From NCBI GenBank assembly GCA_963796105.1, contig CAWCKJ010000004.1:608001-672000 (forward strand): DNA of 64,000 nt, given 5' to 3'. Made by a program: the position numbers and the translations under genes. Each line of letters starts with the position of its first letter. Positions within the stretch are counted from its first letter, which is position 1. Origin of the DNA: a candidate division FCPU426 bacterium (GTDB taxonomy: Bacteria; Oederibacteriota; Muellerivitia; Muellerivitales; Muellerivitaceae). The notes beneath the pieces were generated by a model that was not told the DNA's origin, ran no database searches, and saw only the letters and a program-made list of their open reading frames with translations. This document shows positions 1 to 64,000 of the stretch, one piece after another.

Positions 1-1
1 A

Positions 2-3000
2 GTCACTATCGGCCCAGTTACTGAATGCAGTTATGTGGCCCCTACCAGCGCCGGCACGACCGGCGTTTTCGGCACGACGAGCGCGCAATTTCACGATTGC
101 GGTCCCACGTACACGCCTTCCCGAACCGGCACTCCTACCCTCAGCCCCACACCTACCCGCACTTACACGCCTGGTTCCCCCACGGCGACGCCCACGGTCA
201 CCCGCACCAACACACCCGGTTCCCCAACGGCGACGCCGACTATCACTCCCACCACCAACCTCTCGGGGTGCGGTGTCGCCTCCTCGAGTATCTGCATTGG
301 AGCGGACGATTACGCCCTTGTCTGGATCAACGGCAATCCCCTCAACAGCGGAAACCCCATGAGTGTTCAAATCCCCGTTGGAAGCCCGGTTTCCTGCTTC
401 ACTGTCCCCATCAGCGACCTCGTCGCCGGGGTCAATGTCATCGCGGTCCAGGCCTTTAACATGGCCACCTTCTACAATTGGGCCACCTGGGCACTGAAAA
501 TCACCATGGGCAACGGTTCCTTTGCCTACACCACCAGCAATGGCGGGGGTATTTCCATGTACAACCAGCCTGTCGCCAACGGCCCTCCCCCGGCCAATGA
601 TGGTAACGGCGCAAGTTGGTTCGCCGCGGGTTACATTGGAGCCACCGCCGGCAACGGCTGGGGCACTCCCTTTCAAGTCACTTACCCCCCGGCTTTCTAC
701 CTCCAAAACGGGCTTGATCCGGTGACAGGCACACCTCTTCCCCCTCTTGGCGCGGATATAGACGGGGGCAATGGTTCCAGCACTCCTTCCACCTTTTACG
801 GCCAGCAAGCCAACGCTTCCCTTTATTTCCGCCAGACTTTTTACATCCCCAATGTTTGTCCCACTGCCACTCCGACACCCGAAATCAGCATTACTAAAAG
901 CATAGTAGGGCCTACCACGGGGTATGTCGCGAACCAAACCGTCACTTTCACTTTAAAAATATGCAACCCAGGCGGGCCGACATCGGGGCCCGCCACTTTC
1001 ATCGATAACCTGACCTCTCCCGTTGGCTTTGGAATCAACGGGTGGGTTACCACGGATGAGTGGACAGGCCTTCCCGTTACCAATTGGGGCGGTTCCACTA
1101 CTGCTTATGGCCCGACTTTCCTCAACAGCGGAACCCCTTTGACCTGGGTTTATCCTGCTGGCTTTCCGGGATATGGTTATTGCGTCCCGATGACCATTTA
1201 CGCCGTGAGTTATTACATCGACAGTTCTAAAGGTTGTGTGAACACCAACAATGTCTTAGGTTCATGGGCTACAGGATCAGCTGCTTCCAACACAGTAACT
1301 TTCAGCAATATATGCGGTTCTCCCACGCCCACTTTTACGCCGAGTTCACCCACTCCCACACCCACAAGAACATTAACGAACACCCCAACACCCACTCCCA
1401 CACCGACTCCGACACCGACTCCCACAATAACGCCTACGCCCAGCCCCACGCCGACTAGGACTCCAACTCCGACTCCCACACCTACGCCAACCCCAACCCC
1501 AACCCCCACTCCCACACCTACCCCTACTCCCACGCCGACTCCCACACCTACTAAAACCCCGACCCCCACGCCAACTCCTACTCCGACACCAACTCCCACT
1601 CCAACTCCGACTCCCACACCTACGCCAACCCCAACCCCCACTCCCACACCTACCCCTACTCCCACGCCGACTCCCACACCTACTAAAACCCCGACCCCCA
1701 CGCCAACTCCTACTCCGACACCAACTCCCACTCCGACTCCCACACCCACACCTACGCCCACTAAAACCCCAACCCCCACTCCAACTCCGACTCCCACACC
1801 TACGCCAACCCCAACCCCCACTCCCACGCCTACTCCCACACCTACTAAAACCCCGACCCCCACGCCAACTCCTACTCCGACACCAACTCCCACTCCGACT
1901 CCCACACCCACACCTACGCCCACTAAAACCCCAACCCCCACGCCAACTCCGACTCCCACTCCGACTCCGACCCCTACACCAACCCCAACACCCACACCTA
2001 CCCCTACTCCGACACCAACTCCCACACCGACACCGACTCCTACTAAGACTCCAACCCCCACGCCAACTCCTACTCCCACTCCGACCCCGACCCCTACACC
2101 AACCCCAACACCTACCCCTACTCCGACACCAACTCCCACGCCGACACCGACTCCTACTAAGACTCCAACCCCCACGCCAACTCCTACTCCCACTCCCACT
2201 CCGACCCCTACACCAACCCCAACACCCACACCTACCCCTACTCCGACTCCCACGCCTACCCGTACTCCGACACCAACACCTACGAATACACCCACCCCAA
2301 CTCCCACCAATACACCAACACCTACACCCACTCCAACACCTACCCCAACACCTACGAAAACACCAACCCCAACACCCACACCAACGCCGACCATCACCCC
2401 TACCCCGACTCCCACCCCCACTGGGACGCAGTCACCCACAAGCACACCCACGATTACCCCGACACCCACGCCCACACCCACACCGACCCCAACCCCGACG
2501 ATCACTCCCACCCCTACGCCCACCAATACCCCGACTAGGACCCCGACTCCCACTCCGACACCTACGCCTACCCCAACACCCACACCCACGCCTACTCCCA
2601 CACCCACACCGACACCAACCCGGACGCCGACACCCACGCCAACGCCGACCCCAACTAACACCCCTACCACAACCCCGACTCCCACACTTACTCCCACACC
2701 GACAATTACACCCACTCCCACGAACACACCGACTGGGACTCAGCCGCCCACAAGCACTCCAACTGTCACCCCGACCCCGACCCCAACATCCACACCGACC
2801 AACACCCCAACCATCACCCCAACGCCGACCCCGACGTATACTCCGACTCCCACACCAACCCGAACGCCTACTCCCACACCCACCCCGACGCCAACCAACA
2901 CACCCACGCCCACGCCCACACCGACACCGACGATCACTCCCACCCCTACGCTAACGAATACCCCTACACCCACGCCAACCCCTACACCCACTTCAACCCC

Positions 3001-5293
3001 AACAACAACATCCACCCCAACCCCCACTCCCACGGCCACATTTACCCCGACTGCCACCCAGACCCCAACCCCGACCATAACACCCACACCCACCCACACC
3101 CCGACCGGGACACAATCCCCCACTTCCACGCCCACGATCACACCGACGATCACACCCTCACCCACCCCAACGTCCACCCCGACCAATACGCCGACTTCCA
3201 CAGCCACTCACACGCCCACCGTGACTCTGACCGCGACCCCCACACCCACACCGACACTCACCCCGACACCGACTTCCACGGATACCCTCACCTTGACGCC
3301 TACCCAAACTTCAACAGCCACTCCAACTGACACCCCCACCCCAACCTACACCCCGCCATTCACGGCAACTCCCACCTACACCTCCACGGATACGGATACT
3401 CCCACTCCGACGGACAGTCCGACCGAAACCTTCTCTCCAACCTCAAGCAACACCCCGACGGACACTTACACGCCTACTGACACTAGAACCTTTACCAACA
3501 CCCCGACCCCCACAGACACGCCCACCGCGACTTATACGCCGACACCAACTTCCACACCGACGGACACCTCCACGCCCACTGACACAAGAACCTACACCAA
3601 CACGCCGACCCCAACGAACACACCCACTGAAACCTATTCGCCGACGCCCAGCAATTCACCGACTCAGACTTCCACACCGACGAACACTTACACGGCTACC
3701 GACACTAAAACCACCACCAACACGCCGACTCCCACAAACACCCCCACTGAGACTTATTCGCCGTCTCCGACATCCACACCCACCGAAACCTACACTGCCA
3801 CCGACACTAGGACCAATACCAATACACCCACTTCCACAAAAACACCCACCGGAACCTTCTCGCCAACTCCGACCTACACCCCCACCCCGACCTATTCCTC
3901 GACCCCCACCCGGACATTCACAAACACCCCTACTCCAACGAGCACTCCCACGCCAACCAATACATTTACCCCGACCAACACGATGACGCCCACGCCCACA
4001 GCCACCCTCACTCCCACCCCCACGCCTGCCGCGGTATTGGCCTTGCAAAAGCAGGAGTCGGAATCAACGGGTTCCTCGGGCGACCTGGTGACCTATACCT
4101 TGAATATCAATGTCTCCAACGCAAACGCTCCCGGAGTGGTGGTGCAGGACCCACTTCCTCCCAACTGCACTTTTGTGGCCTTCGGGGCCTCTCCAGCCGG
4201 AACCGTTGCGACGGTAAGCATGGCCTCGAACGGGGTGACCGTGACGAATTGGGCTTTTCCATCCCTTGCTCCTGGAAGCTATCAATTGACTTACACGGTT
4301 ATGATCAACAACTTCACGCCCGCGGGACCCATTGTGAACTGCGCGGCGTTGAACTATCCGGGGTCCTCTCCCCTGTCCTCCTGCGCGACCTTGATGGTGA
4401 CAGGGAGCTACACGGTGAAGATCGGGGTTTATAACGAGGCGGGGGAACTGGTCAAGACAATTTTGGTGACGCAATATTCCCAGCCCCTGGTGGACCTGCA
4501 GTTGAAGAACGGAAACTTGATCAGCGGGCTGAATGACCCGGTGTTGATTTATGACCTAAACACTCAAATCTCGGTGTGGGACGGAACAGACCAGAACGGG
4601 AACCCGGTCCCCAACGGCAATTATTACATTAAGGTGGACAATGTCGATTCATTCGGGACGGACAAGAGCGTGGCGCTGAACGTGGTGGTAAGCAGGTCTT
4701 TGGAGAAGGTGACGATCGACATTTACAACGAGGCGGGGGAGATCGTGGACACGCTTTACAGCGTGGTGGAGGACCCTCAGGGGACGGTGGTCACGGGGGT
4801 GAAGCTGTCAGGAACGGTGCTGGAACCCGGGTCGCCGACGGACGGGAACCTGATTATCACGATGAATAACGGGGTAACAGCCGTTTGGACCGGCTATGCC
4901 TCGAGCGGTTCGTTGGTCCCGAACGGGAAATACTTCATCGAGGTGCATTCCACGGACGGAAAAGGCGGTGAGACGGTGATCGTGACGTCGGTGATGGTGT
5001 TGAACAACGCGAAACAGACGGTGCCGAAAGTCTGGGCCTATCCCAACCCCTTAACTGGGGGCTCAAGGCTGGTGGAGTTCCAAGGATCTGTCGCGAACGT
5101 GAACCTGACGGTGAGGATCTATGACCTGGCGGGGGAACTGGTGACGGAATTGAAAGGCGCGGGAGGAACGAGCCGGGTAACCTGGAACGCTGCTGGAATC
5201 GCCAGCGGGCTTTACATCGCCAAAGTCGAACTGAAAGGTACCACCGGAAAGATCATCGCCAAGCAGACCCTCAAAGTCCTAGTGGGGCGTTAA
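2..5293 (+). CDS. Large exported Pro/Thr-stalk protein, 5'-truncated by the window: jelly-roll-like head, DUF11-like Ig, ~900-aa PT stalk, DUF11-like Ig, FlgD-Ig domains, T9SS-type CTD
   Basis: Frame is open from position 2 ([14 protein letters not shown]...). Head motif [47 protein letters not shown]-terminal [29 protein letters not shown]. Confidence 0.85.
1380..4030 (+). repeat. Pro-Thr coding low-complexity tract with internal tandem duplications
   Basis: ACN-CCN repeats; marker CTAAAACCCC recurs at 1551, 1683, 1761, 1845, 1923 (132- and 162-bp offsets). Confidence 0.9.
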
Positions 5294-5331
5294 GACCGGG
5301 CCACTTTCCATCCTCTTCAATAAATTTTTCT

Positions 5332-5362
5332 TGCGAAATCCGCCGTAGCGGGTTTTTTCGCA
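5332..5362 (+). terminator. Intrinsic terminator between convergent genes
   Basis: AATCCGC-cgta-GCGGGTT followed by T run. Confidence 0.6.
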
Positions 5363-5419
5363 TTCAACCCAGGCCACGGCCGGGATTTTCCGCGAGGGTG
5401 GATAAATAAAAAGACGGGA

Positions 5420-6514
5420 TTATTTGAGTGAGGCCGCTTTGGCCTTCGTCACGTGGCGGACCCAGGGTAGTTTCGTGATCTGGGCCGGAATGGCTTTTCC
5501 CCGTATCTCGACGGATAATTTCTTTTCCAGATAATCCATTTTCACGTAAGCCAGCGCGATTCCCTTTTTCAGGGTTGGGGAAAAAACACCGCTGGTGACC
5601 TCCCCCGCCTCCGTGCCTTCCGACATCACTTTATAATGCTGGCGGGGGATGGCCTGTCCCTCCAGCGTGAGACCGATAAGTTTCCGGGCGGGATTCTGGT
5701 TCAGGGCTTCCTTCCCGTAAAAACCCCCGGCTTTTCCCATTTTGACGGCCCAGCCCAATCCAGCCTCAAAAGGCTGGGTGGAATCATCAATTTCGTTTCC
5801 GTGAAGAGGCAGCCCCGCCTCCAGCCGAAGGGAGTCCCTGGCCCCCAATCCGCAGGGAGTCACTTCTTTCCTGGAGGCTAGCTGATCCCAGACAAAAGGA
5901 GCGTCCTTCAAGTCCATCATCAACTCATAGCCATCCTCACCGGTATAACCGGTGGCCATGATGAGCAGCGGCCTTCCCTGGAGGGTTCCGCGGCCGAACC
6001 CAAAATAGGGTATTTTCGAAAGATCCGCGTCCCCCACGAGGGATTGAAGCGCCTCGTGGGCCTTGGGCCCCTGAAGGGCGATGAAACCCGTCTGGTCGGA
6101 AAGAACCTCGACAGCAACCTTCCTTCCAGAAGCCAGCTTTTGGAGATGCGCGACATCCCCCTCCCTGCCGCCGGCGTTGATGATCCAAAGGAAACGGTCG
6201 TCCGCCTCCTTGTAAACAATGACGTCATCGATGACGCCTCCCTTCTCGTTCAGGAGGAATCCGTAGAGGGCGCTTCCGAAAGGAACCTTGGAAAGGTCGT
6301 TAGTGAAAGCGTATTGGCAGAAGGAAAAGGCGTCTGGACCGGAGACCTGCAGCCTTCCCATGTGGGTGATGTTGAAAAGGCCCGCCCCGGTCCGGGCGGC
6401 GTCATGCTCAAAAAGGATTCCTTGGGCATAGGAAACCGGCATGAGCCATCCGTGGAAATCCACCAATTTGGCCCCGTGGTCCTGGTCCCACTTCAAGCAA
6501 AAAGTTTCCCTCAT
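5420..6514 (-). CDS. gcvT: Glycine cleavage system aminomethyltransferase T
   Basis: FHGWLMPVSY, LFNITHMG, ALQGP, TGYTGEDGYE, GLGARDSLRLEAGLPLHG. Confidence 0.95.
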   Translation of the reverse strand: MRETFCLKWDQDHGAKLVDFHGWLMPVSYAQGILFEHDAARTGAGLFNITHMGRLQVSGPDAFSFCQYAFTNDLSKVPFGSALYGFLLNEKGGVIDDVIVYKEADDRFLWIINAGGREGDVAHLQKLASGRKVAVEVLSDQTGFIALQGPKAHEALQSLVGDADLSKIPYFGFGRGTLQGRPLLIMATGYTGEDGYELMMDLKDAPFVWDQLASRKEVTPCGLGARDSLRLEAGLPLHGNEIDDSTQPFEAGLGWAVKMGKAGGFYGKEALNQNPARKLIGLTLEGQAIPRQHYKVMSEGTEAGEVTSGVFSPTLKKGIALAYVKMDYLEKKLSVEIRGKAIPAQITKLPWVRHVTKAKAASLK

Positions 6515-6586
6515 GGACAGTCTCTCCTCAAGACATAAAAATGAAAAATCCAGTCATCCGCGGACGAAATTACGCGTTTCGGGGTT

Positions 6587-7252
6587 TTAAAAATCCTCGA
6601 TGAATTTTTTCAGGTAGTCTTCCAGCGTCACCACTTGGCGGTAGCACTGGAAATAAGCGTCAGCCAAAAAGTCGAAATCCTTGTACGCCACGGGTTTATG
6701 CTCGATGAAGTCCAGGATCTCGAAGAAGGTGGAGTTATGGATATTCTCGATCACGAGGATAAAATCCGTCTCCAGGTAATGCTCGTAGGTCAGGATCTTA
6801 TCCATGGTCCTGCGGATCCGGATCTTCTGGTGCTCCAGGTACTCGAACCAATTCCCAAAACCCAGGTAATCCAGCCGGGGGGAGTGGTCTGAGGGATTGA
6901 TGTGCTTGAAAACCTCGTGGAAATCTTTTTCCGTCAGCTTGTTCACGTCACAAATATGGTTGGCGGCCGTCATCAAGGAGTAAAAAATACCCTTGGAGTC
7001 GCTTAAGATAGCCTGCAGGTAAGGCACAATCACGCGGTGGATATTTTTCCGGCTTTTACGCTCCGGAAGGTAAATAGTGAAAGTGTAGAAAACAAAGGAT
7101 GAAATGTAGGAAAGGGAGCACCAAAGAATGATCTCGTTGCGGTTGGGGTTCCAAAGGTAAAGACAGAAAGCCGCCCCTAAAAGGATCGCCAAAAACCAGC
7201 ACATTTTCCAGAAAAGCCAAATTTCCTTGAGGATGGTTTTGAGAAATTTCAT
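6587..7252 (-). CDS. Hypothetical membrane protein (two N-terminal TM segments)
   Basis: 221-aa ORF co-oriented with neighbours, hydrophobic N-terminus. Confidence 0.7.
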   Translation of the reverse strand: MKFLKTILKEIWLFWKMCWFLAILLGAAFCLYLWNPNRNEIILWCSLSYISSFVFYTFTIYLPERKSRKNIHRVIVPYLQAILSDSKGIFYSLMTAANHICDVNKLTEKDFHEVFKHINPSDHSPRLDYLGFGNWFEYLEHQKIRIRRTMDKILTYEHYLETDFILVIENIHNSTFFEILDFIEHKPVAYKDFDFLADAYFQCYRQVVTLEDYLKKFIEDF

Positions 7253-7540
7253 CTTTTCCCCGTCCGCGGAATGAATTTCTCATTTAGTTTAGTGGGCGAT
7301 TCACTCCTCATCAACGCTAATCCTCCGCTCAAACGCGGGGAATAATCCCAAGACATTCCGGACTGGCTAGAAATCAAAGGATTATTAATTCTCAAGGAAA
7401 TGAACAACAATGGAATCTGCCGCGCCGTCCTCGGAGAGTGTTCCAAACCGGGTGACGCGGCGGATTTGAAGGCGGGGCTTTTAAATCATCAATGGATCAA
7501 AATTTCAAGCTTAATACCGGACAATTTTTAAAAACCGCGG

Positions 7541-7894
7541 TTATTTCTCAATGACCGCCAAACGGCTTTGGGACGACCGTTTTTGATTCTGTTGGGACCA
7601 GCAAGTTAAACAATGGTGCAAACCCTTCTCGTCGACGAAGATCGTGCCGATTTCCCCGATGGTATGGCACTCGTCGCATTCAAATAACGGCTCCCCTTGC
7701 AAACTTTTTTCGTTCAAGAGCATATGTTCCCTTTCTTGAGACTTCGATTTCTTTTCTAATATCATCTGGCTCAGGCAGTTCCAGCAGTTGTAGCTTCCTT
7801 CTTCCTCAACGATATCGATGAAAAGTTCGCCCACGAACCGGCATCGGTCGCACTGGAACAAGACGCTTTCCGAGAATTGGTCGAGTGTCAACAT
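7541..7894 (-). CDS. Hypothetical protein with two CxxC...CxxC zinc-ribbon-like units
   Basis: CDRC/CWNC and CDEC/CLTC; GGAGGAG RBS. Confidence 0.7.
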   Translation of the reverse strand: MLTLDQFSESVLFQCDRCRFVGELFIDIVEEEGSYNCWNCLSQMILEKKSKSQEREHMLLNEKSLQGEPLFECDECHTIGEIGTIFVDEKGLHHCLTCWSQQNQKRSSQSRLAVIEK

Positions 7895-7989
7895 GACTCC
7901 TCCTACACCTCATCCATCAGGTCTGCTGGCGTCGAGTCGGTATGGGAGAGCGTTGAGTAGGCATTGCTGGAACACATCATCGGAAGATC

Positions 7990-8031
7990 ATGTTAATTGG
8001 ATGTTACAAGGGCCAATAATGAATGTTACAA
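7990..8031. promoter_or_regulatory. Direct repeats ATGTTA(C)A at 11-bp periodicity; possible OmpR/PhoB-type operator
   Basis: Copies start at 7990, 8001 and 8023, upstream of the 7894 start. Confidence 0.35.
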
Positions 8032-8078
8032 AGGCATGGTGGAAAGAAGGGTATCATTTGGTAAGGACTAAATGGGGT

Positions 8079-8441
8079 TTATTTAACGAGGAATTCCTGG
8101 TAGTACCCGGAAGGCGCCTCAAAGATGGGATAAGGCTTGTGGTAGCAGAGCTTGGTGCCTGCCGGGAAGAAATATCCCCACTCGTTTTTGCAGGTATTCT
8201 GCCGGTAATAGTAACGGTACTTGGACACATCCTCCTTCGTGACGAGGCTCAACCTCCTGCCGGTGCGGTAATAGGGCTTCGTTTGTACGGCGCTATAGGT
8301 CGTGACCGTCTCGCTGGGCCAATGCCATTTGAAATGGGTGGTTTTCGAGTTGCTGTAGAGGACCTGAAGCGGAGGATCGGCCCAAGCCGATGCTGAAGCC
8401 CCCAGCAATAGGACACATAAAAGGGTTTTACTTATCTTCAT
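8079..8441 (-). CDS. Small secreted hypothetical protein
   Basis: Signal peptide ending ASAWA; AAGGAAAGG RBS. Confidence 0.7.
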   Translation of the reverse strand: MKISKTLLCVLLLGASASAWADPPLQVLYSNSKTTHFKWHWPSETVTTYSAVQTKPYYRTGRRLSLVTKEDVSKYRYYYRQNTCKNEWGYFFPAGTKLCYHKPYPIFEAPSGYYQEFLVK

Positions 8442-8599
8442 GGTACCTTTCCTTAAACCGACAACTTACCTAACGGCAGAAATCCTTATTTCTTGAATGT
8501 TTTTTCACTGAAATAGCACCGAAAATAAGGGGTATTCCGGCAATATTTCTGCTCACGCCTCTAAACCGAGAGCTTGAGGTGATAAAAAATTTATGTCCT

Positions 8600-9886
8600 T
8601 CAATGAACCCCGAATATTTCATTCAAGGTCGGGTGCGGGTGAACCACCCTTTCCAATTGGTCCAGGGTGGCCCCCAGCGCCGCCAGGACGCTGGCTTCCC
8701 CGATGAGATCGGTAGCCTCCGGCCCCGCCATTTGGAATCCCAATATCCTTCCGGTGTCCCCGTCCACGACCATCTTGCACCAACCCTGGATTTCCCCGAG
8801 GATGCGGGCCTTGGAATTGGCCGCGAAAGCATTCTTGCGGATCGTCACGTTCTTAAACTCTTTTCTGGCCTCCTCCTCGGTATAGCCGACCGCCGCGATC
8901 TCGGGGGAAGTGAATACCACATGGGGGATTTTCCTCTCATTCATCGCCTCCCTAGGCCCTCCCGGGTTAAAGGATCCGGCCAGGACGCGGGCGTGCTCAT
9001 AGGCCGTATGGGCGTAGGGATAATTCCCCGTCAGGTCGCCGATTGCGTAAACACCCTGCAAAGACGTTTCCATAAACCCATTGGTCACAATTTTTCCAGC
9101 CTGGGTTTTCAAACCCAGCAAGGGAATCCCGGCCATATCGGAATTCGGCGTCCGGCCGACTGCTACCAGAACCATTTCCTCGTCCCTGGGTTTGACCTCC
9201 GCGCCCAGATCCACCTCCACGCCCAGCCTCCGGATGGAATTCAAGAGAAGCTGTTCTAGCTCCTCGTCCATCGAGGGAAGGATTTTAGGCAGGATGTCGC
9301 CCAGCCTCACCTTCGCCCCCAGCTGGGCGTAAAGGCACGCGAATTCCAGGCCGATAACGCCGGCCCCAAGTATGAGCAGGCTTTTGGGAAGCCGGGGTTG
9401 GCTTAAAAGCTCGTCGCTGGTCACGATGTTTCCGCCGACAGGAAAGCCCGGGAGGATTTTGGGCCTGGAACCCAGGGCCAGCGCCAAATTTTCCACTTGG
9501 TAACTCTCCCCGCCGCACTCCACGAGATTTTTTTCCTTCACCGAAGCGTTTCCTTGGATCACCTCGACTTTTCCGGCGGAGAGCTGGCTGGCGATTCCCT
9601 TTTCCAGGATGCCCACCGTTTTTCGGATCCTCTCCGTGAGAATGGGAAATTGGAGCCTCACGTTATCGGCCTCGATACCCCAGGCTTTTCCCTCCTTGAC
9701 TAAGAAATGGAATCTCGAAGCCGCGGACTGGAGGAGTTTTGTGGGAATACAGCCCACGTGCAGGCAGGCGCCGCCCAGCTTGTTCTTCTCGAACAACGCC
9801 ACGCTCTTGCCTAGTTTGGCCAGGTTCAAGGCGGCGGTATAACCCCCTGGCCCCCCGCCCACGATCCCAAAATCGAATTTTTTCAT
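8600..9886 (-). CDS. lpdA: Dihydrolipoyl dehydrogenase (compact, 428 aa)
   Basis: GGGPGG FAD motif, GGACLHVGCIPTK redox disulfide, GAGVIG, C-terminal HPHPTLNE. Confidence 0.9.
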   Translation of the reverse strand: MKKFDFGIVGGGPGGYTAALNLAKLGKSVALFEKNKLGGACLHVGCIPTKLLQSAASRFHFLVKEGKAWGIEADNVRLQFPILTERIRKTVGILEKGIASQLSAGKVEVIQGNASVKEKNLVECGGESYQVENLALALGSRPKILPGFPVGGNIVTSDELLSQPRLPKSLLILGAGVIGLEFACLYAQLGAKVRLGDILPKILPSMDEELEQLLLNSIRRLGVEVDLGAEVKPRDEEMVLVAVGRTPNSDMAGIPLLGLKTQAGKIVTNGFMETSLQGVYAIGDLTGNYPYAHTAYEHARVLAGSFNPGGPREAMNERKIPHVVFTSPEIAAVGYTEEEARKEFKNVTIRKNAFAANSKARILGEIQGWCKMVVDGDTGRILGFQMAGPEATDLIGEASVLAALGATLDQLERVVHPHPTLNEIFGVH

Positions 9887-9901
9887 GGAAACCCCTTCGT
9901 T

Positions 9902-10075
9902 AAGGGACGACCCTTCGGGTCGCCACTTGGACGGGGCATGCGCCGATTCACCATAAGCCTTATATGATAATCGGTGCTATACCGACCTCTATTAAAGCTT
10001 TATGGAAGGTCGGCATGGAACCCCGCCCAAGGACACGGCTAGGCACCCGGGTAAGCCCGGGACCTTGGCAGCCGG
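9902..10075 (-). ncRNA. Unclassified highly structured intergenic element (hairpin, three-way junction, hairpin)
   Basis: On the minus strand: TTGGGCGGGG/CCCCGTCCAA closes ATGCCGACCT/AGGTCGGTAT and GCACCGATT/AATCGGCGC; G-U pairs favour the minus strand. Confidence 0.45.
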
Positions 10076-10081
10076 TAAAAA

Positions 10082-10795
10082 TCAATCCATTCTAAGCGAT
10101 TTGGAATACACGTCTGTGGGGAATTCGTTCTCAAACAATGCCCCGGCTTTCTCAAACGCCCTTGTGACAGCTTCTTCCACCTCGTTCTGGCTGGTTTCGG
10201 GAAGGCTCAGATCGTCGTTCAAACCGGACATGAGACCGGCTTTGGTTCCCGGGAAAAGGCCTTCCCAATCGGGGGCCACCGTCAGCAGGATCACCCCCTG
10301 CTGGAGAAAAACATTTTCCCGGCGGGCCTGGGCTCCTCCCGCGACTTTCTTTCCCCCCAGGGTCAACTCGGCGTAGGAAGGCGAGGAGAAACAATGACCC
10401 CTCTGGGAACCCGCGTGTTTTTCCGAGGAGAGCTGGACTTCCCTGCCCAAGGCTTTCAAGCCCCGGGCCAAAAGAGAGCTGATTCTCCCGTAACTTTCCA
10501 TCAGATCCCCCCCCACGAGCGGGTCGGATTGCGAGGCGATGACGGAATAGCAAAGATCCCCTTTTCCATGGAGAACCACCCTTCCGCCCGTCGGCCTGAT
10601 TTCATGGGGGAAAGACAGCCGTTTTAGGTTTAACTTCCGGGCTTCCAAGCGGCCAAGGGTTAAGGCGGGTTGCTCGAATCGGAAAAAGCGGAGAATAGGG
10701 GTTTGGCCTGAGACGAAATTTTTGAACAACTTCTCGTCAAAATCCATCTGGCCGGCCGGCGGCTTATGGGTGGATGGGATCAATCGCCATTTCAT
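10082..10795 (-). CDS. Lipoate-protein ligase A / LipM-like octanoyltransferase family protein
   Basis: MDFDE, LRFF, RPTGGRVVLH, KKVAGGAQ..LQQG. Confidence 0.85.
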   Translation of the reverse strand: MKWRLIPSTHKPPAGQMDFDEKLFKNFVSGQTPILRFFRFEQPALTLGRLEARKLNLKRLSFPHEIRPTGGRVVLHGKGDLCYSVIASQSDPLVGGDLMESYGRISSLLARGLKALGREVQLSSEKHAGSQRGHCFSSPSYAELTLGGKKVAGGAQARRENVFLQQGVILLTVAPDWEGLFPGTKAGLMSGLNDDLSLPETSQNEVEEAVTRAFEKAGALFENEFPTDVYSKSLRMD

Positions 10796-10830
10796 CCGGT
10801 AATATTAAATTCTCGCGGGATCATTTGAAA

Positions 10831-11076
10831 TTAAAATATGTCTATTTCTTTACCGTCAAAAAGCCCGAAAGAGAGCTTTTCAGCCGCCCCCTCCAGCCGG
10901 TGCTGGAGCATCAGAACCGCCCAAGTCGGCGCGCAGCCCTTGATCACCACATGCTTCCCCTTGTAGGAGGCCGGATCCAACCCGGGCAATTTATTCAGCG
11001 CGGATTGTTCGGTGACCTTGCCATCCATCCCCGCGAGAATGTCGGTTTTCAGTTCCACCTTCTCAAGGATTTTCAT
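10831..11076 (-). CDS. Small protein resembling one half of DUF2480
   Basis: YKGKHVVIKGCAPTWAVLML..L....KLSFG pattern. Confidence 0.5.
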   Translation of the reverse strand: MKILEKVELKTDILAGMDGKVTEQSALNKLPGLDPASYKGKHVVIKGCAPTWAVLMLQHRLEGAAEKLSFGLFDGKEIDIF

Positions 11077-11156
11077 GGAGTCGGGTTTCCTCGCGCTGAG
11101 ATCTGTTTAAAACAAAAAAACAACCGGACATCTGTTTATTTATTGATTTTGGAAAT

Positions 11157-11480
11157 TTAAAAACTAACCGAATGACCGCAGCCGCAGGATCCCTTGGAAT
11201 TGGGATTTTCCACCACGAATCCCGCCCCCTTCAGGTCCTCCACGTAGTCGATCTTGGCGCCGTTGAGGTACTTCGCGCTCTGGGGGTCCACCAGGACTTC
11301 CAGTTCCCCCGCTTGGTTGATCTCGTCGTCGTCATGCTTTTGGTCGAAGGTGAACCCGTAGGAAAAGCCGTTGCACCCTCCCCCTTGGACGTAAACACGA
11401 AAAGCCTTGCCCTGGTAAGCAGAGTTTTTCTTGGCGAAATCCTTGACCTTATGGATGGCCGTTTCTGTCATTTGAACCAT
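11157..11480 (-). CDS. HesB/IscA/ErpA-family iron-sulfur cluster carrier
   Basis: GGGCNGFSY, NPNSKGSCGCGHS. Confidence 0.92.
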   Translation of the reverse strand: MVQMTETAIHKVKDFAKKNSAYQGKAFRVYVQGGGCNGFSYGFTFDQKHDDDEINQAGELEVLVDPQSAKYLNGAKIDYVEDLKGAGFVVENPNSKGSCGCGHSVSF

Positions 11481-11549
11481 TGGAATCCTCCCCTTTATAT
11501 GAGAACAATTATCACTTAGACAGTAATATGCGCTCCGGGGAGGGGAGAG

Positions 11550-12080
11550 TCAAGGGGCCAAGCGTAATCCCGCCTGACCGTCCACTTTTTTCCCCTGGAT
11601 GAACAGCAAACCCACCCTGGAAGGCCCCTTTCCGGGAGAGCCTTCCGGCAAACGGCCAGAAAAGGAGCCGGGATTGAAAAAAAAGGTGTCCCCGACCTTG
11701 CGGGAAAAGGGCTCGAAGTTGCCCCCGTAAACGAGAATCTGGACGGGCTCCTCCTCGAACTGCTTCAACAGGAATTGCCTCAAGCCGTGGGGTTTGCCGT
11801 AGCCGTGCACCAGGCCCATAAGGTAGGGACCCTGCCTCCAGGCGATCCTCACGTAAAGTTCCGAGCGGACCATCGGGGTTTCGGCGTTCCCGCAGACGGC
11901 CTTGGTGGGCGCGATATTCTGGAGCTGTTCCAGCACCCTCAGGTCGCCGACGGGACCCGCGTGAAGGATGGCGTCCACGCCCTTGAAAACCCCGCGCAGG
12001 GCGGTCAACTGATGGGCCGTCAATAAACCCTGTGTATCCGCCAAAACCCCGAAAATCAAGGATGACTCCTTTTTTGACAA
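11550..12080 (-). CDS. YfcE/Vps29-like metallophosphoesterase-fold protein with degenerate metal ligands
   Basis: ADTQG, ILHAGPVG, AVCGNAE, VHG, YGGN, FFNPGS. Confidence 0.8.
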   Translation of the reverse strand: MSKKESSLIFGVLADTQGLLTAHQLTALRGVFKGVDAILHAGPVGDLRVLEQLQNIAPTKAVCGNAETPMVRSELYVRIAWRQGPYLMGLVHGYGKPHGLRQFLLKQFEEEPVQILVYGGNFEPFSRKVGDTFFFNPGSFSGRLPEGSPGKGPSRVGLLFIQGKKVDGQAGLRLAP

Positions 12081-12193
12081 CCAAGTTGTTTCACTCTAAA
12101 CTAAACCACAATTCTAGCGAAATAAAACAGGAATTTGAGGATTTTTGAACATTCAACGGGCATTGAGCCGCCTCAATTCCCCAAAGGCCGGAC

Positions 12194-13846
12194 ATGAAAA
12201 TCGCGGTTTGCCAGATCAATACCACCATCGGGGATTTCGACGGTAACGTGGAGAAGGTCTCCCAGTGCCTGAGAAAAGCCAAGGCCTCCGGCTGCGACCT
12301 GGCCCTCTTCCCGGAATTGACCCTGACGGGCTACCCGCCCCGGGACCTCCTGGATCGTTTCACCTTTTTCGAGCGCTCCCAAAAAGCCATCCAGCAGGTC
12401 GCCAAGCAGGCTGACGGAATCGTCGCGGTGGTGGGCTCCATTGTCGAGAACAAGGGGCCCGGTCATCCGCTTTTTAACGCGGCCTTGGCCTTGTTGGATG
12501 GACAGGTCCTTCAAACCTATAAGAAGGTCCTTCTTCCCAATTACGATGTCTTCGACGAGGCCCGCTATTTCTCCCCCGCTTCCCATCCCGAGCCTCCCTT
12601 CACCTATCGGGGCCTCAAGATCGCCCTCACCATTTGCGAGGACATCTGGAACATGGAGGGGGTTTACTCCCGCCGCCTCTACACCAAGGACCCCCTGGAG
12701 GAGATCGCCAAGTCAAAACCGGACCTGCTCTTGAACCTATCCGCGTCCCCCTTCCATGCCGCCAAGCTTTCCCTGCGGGAAAGGCTCCTGAAAAACGCCA
12801 CCCGCGTTGTCCAGGCTCCCGTCCTTTACTGCAACCTGGTCGGCGGGAATGACGAGCTGATATTCGACGGCTCAAGCATGGCTATGGACGCGGCGGGCAA
12901 CCTCTTCAACGTCGGGAAAAGCTTCGAGGAGGACTTCTTCATCTACGACACCGAAAGCCCTTCCCTGAAGCCGGGGCGCCCCTTGGAAAGCGAGACAGCC
13001 CGCGTTTACCAGGCGCTCGTCCTGGGGACTCGCGACTACGTGAGAAAATGCGGTTTCGAGAAGGTCCTGGTCGGGCTCTCCGGTGGGATCGACTCCTCGC
13101 TGGTGGCCTCCATCGCGGCGGAGGCTCTGGGTCCCGAGAATGTCATGGGCGTGACCATGCCTTCCCCTTTTTCCTCCAAAGGATCCATCCAGGATTCCAA
13201 GGATCTGGCCGGTGCGCTCGGCATCGAGTTCAAGGAAATCCCCATCAGCTCCCTTTTCAAGGAAACCCTGGATTGCCTGAAACCCTTTTTCGGGGGCAAA
13301 CCGGAGGACATCACCGAGGAGAACATCCAGGCCCGCCTGAGAGGCTTGCTCCTGATGGCCCTATCCAACAAGTTCCACCGGCTGATCCTCTCCACCGGCA
13401 ACAAGAGCGAGATGGCAGTTGGCTACTGCACTCTATACGGGGATATGTGCGGGGGTCTGGCGGTCATATCGGACGTCCCGAAAATGCTGGTTTACCAGCT
13501 ATCCCGGCACGTCAACCGCAAACTGACCTTGATCCCCGAGGAAGTATTCACCAAAGCGCCCTCCGCGGAACTTCGGCCCAACCAAACCGACCAGGATTCA
13601 CTCCCTCCATACGACCTGCTGGACGGGATCTTGAGGCTGTATGTGGAGGAAAACCTGCCCCCTTCCCACATCCGGAAGGCCGGGTTCGACCGGGGGTTGG
13701 TGGATCGGATGCTCAAATTGATCAACCAAAGCGAGTACAAACGAAGGCAGATGGCGCCAGGCTTGAAAGTGACGACCAAAGCCTTTGGAATGGGCCGGCG
13801 TTTCCCCATCGCCCAAAAATTCACGGAGGAGCCGGACAAGCCCTGA
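12194..13846 (+). CDS. nadE: Glutamine-dependent NAD+ synthetase
   Basis: Nitrilase domain (FPEL, LPNYDVFDEARYF, ICEDIW) plus GLSGGIDS, TGNKSE, GYCTLYGDM, PSAELRPNQTD, EYKRRQ. Confidence 0.96.
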   Translation: MKIAVCQINTTIGDFDGNVEKVSQCLRKAKASGCDLALFPELTLTGYPPRDLLDRFTFFERSQKAIQQVAKQADGIVAVVGSIVENKGPGHPLFNAALALLDGQVLQTYKKVLLPNYDVFDEARYFSPASHPEPPFTYRGLKIALTICEDIWNMEGVYSRRLYTKDPLEEIAKSKPDLLLNLSASPFHAAKLSLRERLLKNATRVVQAPVLYCNLVGGNDELIFDGSSMAMDAAGNLFNVGKSFEEDFFIYDTESPSLKPGRPLESETARVYQALVLGTRDYVRKCGFEKVLVGLSGGIDSSLVASIAAEALGPENVMGVTMPSPFSSKGSIQDSKDLAGALGIEFKEIPISSLFKETLDCLKPFFGGKPEDITEENIQARLRGLLLMALSNKFHRLILSTGNKSEMAVGYCTLYGDMCGGLAVISDVPKMLVYQLSRHVNRKLTLIPEEVFTKAPSAELRPNQTDQDSLPPYDLLDGILRLYVEENLPPSHIRKAGFDRGLVDRMLKLINQSEYKRRQMAPGLKVTTKAFGMGRRFPIAQKFTEEPDKP

Positions 13847-13886
13847 TTGCTTCCAGGGACTTGCCGCTTATTAAAAGGACAGGAAC

Positions 13887-14366
13887 GTGATTAAGAAAAG
13901 ATATAAAAAACCAATCGTCGAATTGACCAAGGAAATTCATTTCGAGGCTGCCCATTATCTGCATAACCCGAAATGGGACCGGGAAAAAAATCTTCAAATC
14001 TTCAAAAAATGCTCCGGTTTCCGCAAGGACAATCCAAAGGCTTCCGAGTATCCCCATGGCCATTCCTACAAGCTTCAGGTGACGATCCTGGGGCCGATCC
14101 ACCCCGAGACAGGCTTCGTGATTGATTTCAAGGCGCTGAAAGCCATTCTGGAGCAGTATATTTTCGCGTCCTTCGACCACCGCTTTCTTAATAAGGAAGT
14201 GGAGCCTTTCAAAAGCAATCCCTCCCTCCAGCCGACGGTGGAGAACCTTCTCCTGGTCATTTGGGAAAAATTGGAGCCTTTGCTAAGGAAGGAAAAAGTG
14301 GCCCTTCACGAGATCATTATTTGGGAAACCACCTCCAATTTCGCCAGCTACCGGGGGGAGCGTTAA
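13887..14366 (+). CDS. queD: 6-carboxytetrahydropterin / 6-pyruvoyl-tetrahydropterin synthase family
   Basis: FEAAHYL, C...HGHSY, GFVIDF, FDHRFLN, PTVENL, WET. Confidence 0.85.
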   Translation: MIKKRYKKPIVELTKEIHFEAAHYLHNPKWDREKNLQIFKKCSGFRKDNPKASEYPHGHSYKLQVTILGPIHPETGFVIDFKALKAILEQYIFASFDHRFLNKEVEPFKSNPSLQPTVENLLLVIWEKLEPLLRKEKVALHEIIIWETTSNFASYRGER

Positions 14367-14397
14367 TCGAAGGTTGAACGGCGCGGGTGAGGAATAG

Positions 14398-15072
14398 TTA
14401 GAGCCGGTCGGGCTCGTCGCAGGGCTCAATGCACTTTTCCCCGTCATGGTTGAGCATATTCACCCAGCCGTTCACTTGATAACATTCCATTTTTAAGGCG
14501 TCAAAGGGCCTGAAAAGCCTGTTAATCACCCGGAAATCCCGCACCTCCGAATCCAGCCAAGTGTCAAAATCCTTCTTTTCCACGATGACAGGCATCCGGT
14601 CCCGGATAACCCGGACGATCTCGTTGGGGTTGGTGGTGAGAATGGCGCAGACCTCCCGGGTTTGCTCCTCCAACTTTTGGGGAGCCCATAAACCCGCCAA
14701 GGCGAAGGGCTGACGGCTCTTGAGGCGGTAATAATAAGGGCGTGTTTCCTGGGCCTCATGCCTCCACTCGTAAAAACCATCCACTGGAATCAAACAGCGC
14801 CACTTCTCGAAGGATTCCGCTAAGATCGGCTTCTCGTCGATTTCCTCGCACCGGACGTTGGCCAGCAATCTTCCTCCCTGCGACCAGGAAGCCACGAAAC
14901 CCCATTGCAATAATTTCAACTGGCGTTTTTTCTCCTCGAGAGTATGGGTCACCACCGGAATGGTTTGAGAGGGGGCCACGTTATAACGGGGCTTCCATTC
15001 AAACGGTTCCTGAATCTGGAACAAATCCCCTATTTCTTTCGGTGTGCTTTTAAGGACGAATCGGGTGTACAT
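14398..15072 (-). CDS. SRAP (YedK/HMCES) family protein lacking catalytic Cys2 and His
   Basis: PRYNVAPSQ, RCLIPVDGFYEW, FALAGLW, RDRMPVI; N-terminus is MYTRF. Confidence 0.88.
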   Translation of the reverse strand: MYTRFVLKSTPKEIGDLFQIQEPFEWKPRYNVAPSQTIPVVTHTLEEKKRQLKLLQWGFVASWSQGGRLLANVRCEEIDEKPILAESFEKWRCLIPVDGFYEWRHEAQETRPYYYRLKSRQPFALAGLWAPQKLEEQTREVCAILTTNPNEIVRVIRDRMPVIVEKKDFDTWLDSEVRDFRVINRLFRPFDALKMECYQVNGWVNMLNHDGEKCIEPCDEPDRL

Positions 15073-15264
15073 GGGAACATCATAAATTAACTATTCCCAT
15101 TATGGAAAATCTTCCAGCAACGAAAAGCCCTTGTAAAACCATTAAATTTGGTGGTTTTTAAAATATTTTTGAAAATCTTTGCATTAAATCAGCCGATGGC
15201 CGTCTAGAGGCTGAAATATAGAAAATCCTTTTCTCGGGATTTCAAAACCTATCAGGAGACCAAT

Positions 15265-15336
15265 ATGAATCGAGACCTCATTCTTCACGCGGGAGCTCTT
15301 TTAGTTTTGGGAGTTTTATCCCTCTTGGGAGGATGA
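15265..15336 (+). pseudogene. 23-aa signal-peptide-like ORF, probable lipoprotein gene remnant
   Basis: AGGAG RBS, MNRDLILHAGALLVLGVLSLLGG then TGA where a lipobox Cys would be; upstream region duplicates that of the 15624 gene. Confidence 0.4.
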
Positions 15337-15623
15337 AGGCAACTCATAGGTCTCAGGACTTACCCAGGATGCCCATGGATGCATACTAGCCATCGCTAGA
15401 AAGACTCAGAATGGAGAGGTTCTTTATCGGCTAAAAAGCGATCTGACCTGGAAACCTCTCAAAAAAATAGGGCTAAAAGCCCCTGTAAATTCAGGGGTTT
15501 TTGACTATTTTCATGTTTTTTTGCAATAAATTCGCCCTTTACCGTCTAGAGGGTAGAAAATGTGAACATATTCTTCAGGTCTATGAAGCATTTTCGGATG
15601 CCAGATTAGGCTCGGAGGTAATT

Positions 15624-17372
15624 ATGAATCGAAAGATATATTTTCAGGTCTCGTCTCTCACGGCGATTTTGGTTTTGACCCAGATGCTAGGATGTACCAA
15701 GACCATATCTTACCCCTCCGCCCCAAACCGATCCGTGACCAATACTCCAACGGACACGATAACACCCACACCATCCCTCACTGAAACACCCTCAACCACT
15801 TCCACCCCGACCATTTTCAGTTCCACCAATACTCCCATTCTCACTGCTACTCCAACTAATACATCCACCCTTTCCTATACTTTCACGCCTATGCCTACCG
15901 ATACCCCGACTTGGACATTCACAGATTTTCCAACCGCGACTCCCTCGCCCACACCCACGAATACGCCGACCTTCTCTCCCACCTCAACATATACGCCGTC
16001 CCTGACGCCTACTCCGACTGGTGGAGGACCCGTTAACACGAATACGCCTAGCCCAACCTATACCCTCACGAACACCCTGACGCGGACACCCACAACTACC
16101 AACACACCAACTGGCTGTGAAACACCAACCCCTTCTTCATCTTTCACTCCCACACATACCCCCACACCTACTCTCACTTTCACTAGTACTATTACCCCTC
16201 CGCCCGCCAATACTGCGACATACACATTCACTTGGACTCATACTCCAACTTTCACTTACACCTATACCGCACTACCCCTTAATTCTCCGACATTTACCTT
16301 CACCTATACGCAAACTCCGACCTTCACTTACACCTATTCCTACACTCCCTCCATCACCCTCACAGCCTCAAACACCTTGACGATCACTCCGACTGTGACA
16401 CCTACCTATACCGGAGGAGGCCCGGTGAAAACAAATACCCCCACTAATACCTCCACCCCGACTTGGACACCAAGACCAAACACCAACACCCCCACGCCAT
16501 GCCCGACAAACACCCGCACCATCACACCAACTAATACCCCCACAAGAACCGTAACCAATACCACTACCCCTACGACGACTCCCACCCCATGGCCGACAGG
16601 TGTTGCCACTTATACCTATACGATCACCCTTACATCCACTAATACTTTTACCATCACTAACACTCCGACTATTACCAGTACTCCAACTTGGACCTTTACC
16701 CCAACCATCACCTCCACACCCACAGGCACTTTTACTCCGAACGCAACCGCTACCGCTTGCAATTACTCCAATTTCGGGACAAACCAAGTCCAACAAGGGT
16801 TGGAAGGTTATGGAGCCCCTCAGCTATTGCTCAACCGTTATCAGGCTTCCCTGGACATGACTCTCTATACCATTTCCAGTTACTTGGGATCGAGCGGTTC
16901 TGGCCGATGCCAATACGCTATTTATTCCGACAACGGATCCGGGACTTCTCCCGCCAACCTTTTAGGACAAACCAGTCCTCAAAGTTTTTCCGGTACCGGC
17001 TGGTTTACTGTCCCTCTCATAAATCCAATTTCAATTAACAGCGGAACCTACTACTGGCTGGCCGTAGTTACCGACCAAAATATATCCGTGTCCTATGGAA
17101 CAACCGCTGTTTCGGCCGGCTACTATGGCGTTACTATGGGTTCCTTGCCGTCGAACATGTCTGTGAGTTCGAGCACGGGTTTTCTAATGTCCCTTTACGC
17201 CATGGGATGCCCCGCCATTCCCATGACTTGGACCCCCACTCCCACCGCCACTAATACCTTCACGCTGATACCAACTCCAACAGGGACCATTCCGACACCA
17301 ACTATTACCCCTACACCAACCAATACTCCGACATTCACGCGTACCCCGACGGTGACTGCGACCGCGACATAA
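15624..17372 (+). CDS. Pro/Thr-rich lipoprotein with a C-terminal beta-sandwich domain
   Basis: GGAGGT RBS before ATG 15624; lipobox MLGC; PT tract; YAIYSDNG..P..LLG..GTYYWLAV domain. Confidence 0.82.
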   Translation: MNRKIYFQVSSLTAILVLTQMLGCTKTISYPSAPNRSVTNTPTDTITPTPSLTETPSTTSTPTIFSSTNTPILTATPTNTSTLSYTFTPMPTDTPTWTFTDFPTATPSPTPTNTPTFSPTSTYTPSLTPTPTGGGPVNTNTPSPTYTLTNTLTRTPTTTNTPTGCETPTPSSSFTPTHTPTPTLTFTSTITPPPANTATYTFTWTHTPTFTYTYTALPLNSPTFTFTYTQTPTFTYTYSYTPSITLTASNTLTITPTVTPTYTGGGPVKTNTPTNTSTPTWTPRPNTNTPTPCPTNTRTITPTNTPTRTVTNTTTPTTTPTPWPTGVATYTYTITLTSTNTFTITNTPTITSTPTWTFTPTITSTPTGTFTPNATATACNYSNFGTNQVQQGLEGYGAPQLLLNRYQASLDMTLYTISSYLGSSGSGRCQYAIYSDNGSGTSPANLLGQTSPQSFSGTGWFTVPLINPISINSGTYYWLAVVTDQNISVSYGTTAVSAGYYGVTMGSLPSNMSVSSSTGFLMSLYAMGCPAIPMTWTPTPTATNTFTLIPTPTGTIPTPTITPTPTNTPTFTRTPTVTATAT

Positions 17373-17467
17373 ATTTATCCTTAAACGCCTCATTCTCCGA
17401 TCCAATATATTGAAGTCCTCGCTCTTAACCGCTGTTTCCCAAATATAACCCCTAAAACAAAAAAGCC

Positions 17468-17497
17468 TATCCACAACTGTGGACAAGCCAATAATTC
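17468..17497. repeat. Minimal copy of the TRTCCAC/GTGGACA palindromic repeat family
   Basis: TATCCACA-ac-TGTGGACAAGCCAATAATTC. Confidence 0.55.
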
Positions 17498-17536
17498 CTA
17501 AGGGATGTTTCTTTCCAAAAAATTATTTGAATTATT

Positions 17537-20500
17537 TTATTTGATAAATATTACCCTCTTGGTTTTGCGGTCCATAGGTTCCGTCAGGTAGAGGAGGTAA
17601 ACCCCGCTCGCGCAGGTGTCCCCGTACTTGTTCGTGCCGTCCCAGAAATAGGCCCCCTCGAAAGGTGCTTCCAAGAACCTGTCATCCAGCGTCCTAATGT
17701 GTTCCCCAGCCGAGTTATAAATGGTCAACACGAGTGGTCCCGGATATTGGCTCGTCCCCACGAAAATGGATACCGGTTCCCCTCCTCCCTTGAACACGTT
17801 TTTCGTCACCGTGAAGTAATCCACCGTCGGAGTCCAGGTTGGGATTTGCGTGACGGAAGAAGTTTCCGTGGGCGAAGAGGTGATTGTGGGCGTTCCAGTC
17901 CAAGTGGGGGTGTTAGTCCAAGTCGAGGTTGGGGTCCAGGTAGCTGTCGGGGTCGAGGTGCCCGCGGAAGTGTTGGTGGGGGTTTTCGTGGCAGTGAGAG
18001 TATTGGTGGAAGTGGGCGTGCTCGTCGCGGTGAAGGTATTGGTCGGCGTGGCGGTGGATGTAAAGGTGCTCGTGTTGGTGGAAGTGGACGTCGCTGTGGG
18101 AATGTTGGTGGCTGTCGGAGTCGGCGTAGCCGTCGCGGTGTTGGTGGGGGTATTTGTGGATGTTGGAGTGTTTGTGTTAGTTGGGGAACTCGTCATTGTC
18201 GTCGTAAATGTATCGGTCGGGGTGTTGGTTGAAGTTGCCGTATCGGTGGGTGTGCGGGTGGAAGTCGGCGTGGGGGTTTCCGTTGGGGTATTGGTCGTAG
18301 TGGGTGTGGAGGTCGGCGTCGGCGTGACGGTAGGCGTGTTCGTGGGCGACTGAGTTCCGGTTGAGGTGTTAGTGGGAGTGGGAGTAACGGTCGGTGTGTC
18401 GGTCAGGGTAGATGTGGGCGTCGAAGAAAGAGTATCCGTTGGGGTGGGTGTCGGGCTATTTGTGGGCGTGGAAGTCGGCGTACTTGTCGGGGTTGAGGTA
18501 GGAGTCGGAGTATCAGTCGGGGTATTGGTCGGTGTGGGTGTGGATGTCAGTGTCGGTGTAATGGTGGGTGTGTTCGTGGGGGATGTCGTCCCGGTTGATG
18601 TATATGTCGTGGTGGGCGTGATGGTGGGTGTGGGCGTCGGCGTATTGGTGGGTGTATTGGTCGGAGTGTCAGTTGGAGTATTGGTGGCCGTGGGTGAAGG
18701 CGTCTGTGTGGCCGTATCCGTGGGGGTGGGTGTCGGGGTATTTGTGGGCGTGGAAGTCAGCGTGTTCGTTGGTGTTGATGTCGGTGTGGGGGTTGGGGTG
18801 GGTGTCGGTGTATTCGTGGGGGTATTAGTCGGGGTGGGTGAAGACGTCAGGGTCGGAGTGACTGTAAAGGTGTTCGTGGGGGATGTTGTCCCAGTCGAGG
18901 TGTTGGTTGGGGTTGGTGTAACGGTTGGCGTGGGTGTCGGAGTGTTCGAGTGTGTATTCGTGGGGGTATTGGTAGGTGTCGGCGAGGGTGTCAGCGTTGG
19001 GGTGGGTGTCGGGGTATTAGTTGGGGAAGAAGTAGGTGTAGAAGTCGGCGTAGGGGTGGATGTGGTCGTAGGAGTAGGGGTCGGGGTATTCGTCGGAGTC
19101 CTTGTGGGTGTATTCGTTGGGGTCGGCGTGGGAGTCGTGGTAGGTGTTGGCGTCGGCGTATTGGTAGGCGTGTTCGTTGGGGTATTCGTGGGCGTTGGAG
19201 TAGGTGTCACAGTCGGGGTGGGTGTAGGAGTAGGCGTCGGGGTCTTGGTCGGGGTGATGGTAGGAGTATTCGTAGGCGACTGAGTTCCTGTAGGCGTATT
19301 GGTTGGAGTCGGTGTGATGGTTGGCGTGTGGGTGGGGGTCGGAGTCGGGGTTGTGGTGGGTGTAGGGGTATTCGTGGAGGTAGGAGTGGGTGTCGGTGTC
19401 CTAGTCGGAGTAGGTGTCGGGGTGGTCGTGGGGGTGGGTGTAGGCGTATTCGTAGGGGTAGGGGTTGGGGTATTGGTGGGTGTAGGGGTCGGGGTGGTCG
19501 TTGGAGTGGGAGTGGGCGTCCTCGTGGGGGTTGGGGTGGGCGTATTAGTGGGTGTTGGAGTAGGCGTCGTTGTCGGGGTGGGTGTTGCCGTATTGGTAGG
19601 TGTTGGTGTCGGAGTCCTTGTAGGAGTGGATGTCGGCGTGGTGGTGGGTGTCGGCGTGGGCGTATTGGTTGGGGTAGGCGTCGGGGTATTCGTCGGCGTG
19701 GGCGTAGGAGTCGTCGTCGGGGTTGGAGTCGGGGTAGGCGTTGGCGTCCGAGTCGGTGTATTGGTTGGTGTGGGTGTGGGTGTAATAGTAGGTGTAGGAG
19801 TTGGAGTAGGTGTCGGTGTCCGAGTCGGAGTTATGGTTGGAGTGTTCGTGGGCGACTGGGTCCCGGTTGGAGTATTCGTGGGCGTCGGGGTAATAGTTGG
19901 CGTGTGGGTGGGGGTTGGAGTGGGGGTTGTGGTCGGTGTGGGAGTCGGGGTAGGGGTGGGCGTTCTTGTGGGCGTATTGGTAGGAGTGGGTGTCGGAGTG
20001 GTTGTCGGTGTTGGTGTCGGGGTGTTAGTAGGGGTAGGTGTAGGAGTTCTCGTCGGGGTCGGTGTTGGAGTTGTCGTGGGTGTGGGCGTCGGCGTATTGG
20101 TGGGCGTATTGGTGGGTGTCAGAGTAGGAGTATTCGTCGGGGTTCGGGTCGGGGTTGGAGTCGGCGTGTTAGTAGGTGTCGGAGTGGGTGTATTGGTCGG
20201 AGTCGGGGTGGGAGTGGTTGTCGGTGTCGGAGTAGGCGTTCTTGTCGGGGTCGGCGTGGGAGTATTCGTGGGGGTGGGTGTCGGGGTTGTGGTCGGAGTG
20301 GGTGTCGGAGTGTTAGTAGGCGTGGGAGTAGGAGTCCTGGTTGGGGTCGGTGTTGGCGTCGTAGTGGGGGTTGGAGTCGGGGTGTTCGTGGGAGTGGGAG
20401 TTGGAGTATTCGTTGGTGTTGGGGTCGGGGTCCTGGTTGGTGTGGGTGTTGGGGAAACGGTGGGTGTCGGGGTAGGGGATGGTGTGGGGGTTGGGGTATT

Positions 20501-22153
20501 CGTGGGAGTAGGTGTTGGGGTTCTGGTCGGGGTGTTGGTCGGAGTAGGGGTAGGGGTATTAGTGGGAGTTGGTGTCCTGGTTGGCGTGGGGGTTGGGGAA
20601 ACAGTAGGTGTCGGAGTTGGCGAAGGTGTGGGGGTTGAAGTATTCGTTGGGGTGGGGGTCGGAGTTCTGGTTGGAGTGTTTGTCGGCGTCGGGGTTGGTG
20701 TATTGGTTGGGGTCGGTGTGGGTGTACGAGTGGGGGTTGGGGAAGTTGTTGGAGTTGGTGTGGGAGTTGGCGTATTAGTTGGAGTGTTTGTCGGCGTGGA
20801 TGTTGGAGTCCTAGTAGGAGTCGGCGAAGGGGTCGGGGTGTTGGTGGGTGTGGGAGTCGGGGTCGGCGTTCTGGTTGGCGTGTTCGTGGGAGTAGGCGAA
20901 TTAGTGGGTGTCGGGGTCGGCGTTCGAGTGGGCGTGATGGTCGGAGAAGGAGTGGGTGTCGGCGTATTGGTGCGGGTGGGTGTCGGGGTAATAGTATAAG
21001 TATATGTATAGGTATTGGTCGGAGTGTAGGTGTGTGTGAAGGTGGGAGTACCGCCGCATCCTCCCGCGATCGAAACCCAGAGACTGGCGGAAGCCTGTAC
21101 AGCGCCATTCCAAGTCACACTAGCGGTGTTAAGGATGGAACAAGGGTTACCGTCTACCGTATCCGCATAGGCGATGGGGCATGGAATAGTGACGCAAGCG
21201 CCCTTCCCCGCGAACCCCCCGTCAAAATTGAAAATTGTATAATATGCCGCGCCTGTCGAAACGGCCGCGCCATAAGGATATGACGCCCCATAACTCTGGA
21301 AGTTTCCGTCATATTGTCCGTGATATGTTCCGCTCTGGTTATTGATGAACTCATCAAAGACCGTGACGGGAGTATTGGCCGGCGCTCCGCTGTTACAAAC
21401 GATGAGGGTATAGGGTTCCGAACCTGAGCTATAGGTGCCCGCGGGCCACGCGGAAAAACCCGCTATTTTCTGAAGCGTGAAGGTGGGGGGCGTATAAGTC
21501 TGGGGGTTCAAGACGCAGTCGCCAATATAGTAAATGATTTGGCCTGCGTTGCTCGATGTGGCCGTTGCGTTGGGGGCTGTGTAGGTTTGATATTGGCCTG
21601 TCGAGGGGTTGTACATTTGCTGGAGCTCCGGGTCGGCCACGCTGTTAAAAGCGATATTGTTGTAAATGGTATTGGTGAATAAATTGTTAACTTCCGTCGC
21701 GGGATAATTGGCCGAATTCCACGCGTAACCCCCAGCCGTAGGGGGGGGATTCCCACCGGTCGTGTCGTCGTACATTTTGTAGCAAGAATCGTTATTGGTA
21801 AAATAAGCGTGTTGGCCGTTTGAGCAGGTAACATCGATCACCCAAGCCGCCATGACAACGCTTTGATTAATGTTGATGTTTTCAACGGAGATGACATTAG
21901 TCACTGCGGCAAAATCACCTGCCGGAATGTTGTAGGTCGGGAGGGTATTGACGCCCAACGTGGCGAAGGAAATAGGCGAGGAGTTGATTAAATTCCCATT
22001 GATCCAAACATTCAGTTCGTCGTCCGCAGAACCGTAAAGCACGCCCCCCGTCGGGGTACATTGAGCCCAAGCCTTATCCACGAAGGCGCTGATCTGCCAG
22101 GCCAGGAGACCGTAAAAAACGATTTTAAATATTGTCATGCGAAGCTTTTTCAA
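17537..22153 (-). CDS. Exported Pro/Thr-stalk protein: jelly-roll-like head, DUF11-like Ig, ~1070-aa PT stalk, single FlgD-Ig CTD
   Basis: Signal peptide ending [52 protein letters not shown]. Confidence 0.88.
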
Positions 22154-22341
22154 AACATTTACTCTTTTAAGACATTTTTAAAACAACTCTATAAATCGTT
22201 TTATTAGTAATTATATCGCTCGCTCCAGCATCTCACATCACAAACACGAAATTCCAGGCATAAGCAGGGATAAATAACCTTTCCAGAAACAGCGCCGGGG
22301 TTAAAAACTCATTCCAAAATTTCTATTAAAGGCCGTTGAAT

Positions 22342-22374
22342 AAAAAACCCCGTCCCATTGTTTTGGGACGGGGT
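22342..22374 (-). terminator. Intrinsic terminator
   Basis: ACCCCGTCCCA-N6-TGGGACGGGGT with T run on the minus strand, downstream of the 22440 stop. Confidence 0.8.
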
Positions 22375-22439
22375 CACGAATTTTATTTTAATGTGTCTCC
22401 ATTTTTAGACGAATGCCAAACGAATCAACCTTTTGGTTC

Positions 22440-25400
22440 TTAATGTTCAACCAATATCTTGAGGGTCTGCTTGGCGATGATTTTTCCCGTGAGATCCTTC
22501 TGTTCCACCTTGGCGATGTAGAGCCCGCTTGAGATTCCCGCGGCATTCCAGGTCACCCTGCTTGTTCCTCCCGCGCCTTTCAGCTCCGTCACCAGCTCTC
22601 CCGCCAGGTCATAGATCCTCACCGTCAGGTTGATCCCAAGATTTGAGGCCTGGAACTCCACTTGGCTGAATCCGGAAGTTAAGGGGTTCGGATAGGCCCA
22701 GACTTTCGGTACCGTCTGTTTCGGATTGTTCAACACCATCACCGATGTCACGATCACCGTCTCCCCGCCTTTTCCGTCGGTGGAGTGCACCTCGATGAAG
22801 TATTTTCCGTTCGGCACCACCGCCCCGCTTGAGGAATATCCCGTCCAAGTGGCCGTCACCCCGTTATTGGTCGTAATGATCAGGTTCCCATCCGTCGGCG
22901 ATCCCGGCTCCAAAACCGTCCCTGACAGCTTCACCCCTGTGATCACCGTCCCTTGTGGGTCCTCCACCACGCTGTAGAGCGTGTCCACGATCTCTCCAGC
23001 CTCGTTGTAGATGTCGATCGTCACCTTCTCCAACGACCTGCTCACCACCACGTTCAATACCACGCTCTTATCCACCCCGAAGGAATCGACATTGTCCACT
23101 TTCACGTAATAATCACCATTCGGCACCGGGTTCCCGTTCTGGTCTGTCCCGTTCCACACCGTGATCTGGGTATTCTGGTCATATATCAGGATGGGATCAT
23201 TCAGCCCATTAATCAGATCCCCGTTCTTCAACTGCAGGTCCACCAAAGGCTGGGAATATTGGGTCACTAAGAGTGTCTTTACCAGTTCCCCTGCCTCGTT
23301 ATATACCCCGATCTTCACCGTGTAGCTCCCTGTCACCATTAATGTGGCACAGGAACTCAATGGTGAGATTCCCGGATAGTTTAAGACCGCGCAGTTCACA
23401 ATGGGTCCCGCGGGCGTGAAGCTGTTAATCGAGACTGTATAAGTCAATTGGTAGCTTCCAGGGATAAGGGTGGGCAATGTCCAGTTCATCATGGTCACCC
23501 CGCCTGAAACGGTGGTTACGGCCGATGTTCCTGCTGGTGAGACCCCGAAGGCCGTGAAAGTGCAGTTGGGAGGCAGTTGGTCCTGCACCACTACCCCGGG
23601 AGCGTTGGCGTTGGAGACATTCACATTCAAGGTATAGGTCACCATATCCCCCGAGGAACCTGTTGATTCTGACTCCTGTTTTTGCAAGGCCAATACCGCG
23701 GCAGGCGTGGGGGTGGGAGTGAAGGTCGCCGTGGGGGTAGGTGTCAGGGTATTGGTATTAGTGGGTGTATTCGTGGCTGTAAGCGTATTCGTGGGAGTGG
23801 GAGTGTTAGTAGGCGTCCTGGTGGGGGTAGGAGTAGGCGTATTGGTAGGAGTATTGGTGTTAGTCGGGGTATTTGTATTGGTGGGGGTATTGGTGGCCGT
23901 ATAAGTGTTGGTGGGAGTAGAGCTGTTGGTAGCGGTAGGAGTATTGGTGGGCGTGTTGGTGTTGGTCAGGGTATTGGTGGGAGTAGGGGTCGGGGTATTG
24001 GTTGGCGTGTTAGTGGGGCTATAGGTATTCGTGGGCGTGGAAGTCTCGGTTGGAGTGTTGGTGTTGGTGGAAGTGTTAGTGGGTGTTGGAGTAGGAGTAT
24101 TAGTCGGCGTGTTCGTGGGTGTGTTGGTGTTTGTGGGGGTGGAAGTGTCCGTCGGAGTGGAAGTATCCGTGAAGGTGTTGGTCGGGGTAAAGGTAAGCGG
24201 GGGAGTGTCAGTGGAGTATCAGTTGAAGTATTTGTCGGTGTTTGCTGTGGGAGTAGGTGTAGAGGTGGAGGTAGAAGTATTGGTAGGTGTCGAGGAAGGC
24301 GTCGGCGTCGGGGTGACCGAAGTGTTCGTGGGGGAGTCCCGGTTTCGGTGTCGGTCGGAGTCGGCGTGACGGTGGGGGTAGCGGTTGGAGTAGGAGTGGG
24401 TGTTTGTGTGGGAGTAATTAGGTCGGGGTGGGTGGGTGTATGGGTCGACGTGTTCGTAGGTGTTAAGGTGGGTGTAGCGGTAGGGTAGGTGTCGGCGTTG
24501 TAGTTGGAGTACTGGTAGCTGTTGGGGAAGGCGTATTCGTGGGTGTGACCGTAGGCGTATTGGTAGGATGTCTCCCCGTCGGCGTGCGGGGGGTGGGTGT
24601 CGGTTGGGGTGGGTGTCGGGGTGTTGGTCGGAGTGGAAGTAGGTGTATTAGTGGGTGTAGGGGTGGATGTGGTCGTAGGAGTAGGGGTCGGGGTATTCGT
24701 CGGAGTCCTTGTGGGTGTATTCGTTGGGGTGGGCGTGGGAGTCGTGGTAGGTGTTGGCGTCGGCGTATTGGTAGGCGTGTTCGTTGGGGTATTCGTGGGC
24801 GTTGGAGTAGGTGTCACAGTCGGAGTGAGTGTAGGAGTAGGCGTCGGGGTCTTGGTCGGGGTGATGGTAGGAGTATTCGTAGGCGACTGAGTTCCTGTAG
24901 GCGTATTGGTCGGAGTCGGTGTGATGGTTGGCGTGTTGGTGGGGGTCGGAGTCGGGGTTGTGGTGGGTGTAGGGGTATTCGTGGAGGTAGGAGTGGGTGT
25001 CGGTGTCCTAGTCGGAGTAGGTGTCGGGGTGGTCGTGGGGGTGGGTGTAGGCGTATTCGTAGGGGTAGGGGTTGGGGTATTGGTGGGTGTAGGGGTCGGG
25101 GTGGTCGTTGGAGTGGGAGTGGGCGTCCTCGTGGGGGTTGGGGTGGGCGTATTAGTGGGTGTTGGAGTAGGCGTCGTTGTCGGAGTGGGTGTCGGAGTAT
25201 TGGTAGGAGTTGGTGTCGGAGTCCTCGTGGGGGTAGGTGTCGGCGTGGTGGTTGGAGTAGGCGTGGGCGTATTGGTCGGGGTGGGTGTCGGGGTATTCGT
25301 CGGCGTGGGCGTAGGAGTCGTCGTCGGGGTTGGAGTCGGGGTAGGCGTTGGCGTCCGAGTCGGTGTATTGGTTGGTGTGGGTGTGGGTGTAATAGTAGGT

Positions 25401-27877
25401 GTAGGAGTTGGAGTGGGTGTGGGTGTCCGAGTTGGAGTTATGGTTGGAGTGTTCGTGGGCGACTGGGTCCCGGTTGGAGTATTCGTGGGCGTCGGGGTAA
25501 TAGTTGGCGTGTTGGTGGGGGTTGGAGTCGGGGTTGTGGTCGGTGTGGGAGTCGGGGTAGGGGTGGGCGTTCTTGTGGGCGTATTGGTAGGAGTGGGTGT
25601 CGGAGTGGTTGTCGGTGTTGGTGTCGGGGTGTTAGTAGGGGTAGGTGTAGGAGTTCTCGTCGGGGTAGGCGTTGGAGTTGTCGTGGGTGTGGGCGTCGGC
25701 GTATTGGTGGGCGTATTGGTGGGTGTCAGGGTAGGAGTATTCGTCGGGGTTCGGGTCGGGGTTGGAGTCGGCGTGTTAGTAGGTGTCGGAGTGGGTGTAT
25801 TGGTCGGAGTCGGGGTGGGAGTGGTTGTCGGTGTCGGAGTAGGCGTTCTTGTCGGGGTCGGCGTGGGAGTATTCGTGGGGGTGGGTGTCGGGGTTGTGGT
25901 CGGAGTGGGTGTCGGAGTGTTAGTAGGCGTGGGAGTAGGAGTCCTGGTTGGGGTCGGTGTTGGCGTCGTAGTGGGGGTTGGAGTCGGGGTGTTCGTGGGA
26001 GTGGGAGTTGGAGTATTCGTTGGTGTTGGAGTCGGGGTCCTGGTTGGAGTGGGAGTAGGCGTTACAGTCGGAGTGGGGGTAGGTGTGTTAGTGGGAGTCG
26101 GCGTGGGAGTAGTTGTGGGTGTGGGTGTTGGAGTCCTAGTCGGGGTTGGGGTGGGCGATGGTGTCGGGGTGGGGGTAGGAGTATTCGTAGGGGTTGGTGT
26201 CGGGGTATTGGTGGGGGTAGGGGTCCTGGTTGGTGTGGGTGTTGGTGAAACGGTGGGTGTCGGGGTAGGAGATGGTGTGGGGGTTGGGGTATTCGTGGGG
26301 GTGGGTGTCGGGGTTCTAGTCGGGGTGTTGGTTGGAGTTGGGGTGGGGGTGTTTGTCGGAGTCGGTGTGGGAGTACGGGTGGGTGTCGGGGAAGTTGTAG
26401 GAGTGGGCGTGGGAGTTGGGGTATTAGTCGGAGTATTCGTTGGGGTGGGTGTTGGGGTCCGGGTCGGCGTATTCGTGGGTGTTGGGGTCGGTGAATTGGT
26501 GGGTGTTGGGGTTGGCGTCCTGGTTGGGGTTGGCGATGGAGTGGGTGTCGGGGTATTCGTCGGCGTGGGTGTTGGCGTCCTAGTAGGGGTCGGCGAAGGG
26601 GTCGGGGTGTTGGTGGGTGTGGGAGTGGGAGTTGGGGTCGGCGTCTTCGTGGGTGAGTTAGTAGGAGTGGGAGAATTGGTAGGTGTCGGGGTCCGGGTCG
26701 GTGTGGGTGAAACAGTAAAAGTAAAGGTGTAGGTACTGGTGTTCGTGGGAGTAGGCGTGTATAAGCAAGGAATGGGCACCGAAACCGAGTTGGAACTGGC
26801 GTTTCCGGAGTTGGCCCCGCTGGCAAAGGTCACACTGGCACTGTCAACAAAGGTCTGGCATTGGTTCCCGGAAAAATAATAATTTTCGGTATTGGCCAAC
26901 ATCGTGACGCAGTTGTTCCCGCCGCCGAATGAAGACCAATAGATTGTATTTGTATTTACGTCCGGTTGTGCGCCTCCATAGTAGTAACAGGCTCCAGTAG
27001 TGGTGGTAGGCCCGAATCCCCAACAGGCAAAAGCAAATCCATTTGCGGCCACTAGATTATCAGTGATCGTCACACCCCCCGGTTGGGTCACAGGGCCGCC
27101 GGTGTTACAAGCCACAATGGCAAAAGTAGCGAACATATCCTGTCCGCTGGTAACCGCCGAACCAGCCACCAGGGATTTGGTAATGGTGAATTTCGGCGGT
27201 CCCACCAAAGTTATACCCGCGGGAATGGTGGTGGCTATGGTTTCAAAAATAGCTCCGCCGCAATTCCCGGTACTGTAGTCCCCGTCGGTAGTGGAAGCCG
27301 TAAATGGAACCTGCTGGCCAGTCACGGGATTGAAAATGGATTGTCCCCAACAGCAATAGCCTGAGGTGGTACTGACGGATACGGGGGCCGTCCAGCCGGC
27401 GGTGGCGTAGTTGGTCGCGTACCAGTTGGTGGCTGGGGGGGTAGTGGGATTCCCGGAACTGATGTAGTCCATGGAAACGCCGGCGGTGCCGCTGGTAATT
27501 TCAGAATGAGTTCCTCCGGAGCAGGTGATATCCAGGTCCCAAGCGGAGTAAACGTTATTGCAGGCGGTGTTTTGGGTATAAACGCTGACGTAAACCTTGG
27601 CCCCGGTTAAAAGGGACGTGGGGACCGTGATACAACCCGGAGGACAGGATCCTGTGCCGTCCCAGTTGCAATAAGCGACTTGGCCGAGGTAAACACCGCC
27701 GACATAGACCTGGGACCAGTCATCGCTGGCTACGCAGATTTGGGCGGAAGTGGGCGTGCATTGGGCGAAAGACCTGGAAGGCAGGGCCCAAAATAGCGAA
27801 AGGCCCAGAAGCGCCAACGAAATGGGAAGCGCGTGGGGAAGAAAATTAGTCGGAATATTTAAATATTTTTTTCTCAT
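22440..27877 (-). pseudogene. Pro/Thr-stalk exported protein (~1800 aa if intact) split by frameshifts; joins ORFs 23966..27934 and 22440..23693
   Basis: Signal peptide (SFA-QC) and [12 protein letters not shown] head; the PT reading frame jumps several times in ~24150-24600; C-terminal part closely matches the protein ending at 5293. Frameshifts may be sequencing error. Confidence 0.75.
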
Positions 27878-27944
27878 TCGATCAGCCGTTGTCTGAATCC
27901 TTCTTTGGAATTGAAAGCCTTTTGCCCATACCAAGCTTCTATTA

Positions 27945-28932
27945 CATGCCTATCCGAACAACGCTTGCGCAGTAATGGGTTTTGCCAAAGCGCAAGCGGT
28001 TAAGGCCCGGTGAAATAAGGAATCTGGGTCATGGCGACGATTGAACCGATAAGTATATTCGCTCAAGTATCCAGGCAGATATTTCACGTTGACTCCATGA
28101 TGGGTTCCTAGGATCCAAGCCTTGGCGTTGGAAATGAATCGGTGGACCCAAGGTAACCAGTGATTTAACACCACTGGGTCATTGGCTGTTACCTGGTACT
28201 CCACATCCACGTTTTCCAAGTTTCTCAAGCTGGGACTGGCATCCGTGTTTATCATGGCGCCTTTCTGGATTGCTTGATCGACGAATGCTTGGGCTTCCCA
28301 CTTGGTTTCTGCGGTCACCTTTATCTTTGCAAAACCCGCTTTCTCTTTTTTGCGCCCTTTCTCATCTATCCATTCTTTGCTTTCAACCGCCACCAGCACT
28401 TCAGCCTGGTTTTCCTTTTCTCTCTTGCCGAATACAGCCCCATCCAACTCAATGATTTCCTTGAGTTGGTAATTTTCATCCCTTTGTCGAAGACTTTCCC
28501 GAATCTTATGCAACATCCTCCAAACGGTATCGTAGGAGGGCATTCCCAATTGCCGCTGAAGTTCCAGGGCTGAAATGCCCCTTTTCCCTTGCATCACCAA
28601 TCCAATCATCCTCAACCAGGTTAAGATTGGGATCTTGGATTTCCGGAAGATCGTTCCGGCTCGAAGCCGTATTTGCTTTCGACAATAGTCACATTCCCGC
28701 ACTTCGGGGCGGTTTTTGTGTTGCCAGAAACTTTCTCCTTCACATTGTGGGCAAACAAAGTCTTTTCCGGCAAAACGGCTCTTCCACACCCATTGACGTG
28801 CCTTTTCTTCTGTATCGATTTCCTTGAAAATCTCAATCCCCTTCATCCGTTGGTAGTTCATAATTTGCCCCTCCAACAATGAGTATACTCCTGTATTCCT
28901 TTATTTCAACAGGTACCGTTTGGAGAGGCATT
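27945..28932 (-). mobile_element. IS1595-family insertion sequence, copy 1
   Basis: 8-bp TSD TTCTATTA at 27937-27944 and 28933-28940; imperfect TIR CATGCCTATCCGAAC / AATGCCTCTCCAAAC. Confidence 0.9.
27950..28861 (-). CDS. IS1595-family (ISXO2-like) DDE transposase
   Basis: CPQC..CDYC zinc ribbon, GISALELQR HTH, IELDG, NTD, YLSEYTYRFNRR. Confidence 0.93.
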   Translation of the reverse strand: MNYQRMKGIEIFKEIDTEEKARQWVWKSRFAGKDFVCPQCEGESFWQHKNRPEVRECDYCRKQIRLRAGTIFRKSKIPILTWLRMIGLVMQGKRGISALELQRQLGMPSYDTVWRMLHKIRESLRQRDENYQLKEIIELDGAVFGKREKENQAEVLVAVESKEWIDEKGRKKEKAGFAKIKVTAETKWEAQAFVDQAIQKGAMINTDASPSLRNLENVDVEYQVTANDPVVLNHWLPWVHRFISNAKAWILGTHHGVNVKYLPGYLSEYTYRFNRRHDPDSLFHRALTACALAKPITAQALFG

Positions 28933-29370
28933 TTCTATTATGTAAGGACTTCCACTAGGGATTTATCGCATAATCTATTCCAAAATCAGGCATTTTGAAC
29001 GAAAAATCATAAAAAAATGGGTCGGTTTAACACTATTTCCCATTAACGTTAAATCAAGCATGAAAACAATTCAAATTGCCGTTTTTACCCCCGAAAAAAA
29101 ACCAAAAATTCCCAATGCGCTTCCAGGCCATAAGCTGTTAGTTTAAAGTGCTCGTCACCAACTTCAAAAATCATGAAAATTGTCAGATTTTTAGCGAAAA
29201 AAGGATATTTTTTGACTTTTCCTAAAAGAAAAAATACCTGACTACCCAATAGGGATTTGGAAATAATTCAAATAAACTTCATGACTTTTACCACCATCAC
29301 TAAATCAAGCCGAACCAAAACCTCATGTTGTTAACGAATTTTAATTGGCTTAAATCCGCCCAAATAACAA

Positions 29371-29387
29371 TTAACACCCTCTTTACA
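29371..29387 (+). promoter_or_regulatory. Possible Pho box-like direct repeat
   Basis: TTAACA-N5-TTTACA upstream of an acid phosphatase gene. Confidence 0.35.
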
Positions 29388-29461
29388 TATTAGATGCAAC
29401 CAGCCGGGTAGATTACTATCCCTTTATCAAGGGTATTAATTTCTCATCCCAGGAGTCTTTC

Positions 29462-30178
29462 ATGTCCCGACGAGTCCTAGCCGGTTTTATTCTCGCGGCC
29501 CTTTTATTCACGGGCTATTCCCCGCCTTCGTCCGGCACCACCCCCGTCAAGCCTTTGGCCCTGCCGGTGGATCTTACCCAATTGCTGGCGCCCCCACCGC
29601 CTCAGGACTCGAATGTGACCAAGGACGAGATCCAGGAAATCCTAAGCTTCCAGAAAGAGCGCACCAAGGCCATGGAAGCGGCCGCCATCGCGGACCAGGA
29701 AAAGAGCGTCTTCCGTTTCGCGGACGTCCTGGGGGAAAAATTCACCCCTGAGAACCTGCCCCTGACCTCGGCCCTTTTCGACAAAGCCGTCAAGGCCGCC
29801 AAAGGAGTGGCAGACCCTGCCAAGATCTTTTTCAACCGGCCTAGGCCCTATGTCCAGGACAAGGCCGTGAAGCCCTGCTGTAAGCTGGAGGAAAACCCTT
29901 CCTATCCCAGCGGGCACGCCACGGCTGGAACCGTCATGGCCATCCTGCTGGCCAATATGGTGCCGGAAAAAAGGACGGAGATTTTCGCCAGGGGCTGGAA
30001 ATTCGCCCTGAACCGCGTCATTGGAGGGGTCCATTACCACAGCGACATTGAGGCGGGCCGCGTCTCCGGAACCGTAATCGCGGCGGCCCTGATGAGGGAC
30101 AAGAAATTCATGGCGGAATTCGGGAAAGCGAATGAAGAATTGCGCTCGGTTTTGGGCCTCTCGGACGGGTCCAACTAA
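29462..30178 (+). CDS. Class A non-specific acid phosphatase (PAP2 family), exported
   Basis: KIFFNRPRP, SYPSGH, RVIGGVHYHSD; signal peptide. Confidence 0.92.
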   Translation: MSRRVLAGFILAALLFTGYSPPSSGTTPVKPLALPVDLTQLLAPPPPQDSNVTKDEIQEILSFQKERTKAMEAAAIADQEKSVFRFADVLGEKFTPENLPLTSALFDKAVKAAKGVADPAKIFFNRPRPYVQDKAVKPCCKLEENPSYPSGHATAGTVMAILLANMVPEKRTEIFARGWKFALNRVIGGVHYHSDIEAGRVSGTVIAAALMRDKKFMAEFGKANEELRSVLGLSDGSN

Positions 30179-30214
30179 CCGGTTTTCAAAATGCCGCCAT
30201 TAACGCCCAAAAAC

Positions 30215-30245
30215 AAAAACCCCCGGTTCCAGAGAACCGGGGGTT
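30215..30245 (-). terminator. Intrinsic terminator between convergent genes
   Basis: AACCCCCGGTTC-caga-GAACCGGGGGTT with flanking A run. Confidence 0.8.
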
Positions 30246-30275
30246 GAACAACCGCTGATGATTTGGGCTTTTGGC

Positions 30276-30506
30276 TTATTTGCCCGCGACGGGAGTCTCG
30301 ACCGCCTTTTTATCCTTTAAGCAATTTTTCTTCCCTTTGCAAGCCTTCTTATCCTTCTTGCCCCTGCAATCTTTCTTGGTCTTGTCGCAAACCTTTCCCG
30401 TTTTAGCGGACGGGGTGGCAGCGGCGGCGCTTGAAACATCTGCCAAAGCCAGGCCCGCCGATCCCAGGAAAGCGACGGTCAATAATACCGCGAATAATTT
30501 TCTCAT
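30276..30506 (-). CDS. Small Lys/Cys-rich secreted protein
   Basis: Signal peptide ending ALA, GGAGG RBS. Confidence 0.75.
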   Translation of the reverse strand: MRKLFAVLLTVAFLGSAGLALADVSSAAAATPSAKTGKVCDKTKKDCRGKKDKKACKGKKNCLKDKKAVETPVAGK

Positions 30507-30562
30507 GTAAATCCTCCATTGCTTTTCAACGTGATTTTGGGATTAAATCTGCTCCCACCGAT

Positions 30563-30591
30563 TGGACGAAGGCGGGTCCCGATAAGTTACA
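30563..30591 (-). promoter_or_regulatory. Putative ECF-sigma promoter
   Basis: TGTAAC-N17-CGTCCA on the minus strand upstream of 30506. Confidence 0.4.
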
Positions 30592-30785
30592 AAACAAACA
30601 ATCCCCCCGCGTTTTTAATGAAACTAATTGATGAAAACAACGGTTGAGCGATTCCGTGGAACAGGTTATTCTTGCCTCCTGCTCAAGTTCTACCCGGAAA
30701 AACCGTTAGTAATCTTATAAAGTATGAAGGAATCATAGGGAAAAGGCGCCGGGGCCCCAACTTATTTTTCATGGAGAGCCATTCG

Positions 30786-31250
30786 ATGAAATGCGCACAT
30801 TGCGGAACCATCAACGAACCCAAAAACATCCACTGCGTTAAATGCGGGGCGCATTTGCCCTCGGACGCGAAACACGCTCATACAGCTTCCGTCTCGGAGC
30901 TTTACGGCAAGGAAGTGGACCTTCTTTTCTTCATGGAGAAATATACCGGAAAGATCTCCGGTATTGTCAATCCCAGCGAGGACCAGTTCGGCAGGTACCG
31001 CGAGGGCGTCCGCATGAAGTACGTCATCGAGTCCTCCTCCGACTCCTCCCACGACGAGGAAGTGGCGGCTTTGCTGACCTTCATCCGCCAGGGCCAGGAG
31101 TATCTCGGCGAGAAATACGACGCGAACTACTACCACAGTTTCTCGACGGCCGACCTCAAGAAAGAATACCTGCGCTTGTTCGAGCGCATGCTGTTGGACA
31201 AGGAAAAAAGGGATTCTAAATTCCCAGCCCCGCTCCCCATCAAGCCTTAA
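30786..31250 (+). CDS. Zinc-ribbon domain hypothetical protein
   Basis: MKCAHCG..N....HCVKCGAHL; GGAG RBS. Confidence 0.75.
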   Translation: MKCAHCGTINEPKNIHCVKCGAHLPSDAKHAHTASVSELYGKEVDLLFFMEKYTGKISGIVNPSEDQFGRYREGVRMKYVIESSSDSSHDEEVAALLTFIRQGQEYLGEKYDANYYHSFSTADLKKEYLRLFERMLLDKEKRDSKFPAPLPIKP

Positions 31251-31360
31251 ATAAATAATCCCAATCCTATTTTTCAATACGGGCAAAGCTCTATCAGGGG
31301 AGATTTATTTCTTCCGGCTGGCGGGAGACTCGGATGGAACTTATTATCAGGCGGGATTTC

Positions 31361-31780
31361 TCAACTGAACTTGATCATCCGGGGGCATTTGTATTGGCGC
31401 CCCGGGGCGTGGTTGAAATATTTGTCCAGGTAGCACTTCAGGCACTCGCGATCGTTCTCCGGCATCGCGAGGAATTTTAAGCCGGCGCCGGTCCCGCTGG
31501 CCCACTTCGTTTCCGCGTAAGTCTTCAGGGTTCCCTCCCGGCAGGGAACCATCAAATCCAGCTGAATGATATTCCCCTTTTCAATCTTATGGTCCGTCAC
31601 GAGGCACAGCCCGCCCAGGCTCACATCTTTCGTTTTGCCGCTTTTCTCTTTCGCGCGGCGTTCCATGAAACTCTCAATCTCTTTTTCCTCATTCAGCACA
31701 CGGAACTTGACCGGAATTTCCAGGGCATACCTCTCCAGAATCCGCTTTTCCTTGGCAATTGTTAATTTTCCTCTTGGCAT
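31361..31780 (-). CDS. PilZ domain protein
   Basis: RILER (RxxxR) and DVSLGG (DxSxxG), GLKF. Confidence 0.88.
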   Translation of the reverse strand: MPRGKLTIAKEKRILERYALEIPVKFRVLNEEKEIESFMERRAKEKSGKTKDVSLGGLCLVTDHKIEKGNIIQLDLMVPCREGTLKTYAETKWASGTGAGLKFLAMPENDRECLKCYLDKYFNHAPGRQYKCPRMIKFS

Positions 31781-32090
31781 GTCCTCGGCCTTTTGTGTAT
31801 CCCGGCCGGATAAAACGACGCCGGCACTTGGACCCGACTGAAGGGTTGACTGATTAACATTAGGTCGCTTAGAGGGTTTATTTCATGACGCAGATCATTG
31901 ATTGAACTGATTCCGAGAATTCGGAAGTCGGATTTTTAACAGTTTAAGTTTAACGCTTTAGTTGCCGAATCAACGGCAAGGGGAAACATGGGATTAATAT
32001 GATTTTGCTAGTTACTCCGGGTAACAGATTGAAAAATGGATTTAAAGGCGCGAAAGAAGTCCTTGGGCTTGTCTGGATTTTCGGGAAGAT

Positions 32091-32462
32091 TCAGGAGGTA
32101 TGTGAAAACTTTTCCAAATAAGCCCTCAATTGCTCCTTCTCGTTTCGGCGCATGGACAGGAACCGCAGGCCGCTTCCCTTTCCGTTGGTCCAGACCACTT
32201 CGGCCAGGGGAGCCACAATGTCCAACCCGTCCTGGAGGGAAATATAGAGGCGAAGGAGGTATCCCGTTTTCAAGACATGGTTCGTCAGCAGGTAAATGCC
32301 CCCCAGGCTGATATCCACCGACCTAGCGCCCCCATCGCCTTTCTGCCGGAGCAGGATAAGTTCCGTTTCCTTCGGTTCCGAGATCACGCGGTAACCCACC
32401 CGGACCTGGACCAGGGACCTCCGATAGACACGGTTCTCGACGAAAAGTTCAGCCTCGCGCAT
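32091..32462 (-). CDS. PilZ domain protein
   Basis: RVYRR, DISLGG, AEVVW, GLRF. Confidence 0.88.
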   Translation of the reverse strand: MREAELFVENRVYRRSLVQVRVGYRVISEPKETELILLRQKGDGGARSVDISLGGIYLLTNHVLKTGYLLRLYISLQDGLDIVAPLAEVVWTNGKGSGLRFLSMRRNEKEQLRAYLEKFSHTS

Positions 32463-32482
32463 GGGGTCTCTCCGCTTTATCC

Positions 32483-32860
32483 TTAGGATTGGGAATATCT
32501 CTGCTCGCCAAAAGCCTTGACTGCGTCCTGCTGGGTCTTCAGGACTTGAAATATCCTATCCAGGTCCAACAACTCGAAGACATGCTGGATCTCGGAATGG
32601 ATGTGGGTAAGAATGATGTCCCCGCCTTTTTTCCGGGCGAGGTGGATGAAATGCATGAGCACCCCGACCCCGGCGCTGGAGATGTAGGAAAGGTTGGCCA
32701 GGTTGAGGATGATGCGGTTCTTGTTTCTTTTCATGATGAGGTCTTGGAGCGTGTTTTGCAGAATGTCGGCGGTGGTGATATCCAGAACCCCGTCCACCTC
32801 AAGGGTGATGACCTCGGTTCCGTTAACCATTTCCCGCGCCTTGAAAGACTGTGCTTCCAT
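32483..32860 (-). CDS. STAS domain anti-sigma factor antagonist
   Basis: GVLD, LNLANLSYISSAGVGVL, VFELLDL. Confidence 0.9.
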   Translation of the reverse strand: MEAQSFKAREMVNGTEVITLEVDGVLDITTADILQNTLQDLIMKRNKNRIILNLANLSYISSAGVGVLMHFIHLARKKGGDIILTHIHSEIQHVFELLDLDRIFQVLKTQQDAVKAFGEQRYSQS

Positions 32861-33172
32861 AGATTTCCCCTTTCACCTCGCCCCAATAACTATTCGCAAA
32901 AACCATTCCAATTTCGGGACCTTAGGCCAAAAAGGATGAAGCTCTCGGGGTAATGCATAACGGCTGGACCTGGTTAACGTTAAATCAAGGAGCTTAAATA
33001 GTTTATTGGACGATAATTTTCAGGGGAAATTGCACAAGGATTAACCCATTTGGGCTAACCAACGGGCGGTTTGTTTCAGAAAGTTTGCGGAAACGAGGGA
33101 TTTTGTCAGTTTTTAGGCTGAACCCGGGCATTTTTTTGACTTACAGGAAAGCCGCCGTCAAGGAGGAAAGTT

Positions 33173-34534
33173 TTACCTGACTTCCATCCTCCGGAGCCGG
33201 CAAACTTTTTCAGCCTCGGGCGACCCCTTTAAAAAAACCGCGAAGTAGCCTGCGTCCCCGTTCCTGAAAGCCTCGGCTGGATAATTGGTCTGGATTCCGC
33301 TGTTAATCGCCCGCGAAATCCAGGTGAGAGACGACCGGATGGCGTCGAGCCTGAAAAAGTCAGGGACCAGGTCAAAGGAGCGGTTCATGTAATCCTTGTA
33401 GGATTTGTATTGGTAGGGCCCCGCGGGTTCCGAGAAGGAGGCCGCGATGGGGGAATGGATATCCAACAGCATCATGTTCCTGATCCCCATTTCCCGGCAA
33501 ACGGCCGCCAGCACGCAGGGCGGGGTGTAGAGGGTCCAGATCACCCCGAAGCGGTGGTGCTTGTCCGTGAATAGGTAGGACCTGGCGACGTCGTCGTAAA
33601 AGGAGCAGAAGGCGTTGGGGAACTCGTCCGGGCCGGGTTTTCCGTTCTCCAGCACCATGAAGCGGTTTTGGACGCAGGTCCTGATTTTCCTCTTATCCTC
33701 CAATTTCCAGTAGGTGCCCAGGGCCATGTGGCCGTCCTCATAAATGGCGCAGGTGGCCATCTCGGGCTGGTTCGTCATGAATTTCCGGAATTCATACCGG
33801 AATCCAGCGTAACGCGTCTGGTCCACCGGCACGCCCCAATTGACCGCGTTGTCCACGTGGTCGAAGGTGCCGTTGATGATTCCCAGGAGCCCTTTGGAGT
33901 CCTGGATCAAGGCATAGTCCATCTTCTTCCCCTTCCGCTCGTCCTGGGTCGCCAGGGCCAGCCATTCCCTCTGCCGGGAGCGGTCTCCTCCCTTGAACTG
34001 CATTTTCCCCGGGTAATAAAGGCATTGGGCCTGCCTCGTGTCGAAGGACAAGTAAAAAACCATGGCCCTGTCCCTCATCATGTCCACATTGTCCAAAAGG
34101 AGCTTTCTGGATTTGGGCCCGAGGAATTTGAAGTCCTTGATGCGTTGAAGGTATTGCCGGAAATACTTTTTCGCCCCCTTGTGATACTTAACCCGGTATC
34201 CGGCGTAGATAGCGGTGGCGGCGGGACTTCCGGCGTTGAAGTCCACCGCGCATGGGGCTGAGAAAGGGAACCCTTTCTTATTTTCCAGTCGCTGTTTAGC
34301 CCAGTCCACGGGAAGAACGAAGGGCCGCTCCTTCCTAGTCAAGCGCCTGGTTTTGGGGAGATGTATTTTCAAAAGACCCTCGTAAAGCCACTCGCCGGCT
34401 TTCCGGTAAAAATACCCGCGGATGACCGATACTTCCCTCCCCTCCGCTTGGCCGGACAGGAAGTGGAAAGGACTAAACAATAAAGCCAAAAGGATCAGGA
34501 TAAGCTTGGAACGGTTATTTAACATGGAGGGCAA
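33173..34534 (-). CDS. Exported protein with a C-terminal phosphodiester-glycosidase (NAGPA)-like region
   Basis: Signal peptide; ATCAIYEDG, QN..LENG, ARS, MGIRNMMLLD pattern. Confidence 0.55.
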   Translation of the reverse strand: MPSMLNNRSKLILILLALLFSPFHFLSGQAEGREVSVIRGYFYRKAGEWLYEGLLKIHLPKTRRLTRKERPFVLPVDWAKQRLENKKGFPFSAPCAVDFNAGSPAATAIYAGYRVKYHKGAKKYFRQYLQRIKDFKFLGPKSRKLLLDNVDMMRDRAMVFYLSFDTRQAQCLYYPGKMQFKGGDRSRQREWLALATQDERKGKKMDYALIQDSKGLLGIINGTFDHVDNAVNWGVPVDQTRYAGFRYEFRKFMTNQPEMATCAIYEDGHMALGTYWKLEDKRKIRTCVQNRFMVLENGKPGPDEFPNAFCSFYDDVARSYLFTDKHHRFGVIWTLYTPPCVLAAVCREMGIRNMMLLDIHSPIAASFSEPAGPYQYKSYKDYMNRSFDLVPDFFRLDAIRSSLTWISRAINSGIQTNYPAEAFRNGDAGYFAVFLKGSPEAEKVCRLRRMEVR

Positions 34535-34856
34535 ATTGCGCCTTCTTTGTATGAATCAATAAAACTGGCAGAAACGCCTTACCACGGGCAATGAAAATCT
34601 TGTTTTGTTATAAGTCCGTTAAACAAAAGCAAGCCACAAGACATATAACGCAACCAAAAAATACTGCGCTAAAACAAGCCAATAAGCCAAAGCGCTGTCT
34701 TTTTTTTAAATTCAGCGAATAATAAAAAAGTTTCTTTTGTTTTTAACCCCAGGGAAAAAAGAGCTAAAAGCAATAACCCCAAGCCCATTTCCAGCATCTC
34801 GCCGATATGGAAGTGATTCATTTTAATTTCATCTCCTGTAATCCAATGCAAGAAGC

Positions 34857-35888
34857 CTAATGAACCGGCAAAAGGCCTTTCATGGAAAGCATAAGCTCAA
34901 TCGTTGACCATCCATTCATTACGATATGGAAAACAATGCAGGTCCACAAGGAGCCGGTTTTCAGGCGCAAATAGGATACGTAAGACCCGAAAATGATTAA
35001 TAAAACGATATAGAAATAATCGTATTGAAGATGTAAATGCGCCCAGAATATAGAAGTGATCAGTGCCGCCTTCACATTGCCGAGTCTTGAGTGCCTCAAA
35101 CCTTCAAAAAGAAAACCACGGAAAAAGACTTCCTCGAAAATCGGGCCCAATAGCACGATGGCGATTAAAAGCATCGCGGGATTACCGCAAGTCACGTAGT
35201 AATCTTTCATTATGGGAGGGACAATTTCTTTTCCCGTGGCAAATATTAAAAAGTCACCGGCTGTACAGCATCCGATGGAAATACCAGCGACGGATAGTGC
35301 TGTTTTCCAACTTATCGGTTTGAGCGACAAGTAATCGGAAAAATTAGCGCCTTTTTTAAGTTTGATGGCAATCCAGACAAGGCTTAAACCAAACAAGCCG
35401 CCCACAATGGTGCATATGCTAAGAACATGTCCATTGGTCGCCAAGCTCTTGAGCTGGTCCATGCTTCCCTGCCCCGCATCCTGATGAAGGCGAGAGACCC
35501 ATATGATTATCAGCGGTGTAAATTGGAAAATCACCCAGCCGATAAAGATTAAAAACCCCAATCCCACGGTCGCCCAAGGGCTCCAAATGATTTTTTGAAC
35601 CGTCTCCGGGAAGTTCCAATACATTAAAAAGGACGGGGATTTGGAACGTATCTCTTCCAGCTTCTCATTCCGAACGTTTCCAGCGGGTTCCCTGTTGTTG
35701 GTTTCTAAAGACTTGCCCTGAGTGAACTCGATGGGCTTCCCGAGACTGGGCATACCCGTGGGAACTTTTTTACCCTTTTCATTTTTTTCTCTTTCAAAAC
35801 GGGCGCGCATCTCCAAAAAGCTTTCATTCCTCGTAAAGGGCACGCTATTCTTTTTCGGTTCTTCTGAATCAGAGCCAAATTTTTTCAT
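34857..35888 (-). CDS. CPBP-family (CAAX/Abi) intramembrane metalloprotease
   Basis: EEVFFRG, FWAHLH, HIVMN. Confidence 0.9.
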   Translation of the reverse strand: MKKFGSDSEEPKKNSVPFTRNESFLEMRARFEREKNEKGKKVPTGMPSLGKPIEFTQGKSLETNNREPAGNVRNEKLEEIRSKSPSFLMYWNFPETVQKIIWSPWATVGLGFLIFIGWVIFQFTPLIIIWVSRLHQDAGQGSMDQLKSLATNGHVLSICTIVGGLFGLSLVWIAIKLKKGANFSDYLSLKPISWKTALSVAGISIGCCTAGDFLIFATGKEIVPPIMKDYYVTCGNPAMLLIAIVLLGPIFEEVFFRGFLFEGLRHSRLGNVKAALITSIFWAHLHLQYDYFYIVLLIIFGSYVSYLRLKTGSLWTCIVFHIVMNGWSTIELMLSMKGLLPVH

Positions 35889-36286
35889 TTGCTTCTCCCT
35901 TCCTCTCCTGTGCTTTTTGGCACCTCATGCACCGGGCGGACTTTCCACAGCCAGATCGTTAAGGCAACCACGAATAGAATGAGGCCAGAGAAAATAATGG
36001 TATCAGTCGTGTTTAAAAAGACGCCGGGAGGCGAGCCCGTGGATATCGCGTAAACATCCTTGAAAATGACATAGAGGTAAAAAGAGCTTCCGAGCAGGAA
36101 AGGAATGAATACCGCGATCCAACCGATATTGGTCGGGTAGAGGTATTGGGCGAGGCAGATGACGGCTGGTACGCAATAAACCAGGAACCCTCCATCCTCA
36201 ATACTCTCATAGGCGAATAAAAGAAAGACGACCCCGCAAAGAAGATAGACCGGGCTTTTTTTGATGCGAATCAGGAATTTTGGCAT
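35885..36286 (-). CDS. Hypothetical membrane protein
   Basis: About four TM segments; ATGA overlap with the CPBP gene. Confidence 0.7.
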   Translation of the reverse strand: MPKFLIRIKKSPVYLLCGVVFLLFAYESIEDGGFLVYCVPAVICLAQYLYPTNIGWIAVFIPFLLGSSFYLYVIFKDVYAISTGSPPGVFLNTTDTIIFSGLILFVVALTIWLWKVRPVHEVPKSTGEEGRSK

Positions 36287-36542
36287 TTTAATATTTCCTT
36301 ATACCCCGCGGACTTCCAGTGAGTTTGAGGCGCTTCTTAACACAGAACTTAAAATTTAAATTGCCAACATTTTACTGCTTGGAGATACGCGGCGGGAAAA
36401 CTTCGAGTAAACACGGAAACTAAATGAGTACTTGGAGGGCAACAAATGAATATGGAAATTTAACGATAGAACTGCCTCAAGCGCGGCTATCAAGGGACGA
36501 CCCTTTGGGTCGCGGTTGGCGCCCTGCCAAGACCCGCGAACC

Positions 36543-36959
36543 TCAGGCGTTGGCCCTTTCCAAGACCCGCTCCGGGTTCCGCCTCTCGGCCGGATAATAC
36601 AACGCTCCATTGAAGTGGTTAATCGCGTCCTCAACCGTATTCATAACGTTCAATAGGCGCGGAAGCTCCAGGATTTCGAAAACCTCTTGAACCTTGTCGT
36701 TGATATGGGTCAGGATCAGGTCCCCGTTGCTATTCTTGAGATGCCGGTTGAAATACAACAATATCCCCATGCCCGCGCTCGAGATATAGTTGAGTTTTTT
36801 CAGGTTGAGGATCAACTTTATCTTCTTGTCCAGGATAAGTTCCTGGATTTTGGACTCGAAATGGCCGACGGTAGAACTGTCCACGGATCCATTCACCTCC
36901 AGGATCACTATCTCGGATAGGGTTGAGTCTTCCCGCGTCGCGAATGACAAGGTATCCAT
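36543..36959 (-). CDS. STAS domain anti-sigma factor antagonist with a C-terminal extension
   Basis: LNLKKLNYISSAGMGIL, VFEILEL; tail AERRNPERVLER. Confidence 0.9.
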   Translation of the reverse strand: MDTLSFATREDSTLSEIVILEVNGSVDSSTVGHFESKIQELILDKKIKLILNLKKLNYISSAGMGILLYFNRHLKNSNGDLILTHINDKVQEVFEILELPRLLNVMNTVEDAINHFNGALYYPAERRNPERVLERANA

Positions 36960-37415
36960 AGCCCATTCCTTTCACCGGCTGATTCTTTTCCAACCAAAGA
37001 GGAAATAACTTGAGGCCCAATAGGGGACATTTGCATAAGAGTTAATGGAGGTTCTTCAGGAAGATGCCCATCCGGTCCGAAGGCCGGGGTGAGCAAGGTA
37101 AGGATAACTTTCCAAGGAAGGCAATCATTGGAAGCGCGGAAAACTTACTGCTGTTATAAATTGTACCACTGAATTTTATTTCCGCGGAACAAGCGAATTT
37201 TTAAACGCGGATAGTGTCAAGAAAAAGTCAGTTCATTTCTTTTCATAAACATTTGGACAAATCCTAAAATTATTAAAAAACAACGTCTCAATAAGTTTCT
37301 TGAAAAACGGATGAGCGCTAAATCTCCTGGCAACAAAAAAATCGGGGGTTATGGGTGAAATAGGCGGGGAAATAATTTTTAATCGGAGAAAAAAATCAGG
37401 AAATATTTTTCAACC

Positions 37416-37637
37416 TTATTTCGTTTTGGGCCCCTTCACTTTCAGCGCGGAGAGCAATGCCTTTTGGGATTTGATGTTCTTGATCTGGAACCCGGAGGGC
37501 TGGAAATTATTTTTCCCATCCACGTAGGAAAACTCTATTTTCAATTCGTTCTTGATCCTCACCACCTGGGCAATGTGCTCAGTATTCACGTAATGCGTGC
37601 AGTTATCCGAACCCAGCAAAGTCACGAACATAGCCAC
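37416..37637 (-). CDS. Small hypothetical protein
   Basis: 73-aa ORF, YVNTEHIAQV pattern. Confidence 0.5.
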   Translation of the reverse strand: MAMFVTLLGSDNCTHYVNTEHIAQVVRIKNELKIEFSYVDGKNNFQPSGFQIKNIKSQKALLSALKVKGPKTK

Positions 37638-37707
37638 TTCCGATTGAATTTTTTGTTATGCGTGATGAAGGGTATACGCTACTAACCTGTCCCCGTCAAT
37701 GAGGCGG

Positions 37708-39411
37708 TTAATGCCCGATCCAGGTGTCCGGGGGACCGTTCCTCCGGTAGGGCGGGATGCCCTTGTCGTAATAGGGGAAGGAATCCACGCCCTTGGAGTC
37801 GTTCTTGTAGGCCGGGTCAAAGACGCCCGGGATCTCGTAATAAAACATGGTCCCTCCCACATTGCCCGTGGGGGGAGTCTTGCCCAGCCAGGGGCTGATC
37901 GCTGTGATGCGCTCCAGGAAAACCGGGTGGTCGTAGAGGAGCGAGGGCTCGTAAACGTAAACCATCCCGGGCTGGGGCTGGACGAAGTCCTGCACCGTCC
38001 ATGGCATCCAATTCAACCCGTAGAAATAGGGGTCCGTCCTCTGCTCGGTAAGCAGTTTCACCATCTTCCATCCCCGCTCCAGGCCCGTCTCGGCGAGCCG
38101 CTTCATGTCCTGCCCCAGGTTCCAGTTGAAGGAATAAAGGAGGCTGGGCTTATTTTGTGCGTCGAGAAGCTCGTTGGCGTAGGCGATGTGATAGGGAAAA
38201 GCGCGGATCACGCTCCCGGCGTGAAACATGAGCAATCCCAACAGCAGGGCCTTCGGCCAGGCCCTGGGAAAATTCCGGCTCTTGCTCCAGAGCCACTGGA
38301 AGGCCCTGGCCGCGATGAGGATCAGGAAGGGATAGCTTGGGAGGGCGTGGCGGATATCCATGCTCTTGTCGAACGCCCAGAAAAGCCCCAGGTAAACAGC
38401 AGGCGGCACCCAGACCCAAGGATAGAAAAAACCTTTTTTCAACAAACCGAGGACTGTCCCCGCCCCCAGGAGGATCAAGAAAGGGATCGTGTTCTTGAAG
38501 AAGAAATGGTAGGGGAAGCAGAGGTAGGAGCCGTCCTTCCAGGCTCTGCCAGCGAAATAAACGAACTGGTCCCCCACTTCCCTCAGTTGTCCGAAATAGG
38601 CGGCCATGTTCAGGTAAAAAACGGTGGTCGGAAGATAGTGCTTGAGGGAGACGAAAGGTCCGGAAAGATAAACTACATTGATGACCACGATGAAACCAGC
38701 CAGGCCTGAGAGCCAGGGGCGTAAACGTTTCCGGAGGCTTTTGAGCCCACCGCCCGCGGTGAGGGCATAGTGGATTTCCATCGCCAGGAGCACCGGCAGG
38801 ATCAGCATTCCGTTGTAGCGGACCGAAGCTGTCAGGGCTGTCAGCATTCCCGCCCAAAAAAAAGGCAACAACTTTTCCTGGGTTTGGACTTTTTTGAAAT
38901 ATAGAACGCAGAGGAAAAACCAGAAGGCCACCGAAAGGTCGGTCTTGGCCGTTCCGCTGAAGGCCAGCAAGGTCGGCTCGAAGGCCCAAAGGGCCAGCGC
39001 CGAGAGGCCCAGGGGCAGGGGCCCGTCCCTTACGGCCCAAAAAAGAAGGAACCCGATCAAGAGCCCGATCACCCAATCCACGCTCCGGCACCAGAGCGTG
39101 ATTTCCCCCAGCTTCCCAGGGTTGTCCATATATAGAAGGCTCAAGGACCTTGGGCGCCAGTCCTGGCTGATGTGCAGGTTGACTTTCAAGTCCATGAACA
39201 TGAGGGGCAGGCCGCAGAGGGCGCCGGGGAGAGTGGTCCCCCCGCCAGTCATCACGTCCCCGAACTTCAGGTAGTAATAGGACGCTGTCAGGTTCCATTC
39301 CTCGTCCATGATGATGGAATCGCCCTTCCAGCGGGGGATGACCTGCAGGCTGAAAGCCAGGGCGCAGAGCAGGAAGCAACTGAGGAGGGTTTTCCGGGAA
39401 TTTTCCATCAC
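37708..39411 (-). CDS. GT-C fold glycosyltransferase (ArnT/PMT, GT39-like)
   Basis: N-terminal loop MDE, AFEPTLLAFSGTAKTD, many TM segments, RHALP, YANE. Confidence 0.8.
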   Translation of the reverse strand: MMENSRKTLLSCFLLCALAFSLQVIPRWKGDSIIMDEEWNLTASYYYLKFGDVMTGGGTTLPGALCGLPLMFMDLKVNLHISQDWRPRSLSLLYMDNPGKLGEITLWCRSVDWVIGLLIGFLLFWAVRDGPLPLGLSALALWAFEPTLLAFSGTAKTDLSVAFWFFLCVLYFKKVQTQEKLLPFFWAGMLTALTASVRYNGMLILPVLLAMEIHYALTAGGGLKSLRKRLRPWLSGLAGFIVVINVVYLSGPFVSLKHYLPTTVFYLNMAAYFGQLREVGDQFVYFAGRAWKDGSYLCFPYHFFFKNTIPFLILLGAGTVLGLLKKGFFYPWVWVPPAVYLGLFWAFDKSMDIRHALPSYPFLILIAARAFQWLWSKSRNFPRAWPKALLLGLLMFHAGSVIRAFPYHIAYANELLDAQNKPSLLYSFNWNLGQDMKRLAETGLERGWKMVKLLTEQRTDPYFYGLNWMPWTVQDFVQPQPGMVYVYEPSLLYDHPVFLERITAISPWLGKTPPTGNVGGTMFYYEIPGVFDPAYKNDSKGVDSFPYYDKGIPPYRRNGPPDTWIGH

Positions 39412-39493
39412 CGGATTATAACCAAGGGATTCGGCGCCACCAAGTTCGCTCAGGGTTGAAAAGAGGACTGGGTGTGGGGGGGATTTCCGATCG

Positions 39494-40479
39494 CATGCTT
39501 CTGTATTAAGTGACCCTTGAAATAAAGGAATACATAGGTATACTGTCCGCTACGGGAGGTGGTACATGAGCTACCAGCGGATGAAAAGCATTAAAATTCT
39601 GAGGAAAATCCACACGGAAGAAGAAGCCCGCCAATGGGTGTGGAGATGCCGTTTCGGCGGGAAAGACTTTGTTTGTCCCCAATGTGAGGGCGAAAGCTTC
39701 TGGCAACACCAGGCCAAGCCTGAAGTGAGGGAATGTGACTATTGCCGGAAACGTCTTCGGCTTCGCGCCGGGACGATTTTTGAAAGCTCCAAGCTGCCTC
39801 TTTTAACCTGGGTCAGGGCCATCAGTTTGATGATGCAGGGCAAACGGGGTATTTCGGCCCTGGAACTGAAGCGGCATTTAAATCTTTCGGATCATTCGGC
39901 ATGGCTTCTATTGCATAAGATCCGGGAAGGTCTTAGGCAAAAGGACGAAAGCTATACTCTAAAGGGCGTCATTGAGTTGGATGGGGCGGTTTTTGGGAAA
40001 AAGGCCAAGGAAAACCAAGTGGAAGTCTTGGTGGCGGTGGAAAGCAAGGAATGGGTGGATGAGAATGGTTGCAAGAAGGAAAAAGCGGGTTTTGCCAAGG
40101 TGAAGGTAGCTATGGAAACCAAGTGGGAGAGCCAGGAATTCGTGAATCAGACTATGGAAAAAGGCTCTTTCCTCAACACAGATGCTTCGCCAGCCTTGCG
40201 TGAACTCAAAGGAGTGGAGGCAGACTACCGGGTGATGGCCAATGACCCGAAAGAGTTGGAAAGTTGGTTGCCCTGGGTACACCGGTTCATTTCCAACGCC
40301 AAGGCCTGGATCATTGGAACTCATCATGGCGTTGATGCTAAGTATTTAGGCCGGTATCTAAGTGAATATGCCTATCGGTTCAACCGTCGTCATGATCCCG
40401 ATTCCTTATTTCACCGTGCTTTGACCGCATGTGCCTTAGCAAAACCCATTACAGCACGGTCACTTTGTGCATAAACATA
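39494..40479 (+). mobile_element. IS1595-family insertion sequence, copy 2
   Basis: 8-bp TSD TCCGATCG at 39486-39493 and 40480-40487; imperfect 22-bp TIR ending AAGTGACC; internal TTGAAA-N16-TATACT promoter shared with copy 1. Confidence 0.9.
39566..40474 (+). CDS. IS1595-family DDE transposase
   Basis: Clear paralog of the 27950 transposase; same motifs. Confidence 0.93.
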   Translation: MSYQRMKSIKILRKIHTEEEARQWVWRCRFGGKDFVCPQCEGESFWQHQAKPEVRECDYCRKRLRLRAGTIFESSKLPLLTWVRAISLMMQGKRGISALELKRHLNLSDHSAWLLLHKIREGLRQKDESYTLKGVIELDGAVFGKKAKENQVEVLVAVESKEWVDENGCKKEKAGFAKVKVAMETKWESQEFVNQTMEKGSFLNTDASPALRELKGVEADYRVMANDPKELESWLPWVHRFISNAKAWIIGTHHGVDAKYLGRYLSEYAYRFNRRHDPDSLFHRALTACALAKPITARSLCA

Positions 40480-40528
40480 TCCGATCGAGATTGACCTTTT
40501 CATGAAGGGTCCAATCCAGGGTCAACCT

Positions 40529-40906
40529 CTATTTTAAATAACCAAACACGATGTGAAATCCATTGCAATCTTCTATAAGGACTTCTCTTGTCCCATACTT
40601 CGTGTCGAGGGGACCGCGTGCGATTTTTACGTTTTTGGATTTAAGCTCTTCGGCCATGCCATCAACATCTTCAACCGCCAAAAACGCGTCATAACCCGTT
40701 CCGTGGACCGACCGGTTCGTTACGGCCAATCCCTTGGGAGACCTCACGAGGATGATTTCTACGGGGTCTCGATAGACCGGGACAAAGGGCTCGGGGCCAA
40801 ACCCTGCCCTCCCAATCCTGAAACCCAATTGATCCCGATAAAATTCCGCGGTTTTCTTTTCATCCGGAACCACGAAAACTGGTGCGATATTGGATATTTT
40901 AATCAT
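40529..40906 (-). CDS. VOC/glyoxalase family protein
   Basis: FYRDQLGF, VEDVD, YGTREVLIEDCNG. Confidence 0.88.
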   Translation of the reverse strand: MIKISNIAPVFVVPDEKKTAEFYRDQLGFRIGRAGFGPEPFVPVYRDPVEIILVRSPKGLAVTNRSVHGTGYDAFLAVEDVDGMAEELKSKNVKIARGPLDTKYGTREVLIEDCNGFHIVFGYLK

Positions 40907-40979
40907 TCGCGCCTCCAGCCATGACCCTCTCGCGAACAAGTCATTAATTCAACACTTAAAATTCGCAATTCAGCGGTCA

Positions 40980-41627
40980 TCAACCTTTTGGTTTGAAGAA
41001 TCTTAACGTCTTTAAAACGGCTTTTTCTGAATCGAATTGATCTTTTGTCACTTGCCTAATGCCGGCAAAATCAGTGGGGTAGGTCAGCAGGTATTCGTCG
41101 ATTTCAACCCAGCGGTTTTTCCCCCGATAAAAAAAATACTTGATTTCCTCATTGCCGCTGACGCAAATGACTTTCTCGCCGCAGAGTTTAAAGATTTTCG
41201 CGGTCGGAAACGCCTTGGTCCTCGCGCCAAAAGGCAAATGAACCGCCTGGTATAAATCCTTCATCGAGTACTCGAAAGGCAGCCCAACGAAACAATTTCC
41301 TTTCGTAAAATTATTGTTCCATTTATTGACGGTGTCATCCGTGAAAGTATAAATCGTCATCATGTACTTTCCGCAGGTGGTCGGAAGCTCGATTTCCTCC
41401 TCGGCGTACGCGTTTTGCTGCTGATGGGGGGGCACAATATTTTCTCCCGATGGATAATTGATCGAAAAACCGTATTTTCCATTCAAGAGGGTTTTCCACG
41501 TGGCGATGGCGTCGGGGTTTGTTAAATAATACCCCCCCTCTTGGGGCGGGTCGCAAAAGGCCAATGGGAATGGAAATACCAACAGGCTGGCCCAAAACAA
41601 AAACAAACAATTAAATGTGATTTTCAT
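40980..41627 (-). CDS. Secreted hypothetical protein
   Basis: Signal-like N-terminus from MKITFN; WKT..N.KYGFSINYP motif. Confidence 0.7.
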   Translation of the reverse strand: MKITFNCLFLFWASLLVFPFPLAFCDPPQEGGYYLTNPDAIATWKTLLNGKYGFSINYPSGENIVPPHQQQNAYAEEEIELPTTCGKYMMTIYTFTDDTVNKWNNNFTKGNCFVGLPFEYSMKDLYQAVHLPFGARTKAFPTAKIFKLCGEKVICVSGNEEIKYFFYRGKNRWVEIDEYLLTYPTDFAGIRQVTKDQFDSEKAVLKTLRFFKPKG

Positions 41628-41684
41628 GGAAGATCCAAACAAAACCTTTCTTACCTTGTCCACGCTTGCTCCCGGCCAAGGGTC

Positions 41685-41996
41685 TTATAAACCCAAGGCA
41701 AAAAAGAGGGCCTGCCGCACTTCCGACAGCTTTGAGGGGGGCAGTGTGGTGATGAGCCCGCCCAATTTCGCCTTCGGTACGGTCTGTATATGGTCGCAAT
41801 TGACGGCGCAATTCCTGGTCAAGCCGTCGTTTTGTCCCAATGGAACCTCACTTGGAATATTCCGTACGGTGGAAGTGAGGGGCGCTACCGTGACCTCAGC
41901 CAGGTATTCGATGATTGAATCCCGGGTCAGGATCAATACCGGGCGTTTCTTATCCGGGCGGGTGAATTGATACCAGCGAACCTCGCCCCGCTTCAT
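41685..41996 (-). CDS. mazF: PemK/MazF-family endoribonuclease toxin
   Basis: MKRGEVRW, KKRPVLIL, VAPLTS, NCDHIQTV. Confidence 0.92.
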   Translation of the reverse strand: MKRGEVRWYQFTRPDKKRPVLILTRDSIIEYLAEVTVAPLTSTVRNIPSEVPLGQNDGLTRNCAVNCDHIQTVPKAKLGGLITTLPPSKLSEVRQALFFALGL

Positions 41997-42226
41997 TCAT
42001 CGCCCCAGGCTTGTTCCTTCTCCCAAACCCCGGCTTCTTCCCTTGTGACCGGATGGGCCTTGTAGCCTTGACGATGCTGATCTTCCAATTGTCTCGTTTT
42101 CAGGTTGCGAAGCGCTTCCTTGAGGGCTGACCGGGTGAAAGCCGATCTGGTTGTCTTCAATCTCTTGGCGGCCTGATCCACCGACTTGACCAGGTCATTC
42201 TCCAACGTCATTTGAACCGTTCTCAT
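41993..42226 (-). CDS. Ribbon-helix-helix antitoxin (MazE/NdoAI-like)
   Basis: TVQMTL..DL...VD..A...TTRSAF.R.AL; ATGA overlap with the toxin. Confidence 0.88.
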   Translation of the reverse strand: MRTVQMTLENDLVKSVDQAAKRLKTTRSAFTRSALKEALRNLKTRQLEDQHRQGYKAHPVTREEAGVWEKEQAWGDE

Positions 42227-42239
42227 GCCGTTCTCCTTC

Positions 42240-42289
42240 AATAGCTATTACAATAGCTATGATTATATACATTTTAAAAATGTTTTCAA
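42240..42289 (-). promoter_or_regulatory. Sigma70 promoter and probable operator of the TA operon
   Basis: TTGAAA-N16-TATAAT followed by two ATAGCTAT palindromes. Confidence 0.65.
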
Positions 42290-42449
42290 GTATGGAGGCC
42301 AGTCCAATCACACTGAACTTCCCGAAAACCTGTTCCAATATCTTAAAAGCGCGTTTCCCCAGCGTATATTAAAACATGTTCCACAGGGTTTCCGGGCGTA
42401 TGAAATAACCTGATATAATATGACCTAAATCCTCGCCAACGGGTCAGAC

Positions 42450-44009
42450 ATGCTCATGCGAAAATCCCTCATCATTCCGGTGTTTTTTTTCGGGTTTGTC
42501 GCGCAAGCCCTCACATCAGCCCATGCCCAATGCCTCTACAGCGATTCACTGAACGAGGGCGCCCTGGCGGCCTTTTGGTCCGCGACCGACTTCAATACGG
42601 CTTTGGCGGGCGCCGGCACGCAAACGGAAGGCACAGCCCTCACCATCACCAGCGCGGACAACAATATCGTCACGGGTTCCGCGTCCGATTCCTTCCATTT
42701 CGTTTACCAGGAAGCCTCAGGCGACGCGGATATCACCCTGGAGATCGACAGCGCGCCCCCCCAGATCAACGGAAAAGTCGGAATCATGATGAGGGAACAG
42801 CTCACGACCAACTCTAATTTCGCGGGTATTTTCGCCTCCACGGGAATAGATTATCTTTTCAAGTACAGGACCACGGCGGGCGGGAACTCCGTGGAAGTGG
42901 ATTCCGCGACCTTGTCCCAATTCCCCAGCTATGTCCAATTGTCTCGGTCGGGGAATGTTTTTTCCGCTTATTACTCCCCGGATGGCGCCGCCTGGACCCT
43001 CGTCGCCACCCAAAGCGTCACCATGGCCTATCCCTATTACGTCGGCATCGCCGTCTGCGCCGCGAACAGTACCACCCCCGGTTCCGGCGTCGTCAATAAT
43101 TTCGCCGTGGTCTCAGGGGACAGCTGTACCTCGACCCCCACGCCTACCAACACAGCAACCGATACCCCGACTCCCACGGTTACCCCCACCCCCTCGCCGA
43201 CCTTAACCCCCACGATCACCCTATCCCCCACCCAGACCCAAAACCTCTCCCCGACGGCCACCCCCACGAAGACCTGGACCCGAACCCCCACCTCCACTTG
43301 GACCTTCACCTATTCCTATACCCCGGCCTACACTTTCAGCTTTACGGTCACTCCCACCATGACCTTGAGTCCCACCGACAGCCCCACTCTCACCCCCACC
43401 ATTACGGATACGCCGACTGACACTTCCACTGACACGCCATCCCCCACCGACACGGCCACTTTCACGGACACCCCCAGCCCCACGCCGACCAACACATGGA
43501 CCAATACGAATACCCCTTCATACACCCCAACCTTTACCCCTACACCCACGAACACCGCGACCAGCACATCCACGGATACAATGACCTATACAAACACCCC
43601 GTCCTACACCCCCACTAACACCTTTACCTTCACTTACACCCTGACCTTCACCCCCACCCCTACCCCAACCCCCACGCCCACGGTCTATTTGACGCCGACT
43701 TTTACCCTTTCGCCGACATCGACCCCGAACGCGGCCCTTTACCTGGACGCGAATTTCTTCAATCCGGACCAGGCCCCGTTGGGCATGGATGTGCGCGTGG
43801 ACCAGGGGGGCGGGGTCAATATCTTGGTTTTCAACCTGGCGGGCGAGGAAGTGCGCAAAATCAAGGATGAGAGCATGTCCGCCGGGAACTACCGTTCCTC
43901 CTGGGACGGGAAGAACAACGTAGGCGCCGTCGTTGGAAACGGCGTTTATTTCATCATCATCGACCAGCCCTCGGGCCGTACCACCCGGAAAGCCGTCGTC
44001 TTGAGGTAG
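42450..44009 (+). CDS. Exported protein: ConA-like (DUF1349-type) head, Pro/Thr stalk, FlgD-Ig CTD
   Basis: AHA-QC signal; FHFVYQ..SGD, KVGIMMRE, LSRSGNVFSAYYSPDG; VFNLAGEEV..WDG..GNGVYF..RKAVVLR. Confidence 0.85.
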   Translation: MLMRKSLIIPVFFFGFVAQALTSAHAQCLYSDSLNEGALAAFWSATDFNTALAGAGTQTEGTALTITSADNNIVTGSASDSFHFVYQEASGDADITLEIDSAPPQINGKVGIMMREQLTTNSNFAGIFASTGIDYLFKYRTTAGGNSVEVDSATLSQFPSYVQLSRSGNVFSAYYSPDGAAWTLVATQSVTMAYPYYVGIAVCAANSTTPGSGVVNNFAVVSGDSCTSTPTPTNTATDTPTPTVTPTPSPTLTPTITLSPTQTQNLSPTATPTKTWTRTPTSTWTFTYSYTPAYTFSFTVTPTMTLSPTDSPTLTPTITDTPTDTSTDTPSPTDTATFTDTPSPTPTNTWTNTNTPSYTPTFTPTPTNTATSTSTDTMTYTNTPSYTPTNTFTFTYTLTFTPTPTPTPTPTVYLTPTFTLSPTSTPNAALYLDANFFNPDQAPLGMDVRVDQGGGVNILVFNLAGEEVRKIKDESMSAGNYRSSWDGKNNVGAVVGNGVYFIIIDQPSGRTTRKAVVLR

Positions 44010-44046
44010 GGCTTGGCAGCCTGGCCAGTCTCAACCGCCTTTTTTC

Positions 44047-44249
44047 TGTCCACTGCGCCAAGCTGTACCGATCATCCATAAAAACATATTGAGATCGGTA
44101 CAATACCAACCTCAATAATCTTTCGTGGAAGGCTGGCATGGGGGCGGCAATGAACCATCGGTGCGATGATTTCCCCACCCCGGTCGAGCCAATAAATTCA
44201 AAATTTAAAACTCAAAATTCATCATTGTTCTACTACCCCCCCGTGGACA
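44047..44249. repeat. TGTCCAC...GTGGACA-bounded intergenic element
   Basis: TGTCCACTGCGCCAAGC left arm; AGCCAATAAATTCAAAATTTAAAA module; CCCCCCGTGGACA right arm. Confidence 0.6.
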
Positions 44250-44346
44250 GTTTTTGCTTTATTGACGTTTTGTTTGGGAAAAGGGTTGAATTTTTAAAAT
44301 CACTTTCTAAGATAACGCACCTGCACTTATTTAAAAAGGATCGCTT

Positions 44347-44820
44347 ATGGGCCAAGCTGCCCTCCTCACCATTCACTTTTTGCATGTTTTGTTCGGCTCC
44401 ATTTACTTGGGCGGTATTGTTTATATTTATTTCGAGCTTTGGCCTACCCTTCTCTCCCGTCCCTCGGCCGAGGCGCTGGATTTTTACAGGGCCATCCTGA
44501 AAAAAACCACTATCCTGATGGGCTCCTCATGCGGAATGACTTTTCTGCTGGGGATTACGCTTGGGATCGTCAATCAGCAGGTCAATTCTATCCAATCGTT
44601 GGGCACCCCTTATGGAATCACTTACTTGATCGCCCTCCTCGCTAACCTGGTCTTGTTGATCCAGGGCCCGGGGAGGGGACAGGCCCTTCTTAAAAAAGTT
44701 TGGGCCGAAAACCAATTCGCTCCCGATGCGGCCCTAACCGTGAGGAAAATGTACCGAGTGACCCTAATCGCGGTATGTATCATCATGACCTGCATGGGAC
44801 TGATGATTTTCAACCTCTGA
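44347..44820 (+). CDS. Four-TM membrane protein (CopD/DUF4149-like)
   Basis: HFLHVLFGSIYLGG N-terminal motif. Confidence 0.7.
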   Translation: MGQAALLTIHFLHVLFGSIYLGGIVYIYFELWPTLLSRPSAEALDFYRAILKKTTILMGSSCGMTFLLGITLGIVNQQVNSIQSLGTPYGITYLIALLANLVLLIQGPGRGQALLKKVWAENQFAPDAALTVRKMYRVTLIAVCIIMTCMGLMIFNL

Positions 44821-44878
44821 AAACCCTTTTCACGATTTACCCTTTAAATCAGGGGGCGCTTCCTATCCATTTTCCCCT

Positions 44879-44969
44879 TGTCCAATCCACCTCCCTGCGC
44901 CAAGCCGGGCGGCTGGGTCCCCGCCCTGTAGCGAAGCCTATGCGCATGCTATAGGGACCGCAGTGGACA
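44879..44969. repeat. TGTCCA...GTGGACA-bounded intergenic element with internal hairpin
   Basis: GCGCCAAGCC after the left arm; CCCTGTAGC/GCTATAGGG stem. Confidence 0.55.
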
Positions 44970-45114
44970 AACTTATTTTGGCCATGGGATCGAAAGCAAC
45001 AACCAGCCCAAGCCTTTTTCGGGTGCTCCAGGGCCCATAACTTCTATAATAGGCTTTGTCTTCCGCCTTGGGTGAAGGGGAGCCCCGGGGCCATCCCGTC
45101 CAAGCGAGGTCCCC

Positions 45115-46434
45115 ATGCCCGAAGAAAACGTCCAGCGAAAACTTTCCGCCATCATGTTCACGGATATCGTGGGTTACAGCAAAATGATGGGGGAGGACGA
45201 GGCCGGTTCCCTGGATTTCCTCAGGTTCCATAACGCCCTTCTGCAGGGTGAGATCGAGAAAAACGGCGGGCGGGTCATCAAGACCGTGGGCGACGCCTTC
45301 CTGGCCGACTTCAATAGCGCGGTCAACGCTGTGCGCTGCGCGGTTTCCATCCAAAAACATCTTCATGATTACAACCTGGATTTTACCCGCTCCAGCGGGA
45401 AGAACCGGCAGGTGCGCATCGGCATTCACATCGGGGACGTGGTGATGTCGAACAACGACATTTTCGGGGATGGGGTCAATATCGCGGCGCGTCTCCAGCC
45501 CATCGCCGAGCCGGGCGGCATCTGCGTTTCCCAGGACGTTTACAACCACATCAAGAACCAGGTGGAATTTCACGCCACATCCCTTGGCCCCCATGAGCTC
45601 AAGAACATCGCCCAGAAGATCGAGATTTATAAGATCGTCATGGAGGTCATGGGCGGGGCAAAGGACAGGGTCATACCCCATCCCCATGTGGAAGCCAAAA
45701 AGAACATGGGCCTTAAAATGCTCCTCGGCTTGCTGCTGGCCGTGATCATCCTGGCCGCTTCGGCGGGTTTGTTCTGGTATTTTTTCCCGCCCAAACATAC
45801 CGTCTTTAAGACGAGGTACGGATTCAACTCGTTTTTCATGTCCAGGCAATCCGACCAGCAAATCGTATTGTGCTCGAAACCCGGCAACGAATTAAATCGC
45901 AACCCCCAAAATGGCCTGCTCACATTCCATTATTACACCAGCGGCACGGACGGAAGCGGGGTCACCTTTTATCCCATCAACGGGCCTTTTGCCGATGACA
46001 AATACGCCATCGTGGAAGGCTGCGATATGGTTCAACTTCATGGCATGGCCCCGGCGGGCCTGCGGTTCCAGGTCTCGATCAACGAGGCGGGCGTGGGAGC
46101 GCCTGGCGCGGCATCTTATCCGGGGGTAAACGGCGCCGATGGGGAACAATACCAAAGCCCGGTGATCACGGGTTTCGGAAAGTGGAAGGTCTATCAAATC
46201 AAGTTATCCGAGTTCATCCCCAGCGCTGTTTGGGGGAATCAAAACGGCAATAAGGTTTTGGACCTGAAATCCATTGATTCGTTGGGACTGGACATTCCGG
46301 CGAATCAGGGAACCGGGGACTTTAGGATCATGAGCATCGTGTTTGGAAAGTTAAACCCCGGAAATCGCGATAAAATGATTGTCCCCGTCCTGCGAGGGGC
46401 CCCGCCTGGCGGGAATCCGGCCGGCACACGGTAA
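45115..46434 (+). CDS. Class III adenylate cyclase domain + TM + extracytoplasmic CBM11/CIA30-like domain
   Basis: MFTDIVGYS, KTVGD, RIGIHIG, DIFGDGVNIAARLQ; DGEQY..WKVYQIKLSEF..LDLKSI. Confidence 0.85.
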   Translation: MPEENVQRKLSAIMFTDIVGYSKMMGEDEAGSLDFLRFHNALLQGEIEKNGGRVIKTVGDAFLADFNSAVNAVRCAVSIQKHLHDYNLDFTRSSGKNRQVRIGIHIGDVVMSNNDIFGDGVNIAARLQPIAEPGGICVSQDVYNHIKNQVEFHATSLGPHELKNIAQKIEIYKIVMEVMGGAKDRVIPHPHVEAKKNMGLKMLLGLLLAVIILAASAGLFWYFFPPKHTVFKTRYGFNSFFMSRQSDQQIVLCSKPGNELNRNPQNGLLTFHYYTSGTDGSGVTFYPINGPFADDKYAIVEGCDMVQLHGMAPAGLRFQVSINEAGVGAPGAASYPGVNGADGEQYQSPVITGFGKWKVYQIKLSEFIPSAVWGNQNGNKVLDLKSIDSLGLDIPANQGTGDFRIMSIVFGKLNPGNRDKMIVPVLRGAPPGGNPAGTR

Positions 46435-46574
46435 AGCCGGCCTTCCAGCTCCAAGTCATAAAAAAGAGGCCAGGTTCCACGCGCCTCAGCGTGGGTCAGC
46501 GCCAATCTATATTTTGACAATCGTCCAATGCGGCCGGCCCCCCGGAACCTGCCGGGCAAAAAAAAGGGTTCGGC

Positions 46575-48680
46575 CTACCTGAGAACGATCACTTTTCTTA
46601 TCAATCTTCCGGACGCTTCCTCGATGATCACGAAATAAACGGCGTTCCCCACGATAACGCCATCATTGTTGGTCCCATCCCACTGGACCCTGTAATTGCC
46701 AACGCCCCTGTATCCGTCCATGACCTTCTTGACTTCCTCCCCAGCGATGTTGAAAACCTTGATTTTGACGCCGCCGGCTTGATCCACCCTCACGTCCATC
46801 CCCAAGGGGCCCTTGTCGGGATTGAAATAGTTGACGTCCAAGTACAACTCGGCATTCGGGGTGTTCGTAGGCAGCGGGGTATTAGTGATGGTGAAGGTGT
46901 CGGTGATGGTTGGCGTTTGGGTCAGCGTGGGTGTGTTTGTGGGAGTCGGGGTGTTTGTGGCTGTGGGCGTCGGGGTGGCGGTGTAGGCGGAGGTCGGGGT
47001 CTCAGTCGCTGTTGAAGTATTGGTCGGGGTGTAAGTGAAGGTATAAGTGTAAGTGGGAGTGTATGACGGGGTGTTCGTATAGGTCATTGTATTCGTGGAT
47101 GTGCTGGTCGCGGTGTTCGTGAGTGTAGGTGAATAGGTATAGGTAAATGAAAAAGTAGGCGTAGCCGTGGGGGTGTCTGACGGCGACGGGGTAAAGGTAG
47201 GCGTCGGGGTTTGGGTTGGGGTATTGCTGGACGTGGCCGTTTTGGTCGGCGTGTTCGTCTGCGTGGGCGTATTGGTCCAGGTGTTCGTAGCGGTGGGTGT
47301 CGATGTATTCGTGACCGTTGGCGTGTAGGAAAGGGTATTAGTAGGCGTATTGGATGGCGTATCGGTCGGTGTGTCCGACCATGTGGGCGTGTCAGATGGA
47401 ATATCAGTCGGTGTGGCGGTTGGCGTGTAGGAAACAGTATCTGTCGGCGTGTTGGATGGGGTATCGGACGGCATTTCCGTCTGAGTGGGTGTATTGGTCC
47501 AGGTGTTCGTAGCGGTGGGTGTCGATGTATTCGTGACCGTTGGCGTGTTGGAAAAAGTATTCGTCGGCGTATTGGAAATCGTGGGTGTCGGCGTCAATGT
47601 CGGTGTATCGGATGGCGTATCGGTCGGCGTGTCCGACCATGTGGGCGTAACCGTAGCCGTGTTGGTCGGCGTCGGGGTGGCCGAAGGGGTGAAGGTTGGC
47701 GTGATGGTCGGTGTAAAAGAGTTTGTGGAGGTAGCGGTAGGCGAAGCGGTAGGGGTAGCCGAAAAAGTCGGTGTTGCCGAACCCGTTGGGGTATTGGTGG
47801 GGGTTCGAGTCGGGGTATAGGTGGGGGTCGGAGTCGGGGTGGGGGTCGGACCGCCGCTCAAAATTTCGACAGCCCAGCCATACCCGGTCGACGACATATT
47901 GTTGGGGTTGAAGCTCTGGCTGATGCTGACGGCTGACGTGGTCCCGGGCGAATAATCGCCGAAAGCAAAGCCTAACGAGTCAGAACCCATCGTGGCCGGG
48001 GTCAGGGGAAATTGACCGGCGCCATTGACCACGGCGTAACTGCCAGGATTCGTGCTTCCCTGCGTCAAAAGCACCTGAAGAATCGTGCTGGTGGAACTCA
48101 ATGGCGTGAAACTAAAGGAAACAGTCGCGGGTGTGCTGTTGGCCGGGCTAGTGACGTAATTCGTGGCGTTGACGCTGGTCGCGCCGATGGGGGACGCGCT
48201 TGCCGCGTTGCTGTAGGTCCACCACTCGTATCTCCAGGAACAGGAACTGTTGCCGCAGGCCAAACCCGTGCTGCCCCCGGCGATGGTCAGCGCGTGGGCG
48301 GACGCGGGGTTCGCGATATAGTAAAGAGACCGGTACGCGGTTTGGCTGGCCGCGTACGTGATGGGGCCGCCCAGGCTTGTCATCGCGGCGCCGTTATAAG
48401 TGATCGTGCCGGGCGTTGTCCCCCAAAAGGAGCCGTCAGCCTCAAGCAAGACGAACAAAACATAACTGCCCCCGGCGGAGGCGCCGAAATTGAGGGCGGA
48501 AACGGTGACACCGAGGCTGGTCAAGGAAGATGAAACCGTCGCGTCGCTGTCATAGCTGGAAACGGCGGCTTTGGCGTTTCCAGCGGAAAAAACCAGGACC
48601 AGGAATAATAAGGCGGCGATTAGTTTTGACCCCATTCGGGCTCTTGGGCTCTTCGCGCGGGGGGATATCGCAAACGTCAA
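46575..48680 (-). CDS. Exported protein: unknown head, Pro/Thr stalk, FlgD-Ig CTD (start codon uncertain)
   Basis: Signal ending [44 protein letters not shown]. Confidence 0.83.
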
Positions 48681-49078
48681 TAAAAACTTAGGTAAAAGGG
48701 TTAACTTGAGTAGGACAAACTTTTTCTTCGCTATGATGAGCTCGCAAAATATGTTTTCGGGGTGAGTGAATTAAGAAATGGTAATTACCTGTAATTATAT
48801 CAGATTCCCCCCATCTCGGAGACCGTTGGAAATCGCCTTAAAACAACCCAAATCCGGGATTTCCCCGATGACCTGCCCCGAGTGTCATCGAGGCCCTGCC
48901 ACTCGCTGTGCCGATTTACAATAAGATGGTAATAGAAATCGGTACTATGCCAGCCTCACTATTGGGCTTATCGTAGGCTGGTATGCGGTGCGAGGGGGCT
49001 TTCTCTTGTAACATTGCCGCGGTGTAATGAGATCCCCGCCGTGGATAACTTAATAAACTTGCCCAATTTTCTGTTCAT

Positions 49079-49786
49079 TCATTTCTTCCCAGCCAGGTTC
49101 TTCAGGAACTGTTCCATCTCGTGGTTGGCGGCATCCCAAAAGGAATTGAAAATCTGGTGTTGGAAGGAGTCGCAGCCGTTCGCCTGCCAAAGGAGGCTTC
49201 CATCCCTCGTGGAAATAAGGAAAAGCTCGAATGCACCCACCTTGTTGTAACCCCGCGTGAACGTGGCGTCGTCCCGTTCCAGGATGGACTGCCGGCGGAA
49301 GTAATCGATCATCTTTCCATCCATGTTTTCACGGATCTTGACGGGACAGCCGAAAGTCCCGTAATAATCGATGATTCCCACCAAGGCATAGGGCTTTCCA
49401 CCGGAGAGCGCGGAAAGTCTTTCAGCGCTGAAGGGATACTTGCCCGGTTGATCGGGGCGGAACACATGAAGAAGTAATGCGCCCTGGTCGGCCGCGGCGG
49501 CGGGAACGGCTTCCACCGTGAGGTCCCATTTTTTCGCGTTTTTCAACAGGGCGGCTTGGACCTCCGAAACGGCTTTGTCCGCGGAGGGTATTTCGGTCAA
49601 CGGGGCCTGAAGAAAGGTTTTTTTACTTCCCGTCTGCCAAATTTTACTGGATCCGTAAAAACTGCCCAAATACGCGATATCGCCCGCCGGTACGGTGAAC
49701 CCGGGCGCCGGGCTGTAAATTTCATTCGGCCAAGCGTTCGCGAAAGATAAAAAAAAGAAGATTAAAGATAAAAAAGACAGCTTCAT
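49079..49786 (-). CDS. Secreted hypothetical protein
   Basis: GGAGG RBS before MKLSFL; signal peptide. Confidence 0.72.
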   Translation of the reverse strand: MKLSFLSLIFFFLSFANAWPNEIYSPAPGFTVPAGDIAYLGSFYGSSKIWQTGSKKTFLQAPLTEIPSADKAVSEVQAALLKNAKKWDLTVEAVPAAAADQGALLLHVFRPDQPGKYPFSAERLSALSGGKPYALVGIIDYYGTFGCPVKIRENMDGKMIDYFRRQSILERDDATFTRGYNKVGAFELFLISTRDGSLLWQANGCDSFQHQIFNSFWDAANHEMEQFLKNLAGKK

Positions 49787-49896
49787 AAAGGCCTCCATTT
49801 GGTAAATAAGCGGTTTATCATTTCCTCTCTTTGATATTCCAATTTGGAATATCAAAGTTTTACTCTTTTCTCAGTTAGATACCATTCTAATCTGCC

Positions 49897-50111
49897 TGTC
49901 CACGATCCCCGCGCCAAGCCGACCCGTCTCCGACGTGTGTCCCGAAGCTTGAGTGTAGGGATAAGATTGAGCTCAGGGACAAGTCTTGACGTAGGGAGAG
50001 GAGCTTAAATCTTTATTTGTGGACAAGCCAAACAATTCAAAACCTGGCCCCGAGTCACATCGAATGGTTTAAAATTCAGAATTGTTGTACTTCCCCTCGT
50101 CGTAGTGGACA
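49897..50111. repeat. Compound TGTCCAC...GTGGACA...GTGGACA element
   Basis: Left arm with GCGCCAAGCC; GTGGACA at 50019 and 50105; 23 bp identical to 51654-51676. Confidence 0.65.
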
Positions 50112-50129
50112 ACTTAAATCGCTGTTTTT

Positions 50130-51167
50130 TTATCCTTTGGCCGAAGGCAATCGGTAACTAGCGGATTTCGTGCTTCCGGCCTTAGCCACCAACCCCGCCT
50201 TCACCAGCGGTTTCATTAATTTGCTGAAATTGGACCGCGATATTTTGAGCGCAATGGCCATTTCCCCGCCCGGCATGGAAGCGACAGCCCCTAAAGTCCT
50301 CAAAATTTGTTCTTGTTGGCGGTTCAACAATATTCGTTTTGCCCGCGTGCCGGCCCGAAGAACCTGAATTCTCCGTTGTGTTTTTCGGAGGGTTTCCACC
50401 ACGCCTTCCGCTACGTATTCCAGCCAGGAAGTCAGATTGTCCGCCTCCTTCCTGACTTTTTGAATTTGCCAGTAATACCTCGGCCGGTCTGTTTCAAAAA
50501 ACTCGTCCAACGCGAAGATGTGGTGCGTATCGAAACCTTTTCGGTAGAGAACCCAGGATTCCAAAGCCCGGGCCAAGCGCCCGTTTCCATCCATCACGGG
50601 ATGGATGGACACCAATCGGTGGTGGACAACCGCGGCCACAACGAGGACATGTTCCTTCCGTGCCTGGGTGGATCCGATCCAAGCCAATAGGCCCCTTGTC
50701 AGAATGGGAGCGGCCTCCGGGGGCGGCGGGCGGTAAATCACTTCCCGTCCCTTGAAAACCGCGTTAGGCGCCTTTTTATAAACACCCGCATCCGCCGCGG
50801 GAATGGTGCCCGCCGTTAACAAACCGTGCATTTTGAGAAGGTCTTTTTCGGCGACAGCCCTTCGCGGGCTCTTTTGCCAAATCCACCTCAAGGTTGCGAG
50901 ATAGTTCAAGACTTCGCGTTTAGCCTTAGCCTCAATTTCCAGGTCCTTTCCCTCGGCGAGGGCCCGCACTTCCGGCAGGGTCAAGGGATTTCCTTCTATC
51001 CGGGTTGAATAATGAGCCAATCGGGCGATAGTGTCCCGTTGGATCTCGGCAATCCAGGAAACGTCCACGGATTGCTGTTGAATCCAAGTCCTCAATTCCG
51101 CCGCCAAGGTTAGTCGTCGGACGAAATCAGGGGATCTCTCAAATTTCGGATGATAGGTAAGAATCAT
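50130..51167 (-). CDS. Fic family protein with N-terminal inhibitory motif and C-terminal HTH
   Basis: STRIEGN; HPVMDGNGRLAR. Confidence 0.92.
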   Translation of the reverse strand: MILTYHPKFERSPDFVRRLTLAAELRTWIQQQSVDVSWIAEIQRDTIARLAHYSTRIEGNPLTLPEVRALAEGKDLEIEAKAKREVLNYLATLRWIWQKSPRRAVAEKDLLKMHGLLTAGTIPAADAGVYKKAPNAVFKGREVIYRPPPPEAAPILTRGLLAWIGSTQARKEHVLVVAAVVHHRLVSIHPVMDGNGRLARALESWVLYRKGFDTHHIFALDEFFETDRPRYYWQIQKVRKEADNLTSWLEYVAEGVVETLRKTQRRIQVLRAGTRAKRILLNRQQEQILRTLGAVASMPGGEMAIALKISRSNFSKLMKPLVKAGLVAKAGSTKSASYRLPSAKG

Positions 51168-51241
51168 GAAAACAGCCTATCGGGGGATAATTTAATTGTC
51201 AACTAATTGTTTCCATATTTGTTTCGAACCCTGTAAACTCT

Positions 51242-51268
51242 TATCCACGAAGGCCCCCGTCGTGGACA
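51242..51268. repeat. Short TATCCACGA...TCGTGGACA hairpin
   Basis: 9-bp stem, 7 bp from the stop of the 51276 gene. Confidence 0.6.
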
Positions 51269-51275
51269 GGACCAT

Positions 51276-51572
51276 TTAAGTTTTTTTAGTCCGTTTTGCA
51301 AAATAAGCTTTAACGGCGGTTTCCGGACTTTCTACGGGTGGCAATCCTAAGACGGTCGCGAAATTCGCTTTCTTCCTTGCCTCAAAATACCATCCATAGG
51401 CCTGTTTTGCTGTCGGATGGTCTTTTAGTTCAAAGACTTCCACCAATCCTTCCCAAGCGGTCCTGTTTTGGTAAACCTCTTTTACCCATGCCGACTTAAG
51501 ATGCTTTGCCTCGCATGAAAATTTCCGCTTAATTGCGGATGTAAGGGCCTCAAGGTATTCCGTGTTATCCAT
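51276..51572 (-). CDS. Conserved hypothetical protein
   Basis: WEGLVEVFEL..HP.A..AYGW..VL..PPVESP..AVKA pattern. Confidence 0.75.
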   Translation of the reverse strand: MDNTEYLEALTSAIKRKFSCEAKHLKSAWVKEVYQNRTAWEGLVEVFELKDHPTAKQAYGWYFEARKKANFATVLGLPPVESPETAVKAYFAKRTKKT

Positions 51573-51605
51573 TTATCTTTCTGACACCTGTCTTTCGATT
51601 AATTT

Positions 51606-51691
51606 CCCACTCCACGTCGGCTCCCCGTCGCGAGTAAGCCAACTCATTCAAAATTTAAAATTCAGAATTGTTGTACATCCCTCCTCGCGGG
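51606..51691. repeat. Degenerate copy of the dispersed intergenic element
   Basis: AAGCCAACTCATTCAAAATTTAAAATTCAGAATTGTTGTAC. Confidence 0.6.
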
Positions 51692-54163
51692 TTATTTCTC
51701 TTCCGGCTCGTCCAAACCCTCAAGTTTCTTTTTCGAGGTTTTATTCCCATGGGCTACGGCTTTGGTAAACCACCGCGAGGCTTCCTTCTTGTCCTGGGGG
51801 ACACCCAGGCCTTCCTCGTAAAGTTTGCCGATGACCAATTCGGCCCTGCCTAAACCTTTTTCATCCGCCTTCAGGAACCACTTCATGGCCTCCTGGTAAT
51901 CCTGGGGTACGCCATGGCCGTCCCGGTACATAATCCCGATATTCACCATGGCATTGGCGTGACCTTGGCCCGCGGATTTTTGGTACCACTTCATGGCTTC
52001 CTGGTAATCCTGGGTGACGCCCTGGCCTTTCTCATAAAGTTTGCCGATGACCAATTCAGCCCTGCCGAACCCTTTTTCATCCGCCTTCAGGTACCACTTC
52101 ATGGCCCCCTTGTAATCCTGGGGTACGCCATGGCCGTCCCGGTACATGATCCCGATATTCACCATGGCATTGGCGTGACCTTGGCCCGCGGATTTTTGGT
52201 ACCACTTCATGGCTTCCTGGTAATCCTGGGTGACGCCCTTTCCATACTCGTACAGGCAGCCAATATTGTTTAGACCGGAGGAATTCCCATGATCGGCGGC
52301 CTTTTGGTACCACTTCTTGGCTTCCCCGTAATCTTGGGGAACGCCTCTGCCATGCTCATAGAGGCAGCCAATATTACACTCAGCGATGTTATCCCCTTGT
52401 TCAGCGGCCTTCTGGTACCACTTTATGGCTTCTTGGTAATCTTGGGTGACTCCACGGCCATCGTCATATAGAACACCCATATCGCGTTCCGCAATTGCGT
52501 TTCCTTGGTCAGCGGATTTTCGATACCATTTCAGGGCTTCTTGAATATCTTGTGAAACACCTTTCCCAGTCTCGTAGCTATACCCAATACAGCATTCAGC
52601 GTCCGAGTTCCCCTTTTCCGCGGCTTTATGGAACCATTTCATGGCTTCCTGGTAATCCTGGGAAACGCCCCTTCCATTGGAATATAAATCGCCAATATCA
52701 TAATCGGCATCAGCGATTCCTTGTGCGGCGGCCTTCTGGTACCACTTCATGGCTTCTTGGTAATCTTTTGGAATGCTCCATCCCTTTTCATAAAAAACGC
52801 CGATATTGCATTCAGCCCCCCCATTACCTTTCTCAGCGGCTTTCTGGTACCATTTCATCGCTTCCTGGTAATCTTGGCTGACGCCCTCGCTTTTCACGTA
52901 CATAAGACCTATATGAAATTCAGCCTCGGCTGACCCATGGGCGGCGGCCTGTTGACACCACTTCATGGCTTCCTTGAAATCTTGGGTTACGCCATTACCG
53001 TTTTCATACAACCCACCGATATTGTTTTCAGCATCAGCGATCCCTTGTGCAACGGCCTTTTGGTACCACTTCATGGCTTCCTGGTAATCTTTTGGAATGC
53101 CCAATCCCTTTTCATAAAAAACACCGATATTGTTTTCAGCCCTCCCATTACCTTTCTCGGCGGCCTTCTGGTACCACTTCATGGCTTCCTGGTAATCCTG
53201 GGTTACGCCAAACCCTTGGGAATAAAGACTGCCAATCATAAATTCCCCGCCCGAATCCCCTTGCGAGGCGGCCTTTTGGTACCACTTCATGGCTACCTGG
53301 TAATCCTTTTTTACCCCAGTGCCCTTTTCATAATGCCAGCCTAAATTGACCTCGGCTCTTGCCAATCCGGAATCTTCCCGGTAGAGGACCCCGAAATTCC
53401 CGCCAAAAGGATAAGAATGATCATTCCCTCGGTTAGCGGCGTCCTTAAACCATTTCATGGCTTCCTGGTAATCCTGGGTAACACCCATTCCATTCTCAAA
53501 TAAAAAACCAATGTGCATTTGGGCGATCGGTTCATCTCGTTGCGCGGCTTTTCGATACCATGTCATGGCCTCTTGGTAATCCTGCGCGACTCCCAGTCCA
53601 TGCTCGTAGAGACTGCCTATATTGTCCTGAGCGATTGCGAATCCCTGCTCCGCGGCTTTTTGATACCAATTCATGGCTTCTTGGTAATTACGGGTAACGC
53701 CAAATCCTCTGGAATAAAGAAATCCTAATTCGTCTTGGGCTATCGCATTTCCTTTTTCAGCCGCTTTTCGGTACCAATTTAATGCTTCCTTGTAATCCTG
53801 GGTAACACCCCGGCCTTTTGTACAAAAAATACCGACATTACATTCTGCGGATACGTCCCCCTGCATTGCCGCTTTTTGGAACCATTTAAAGGCTTCCTGG
53901 TAATCCTGGGTCACCCCCATACCTTTCGAATATAGCCAGGCAAGTTTGTTTTGGGCTTTTACATTTCCCAGATCAGCGGCTTTTCGGAACCACTCTTGGG
54001 CTTGGCCGTAATCTTTTGCCTTAAGGGCTTCGTCCCCTTTGTTTAAATCCACAAAATCCTCGGGATCAGGGTCAACTCCAGCCCGCAACGCGGGTTGGTT
54101 GTATAAGAAAATTCCAATCGCCAGGATTAACATACAGGGTCTAACAGCGAATATATTTTTCAT
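51692..54163 (-). CDS. Secreted Sel1-like repeat protein (about 20 repeats)
   Basis: 36-aa repeats G.GV.QDYQEAMKWYQKAA.QG; signal peptide. Confidence 0.95.
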   Translation of the reverse strand: MKNIFAVRPCMLILAIGIFLYNQPALRAGVDPDPEDFVDLNKGDEALKAKDYGQAQEWFRKAADLGNVKAQNKLAWLYSKGMGVTQDYQEAFKWFQKAAMQGDVSAECNVGIFCTKGRGVTQDYKEALNWYRKAAEKGNAIAQDELGFLYSRGFGVTRNYQEAMNWYQKAAEQGFAIAQDNIGSLYEHGLGVAQDYQEAMTWYRKAAQRDEPIAQMHIGFLFENGMGVTQDYQEAMKWFKDAANRGNDHSYPFGGNFGVLYREDSGLARAEVNLGWHYEKGTGVKKDYQVAMKWYQKAASQGDSGGEFMIGSLYSQGFGVTQDYQEAMKWYQKAAEKGNGRAENNIGVFYEKGLGIPKDYQEAMKWYQKAVAQGIADAENNIGGLYENGNGVTQDFKEAMKWCQQAAAHGSAEAEFHIGLMYVKSEGVSQDYQEAMKWYQKAAEKGNGGAECNIGVFYEKGWSIPKDYQEAMKWYQKAAAQGIADADYDIGDLYSNGRGVSQDYQEAMKWFHKAAEKGNSDAECCIGYSYETGKGVSQDIQEALKWYRKSADQGNAIAERDMGVLYDDGRGVTQDYQEAIKWYQKAAEQGDNIAECNIGCLYEHGRGVPQDYGEAKKWYQKAADHGNSSGLNNIGCLYEYGKGVTQDYQEAMKWYQKSAGQGHANAMVNIGIMYRDGHGVPQDYKGAMKWYLKADEKGFGRAELVIGKLYEKGQGVTQDYQEAMKWYQKSAGQGHANAMVNIGIMYRDGHGVPQDYQEAMKWFLKADEKGLGRAELVIGKLYEEGLGVPQDKKEASRWFTKAVAHGNKTSKKKLEGLDEPEEK

Positions 54164-54219
54164 CGCTTAATACCTTTCTTCATTTACTCCTAAATTAACG
54201 TCCCCTCAGGGTTCCCGGA

Positions 54220-54494
54220 TTGGACACGCTAATCAATTCAAAATTTAACAATCAAAACCCGTCCTGAACATGCCGAAGGATTGAGCTTTTGTATAATCCT
54301 TCATTCATAATTTGAAATTGTATTTGAACTTCCCTCCCCTGAATCGCAGCCACAAGCCGCGGTTCACTCTTTGGGTGTGCCAATTCACCTTAAAGCAGGT
54401 GATGGAATTGGTACTATACCGAACTTTCATTGAAAGCTTTAATGAGGTTCGGCATGTGCCGGTTCAATAATGGAACCGGCCCCCATCGTGGACA
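54220..54494. repeat. Intergenic cluster: AT-rich module, REP-like hairpins, CCCCATCGTGGACA
   Basis: TTGGACACGCTAATCAATTCAAAATTTAA; GTCCTGAACATGCCGAAGGA; GCCGGTTC/GAACCGGC stem. Confidence 0.5.
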
Positions 54495-54498
54495 TGGT

Positions 54499-54864
54499 TT
54501 AGCGGGCCTTTAAAACCTTGCGTTGATCGAAAGGGTTGAAGCCGAAAGGCTTGCAAATCTTTAGGATGCTTCCGAACTTCGGGTCTCTATTCTTGGCGAG
54601 TACCCGATAGACACTCTCCCGGGGCATACCCGATTGTTTCGACAACCATCCCACCCCGCCATGGGCTTCCGCAACGTCCCGAAGGGCAAGCTGGAATACG
54701 GATCCGTTGCCGTCGTCTAAGCTTCGATCGTAGGCTTCACGCAAATATTCCCGGGCTTCTTGTGGATCGCTTAGTTTTGAAAGAAGGTAATCTTTAAAAT
54801 CCCCTTCCGCTTGGTATTTCTTTTTCTTAATGGCCGTATTTTTCACGATTCCCCCCTTATTCAT
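54499..54864 (-). CDS. Addiction module antidote (HTH antitoxin)
   Basis: EAREYL, ALRDVAEAHGG..LS..SG..RES.YR.L...DPKF. Confidence 0.88.
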   Translation of the reverse strand: MNKGGIVKNTAIKKKKYQAEGDFKDYLLSKLSDPQEAREYLREAYDRSLDDGNGSVFQLALRDVAEAHGGVGWLSKQSGMPRESVYRVLAKNRDPKFGSILKICKPFGFNPFDQRKVLKAR

Positions 54865-55186
54865 TTCTCGCTTTGTGGTCTTTCAAGTATTTACGTGCGG
54901 TCGCGATATCCCTGTCTTGACCCCTTTTTGTTCCTCCGCTCAATAGCAAGACGATGAAACCCCTGACCCAGGTGTAATAAACCCTATAGCCTGGCCCCAT
55001 ATTGATCTTGATTTCGTGAAGACCACCGCCTTTGTTCTCGCAATTACTATAGTTACCTTCCCTTACGCGGCCGATGTAGGTGAGAACAGTGGCACGAGGT
55101 CCCCGGTCCAACGAATCCAACCATTCACGAACAGGGTATTTGCCGTCCTTCGTCAGATAATCCTTCATACCTTGAGGTTTATCCAT
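54857..55186 (-). CDS. RelE/HigB-type addiction module toxin (toxin-first)
   Basis: DGKYPVREWL, GN, LHEIKI..GPGYRVY, LLLSGGTK..QDRDI. Confidence 0.9.
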   Translation of the reverse strand: MDKPQGMKDYLTKDGKYPVREWLDSLDRGPRATVLTYIGRVREGNYSNCENKGGGLHEIKINMGPGYRVYYTWVRGFIVLLLSGGTKRGQDRDIATARKYLKDHKARNE

Positions 55187-55191
55187 GCCTT

Positions 55192-55221
55192 AAATGTAAC
55201 ACTTGTGTTACATCTTTTCAA
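55192..55221 (-). promoter_or_regulatory. TA promoter with palindromic operator
   Basis: TTGAAA-N17-TACATT overlapping ATGTAACAC-tt-GTGTTACAT (55194-55213). Confidence 0.75.
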
Positions 55222-55347
55222 TAGTTTATTGTTTCCTTCGTTTCTCCGCCGCGGACAACCACGATAACCTTTCGTTCTTATAATGGTTTAAAATTGCGGA
55301 CATCATTCTTTAAATCTTTCCAAACCAATCCGTCTGAAGTTGCGGGA

Positions 55348-56300
55348 TTAGGGGTCGATCTTCAAGCCGATGGAAAAATACCCGCTGTCAATATAACCAT
55401 CCATGGAAAACTGCCGGGAGGTAAAAGTTTCCAAACTGTTGGCCTCGAAATAAAGGGCGAGGCCCTCCCCCGCCTTGACGTCGATTCCAAGCCCCAGCCG
55501 CAGGGCGAAATCCGTCTCGTTGATGCCGGGAGAAGAATAGGGATTCCCGTAAATATCCGTCAGGGTCATGGCATCGATCGAAAGAAGGGTGGGTCCGATG
55601 CCGCTGATCAAATAAAAGTCCACGGAACTGCCCTGCCCGGCCAAAATGAACCTGCCGTTCACTAAAAAAGTAAAGTTGGAGATACCGCCCCCGAGGCGCT
55701 CTCATACTCATAAGGGGAGATAATGTTCTGGGGGAAACTGCAGTATTGCCCGCTGAGGACAAGGGAGGTCATCCGGTTCAAACCCACTCCGTAACCAAAT
55801 CCAAAGCTCGGGCCGGTGGTCCAGTTGGTCGCAAACCCGGCCGGGTTGGTGGGCATCGACCACCCGCCGTTTAAATAAATGGAGTTGAAAATTTGCTTGT
55901 GGGCGGCATGGCCGATCATGGGAAGGGGCGGCAACGGACCGTGGCTGGCCGGGGGGTTGTCCGGCGCCGCCTCGATTTCAGGGGCCGGCATCGACACGGC
56001 TTTTAATTTATCGACGAACGCCTGGAGTTTGGGATTATTCGGGTTGATGTCCAGGCTGGATTCGCAATTCGAAAGGCATTTTTGGGTGTCGTTGAGGCGG
56101 TAATAGGCGTAACCCATGTATTGGTAGGCTTGCCAATCACCGGGGTTCGACTGGACGACTTGCTTGAAATAAGCGATGGCATTCCGCCAGTTCCCCGCCT
56201 GGTATTGTTCTACGCCCACGTGGAAGTTGTCCGCCGCCGCGGCACCGTATCCGTAAAATGGGAACAGGCACAAAACCAGCACCGCCAATAGCTTTTTCAT
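55348..56300 (-). pseudogene. TPR + outer-membrane beta-barrel protein split by a single frameshift
   Basis: ORFs 55662..56315 and 55348..55662; one extra G in the G5 run (55688-55692) gives a continuous SASGGGISNFTFLVNGRF. Confidence 0.7.
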
Positions 56301-56564
56301 ATTCTTCCTTTCCAAGACAAAGCCGTTTTATATGCCCCGGAACCAGCCTTCCGGGGAAAACAGTAAATTACGAATATTTATTTTATACCTGAAAAGAAGT
56401 TGAAACCCCTGAAAAATAAAAAGCCGCCAACCGGAGTTTTCGGCCCATACCGCTTATCCATTTCAGGCGTTAAGGTAAGCGGTATTGTCCCGGGTTCTTG
56501 GCGCTTTTGCGCCAAGTGGGACAGGGATTTCCGCGTTATTTTTCCAGTTGGGCGGCATCCGGCC

Positions 56565-57101
56565 TCAAGGCTTGGTTTTCCAGCGGCTTATTTCCGTCTC
56601 AGTGAGCTTGTTCCACAAACGCACCTCGAAGGGGCACCCTTTGACAAAAGCCATGCAGGCCGATCGGGGATTCCGGTCGGGCCATTGAATGGGCAGGCTG
56701 GACCGTATGATGGAGGGAGTGATTTTCCGGCTGTCCAATTTCCAGAATTGCTTGTTGAAATAATGCCAAATCAAAACCGTTAATTCGATGAATACGTCCC
56801 CCTGGGCGGCGGTATCCTTGTCCGCGTGAAAGGCCTCCTCCAGGAAACGGCCGAAATTCCGGTTGGAACGGATCACGAGAAGCCCCTGGAAAGGCTCGGA
56901 GAATAGGATGCTTTTTTCCAGGGGAAGGTCCGCCAAACCTTCCGGCGCCCAGTTCACCGGTTCCACCGGAAGGTTGGCGCGCCGGGTCAGGAATTCCTTG
57001 AGGAACTCGAATAGCTCCTTATGGGACGGAACCCCCTGTTCATTATAACTGGCAAGAAGTTCCTCGCCGGAAAGGGGGGGCGGGGGGGTGGGTTCGCTCA
57101 T
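56565..57101 (-). CDS. Hypothetical protein, possibly CheX-like
   Basis: ILFSEPFQGLLVIR..DVFIEL pattern; co-transcribed with PilZ gene. Confidence 0.5.
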   Translation of the reverse strand: MSEPTPPPPLSGEELLASYNEQGVPSHKELFEFLKEFLTRRANLPVEPVNWAPEGLADLPLEKSILFSEPFQGLLVIRSNRNFGRFLEEAFHADKDTAAQGDVFIELTVLIWHYFNKQFWKLDSRKITPSIIRSSLPIQWPDRNPRSACMAFVKGCPFEVRLWNKLTETEISRWKTKP

Positions 57102-57128
57102 CTTGCTCCTTTGAACGGGTTTTGGGAA

Positions 57129-57500
57129 TCACCTGCTGGTGGAGGCTTTGGAAAGATAGGTTTTCATGAAACTCACGTCCTCTTCCTCCATAGTCATGAA
57201 TCGTATGCCCCCGCCCGTCTCGTTCGACCAAACCACCTCGGCGGCGGCTTTTATATCCTTCGCCAAGCCCGGGATCGTGATCTCAAGTTCCAAAACGCTC
57301 CCGTCTTTCAACCTTTGGTTCGTTAATAGGCACATGCCCCCCAGGCTGATGTTCAAGGCGGGATGGAGTTTTTTTCCCTTTTTGAGGGTGATTAATTTTT
57401 CGATTTCTTTCGTATCGTTAATCACCTTGAAGGTGATCGGGATTTTAACGCAAATGCGGGGTTCCACCCGCCTTTCTTTTATAAGATAGGCTTCCCGCAT
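57129..57500 (-). CDS. PilZ domain protein
   Basis: ERRVEPR, NISLGG, AEVVW, GIRF. Confidence 0.9.
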   Translation of the reverse strand: MREAYLIKERRVEPRICVKIPITFKVINDTKEIEKLITLKKGKKLHPALNISLGGMCLLTNQRLKDGSVLELEITIPGLAKDIKAAAEVVWSNETGGGIRFMTMEEEDVSFMKTYLSKASTSR

Positions 57501-57950
57501 GAATCTCCCCTTTTAAAACAGCAATACCTGATGGGTGTTAAGGAACCGGCCATTGGAATAAGCGGTTACAACAGGAACCAAATACGTTTCCAGGTTAAAC
57601 ACTCACCAACAATTTGCCAATGAAATAAAATTTCATGGTGTCACTTCATTTATTTTGGTGGAATTTATTTCACGGGTGTTTTTGTGGATTTAACCGCGTA
57701 ACACTTGACCTGGAATAGAAAGCGAAGGGCCTAAAAAAGCAGATTAGAATCGTTTTTACATCGAACGGTGAGCCTCTTTTTGTAACCGGTGCCATGTTTG
57801 TGTTTTCGAGCTCCGGGATTCTCCTCAATTCCTTCTTCCCATTCAAAATCGGGGCGGAGAAACTTCTTCAGATCTTAAATTATTGGTAAGAAATGATCAA
57901 AAGCGGGTGGTTGGTGGCGGTGATGTAATTATAAAATACTGATAGTTTAT

Positions 57951-59000
57951 TTATAAGATTGTATTTAAAAAGGTAACGGTTCCGCTATTGGGTTTCGGGA
58001 AAGTGACGGAATTAGAACCAATGTTCGAGGAAATATAAAATTTAAAATCCGGGTCGATTCCGGAAGCGTAAACATTAACGGTTACGCCGTTAGTGACTCC
58101 GCCGGAAGCAAAGGTCGTTCCGGAAGATGATCCAACGAAACTGTAGTTCCAGGTGGTGCCGCAATCATTGGTGAAGTGGGGAGTAAAAATGTAATAAAGT
58201 GGGTTATAAGCAATAGTAAGCAGCACACTAACTGGATAGTCTCGGTAAATGGTTGCTGGGGATGAAGTTATTTGATAACCAGTAAAATCATTTGCTGCAA
58301 TTGTGTAGGGAACACTTCCGCCGTAACAGGACGATTTATCAATAGAAACTCCCTGCTGGGTTATACCCTCCCCTAAGACAAAATTCGCGGGAATGGATGT
58401 CCAACCGGTAGGTAGTGTTGGAGATTGTATTGTTATCGGAACATTTAAATTGCCGCTTTGGTTGTAAGTAACAGTTAAAGGAATGTCATATTGGGTAGGA
58501 TAAAGATCCAACATTGAAACGGGAGAAACGTTAACCGTATTATTTCCGTTTATAAAAGATACCGCATAATTTCCCGAGCCCGTAACTGGAAATGTTTGGG
58601 AACTCTGATAATAATAATGGTTAATAGTCACACCTGAAGATTGAATTACGTAACTGACCCCGCCTGTTAAGACCTCCGCTGTCCAAGTGCCATTAGTAAT
58701 AGTCGGATTAAATGGGGCATAACCATAAACCGGGACCGTTGTGACAGGCCCGACAGTGTTTCCTGTTGGATCAATAAGAATAATCGGGACATTCTGGATC
58801 GCCGTCTCAGAATCCAAGACAAAAATTTCTATAGATCCACGCGACGGAGTGGGGGTTATCGTCGGCCGGTCCAGTCCATCAGGCGCGTACACTCCCAAAG
58901 GGTGGTCCGTTTTTTGACATCCGGAATTAATAATGAACAGTGGACTTAACCCCGCAAAGGTTAAAAAACCAAAAACGCAGAAAAAATATAAATTTTTCAT
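57951..59000 (-). CDS. Putative lipoprotein with beta-rich Ig-like domains
   Basis: Hydrophobic leader ending NSGC; short PTITPTP linker; lower GC. Confidence 0.7.
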   Translation of the reverse strand: MKNLYFFCVFGFLTFAGLSPLFIINSGCQKTDHPLGVYAPDGLDRPTITPTPSRGSIEIFVLDSETAIQNVPIILIDPTGNTVGPVTTVPVYGYAPFNPTITNGTWTAEVLTGGVSYVIQSSGVTINHYYYQSSQTFPVTGSGNYAVSFINGNNTVNVSPVSMLDLYPTQYDIPLTVTYNQSGNLNVPITIQSPTLPTGWTSIPANFVLGEGITQQGVSIDKSSCYGGSVPYTIAANDFTGYQITSSPATIYRDYPVSVLLTIAYNPLYYIFTPHFTNDCGTTWNYSFVGSSSGTTFASGGVTNGVTVNVYASGIDPDFKFYISSNIGSNSVTFPKPNSGTVTFLNTIL

Positions 59001-59216
59001 ATCAACACCCCTCCAAAAAACCTCTCCTTTCCCAATCTCCCCTTTTATTTCCGGCCCATTAATCCCATCGGCCGTACCCGCCCCGCGTCTTCTTGGAAAA
59101 GAAAATCGCTATTTTTGATAAAATTTTTCCAACACAAGGTACCAGCTATATGTACAATATTTCAAATACTTTTTTTTAAATAAAGTGTGGTAAATCTTTA
59201 ACTATTGGTGATCCCT

Positions 59217-60431
59217 ATGAAAACTGCAATATTCTCTTTTCTATTAATACTCGTTTCGGTTCCCGTTTGGGCCGAGGATGACACTTCCTTTTTCAAGGAC
59301 TCAAGCGACTCAAATCAAGAGAACAATTGGGTCCCTCCCCCGCCCCCCAATGAGGATTCCCGGGATCTCCGCTTCCTCCTCCAAGCCGACTTCCAGCAGG
59401 ATTCCGCCATCCAGGGCCAAGCCTTCTCCATGTTCGACCTTTCCGCCAAGCGCCAGTTGGACGAGAACTCGGTCCTGGCGGAGGGCCTGGTGCGGTTCCG
59501 CAAGAGCCTCTCTACTTCTGACGCCACATCCGAGGTGGATCTGCGCTTGGCGAGGATTTCCTATCTGGAGCCCTGGCTCCAGGTAACCTTGGGTCGCTTC
59601 GATCTTTTCCAGATGCTCACCCCCCTGGAGTTTTTCGGGGCCTACCCGGACATGGGCATCCATCGGGTGGACGGGGTCATGGCGACGATCCCCTTCTCTT
59701 TCTTCTTCGGTTTGGGGGACGCCAAAAAAGGCGATGTTCAAGCATCCTCACCCCTGGCCTTGAGCTTTTTCTACACACCCAGCCTTTTCTCGGCCCAGCA
59801 GGTTCAATGGAACATGACTCAGGCCTTCTGGCTCTCACAGCTTCGTTTTCAGATCCCCGGCAACGACGTTGAGGCTGTTTTCAAGATCAACGCGGGCGGG
59901 TCGTCCACGGATTTCTTCAGCTACTCCTCCCTGAACGGAAACCTCGCGGGATCGGCCGCAATGGACCTGATTTTCCAGAAGGACTATGACCTGGTCGCCG
60001 AATACGGGATTCAAAACCTGGACTACTCAACCGACACCAGCGCCTTCGCGGTGGGCTTCCAAGCCTCCCGGCTGGGTACTTGGGGGACCTTCTCCATGGA
60101 CGAGATTGCCCTTGAGGCTCAATTCCCCACGGGACAATCCCTCAACAACCCTTTTACCGGCGGTAACGCCTTCAGCCCCTATTTGGCGGGGACGCCCCAG
60201 GACAGCTGGTATATCAAGATGCGGTGCCGTTTGAAGGTATTGTTTCTGGAGATACATGTCACAAATAACCAGGATGATTACACCCTTGCCCGGCCCATGG
60301 CTGGTTCCATCGCGGTTCCTTTCACAGGCACCTTTGGACCAGGAAATGAGACCAACGGACCTGGAACAACCCTGCGAGCCTTGGCCTATGACAAACCAGC
60401 CTACTTCGCTAGGATCGGGGTGGAGTTTTGA
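59217..60431 (+). CDS. Putative outer-membrane beta-barrel protein
   Basis: Signal peptide (VWA), amphipathic strands, LQVTLGRF, C-terminal ARIGVEF. Confidence 0.7.
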   Translation: MKTAIFSFLLILVSVPVWAEDDTSFFKDSSDSNQENNWVPPPPPNEDSRDLRFLLQADFQQDSAIQGQAFSMFDLSAKRQLDENSVLAEGLVRFRKSLSTSDATSEVDLRLARISYLEPWLQVTLGRFDLFQMLTPLEFFGAYPDMGIHRVDGVMATIPFSFFFGLGDAKKGDVQASSPLALSFFYTPSLFSAQQVQWNMTQAFWLSQLRFQIPGNDVEAVFKINAGGSSTDFFSYSSLNGNLAGSAAMDLIFQKDYDLVAEYGIQNLDYSTDTSAFAVGFQASRLGTWGTFSMDEIALEAQFPTGQSLNNPFTGGNAFSPYLAGTPQDSWYIKMRCRLKVLFLEIHVTNNQDDYTLARPMAGSIAVPFTGTFGPGNETNGPGTTLRALAYDKPAYFARIGVEF

Positions 60432-61486
60432 GGCGGTTTTTTAGATTTTCCTTGCTTGGGTTTTTTCTTCTCCCGCTTTTCGCGTCCGCGCAAGACACAG
60501 GCGGGGAAATTCCAACCCATTTAAAACAAACGGCGGCCCGGACAAAACAGGTATCATCCGCCAATACCTACCATTTTCAATCCAGCACAGCCTGGGGGGA
60601 TATTAACGTTCTCGTGACGGATTTTTCCGGCTGCTTTAAGGTAGATGTTAAAACCGCCGCCACGGCCATGGGTTGGGTATTGAAAAACGGGAAAACGGGA
60701 AAAACCGTCAGCAAGGGCGGAATAGACCGGGAAAATCAATTCAATTTTCAAGTAAGCCAGGCTTTCGACGGATTTTTCCATCTTAAAATTTTCCTCGCGC
60801 AAGGACGGGAAGAGGTTCCCGTGGGTTTGACCCTTTCTCCCAACTCGGATAAGAAATCCGCAAACGCTATAGGGGCAAGCCCTGATGATTTTGAGGAAAA
60901 CCCGGACCAGCCCTATAACCGCACCGTCAAGGGCCTGTATTTACAGGCCCTATCCGCCTATGACCGGGGCAATGAGCGGGAAGTCCTTAAACTTTTGGAA
61001 AAGGCTGAGGAATTGGATCCCACCCAACCCCAAGTACAGGCCCTTTTAAACAAGGTTCGCATACCCAGCGATAGCGAATCGGGGCCCCTGGCCCAAGCGC
61101 GGGAAGCATTGAAAAAAGGCAATAAGGAGGAAGCCCTAGCGAAAGTCGAGGATTATCTGGATGAACATCCCGATAGCCAGGAAGCCCAACAGTTAAAGGA
61201 CAAAATCGAGGGCAAAGAACGGCCCCCTAAAATAATTAAAAACCATGCCGCCAAGGCTCAGGATATCGTCCCTAAAGAGACGGTACCAGCAAAGCCATTC
61301 ATGAAAGACGAGGACCGGAAAGCCCAGGCAGATCAGGCCTATAACTTGGGTTTGGCGAGTTACGACAAGGGCGATTACGCGGTGGCGAAGAAATTCTGGG
61401 AGCAGACCCTTCAGATTGATCCGGCCAACGTGAAGGCCAAGATGAATTTGGAACACTTAGCGAATGACCATCCGGATTTGAAATAA
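60428..61486 (+). CDS. Exported TPR protein
   Basis: Signal ending ASA; three TPR-like blocks, e.g. AYNLGLASYDKGDYAVAKKFWEQTLQIDP. Confidence 0.82.
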   Translation: MRRFFRFSLLGFFLLPLFASAQDTGGEIPTHLKQTAARTKQVSSANTYHFQSSTAWGDINVLVTDFSGCFKVDVKTAATAMGWVLKNGKTGKTVSKGGIDRENQFNFQVSQAFDGFFHLKIFLAQGREEVPVGLTLSPNSDKKSANAIGASPDDFEENPDQPYNRTVKGLYLQALSAYDRGNEREVLKLLEKAEELDPTQPQVQALLNKVRIPSDSESGPLAQAREALKKGNKEEALAKVEDYLDEHPDSQEAQQLKDKIEGKERPPKIIKNHAAKAQDIVPKETVPAKPFMKDEDRKAQADQAYNLGLASYDKGDYAVAKKFWEQTLQIDPANVKAKMNLEHLANDHPDLK

Positions 61487-61488
61487 CC

Positions 61489-61580
61489 TTTCACCACAAA
61501 ACTCTTCACACCGCAGTGAAGAGTCGTGTCAGAGATCCAGAGAAAGACCTATCCCCTGGTACTTCCTAAATCAATTTCTC
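61489..61580 (+). repeat. TTCACCACA...CAGAGAAAG repeat, long hairpin-bearing variant
   Basis: 57 bp matching 62891-62947 with 4 mismatches; ACTCTTCAC/GTGAAGAGT stem. Confidence 0.8.
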
Positions 61581-61697
61581 TATAAAAATTTGGGTTAAAC
61601 GGTTTTCAAGCTCATTCCCCGCGCCTTCAATATGATCAAGGGCATAAGCCCTTCCACGTCATCCCACTAGACTTTCATTCATGTCGCGCTGGGCCCC

Positions 61698-62642
61698 ATG
61701 AATCAAACGGCGCCGGGGGTATCCGTGAAAAAGCGTTCCAAGTCCAGAAACCATCTCAAGATCGCCGGGCTGACCCTCTTCTTGCTGGCCGGTTCCCTCT
61801 GCATCCACGCCTGCGGGAGCAATAACCCCCCCTCGAAACCAAGCGGCCCCGTCAACACCCCGACGTCCACCTTTACCCCCACCTCCTCGCCGACCAACCT
61901 CCCGACCCCGTCCCTTGTCGCGACTTGGACCATCAGCGGTCCCATGGGCCTGGCCGTCAGCGGCAACAGCCTTTATGCCTGTAGTTTCGGGACGCCTTCC
62001 AACGTGCAGAAATTCAACTTGAGCGGGACGCCCGACCCTACCTGGCCGAAACCCCAGGTCGATACGCCCTTCGGCATCGCCTTGGACGCGGGCGGCAACG
62101 TTTACGTCTCCAGCGACCACGGGGAAGCCGTCTATGAGTTCAATTCCATGGCCACCCCCGTCGCCACCTACGCCGCCACCAGCAATTCCCCGGCTGTGGC
62201 CCTGGACGCGAGCGGGAACGTTTACGCAGTCCTGGATTCCAACGCCATCGAGAAATTTTTCGCCAGCCAAATTGCCCCCAAGCAGTGGAACACCGGCAGT
62301 TGTCCCAAGGCCATCCAGATCGCGGGCTCGCCCCAGACGATATACGTGGGAACGATAGGAACGTCCTCCGAAAAGGGCACCTTCAACACCATGGATTTAA
62401 ACGGCGCCTACCTTAATAATTCCTGGTACACGTATCAAAATACCAGCGGGCTGGCGTTCAATAGCGCGGGGAACGTATATACGGTGGGCAACGCGCCGGA
62501 TTACGCCAAAGAGTTCACCCTCAGCGGCACCCTCTTGACCCAGTGGGGCCCTTACCGCTCCAACGGGGTCGCCGTGGACGGCAGTGATAACATCTACGTG
62601 TCGGACGACTCTAATAACGCCATATTGAAATTCACTCCCTGA
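61698..62642 (+). CDS. NHL-repeat beta-propeller lipoprotein
   Basis: IHAC lipobox, PT linker, PFGIALDAGGNVYVS-type repeats. Confidence 0.85.
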   Translation: MNQTAPGVSVKKRSKSRNHLKIAGLTLFLLAGSLCIHACGSNNPPSKPSGPVNTPTSTFTPTSSPTNLPTPSLVATWTISGPMGLAVSGNSLYACSFGTPSNVQKFNLSGTPDPTWPKPQVDTPFGIALDAGGNVYVSSDHGEAVYEFNSMATPVATYAATSNSPAVALDASGNVYAVLDSNAIEKFFASQIAPKQWNTGSCPKAIQIAGSPQTIYVGTIGTSSEKGTFNTMDLNGAYLNNSWYTYQNTSGLAFNSAGNVYTVGNAPDYAKEFTLSGTLLTQWGPYRSNGVAVDGSDNIYVSDDSNNAILKFTP

Positions 62643-62692
62643 CCTTTTTCTTTTTTCCCTGCGTTTTGCCAGGCAACCGCGCCCCGCTAAAA

Positions 62693-62950
62693 AACTTTTC
62701 ACCACAGGGGCTCAGAGACTCAGAGAAAGACGTAACCCTGGGTACAACTTTTCACCACAGGGGCTCAGGAGCCCAGAGAAAGAAATAACCCAGGGTAAAA
62801 CTTTTCACCACAGGGGCTCAGAGACCCAGAGAAAGACATTTTCCTGAGTACTGACAAAATCAATTTCTGCGAATTATCAGATAAGAAATATTCACCACAA
62901 AACTCTTCACACCGCAGTGAAGAATCGTGTCAGAACCCCAGAGAAAGGCC
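62693..62950 (+). repeat. Three 53-bp tandem units plus one long variant
   Basis: CTTTTCACCACAGGGGCTCAG begins at 62695, 62748, 62801; variant at 62891. Confidence 0.85.
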
Positions 62951-63097
62951 TGTCTCCGGCCACTTCTAATTCCAAACTCCTAATTCCTAATTTTTTTCTG
63001 CTATCAGTGTGTAGTGACCGCGATGGAATAATAATTCTCGGCCTGTAAACCGTTGCCGCTGCCGTCGATCCCGTCGGTGATGACATGGTTGGCGTAC

Positions 63098-63334
63098 TTA
63101 TCGGACGATGGTTTGTCCGGCCGGGGTTTGCTGGATTCCTGTCTTGGGTTTGGCCTTGCCCACGGGCAAAAGCGGGTGTTTCAGCTTGCTTAGGTCCACC
63201 TTTTTCATCGGCCCCGAATAGGGCGGCCTGGTATGGACCCTTTTGTGCTTAGCCGTGGGTGTGGCCTGCTGGGCCAAAGCTAAGGACGAGATCAGGAATA
63301 ATCCCGCCATTGCGAACTGGGTGAATCCCTTCAT
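63098..63334 (-). CDS. Small basic secreted protein
   Basis: AAGGAGG RBS before MKGF; signal ending ALA. Confidence 0.7.
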   Translation of the reverse strand: MKGFTQFAMAGLFLISSLALAQQATPTAKHKRVHTRPPYSGPMKKVDLSKLKHPLLPVGKAKPKTGIQQTPAGQTIVR

Positions 63335-63368
63335 AGATGCCTCCTTGAGAATTTTGCCGGCCACGGTA

Positions 63369-64000
63369 TTATTCCGTGTATTTGTCCACCACGCAGCCGG
63401 CGTGATCCGGGATAAACAATTCCCCGGCGGGAGTCACGCACAACCAGGTGGGTCCGTTGAACCCGTCGATCTCCCCCAGGTATTGCCCTTGGGTCGTGGC
63501 GTAAACCACGCGGGAATTAATAGTATCGGTGATAAGGAGATTGCCATAAAGATCCACTCCGATGCCGGAAGGGTACGACCCCAAAAGCACCGCCCAACTC
63601 GATTCATTGAGGGGTCCCACGTATTGGTATTGGGAATTGAATACCGAGACAATCCCGTGATTCGCGCCATTGATTCCCGCGGCATAAACATACCCGGACG
63701 CGTCGAGCGCCGCATCCTGCGGCACGAATGAGGGCCCCCCCGTGGTTTGCCGCAGGACGGAATCATCCTCCCAGGCAAGGTTCCAAACCATCCCCATCTC
63801 ATCGGGTACCACCAGGTTTCCATTGGAGTCTATTCTCACGCTCATGGGCACTATCATTTTTCCCTGGCCGCTCCAGGTGTAATCGTAGGTGCAATTGGGG
63901 GTTCCGAGCATATAACCCACCACCCCGCCCGTTATTTGGGCGATATAAAGCTCTCCGGCGGAATCAATGGCCATGCCGTTGGGCATATTAGCCGCGATGT
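63369..64000 (-). CDS. NHL-repeat protein, 5' part beyond the window
   Basis: PNGMAIDSAGELYI, PSGIGVDLYGNLLITDTINSRV; frame open to the window end. Confidence 0.85.
   Translation of the reverse strand, partial: IAANMPNGMAIDSAGELYIAQITGGVVGYMLGTPNCTYDYTWSGQGKMIVPMSVRIDSNGNLVVPDEMGMVWNLAWEDDSVLRQTTGGPSFVPQDAALDASGYVYAAGINGANHGIVSVFNSQYQYVGPLNESSWAVLLGSYPSGIGVDLYGNLLITDTINSRVVYATTQGQYLGEIDGFNGPTWLCVTPAGELFIPDHAGCVVDKYTE

Follow-up and report, generated by a model that had tools for sequence, protein, structure and literature searches.

Organization of the locus

Between 48.7 and 55.35 kb of the window (the whole stretch of DNA analysed, 64,000 nucleotides), genes on the minus strand alternate with worn copies of a 30-bp near-palindrome, of which the genome holds 77 in total. 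All six intergenic gaps of this run contain a full or a half site on the plus strand, opposite to the genes, confirming an earlier claim, made from the letters of the window, that one repeat family occupies every gap. The features are listed below.

41656-42329, minus strand: decayed cassette beyond the range first described, with an RHH antitoxin and a PemK/MazF toxin (41685-42241)
44172-44250, plus strand: AT-rich module, then a right-arm half site (44221-44250)
49019-49048, plus strand: half site at the left end of the array, right arm (17.6 bits) and TC core intact, left arm unrelated sequence
49079-49786, minus strand: cargo, hypothetical protein of 235 aa from ATG, no Pfam or NCBIfam match; DNA homologs elsewhere, in genomes G018 and G006
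49896-49925, plus strand: left-arm remnant of a site (7.0 bits), centre deleted
50019-50092, plus strand: right-arm remnant (GTGGACA), then the AT-rich heptamer module, with other sequence interrupting; likely a decayed mini-cassette devoid of an ORF
50083-50112, plus strand: decayed site, 17 bp from the Fic stop codon
50130-51167, minus strand: cargo, Fic/DOC protein; an 82% identical copy lies among other genes in sister genome G001
51240-51269, plus strand: best-kept site of the window, two arms, one base lost near the centre
51276-51572, minus strand: cargo, hypothetical protein of 98 aa, no family match
51608-51637, plus strand: decayed full-length site, overlooked at first
51638-51690, plus strand: AT-rich heptamer module, a separate repeat family
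51692-54163, minus strand: cargo, Sel1-repeat protein of 823 aa
54198-54227, plus strand: decayed full-length site, likewise overlooked
54466-54495, plus strand: half site with intact right arm, 3 bp from the antitoxin stop codon
54499-55186, minus strand: cargo, type II toxin-antitoxin pair (RelE/ParE-type HI1419 toxin, 54857-55186; HI1420-type antitoxin, 54499-54864)
55229-55258, plus strand: decayed site, rightmost detected
55348-56297, minus strand: TPR protein in two ORFs, probably one frameshifted gene

Scores were compared with a background of 200,000 random positions of contig C4 (99.99th percentile, -6.9 bits for the whole site and 7.9 bits for the right arm), and the best site of every gap lies above the whole-site percentile. 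Few copies in the genome are as decayed as those of the window, five of which score 17-21 bits against a maximum of 44. Distances from site to stop codon in the six gaps are 30, 17, 6, 54, 3, and 89 bp, so that the proposed proximity of about 30 bp holds for four of six.

The preliminary description had listed left and right arms separately. Both kinds of arm exist, but they are halves of a single 30-bp site, and the sites at 51608 and 54198 had been missed. Left arms of the form TRTCCAC are exactly as given at 49897 and 51242. All five right arms (at 49041, 50105, 51262, 54488, and 55251) have GYGGAYA, while the full pattern CCCCRYCGYGGAYA is present in only three (49034, 51255, and 54481). 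The extent of the array (49030-55350) also needs revision: a decayed cassette lies outside it, its site remnants (41656-41685 and 42300-42329) aligning with sites that bound the same RHH-PemK/MazF cassette in G001, G013, and G023, and the TPR gene is not counted among cassettes because no site was detected on its far side.

Cargo of the window recurs elsewhere. Sel1 genes serve as cassettes in G019, two further arrays of this genome have them too, and pairs related to HI1419/HI1420 are cassettes in G011 and G023. In the two Fic/DOC copies, the common upstream sequence stops a few bases short of site 51240.

Characteristics and distribution of the site

The site can be described as a 14-2-14 near-palindrome with TC in its centre. 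Both arms follow one consensus and the centre is the most conserved part, the TC core being kept in 435 of 466 sites. Arm variants on the left and right show little covariation beyond that of shuffles, which argues against selection on a hairpin.

A genome-wide scan, proposed in the preliminary description, revealed sites that are intergenic and clustered. Raw matches of at least 16 bits number 109 in the genome and 3 in the reversed genome; at 20 bits the figures are 88 and 0. Among 56 sites, 80% have a neighbour within 5 kb; 1000 random draws of gaps gave 10% on average and never more than 29%. The site occurs in 27 of 30 relatives in the family (28 of 31 family genomes overall) and in none of 67 more distant members of the phylum; viral contigs gave no matches to it. 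The median score is 31 bits here and 40-46 bits in nine other genomes with more than 20 sites, a difference not taken as evidence because this genome was scanned whole and the others were fetched around strong sites. No positional enrichment of a promoter at a fixed distance from the site was found in 539 sites. An origin of the site from a tRNA, considered on account of a T-loop-like stretch at C2:259650, was rejected, as ARAGORN calls no tRNA there.

Cassette arrays and their mobility

Across the family, neighbouring sites are co-oriented (378 of 404) and cassette genes run antiparallel to the TC strand of the site (507 of 543). One site separates adjacent cassettes, and 317 of 366 intervals between sites hold one or two genes, mostly a single gene or a toxin-antitoxin pair. 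Cargo includes toxin-antitoxin pairs, GNAT, and unknown proteins.

The same cassettes are found beside different neighbours. Among 328 intervals, 61 homologous cassette pairs link different arrays or genera, all in the same orientation, and their median identity falls from 0.77/0.72 just inside the sites to 0.47/0.47 just outside. One cross-genus pair is 99.7% identical over 798 bp and another pair is 100% identical over 973 bp. Shared homology begins and ends inside sites, as expected if genes are gained and lost at the motif, and this supports the earlier suggestion that an undescribed, non-attC system captures genes in trans. That the window is a decayed example could not be recognized from its own letters.

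Position of the crossover

To locate the exchange within the site, pairs with one flank in common were compared. In 20 pairs with a common right flank, 74 differences fall at positions 1-14, one at 15-19, and 8 at 20-30. In 31 pairs with a common left flank the corresponding numbers are 11, 0, and 48; 32 of 63 such pairs were left out, since their shared flank is a group II intron end rather than a cassette. The pairs are non-independent, and 8 and 11 of the mismatches lie in the half that should be common to both members. Half-sites travel with the DNA on their own side, and the switch occurs at positions 15-19. In a 446-bp stretch common to G001 and G042, differences are confined to site positions 1, 6, 8, 10, 13, and 14 and the last base. 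In G042, four copies of the recombinase 3' end described below share one left arm, each with a right arm of its own. These patterns are consistent with a crossover within positions 15-19, an interval wider than two bases that spans the TC core on the dyad axis, as for serine recombinases.

A short serine recombinase adjoins the site

The search for a linked recombinase, also proposed at the outset, disclosed a candidate dedicated enzyme of 275-283 aa that consists only of the Resolvase (PF00239) and Recombinase (PF07508) domains. It is represented by 19 database proteins, separated from the rest by a score gap (432 vs 358 bits) and forming one clade in a quick tree (SH-aLRT 100). All 19 are without a zinc ribbon (PF13408), and no coiled coil is present in any. 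The catalytic motifs YVRVS and DRLYR are invariant, and dN/dS ranges from 0.054 to 0.184 in 15 pairs, values indicating strong purifying selection. The predicted fold matches serine integrases, in a model of modest quality (pLDDT 64). Identity to a 510-aa full-length relative is 54%.

A site directly follows the short gene in 13 of 13 copies with the 3' end kept (7 intact, 6 partial), at 7-35 bp from the gene end, and in none of 101 loci of longer relatives. The recombinase-proximal site is an ordinary one, and no distinct attI was found there. The recombinase is transcribed towards the array, and cassette genes point back at it.

The recombinase domain contacts 13 bp of a half-site, and the zinc domain positions 16-24 (PMC3783163). 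The 14-bp half-site fits this footprint of the recombinase domain, a size argument for the short enzyme. Deletion of the coiled coil renders LI integrase promiscuous and inefficient in intermolecular recombination (experiments outlined in PMC5499577); integration by the short enzyme is therefore not guaranteed.

Intact short genes occur in only 5 of 31 family genomes, though the site is present in 28 of 31. No recombinase match was obtained in the site-rich genomes G006 (98% complete), G011 (99%), G022 (90%), and G023 (89%). The genome studied here has only a 75-bp tail of the short gene and keeps the 510-aa full-length relative. In the sister species G001, a conjugative, VirB4-bearing element runs up to the recombinase; segment C14:3892-25532 of the present genome matches this element at 97.5-99.95% identity and breaks off 1.4 kb short of the recombinase gene. 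The break falls on a short Thr-Pro repeat motif, and a misjoin could explain it. Two DNA read runs (0.07 share), with contigs covering 11 of 30 bins, gave no joint at a site and are uninformative on excision.

Alternative explanations

Tyrosine recombinases were considered as the source of mobility. Inspected members among the 36 PF00589 matches of this genome belong to tRNA-linked islands, recombinase trios, or a mobile XerCD-like pair, and none consistently heads arrays. The family's single Xer-like gene (G000:C3:368882-369841) was taken seriously until a flanking motif of its own came to light. Under this explanation cassettes are real but moved by Xer, as in the pdif modules of Acinetobacter, and the serine enzyme only adjoins the sites. 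Of 24 family relatives, 23 have the gene, as does the only order relative, but none of 15 other phylum members does at E<=1e-30; this range fits the motif far better than that of the serine enzyme, although any core gene of the family would have it. The site can also be read as 12-6-12 or 11-8-11, layouts that allow Xer. However, tyrosine recombinases require identity in a 6-8-bp spacer, whereas the same cassette half joins left arms differing at positions 13-14, and positions 12-14 deviate from GGG in 94 of 466 sites, both within that spacer. A conserved AT-rich dif-like motif that bears no relation to the site flanks the Xer gene, and in none of the 18 Xer loci examined was a site detected. 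We consider Xer an improbable agent. A search for the terminus by GC skew and a dif-like pattern gave nothing clear.

A different serine-type enzyme, such as the full-length relative at tRNA-Gln or an unrecognised protein, might act on the sites, with the short form a helper or passenger. The short gene is missing from assemblies of most site-rich genomes, this genome still has the long relative, and the poor integration by LI integrase deprived of its coiled coil points the same way. But the long relatives have no site nearby, family loci included, and are themselves missing from the four site-rich genomes named above, while the short clade is conserved under selection with intact catalytic residues; this explanation is unlikely, if not to the degree of the Xer one. 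The palindrome might instead be a REP/MITE-type repeat, a terminator, or a regulator box collecting in accessory regions whose genes move otherwise. Its location just downstream of genes recalls REPs, which are extragenic palindromes of 20-40 bp (as introduced in PMC3733652), and 16 Y1 transposase matches exist in the genome, a few of them by coordinates about 2-6 kb from sites. Yet homology between shared genes stops within the site, and the reassortment of site halves largely refutes the REP and terminator readings. No conserved bases or tag were found in the flanks of 306 sites, neighbours are co-oriented rather than inverted, none of 13 terminator-like matches in 48.7-55.5 kb is a site, and Rfam has no match within 38-60 kb of the window; the low arm covariation also disagrees. 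Such alternatives, together with an uptake sequence, fit poorly and appear very improbable. Least credible is a divergent integron in which an integron integrase processes unusual attC sites, despite the integron-like anatomy and cargo of the arrays: the cut-off for integron integrase (TIGR02249) is reached in 0 of 41 genomes (best 92 bits vs 265), and the site is conserved in sequence with a central crossover. The simple pattern RYYYAAC...GTTRRRY is absent from all 6 window gaps and occurs at 7 of 366 cassette ends, in agreement with the original statement that the repeats are not attC.

Proposed mechanism

With a probability of roughly three in four, we interpret the window as a decayed gene-cassette array in which cassettes are likely to have been cut out and inserted at the two central bases of the 30-bp site by the short serine recombinase, the gene for which lies elsewhere, on a conjugative element; activity of the enzyme is inferred. 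By analogy with serine integrases, a recombinase dimer would bind each site through its recombinase domain. Two sites would pair, be cut with a 2-base stagger at TC/GA, rotate, and rejoin. Two directly repeated sites would release a circle with one rebuilt site, which may enter any other site in an orientation fixed by the asymmetric core. Loss of the zinc ribbon and coiled coil would remove the attP/attB distinction and make all sites equivalent. In this genome the enzyme gene may have been lost (or remained unassembled), and the window sites would drift like an attC cluster devoid of its integrase. With equivalent sites, arrays would be expected to collapse, and no control that prevents this was identified.

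The wider proposal, put forward with only slightly less confidence, is that an integron-type system evolved a second time, independently. In it, a large serine recombinase would have shed its zinc ribbon and coiled coil to become a reversible enzyme for one symmetric 30-bp site, running a family-wide cassette pool spread by conjugative elements and leaving enzyme-less arrays to decay. No prior description of such a cassette system was found in the literature, covered mainly through abstracts and open papers.

Relation to known systems

Integrons are the textbook gene-capture arrays, and all known examples depend on a tyrosine recombinase acting on folded attC sites. Arrival at this architecture by way of a different site, and probably of an enzyme from another family, would mean that cassette arrays arose on more than one occasion. 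As outlined in PMC9024848, integrons and CALINs share with the present arrays co-oriented cassettes of one or two genes, one site between neighbours just past the stop codon, cargo rich in toxin-antitoxin pairs and unknown proteins, cassettes common across genera, and an enzyme gene at one end of some arrays along with many enzyme-less clusters. Unlike them, the arrays have no IntI, and their 30-bp site is conserved in sequence, whereas attC is described as variable in sequence and conserved in structure (PMC9024848). Exchange maps to the centre of the site, and the candidate serine enzyme points towards cassettes that face it, an arrangement that does not look Pc-like.

Large serine recombinases (LI/A118, phiC31, Bxb1, SPbeta) have the same catalytic and recombinase domains, a matching fold, and inverted arms around an asymmetric central dinucleotide, while differing, as far as presented in PMC3783163 and PMC5499577, in the zinc ribbon and coiled coil and in half-sites of 25 bp rather than 14. 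They use one attP/attB pair instead of dozens of equivalent sites per genome with gene arrays attached. The two-domain enzyme, paired with a site sized like the recombinase-domain footprint and under purifying selection, offers a natural and direct test of the model in which zinc ribbon and coiled coil impose directionality. If the proposal is true, no other recombinase-domain serine enzyme would be smaller or have a shorter site, and this one would be a candidate Cre/lox-like tool.

In Acinetobacter, short palindromic pdif sites flank accessory modules, some of them toxin-antitoxin pairs; copies found in different species are nearly identical, and the enzyme acts in trans (PMC6449649). Those sites are 28 bp long (11-6-11), have a variable centre, bind XerC and XerD, and are called inversely oriented in a title cited there; here the centre is the most conserved part, the arms share one consensus, and the sites are direct repeats on chromosomes. 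REPs and RAYTs (PMC3733652) likewise involve a small, high-copy extragenic palindrome downstream of genes, but the present site has no unpaired GTAG/CGTC tag, does not form inverted dimers, and is a border of mobile gene units.

Tools based on attC cannot find the uncharacterised accessory genes stored in these arrays, and the window shows one array at a stage at which its enzyme appears to have been lost.

Minor features of the arrays

A tendency of arrays to start with a left-junk and end with a right-junk site was weakly seen (7 of 42 first and 15 of 164 middle sites; right-junk sites are rare) and was rejected. Near arrays, one-armed sites keep the right arm in 64 cases and the left arm in 14, a bias that symmetric integration at secondary sites does not explain. 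The AT-rich module had been noted as a recurring companion of the repeats. Its 23-bp identity between 50068 and 51654 is exact, but the module is no part of the site, and belongs instead to a distinct heptamer repeat family with 94 matches genome-wide.

The site and its distribution

The genome to which the window belongs (G000; 4.98 Mb, 16 contigs) was scanned whole with a position weight matrix seeded from 28 exact matches. The matrix converged on a 30-bp near-palindrome with the consensus TTGTCCACGACGGG-TC-CCCGTCGTGGACAA, present in 77 copies. Raw matrix matches number 109 at 16 bits and 88 at 20 bits, versus 3 and 0, respectively, in the reversed genome. The TC dinucleotide, within which the dyad axis lies, is present in 435/466 sites. 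The left and right arms recorded in the preliminary description are real, but they are the two halves of this single site; the motif positions quoted there are also real, although the full pattern given fits three of the five. According to our gene calls, 63 of 73 sites in G000 are intergenic, and at 51 of the 73 both neighbouring genes are oriented against the TC strand. With a stricter matrix, 80% of 56 sites have a neighbour within 5 kb, versus 10% expected.

The site pattern was detected in 27 of 30 relatives from the same family and in the single order relative, and in 0/67 other genomes of the phylum. When bacterial and archaeal genomes, one for each species, were scanned for exact matches, 54 site loci were obtained in nine assemblies; by record title, one is Candidatus Firestonebacteria, one Alphaproteobacteria, and most are unclassified. 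No match was obtained in the viral contigs scanned.

The array in the window

Gene calls and family scans show a run of genes on the minus strand throughout 49.0-55.3 kb, in the following order:

235-aa protein of no known family
Fic protein
98-aa protein, likewise of no known family
823-aa Sel1 protein
RelE/HI1420-type toxin-antitoxin pair
split TPR gene

A full or half site, on the plus strand and decayed, occurs in all six gaps of this run, as had been claimed for the repeat. The decayed array reaches out to 41.6 kb: site remnants occur on either side of a toxin-antitoxin pair at 41685-42241, and both can be aligned to the sites that bound this cassette (gene packet between neighbouring sites) in the relatives G001, G013, and G023. 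In the sister genome, G001, the locus orthologous to the window diverges after position 48846, and the array is missing there. An 82% identical copy of the Fic gene is found in G001 in a different context; the upstream sequence common to both copies does not quite reach the site at 51240, stopping a few bases short, and no intact site was found on the flanks of the G001 copy.

A glyoxalase and an uncharacterized gene, together at 40529-41627 and with a left-arm remnant at 40496, adjoin the decayed toxin-antitoxin cassette, and are probably further decayed cassettes. Pieces of other palindromic repeats lie within the same gaps as sites (48870-48900, 49935-50010, 50045-50067, and 54255-54290). 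Elsewhere in the window there are several very long Thr-Pro repeat proteins (35-27934, 42450-44009, and 46575-48680), with a C-terminal FlgD Ig domain in both that were scanned; the one at 22-28 kb appears broken across several frames. Two related IS1595-type transposases are located at 27950-28879 and 39566-40474, the family scan having been done on the second only.

Cassette content and mobility

Regions fetched around sites, from which the interval statistics were derived, contain 366 site-to-site intervals with a median length of 828 bp. One gene is present in 219 of them and two genes in 98, and 507/543 interval genes are oriented against the TC strand. Median distances to the site are 19 bp from the stop codon, the end near which the preliminary description had placed the repeats, and 58 bp from the start. 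Neighbouring sites are co-oriented in 378/404 cases. For two genomes, 86 of 104 cargo proteins were scanned: toxin-antitoxin proteins are numerous among them, as are proteins of no known family, and GNAT, HAD, NHL, and TPR proteins also occur.

Comparison of 328 intervals, with homology required to cover 80% or more of each length, revealed 61 homologous cassette pairs, all in the same orientation; two of them make up one shared two-cassette block. Within the first 60 bp inside the cassette ends, median identity reaches 0.77 and 0.72; immediately outside it is 0.47, the background for that scoring, and homology thus drops at the sites, where borders of gene gain and loss had been predicted. 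One pair, between genera g2 and g11, is 99.7% identical over 798 bp, and another is 100% identical over 973 bp. We conclude that the site bounds mobile cassettes (probability about 0.93). The proposed model of cassette movement by a short serine recombinase (see below) does not account for an excess of right-arm-only over left-arm-only sites (64 vs 14), which counts against it.

Position of strand exchange

For mapping of the crossover, 629 distinct sites were paired by one-sided flank sharing, the resulting pairs not being independent. In pairs sharing only the right flank (n = 20), 74 differences fall at positions 1-14, one at 15-19, and 8 at 20-30. Pairs sharing only the left flank (n = 31, leaving out 32 further pairs in which the flank is an intron end) show 11, 0, and 48 differences, respectively. 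Because pairs differ on one side and nearly never at positions 15-19, these alignments place strand exchange within that segment; as its positions are nearly invariant, the point cannot be narrowed further. A 446-bp stretch compared between G001 and the relative G042 differs at site positions 1, 6, 8, 10, 13, and 14 and at its last base, and nowhere else. Tyrosine recombinases require an identical spacer of 6-8 bp, while serine recombinases have a 2-base core. Differences at positions 13-14 fit the latter, and are hard to square with the former.

The candidate recombinase

In the relative G002, an array starts 33 bp after a gene for a 278-aa protein with Resolvase and Recombinase domains. This protein is grouped with database proteins, 19 in all, that are 275-283 aa long and share 74-100% identity, with invariant catalytic motifs and all without a zinc ribbon. 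In a quick tree that includes longer relatives, they come together as a single clade (SH-aLRT 100); dN/dS is 0.054-0.184, some dS values being near saturation; the truncation is therefore old and maintained. Two 289-aa relatives (P0020 and P0026) make up their own clade outside this one, possibly a second truncation.

A search for a linked recombinase, as had been suggested, showed a site 7-35 bp past the gene end, in the same orientation, in 7/7 intact copies, one of whose loci is split by a group II intron and another cut by a contig end. The site also follows 6/6 partial copies in which the 3' end is preserved, three fragments without it being left out of the count, and is carried by 0/101 loci of longer relatives. 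Four copies of the recombinase gene end are present in G042; all share one left arm, and each continues into a different right arm. No site was found upstream of the intact genes examined, and the gene therefore represents the platform end, not cargo. A VirB4-type transfer region precedes it in G001, and homologous genes do so in G042; in G018, G042, and G045 there are ArdC-like genes nearby. In one subclade, the recombinase stop codon is followed by a 13-bp palindrome, possibly an operator, ahead of the first site (L426:2335-2347, L232, L091, L164, and G000:C6:187399-187411).

Passages on LI integrase (PMC3783163) describe a recombinase domain that has a 13-bp contact area and touches bases at positions 9-11 of the half-site, and a zinc domain reading positions 16-24. 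The half-site described here is 14 bp long with a conserved outer block at positions 8-13; by analogy, this is the kind of half-site that should suit an enzyme lacking the zinc domain. Deletion of the coiled coil renders LI integrase promiscuous and inefficient at intermolecular recombination, according to passages of PMC5499577; by the same analogy, this would support equivalent sites and suggests caution regarding integration by the short enzyme.

A family-specific Xer-like recombinase could also be considered as the mover, since its range across genomes matches that of the site, but the gene has its own flanking motif, unrelated to the site, and we regard this explanation as improbable. The gene is single-copy (G000:C3:368700-370150 and L250-L270), with a conserved AT-rich dif-like motif on its flanks in one or two inverted copies, and a match at the level of canonical XerC/XerD is missing in most family genomes; it is possibly an undescribed single-recombinase dif system. 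Against the short serine recombinase, an intact gene was found in 5/31 family genomes while sites occur in 28/31, including near-complete genomes without the enzyme. This mismatch would be accounted for if the enzyme is mobile and some site clusters lack it, although such an account is no proof. Considered together, the short serine recombinase is the likely candidate for moving the cassettes.

Relation to known systems

No integron integrase reached the cut-off in 41 genomes, and a simple pattern for attC core pairs matched 0/6 window gaps and 7/366 cassette ends, upholding the earlier statement that the repeats are not attC. The system works like integrons and CALINs, yet differs from them in both defining features, IntI and attC. 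Its candidate enzyme is a derivative of the large serine recombinases in which the zinc ribbon and coiled coil are missing. By the features compared, the sites are neither pdif modules nor REPs. No description of such a cassette system was found in the literature searched, at listing level.

The carrier element in G000

No short recombinase was found in G000, just a 75-bp gene tail beside the site at C6:187.4 kb. What this genome does contain is the carrier element: at C14:3892-25532, sequence identity to the conjugative-type element leading to the enzyme in G001 is 97.5-99.95%, up to a break 1.4 kb short of the enzyme gene position. The junction sits on a short Thr-Pro repeat motif, and may reflect a true rearrangement or a misjoin. 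Loss of the enzyme may have led to decay of sites in the window. A 510-aa serine recombinase relative is encoded at C6:129455-131046, its 3' end overlapping that of tRNA-Gln(CTG), which is encoded on the opposite strand.

Another conjugative-type element (C5:7153-25126), 86-93% identical to one in G001, has a six-site array directly after the transfer genes. A toxin-antitoxin cassette common to G000 (C6:186542-187441) and G018 (L147:7884-8683; 90%) has an unusual direction and bears the recombinase gene tail.

Other repeats and introns at the sites

The AT-rich module noted previously does recur in the window (44172-44241, 50026-50092, 51638-51690, and 54228-54259), but belongs to a separate intergenic family of heptamer tandem repeats with 94 matches in G000. 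It also fills 50-70-bp units without ORFs between two close sites in this genome.

Group II introns target the site, in parallel with some introns that target attC sites. The intron 5' end abuts the left edge of 18/629 sites, and one intron splits the site behind the G018 recombinase gene (L152:11155-13125, G018:C9). Further loci with an intron at the site are G000:C7:118493, L205, L221, L224, and L454.
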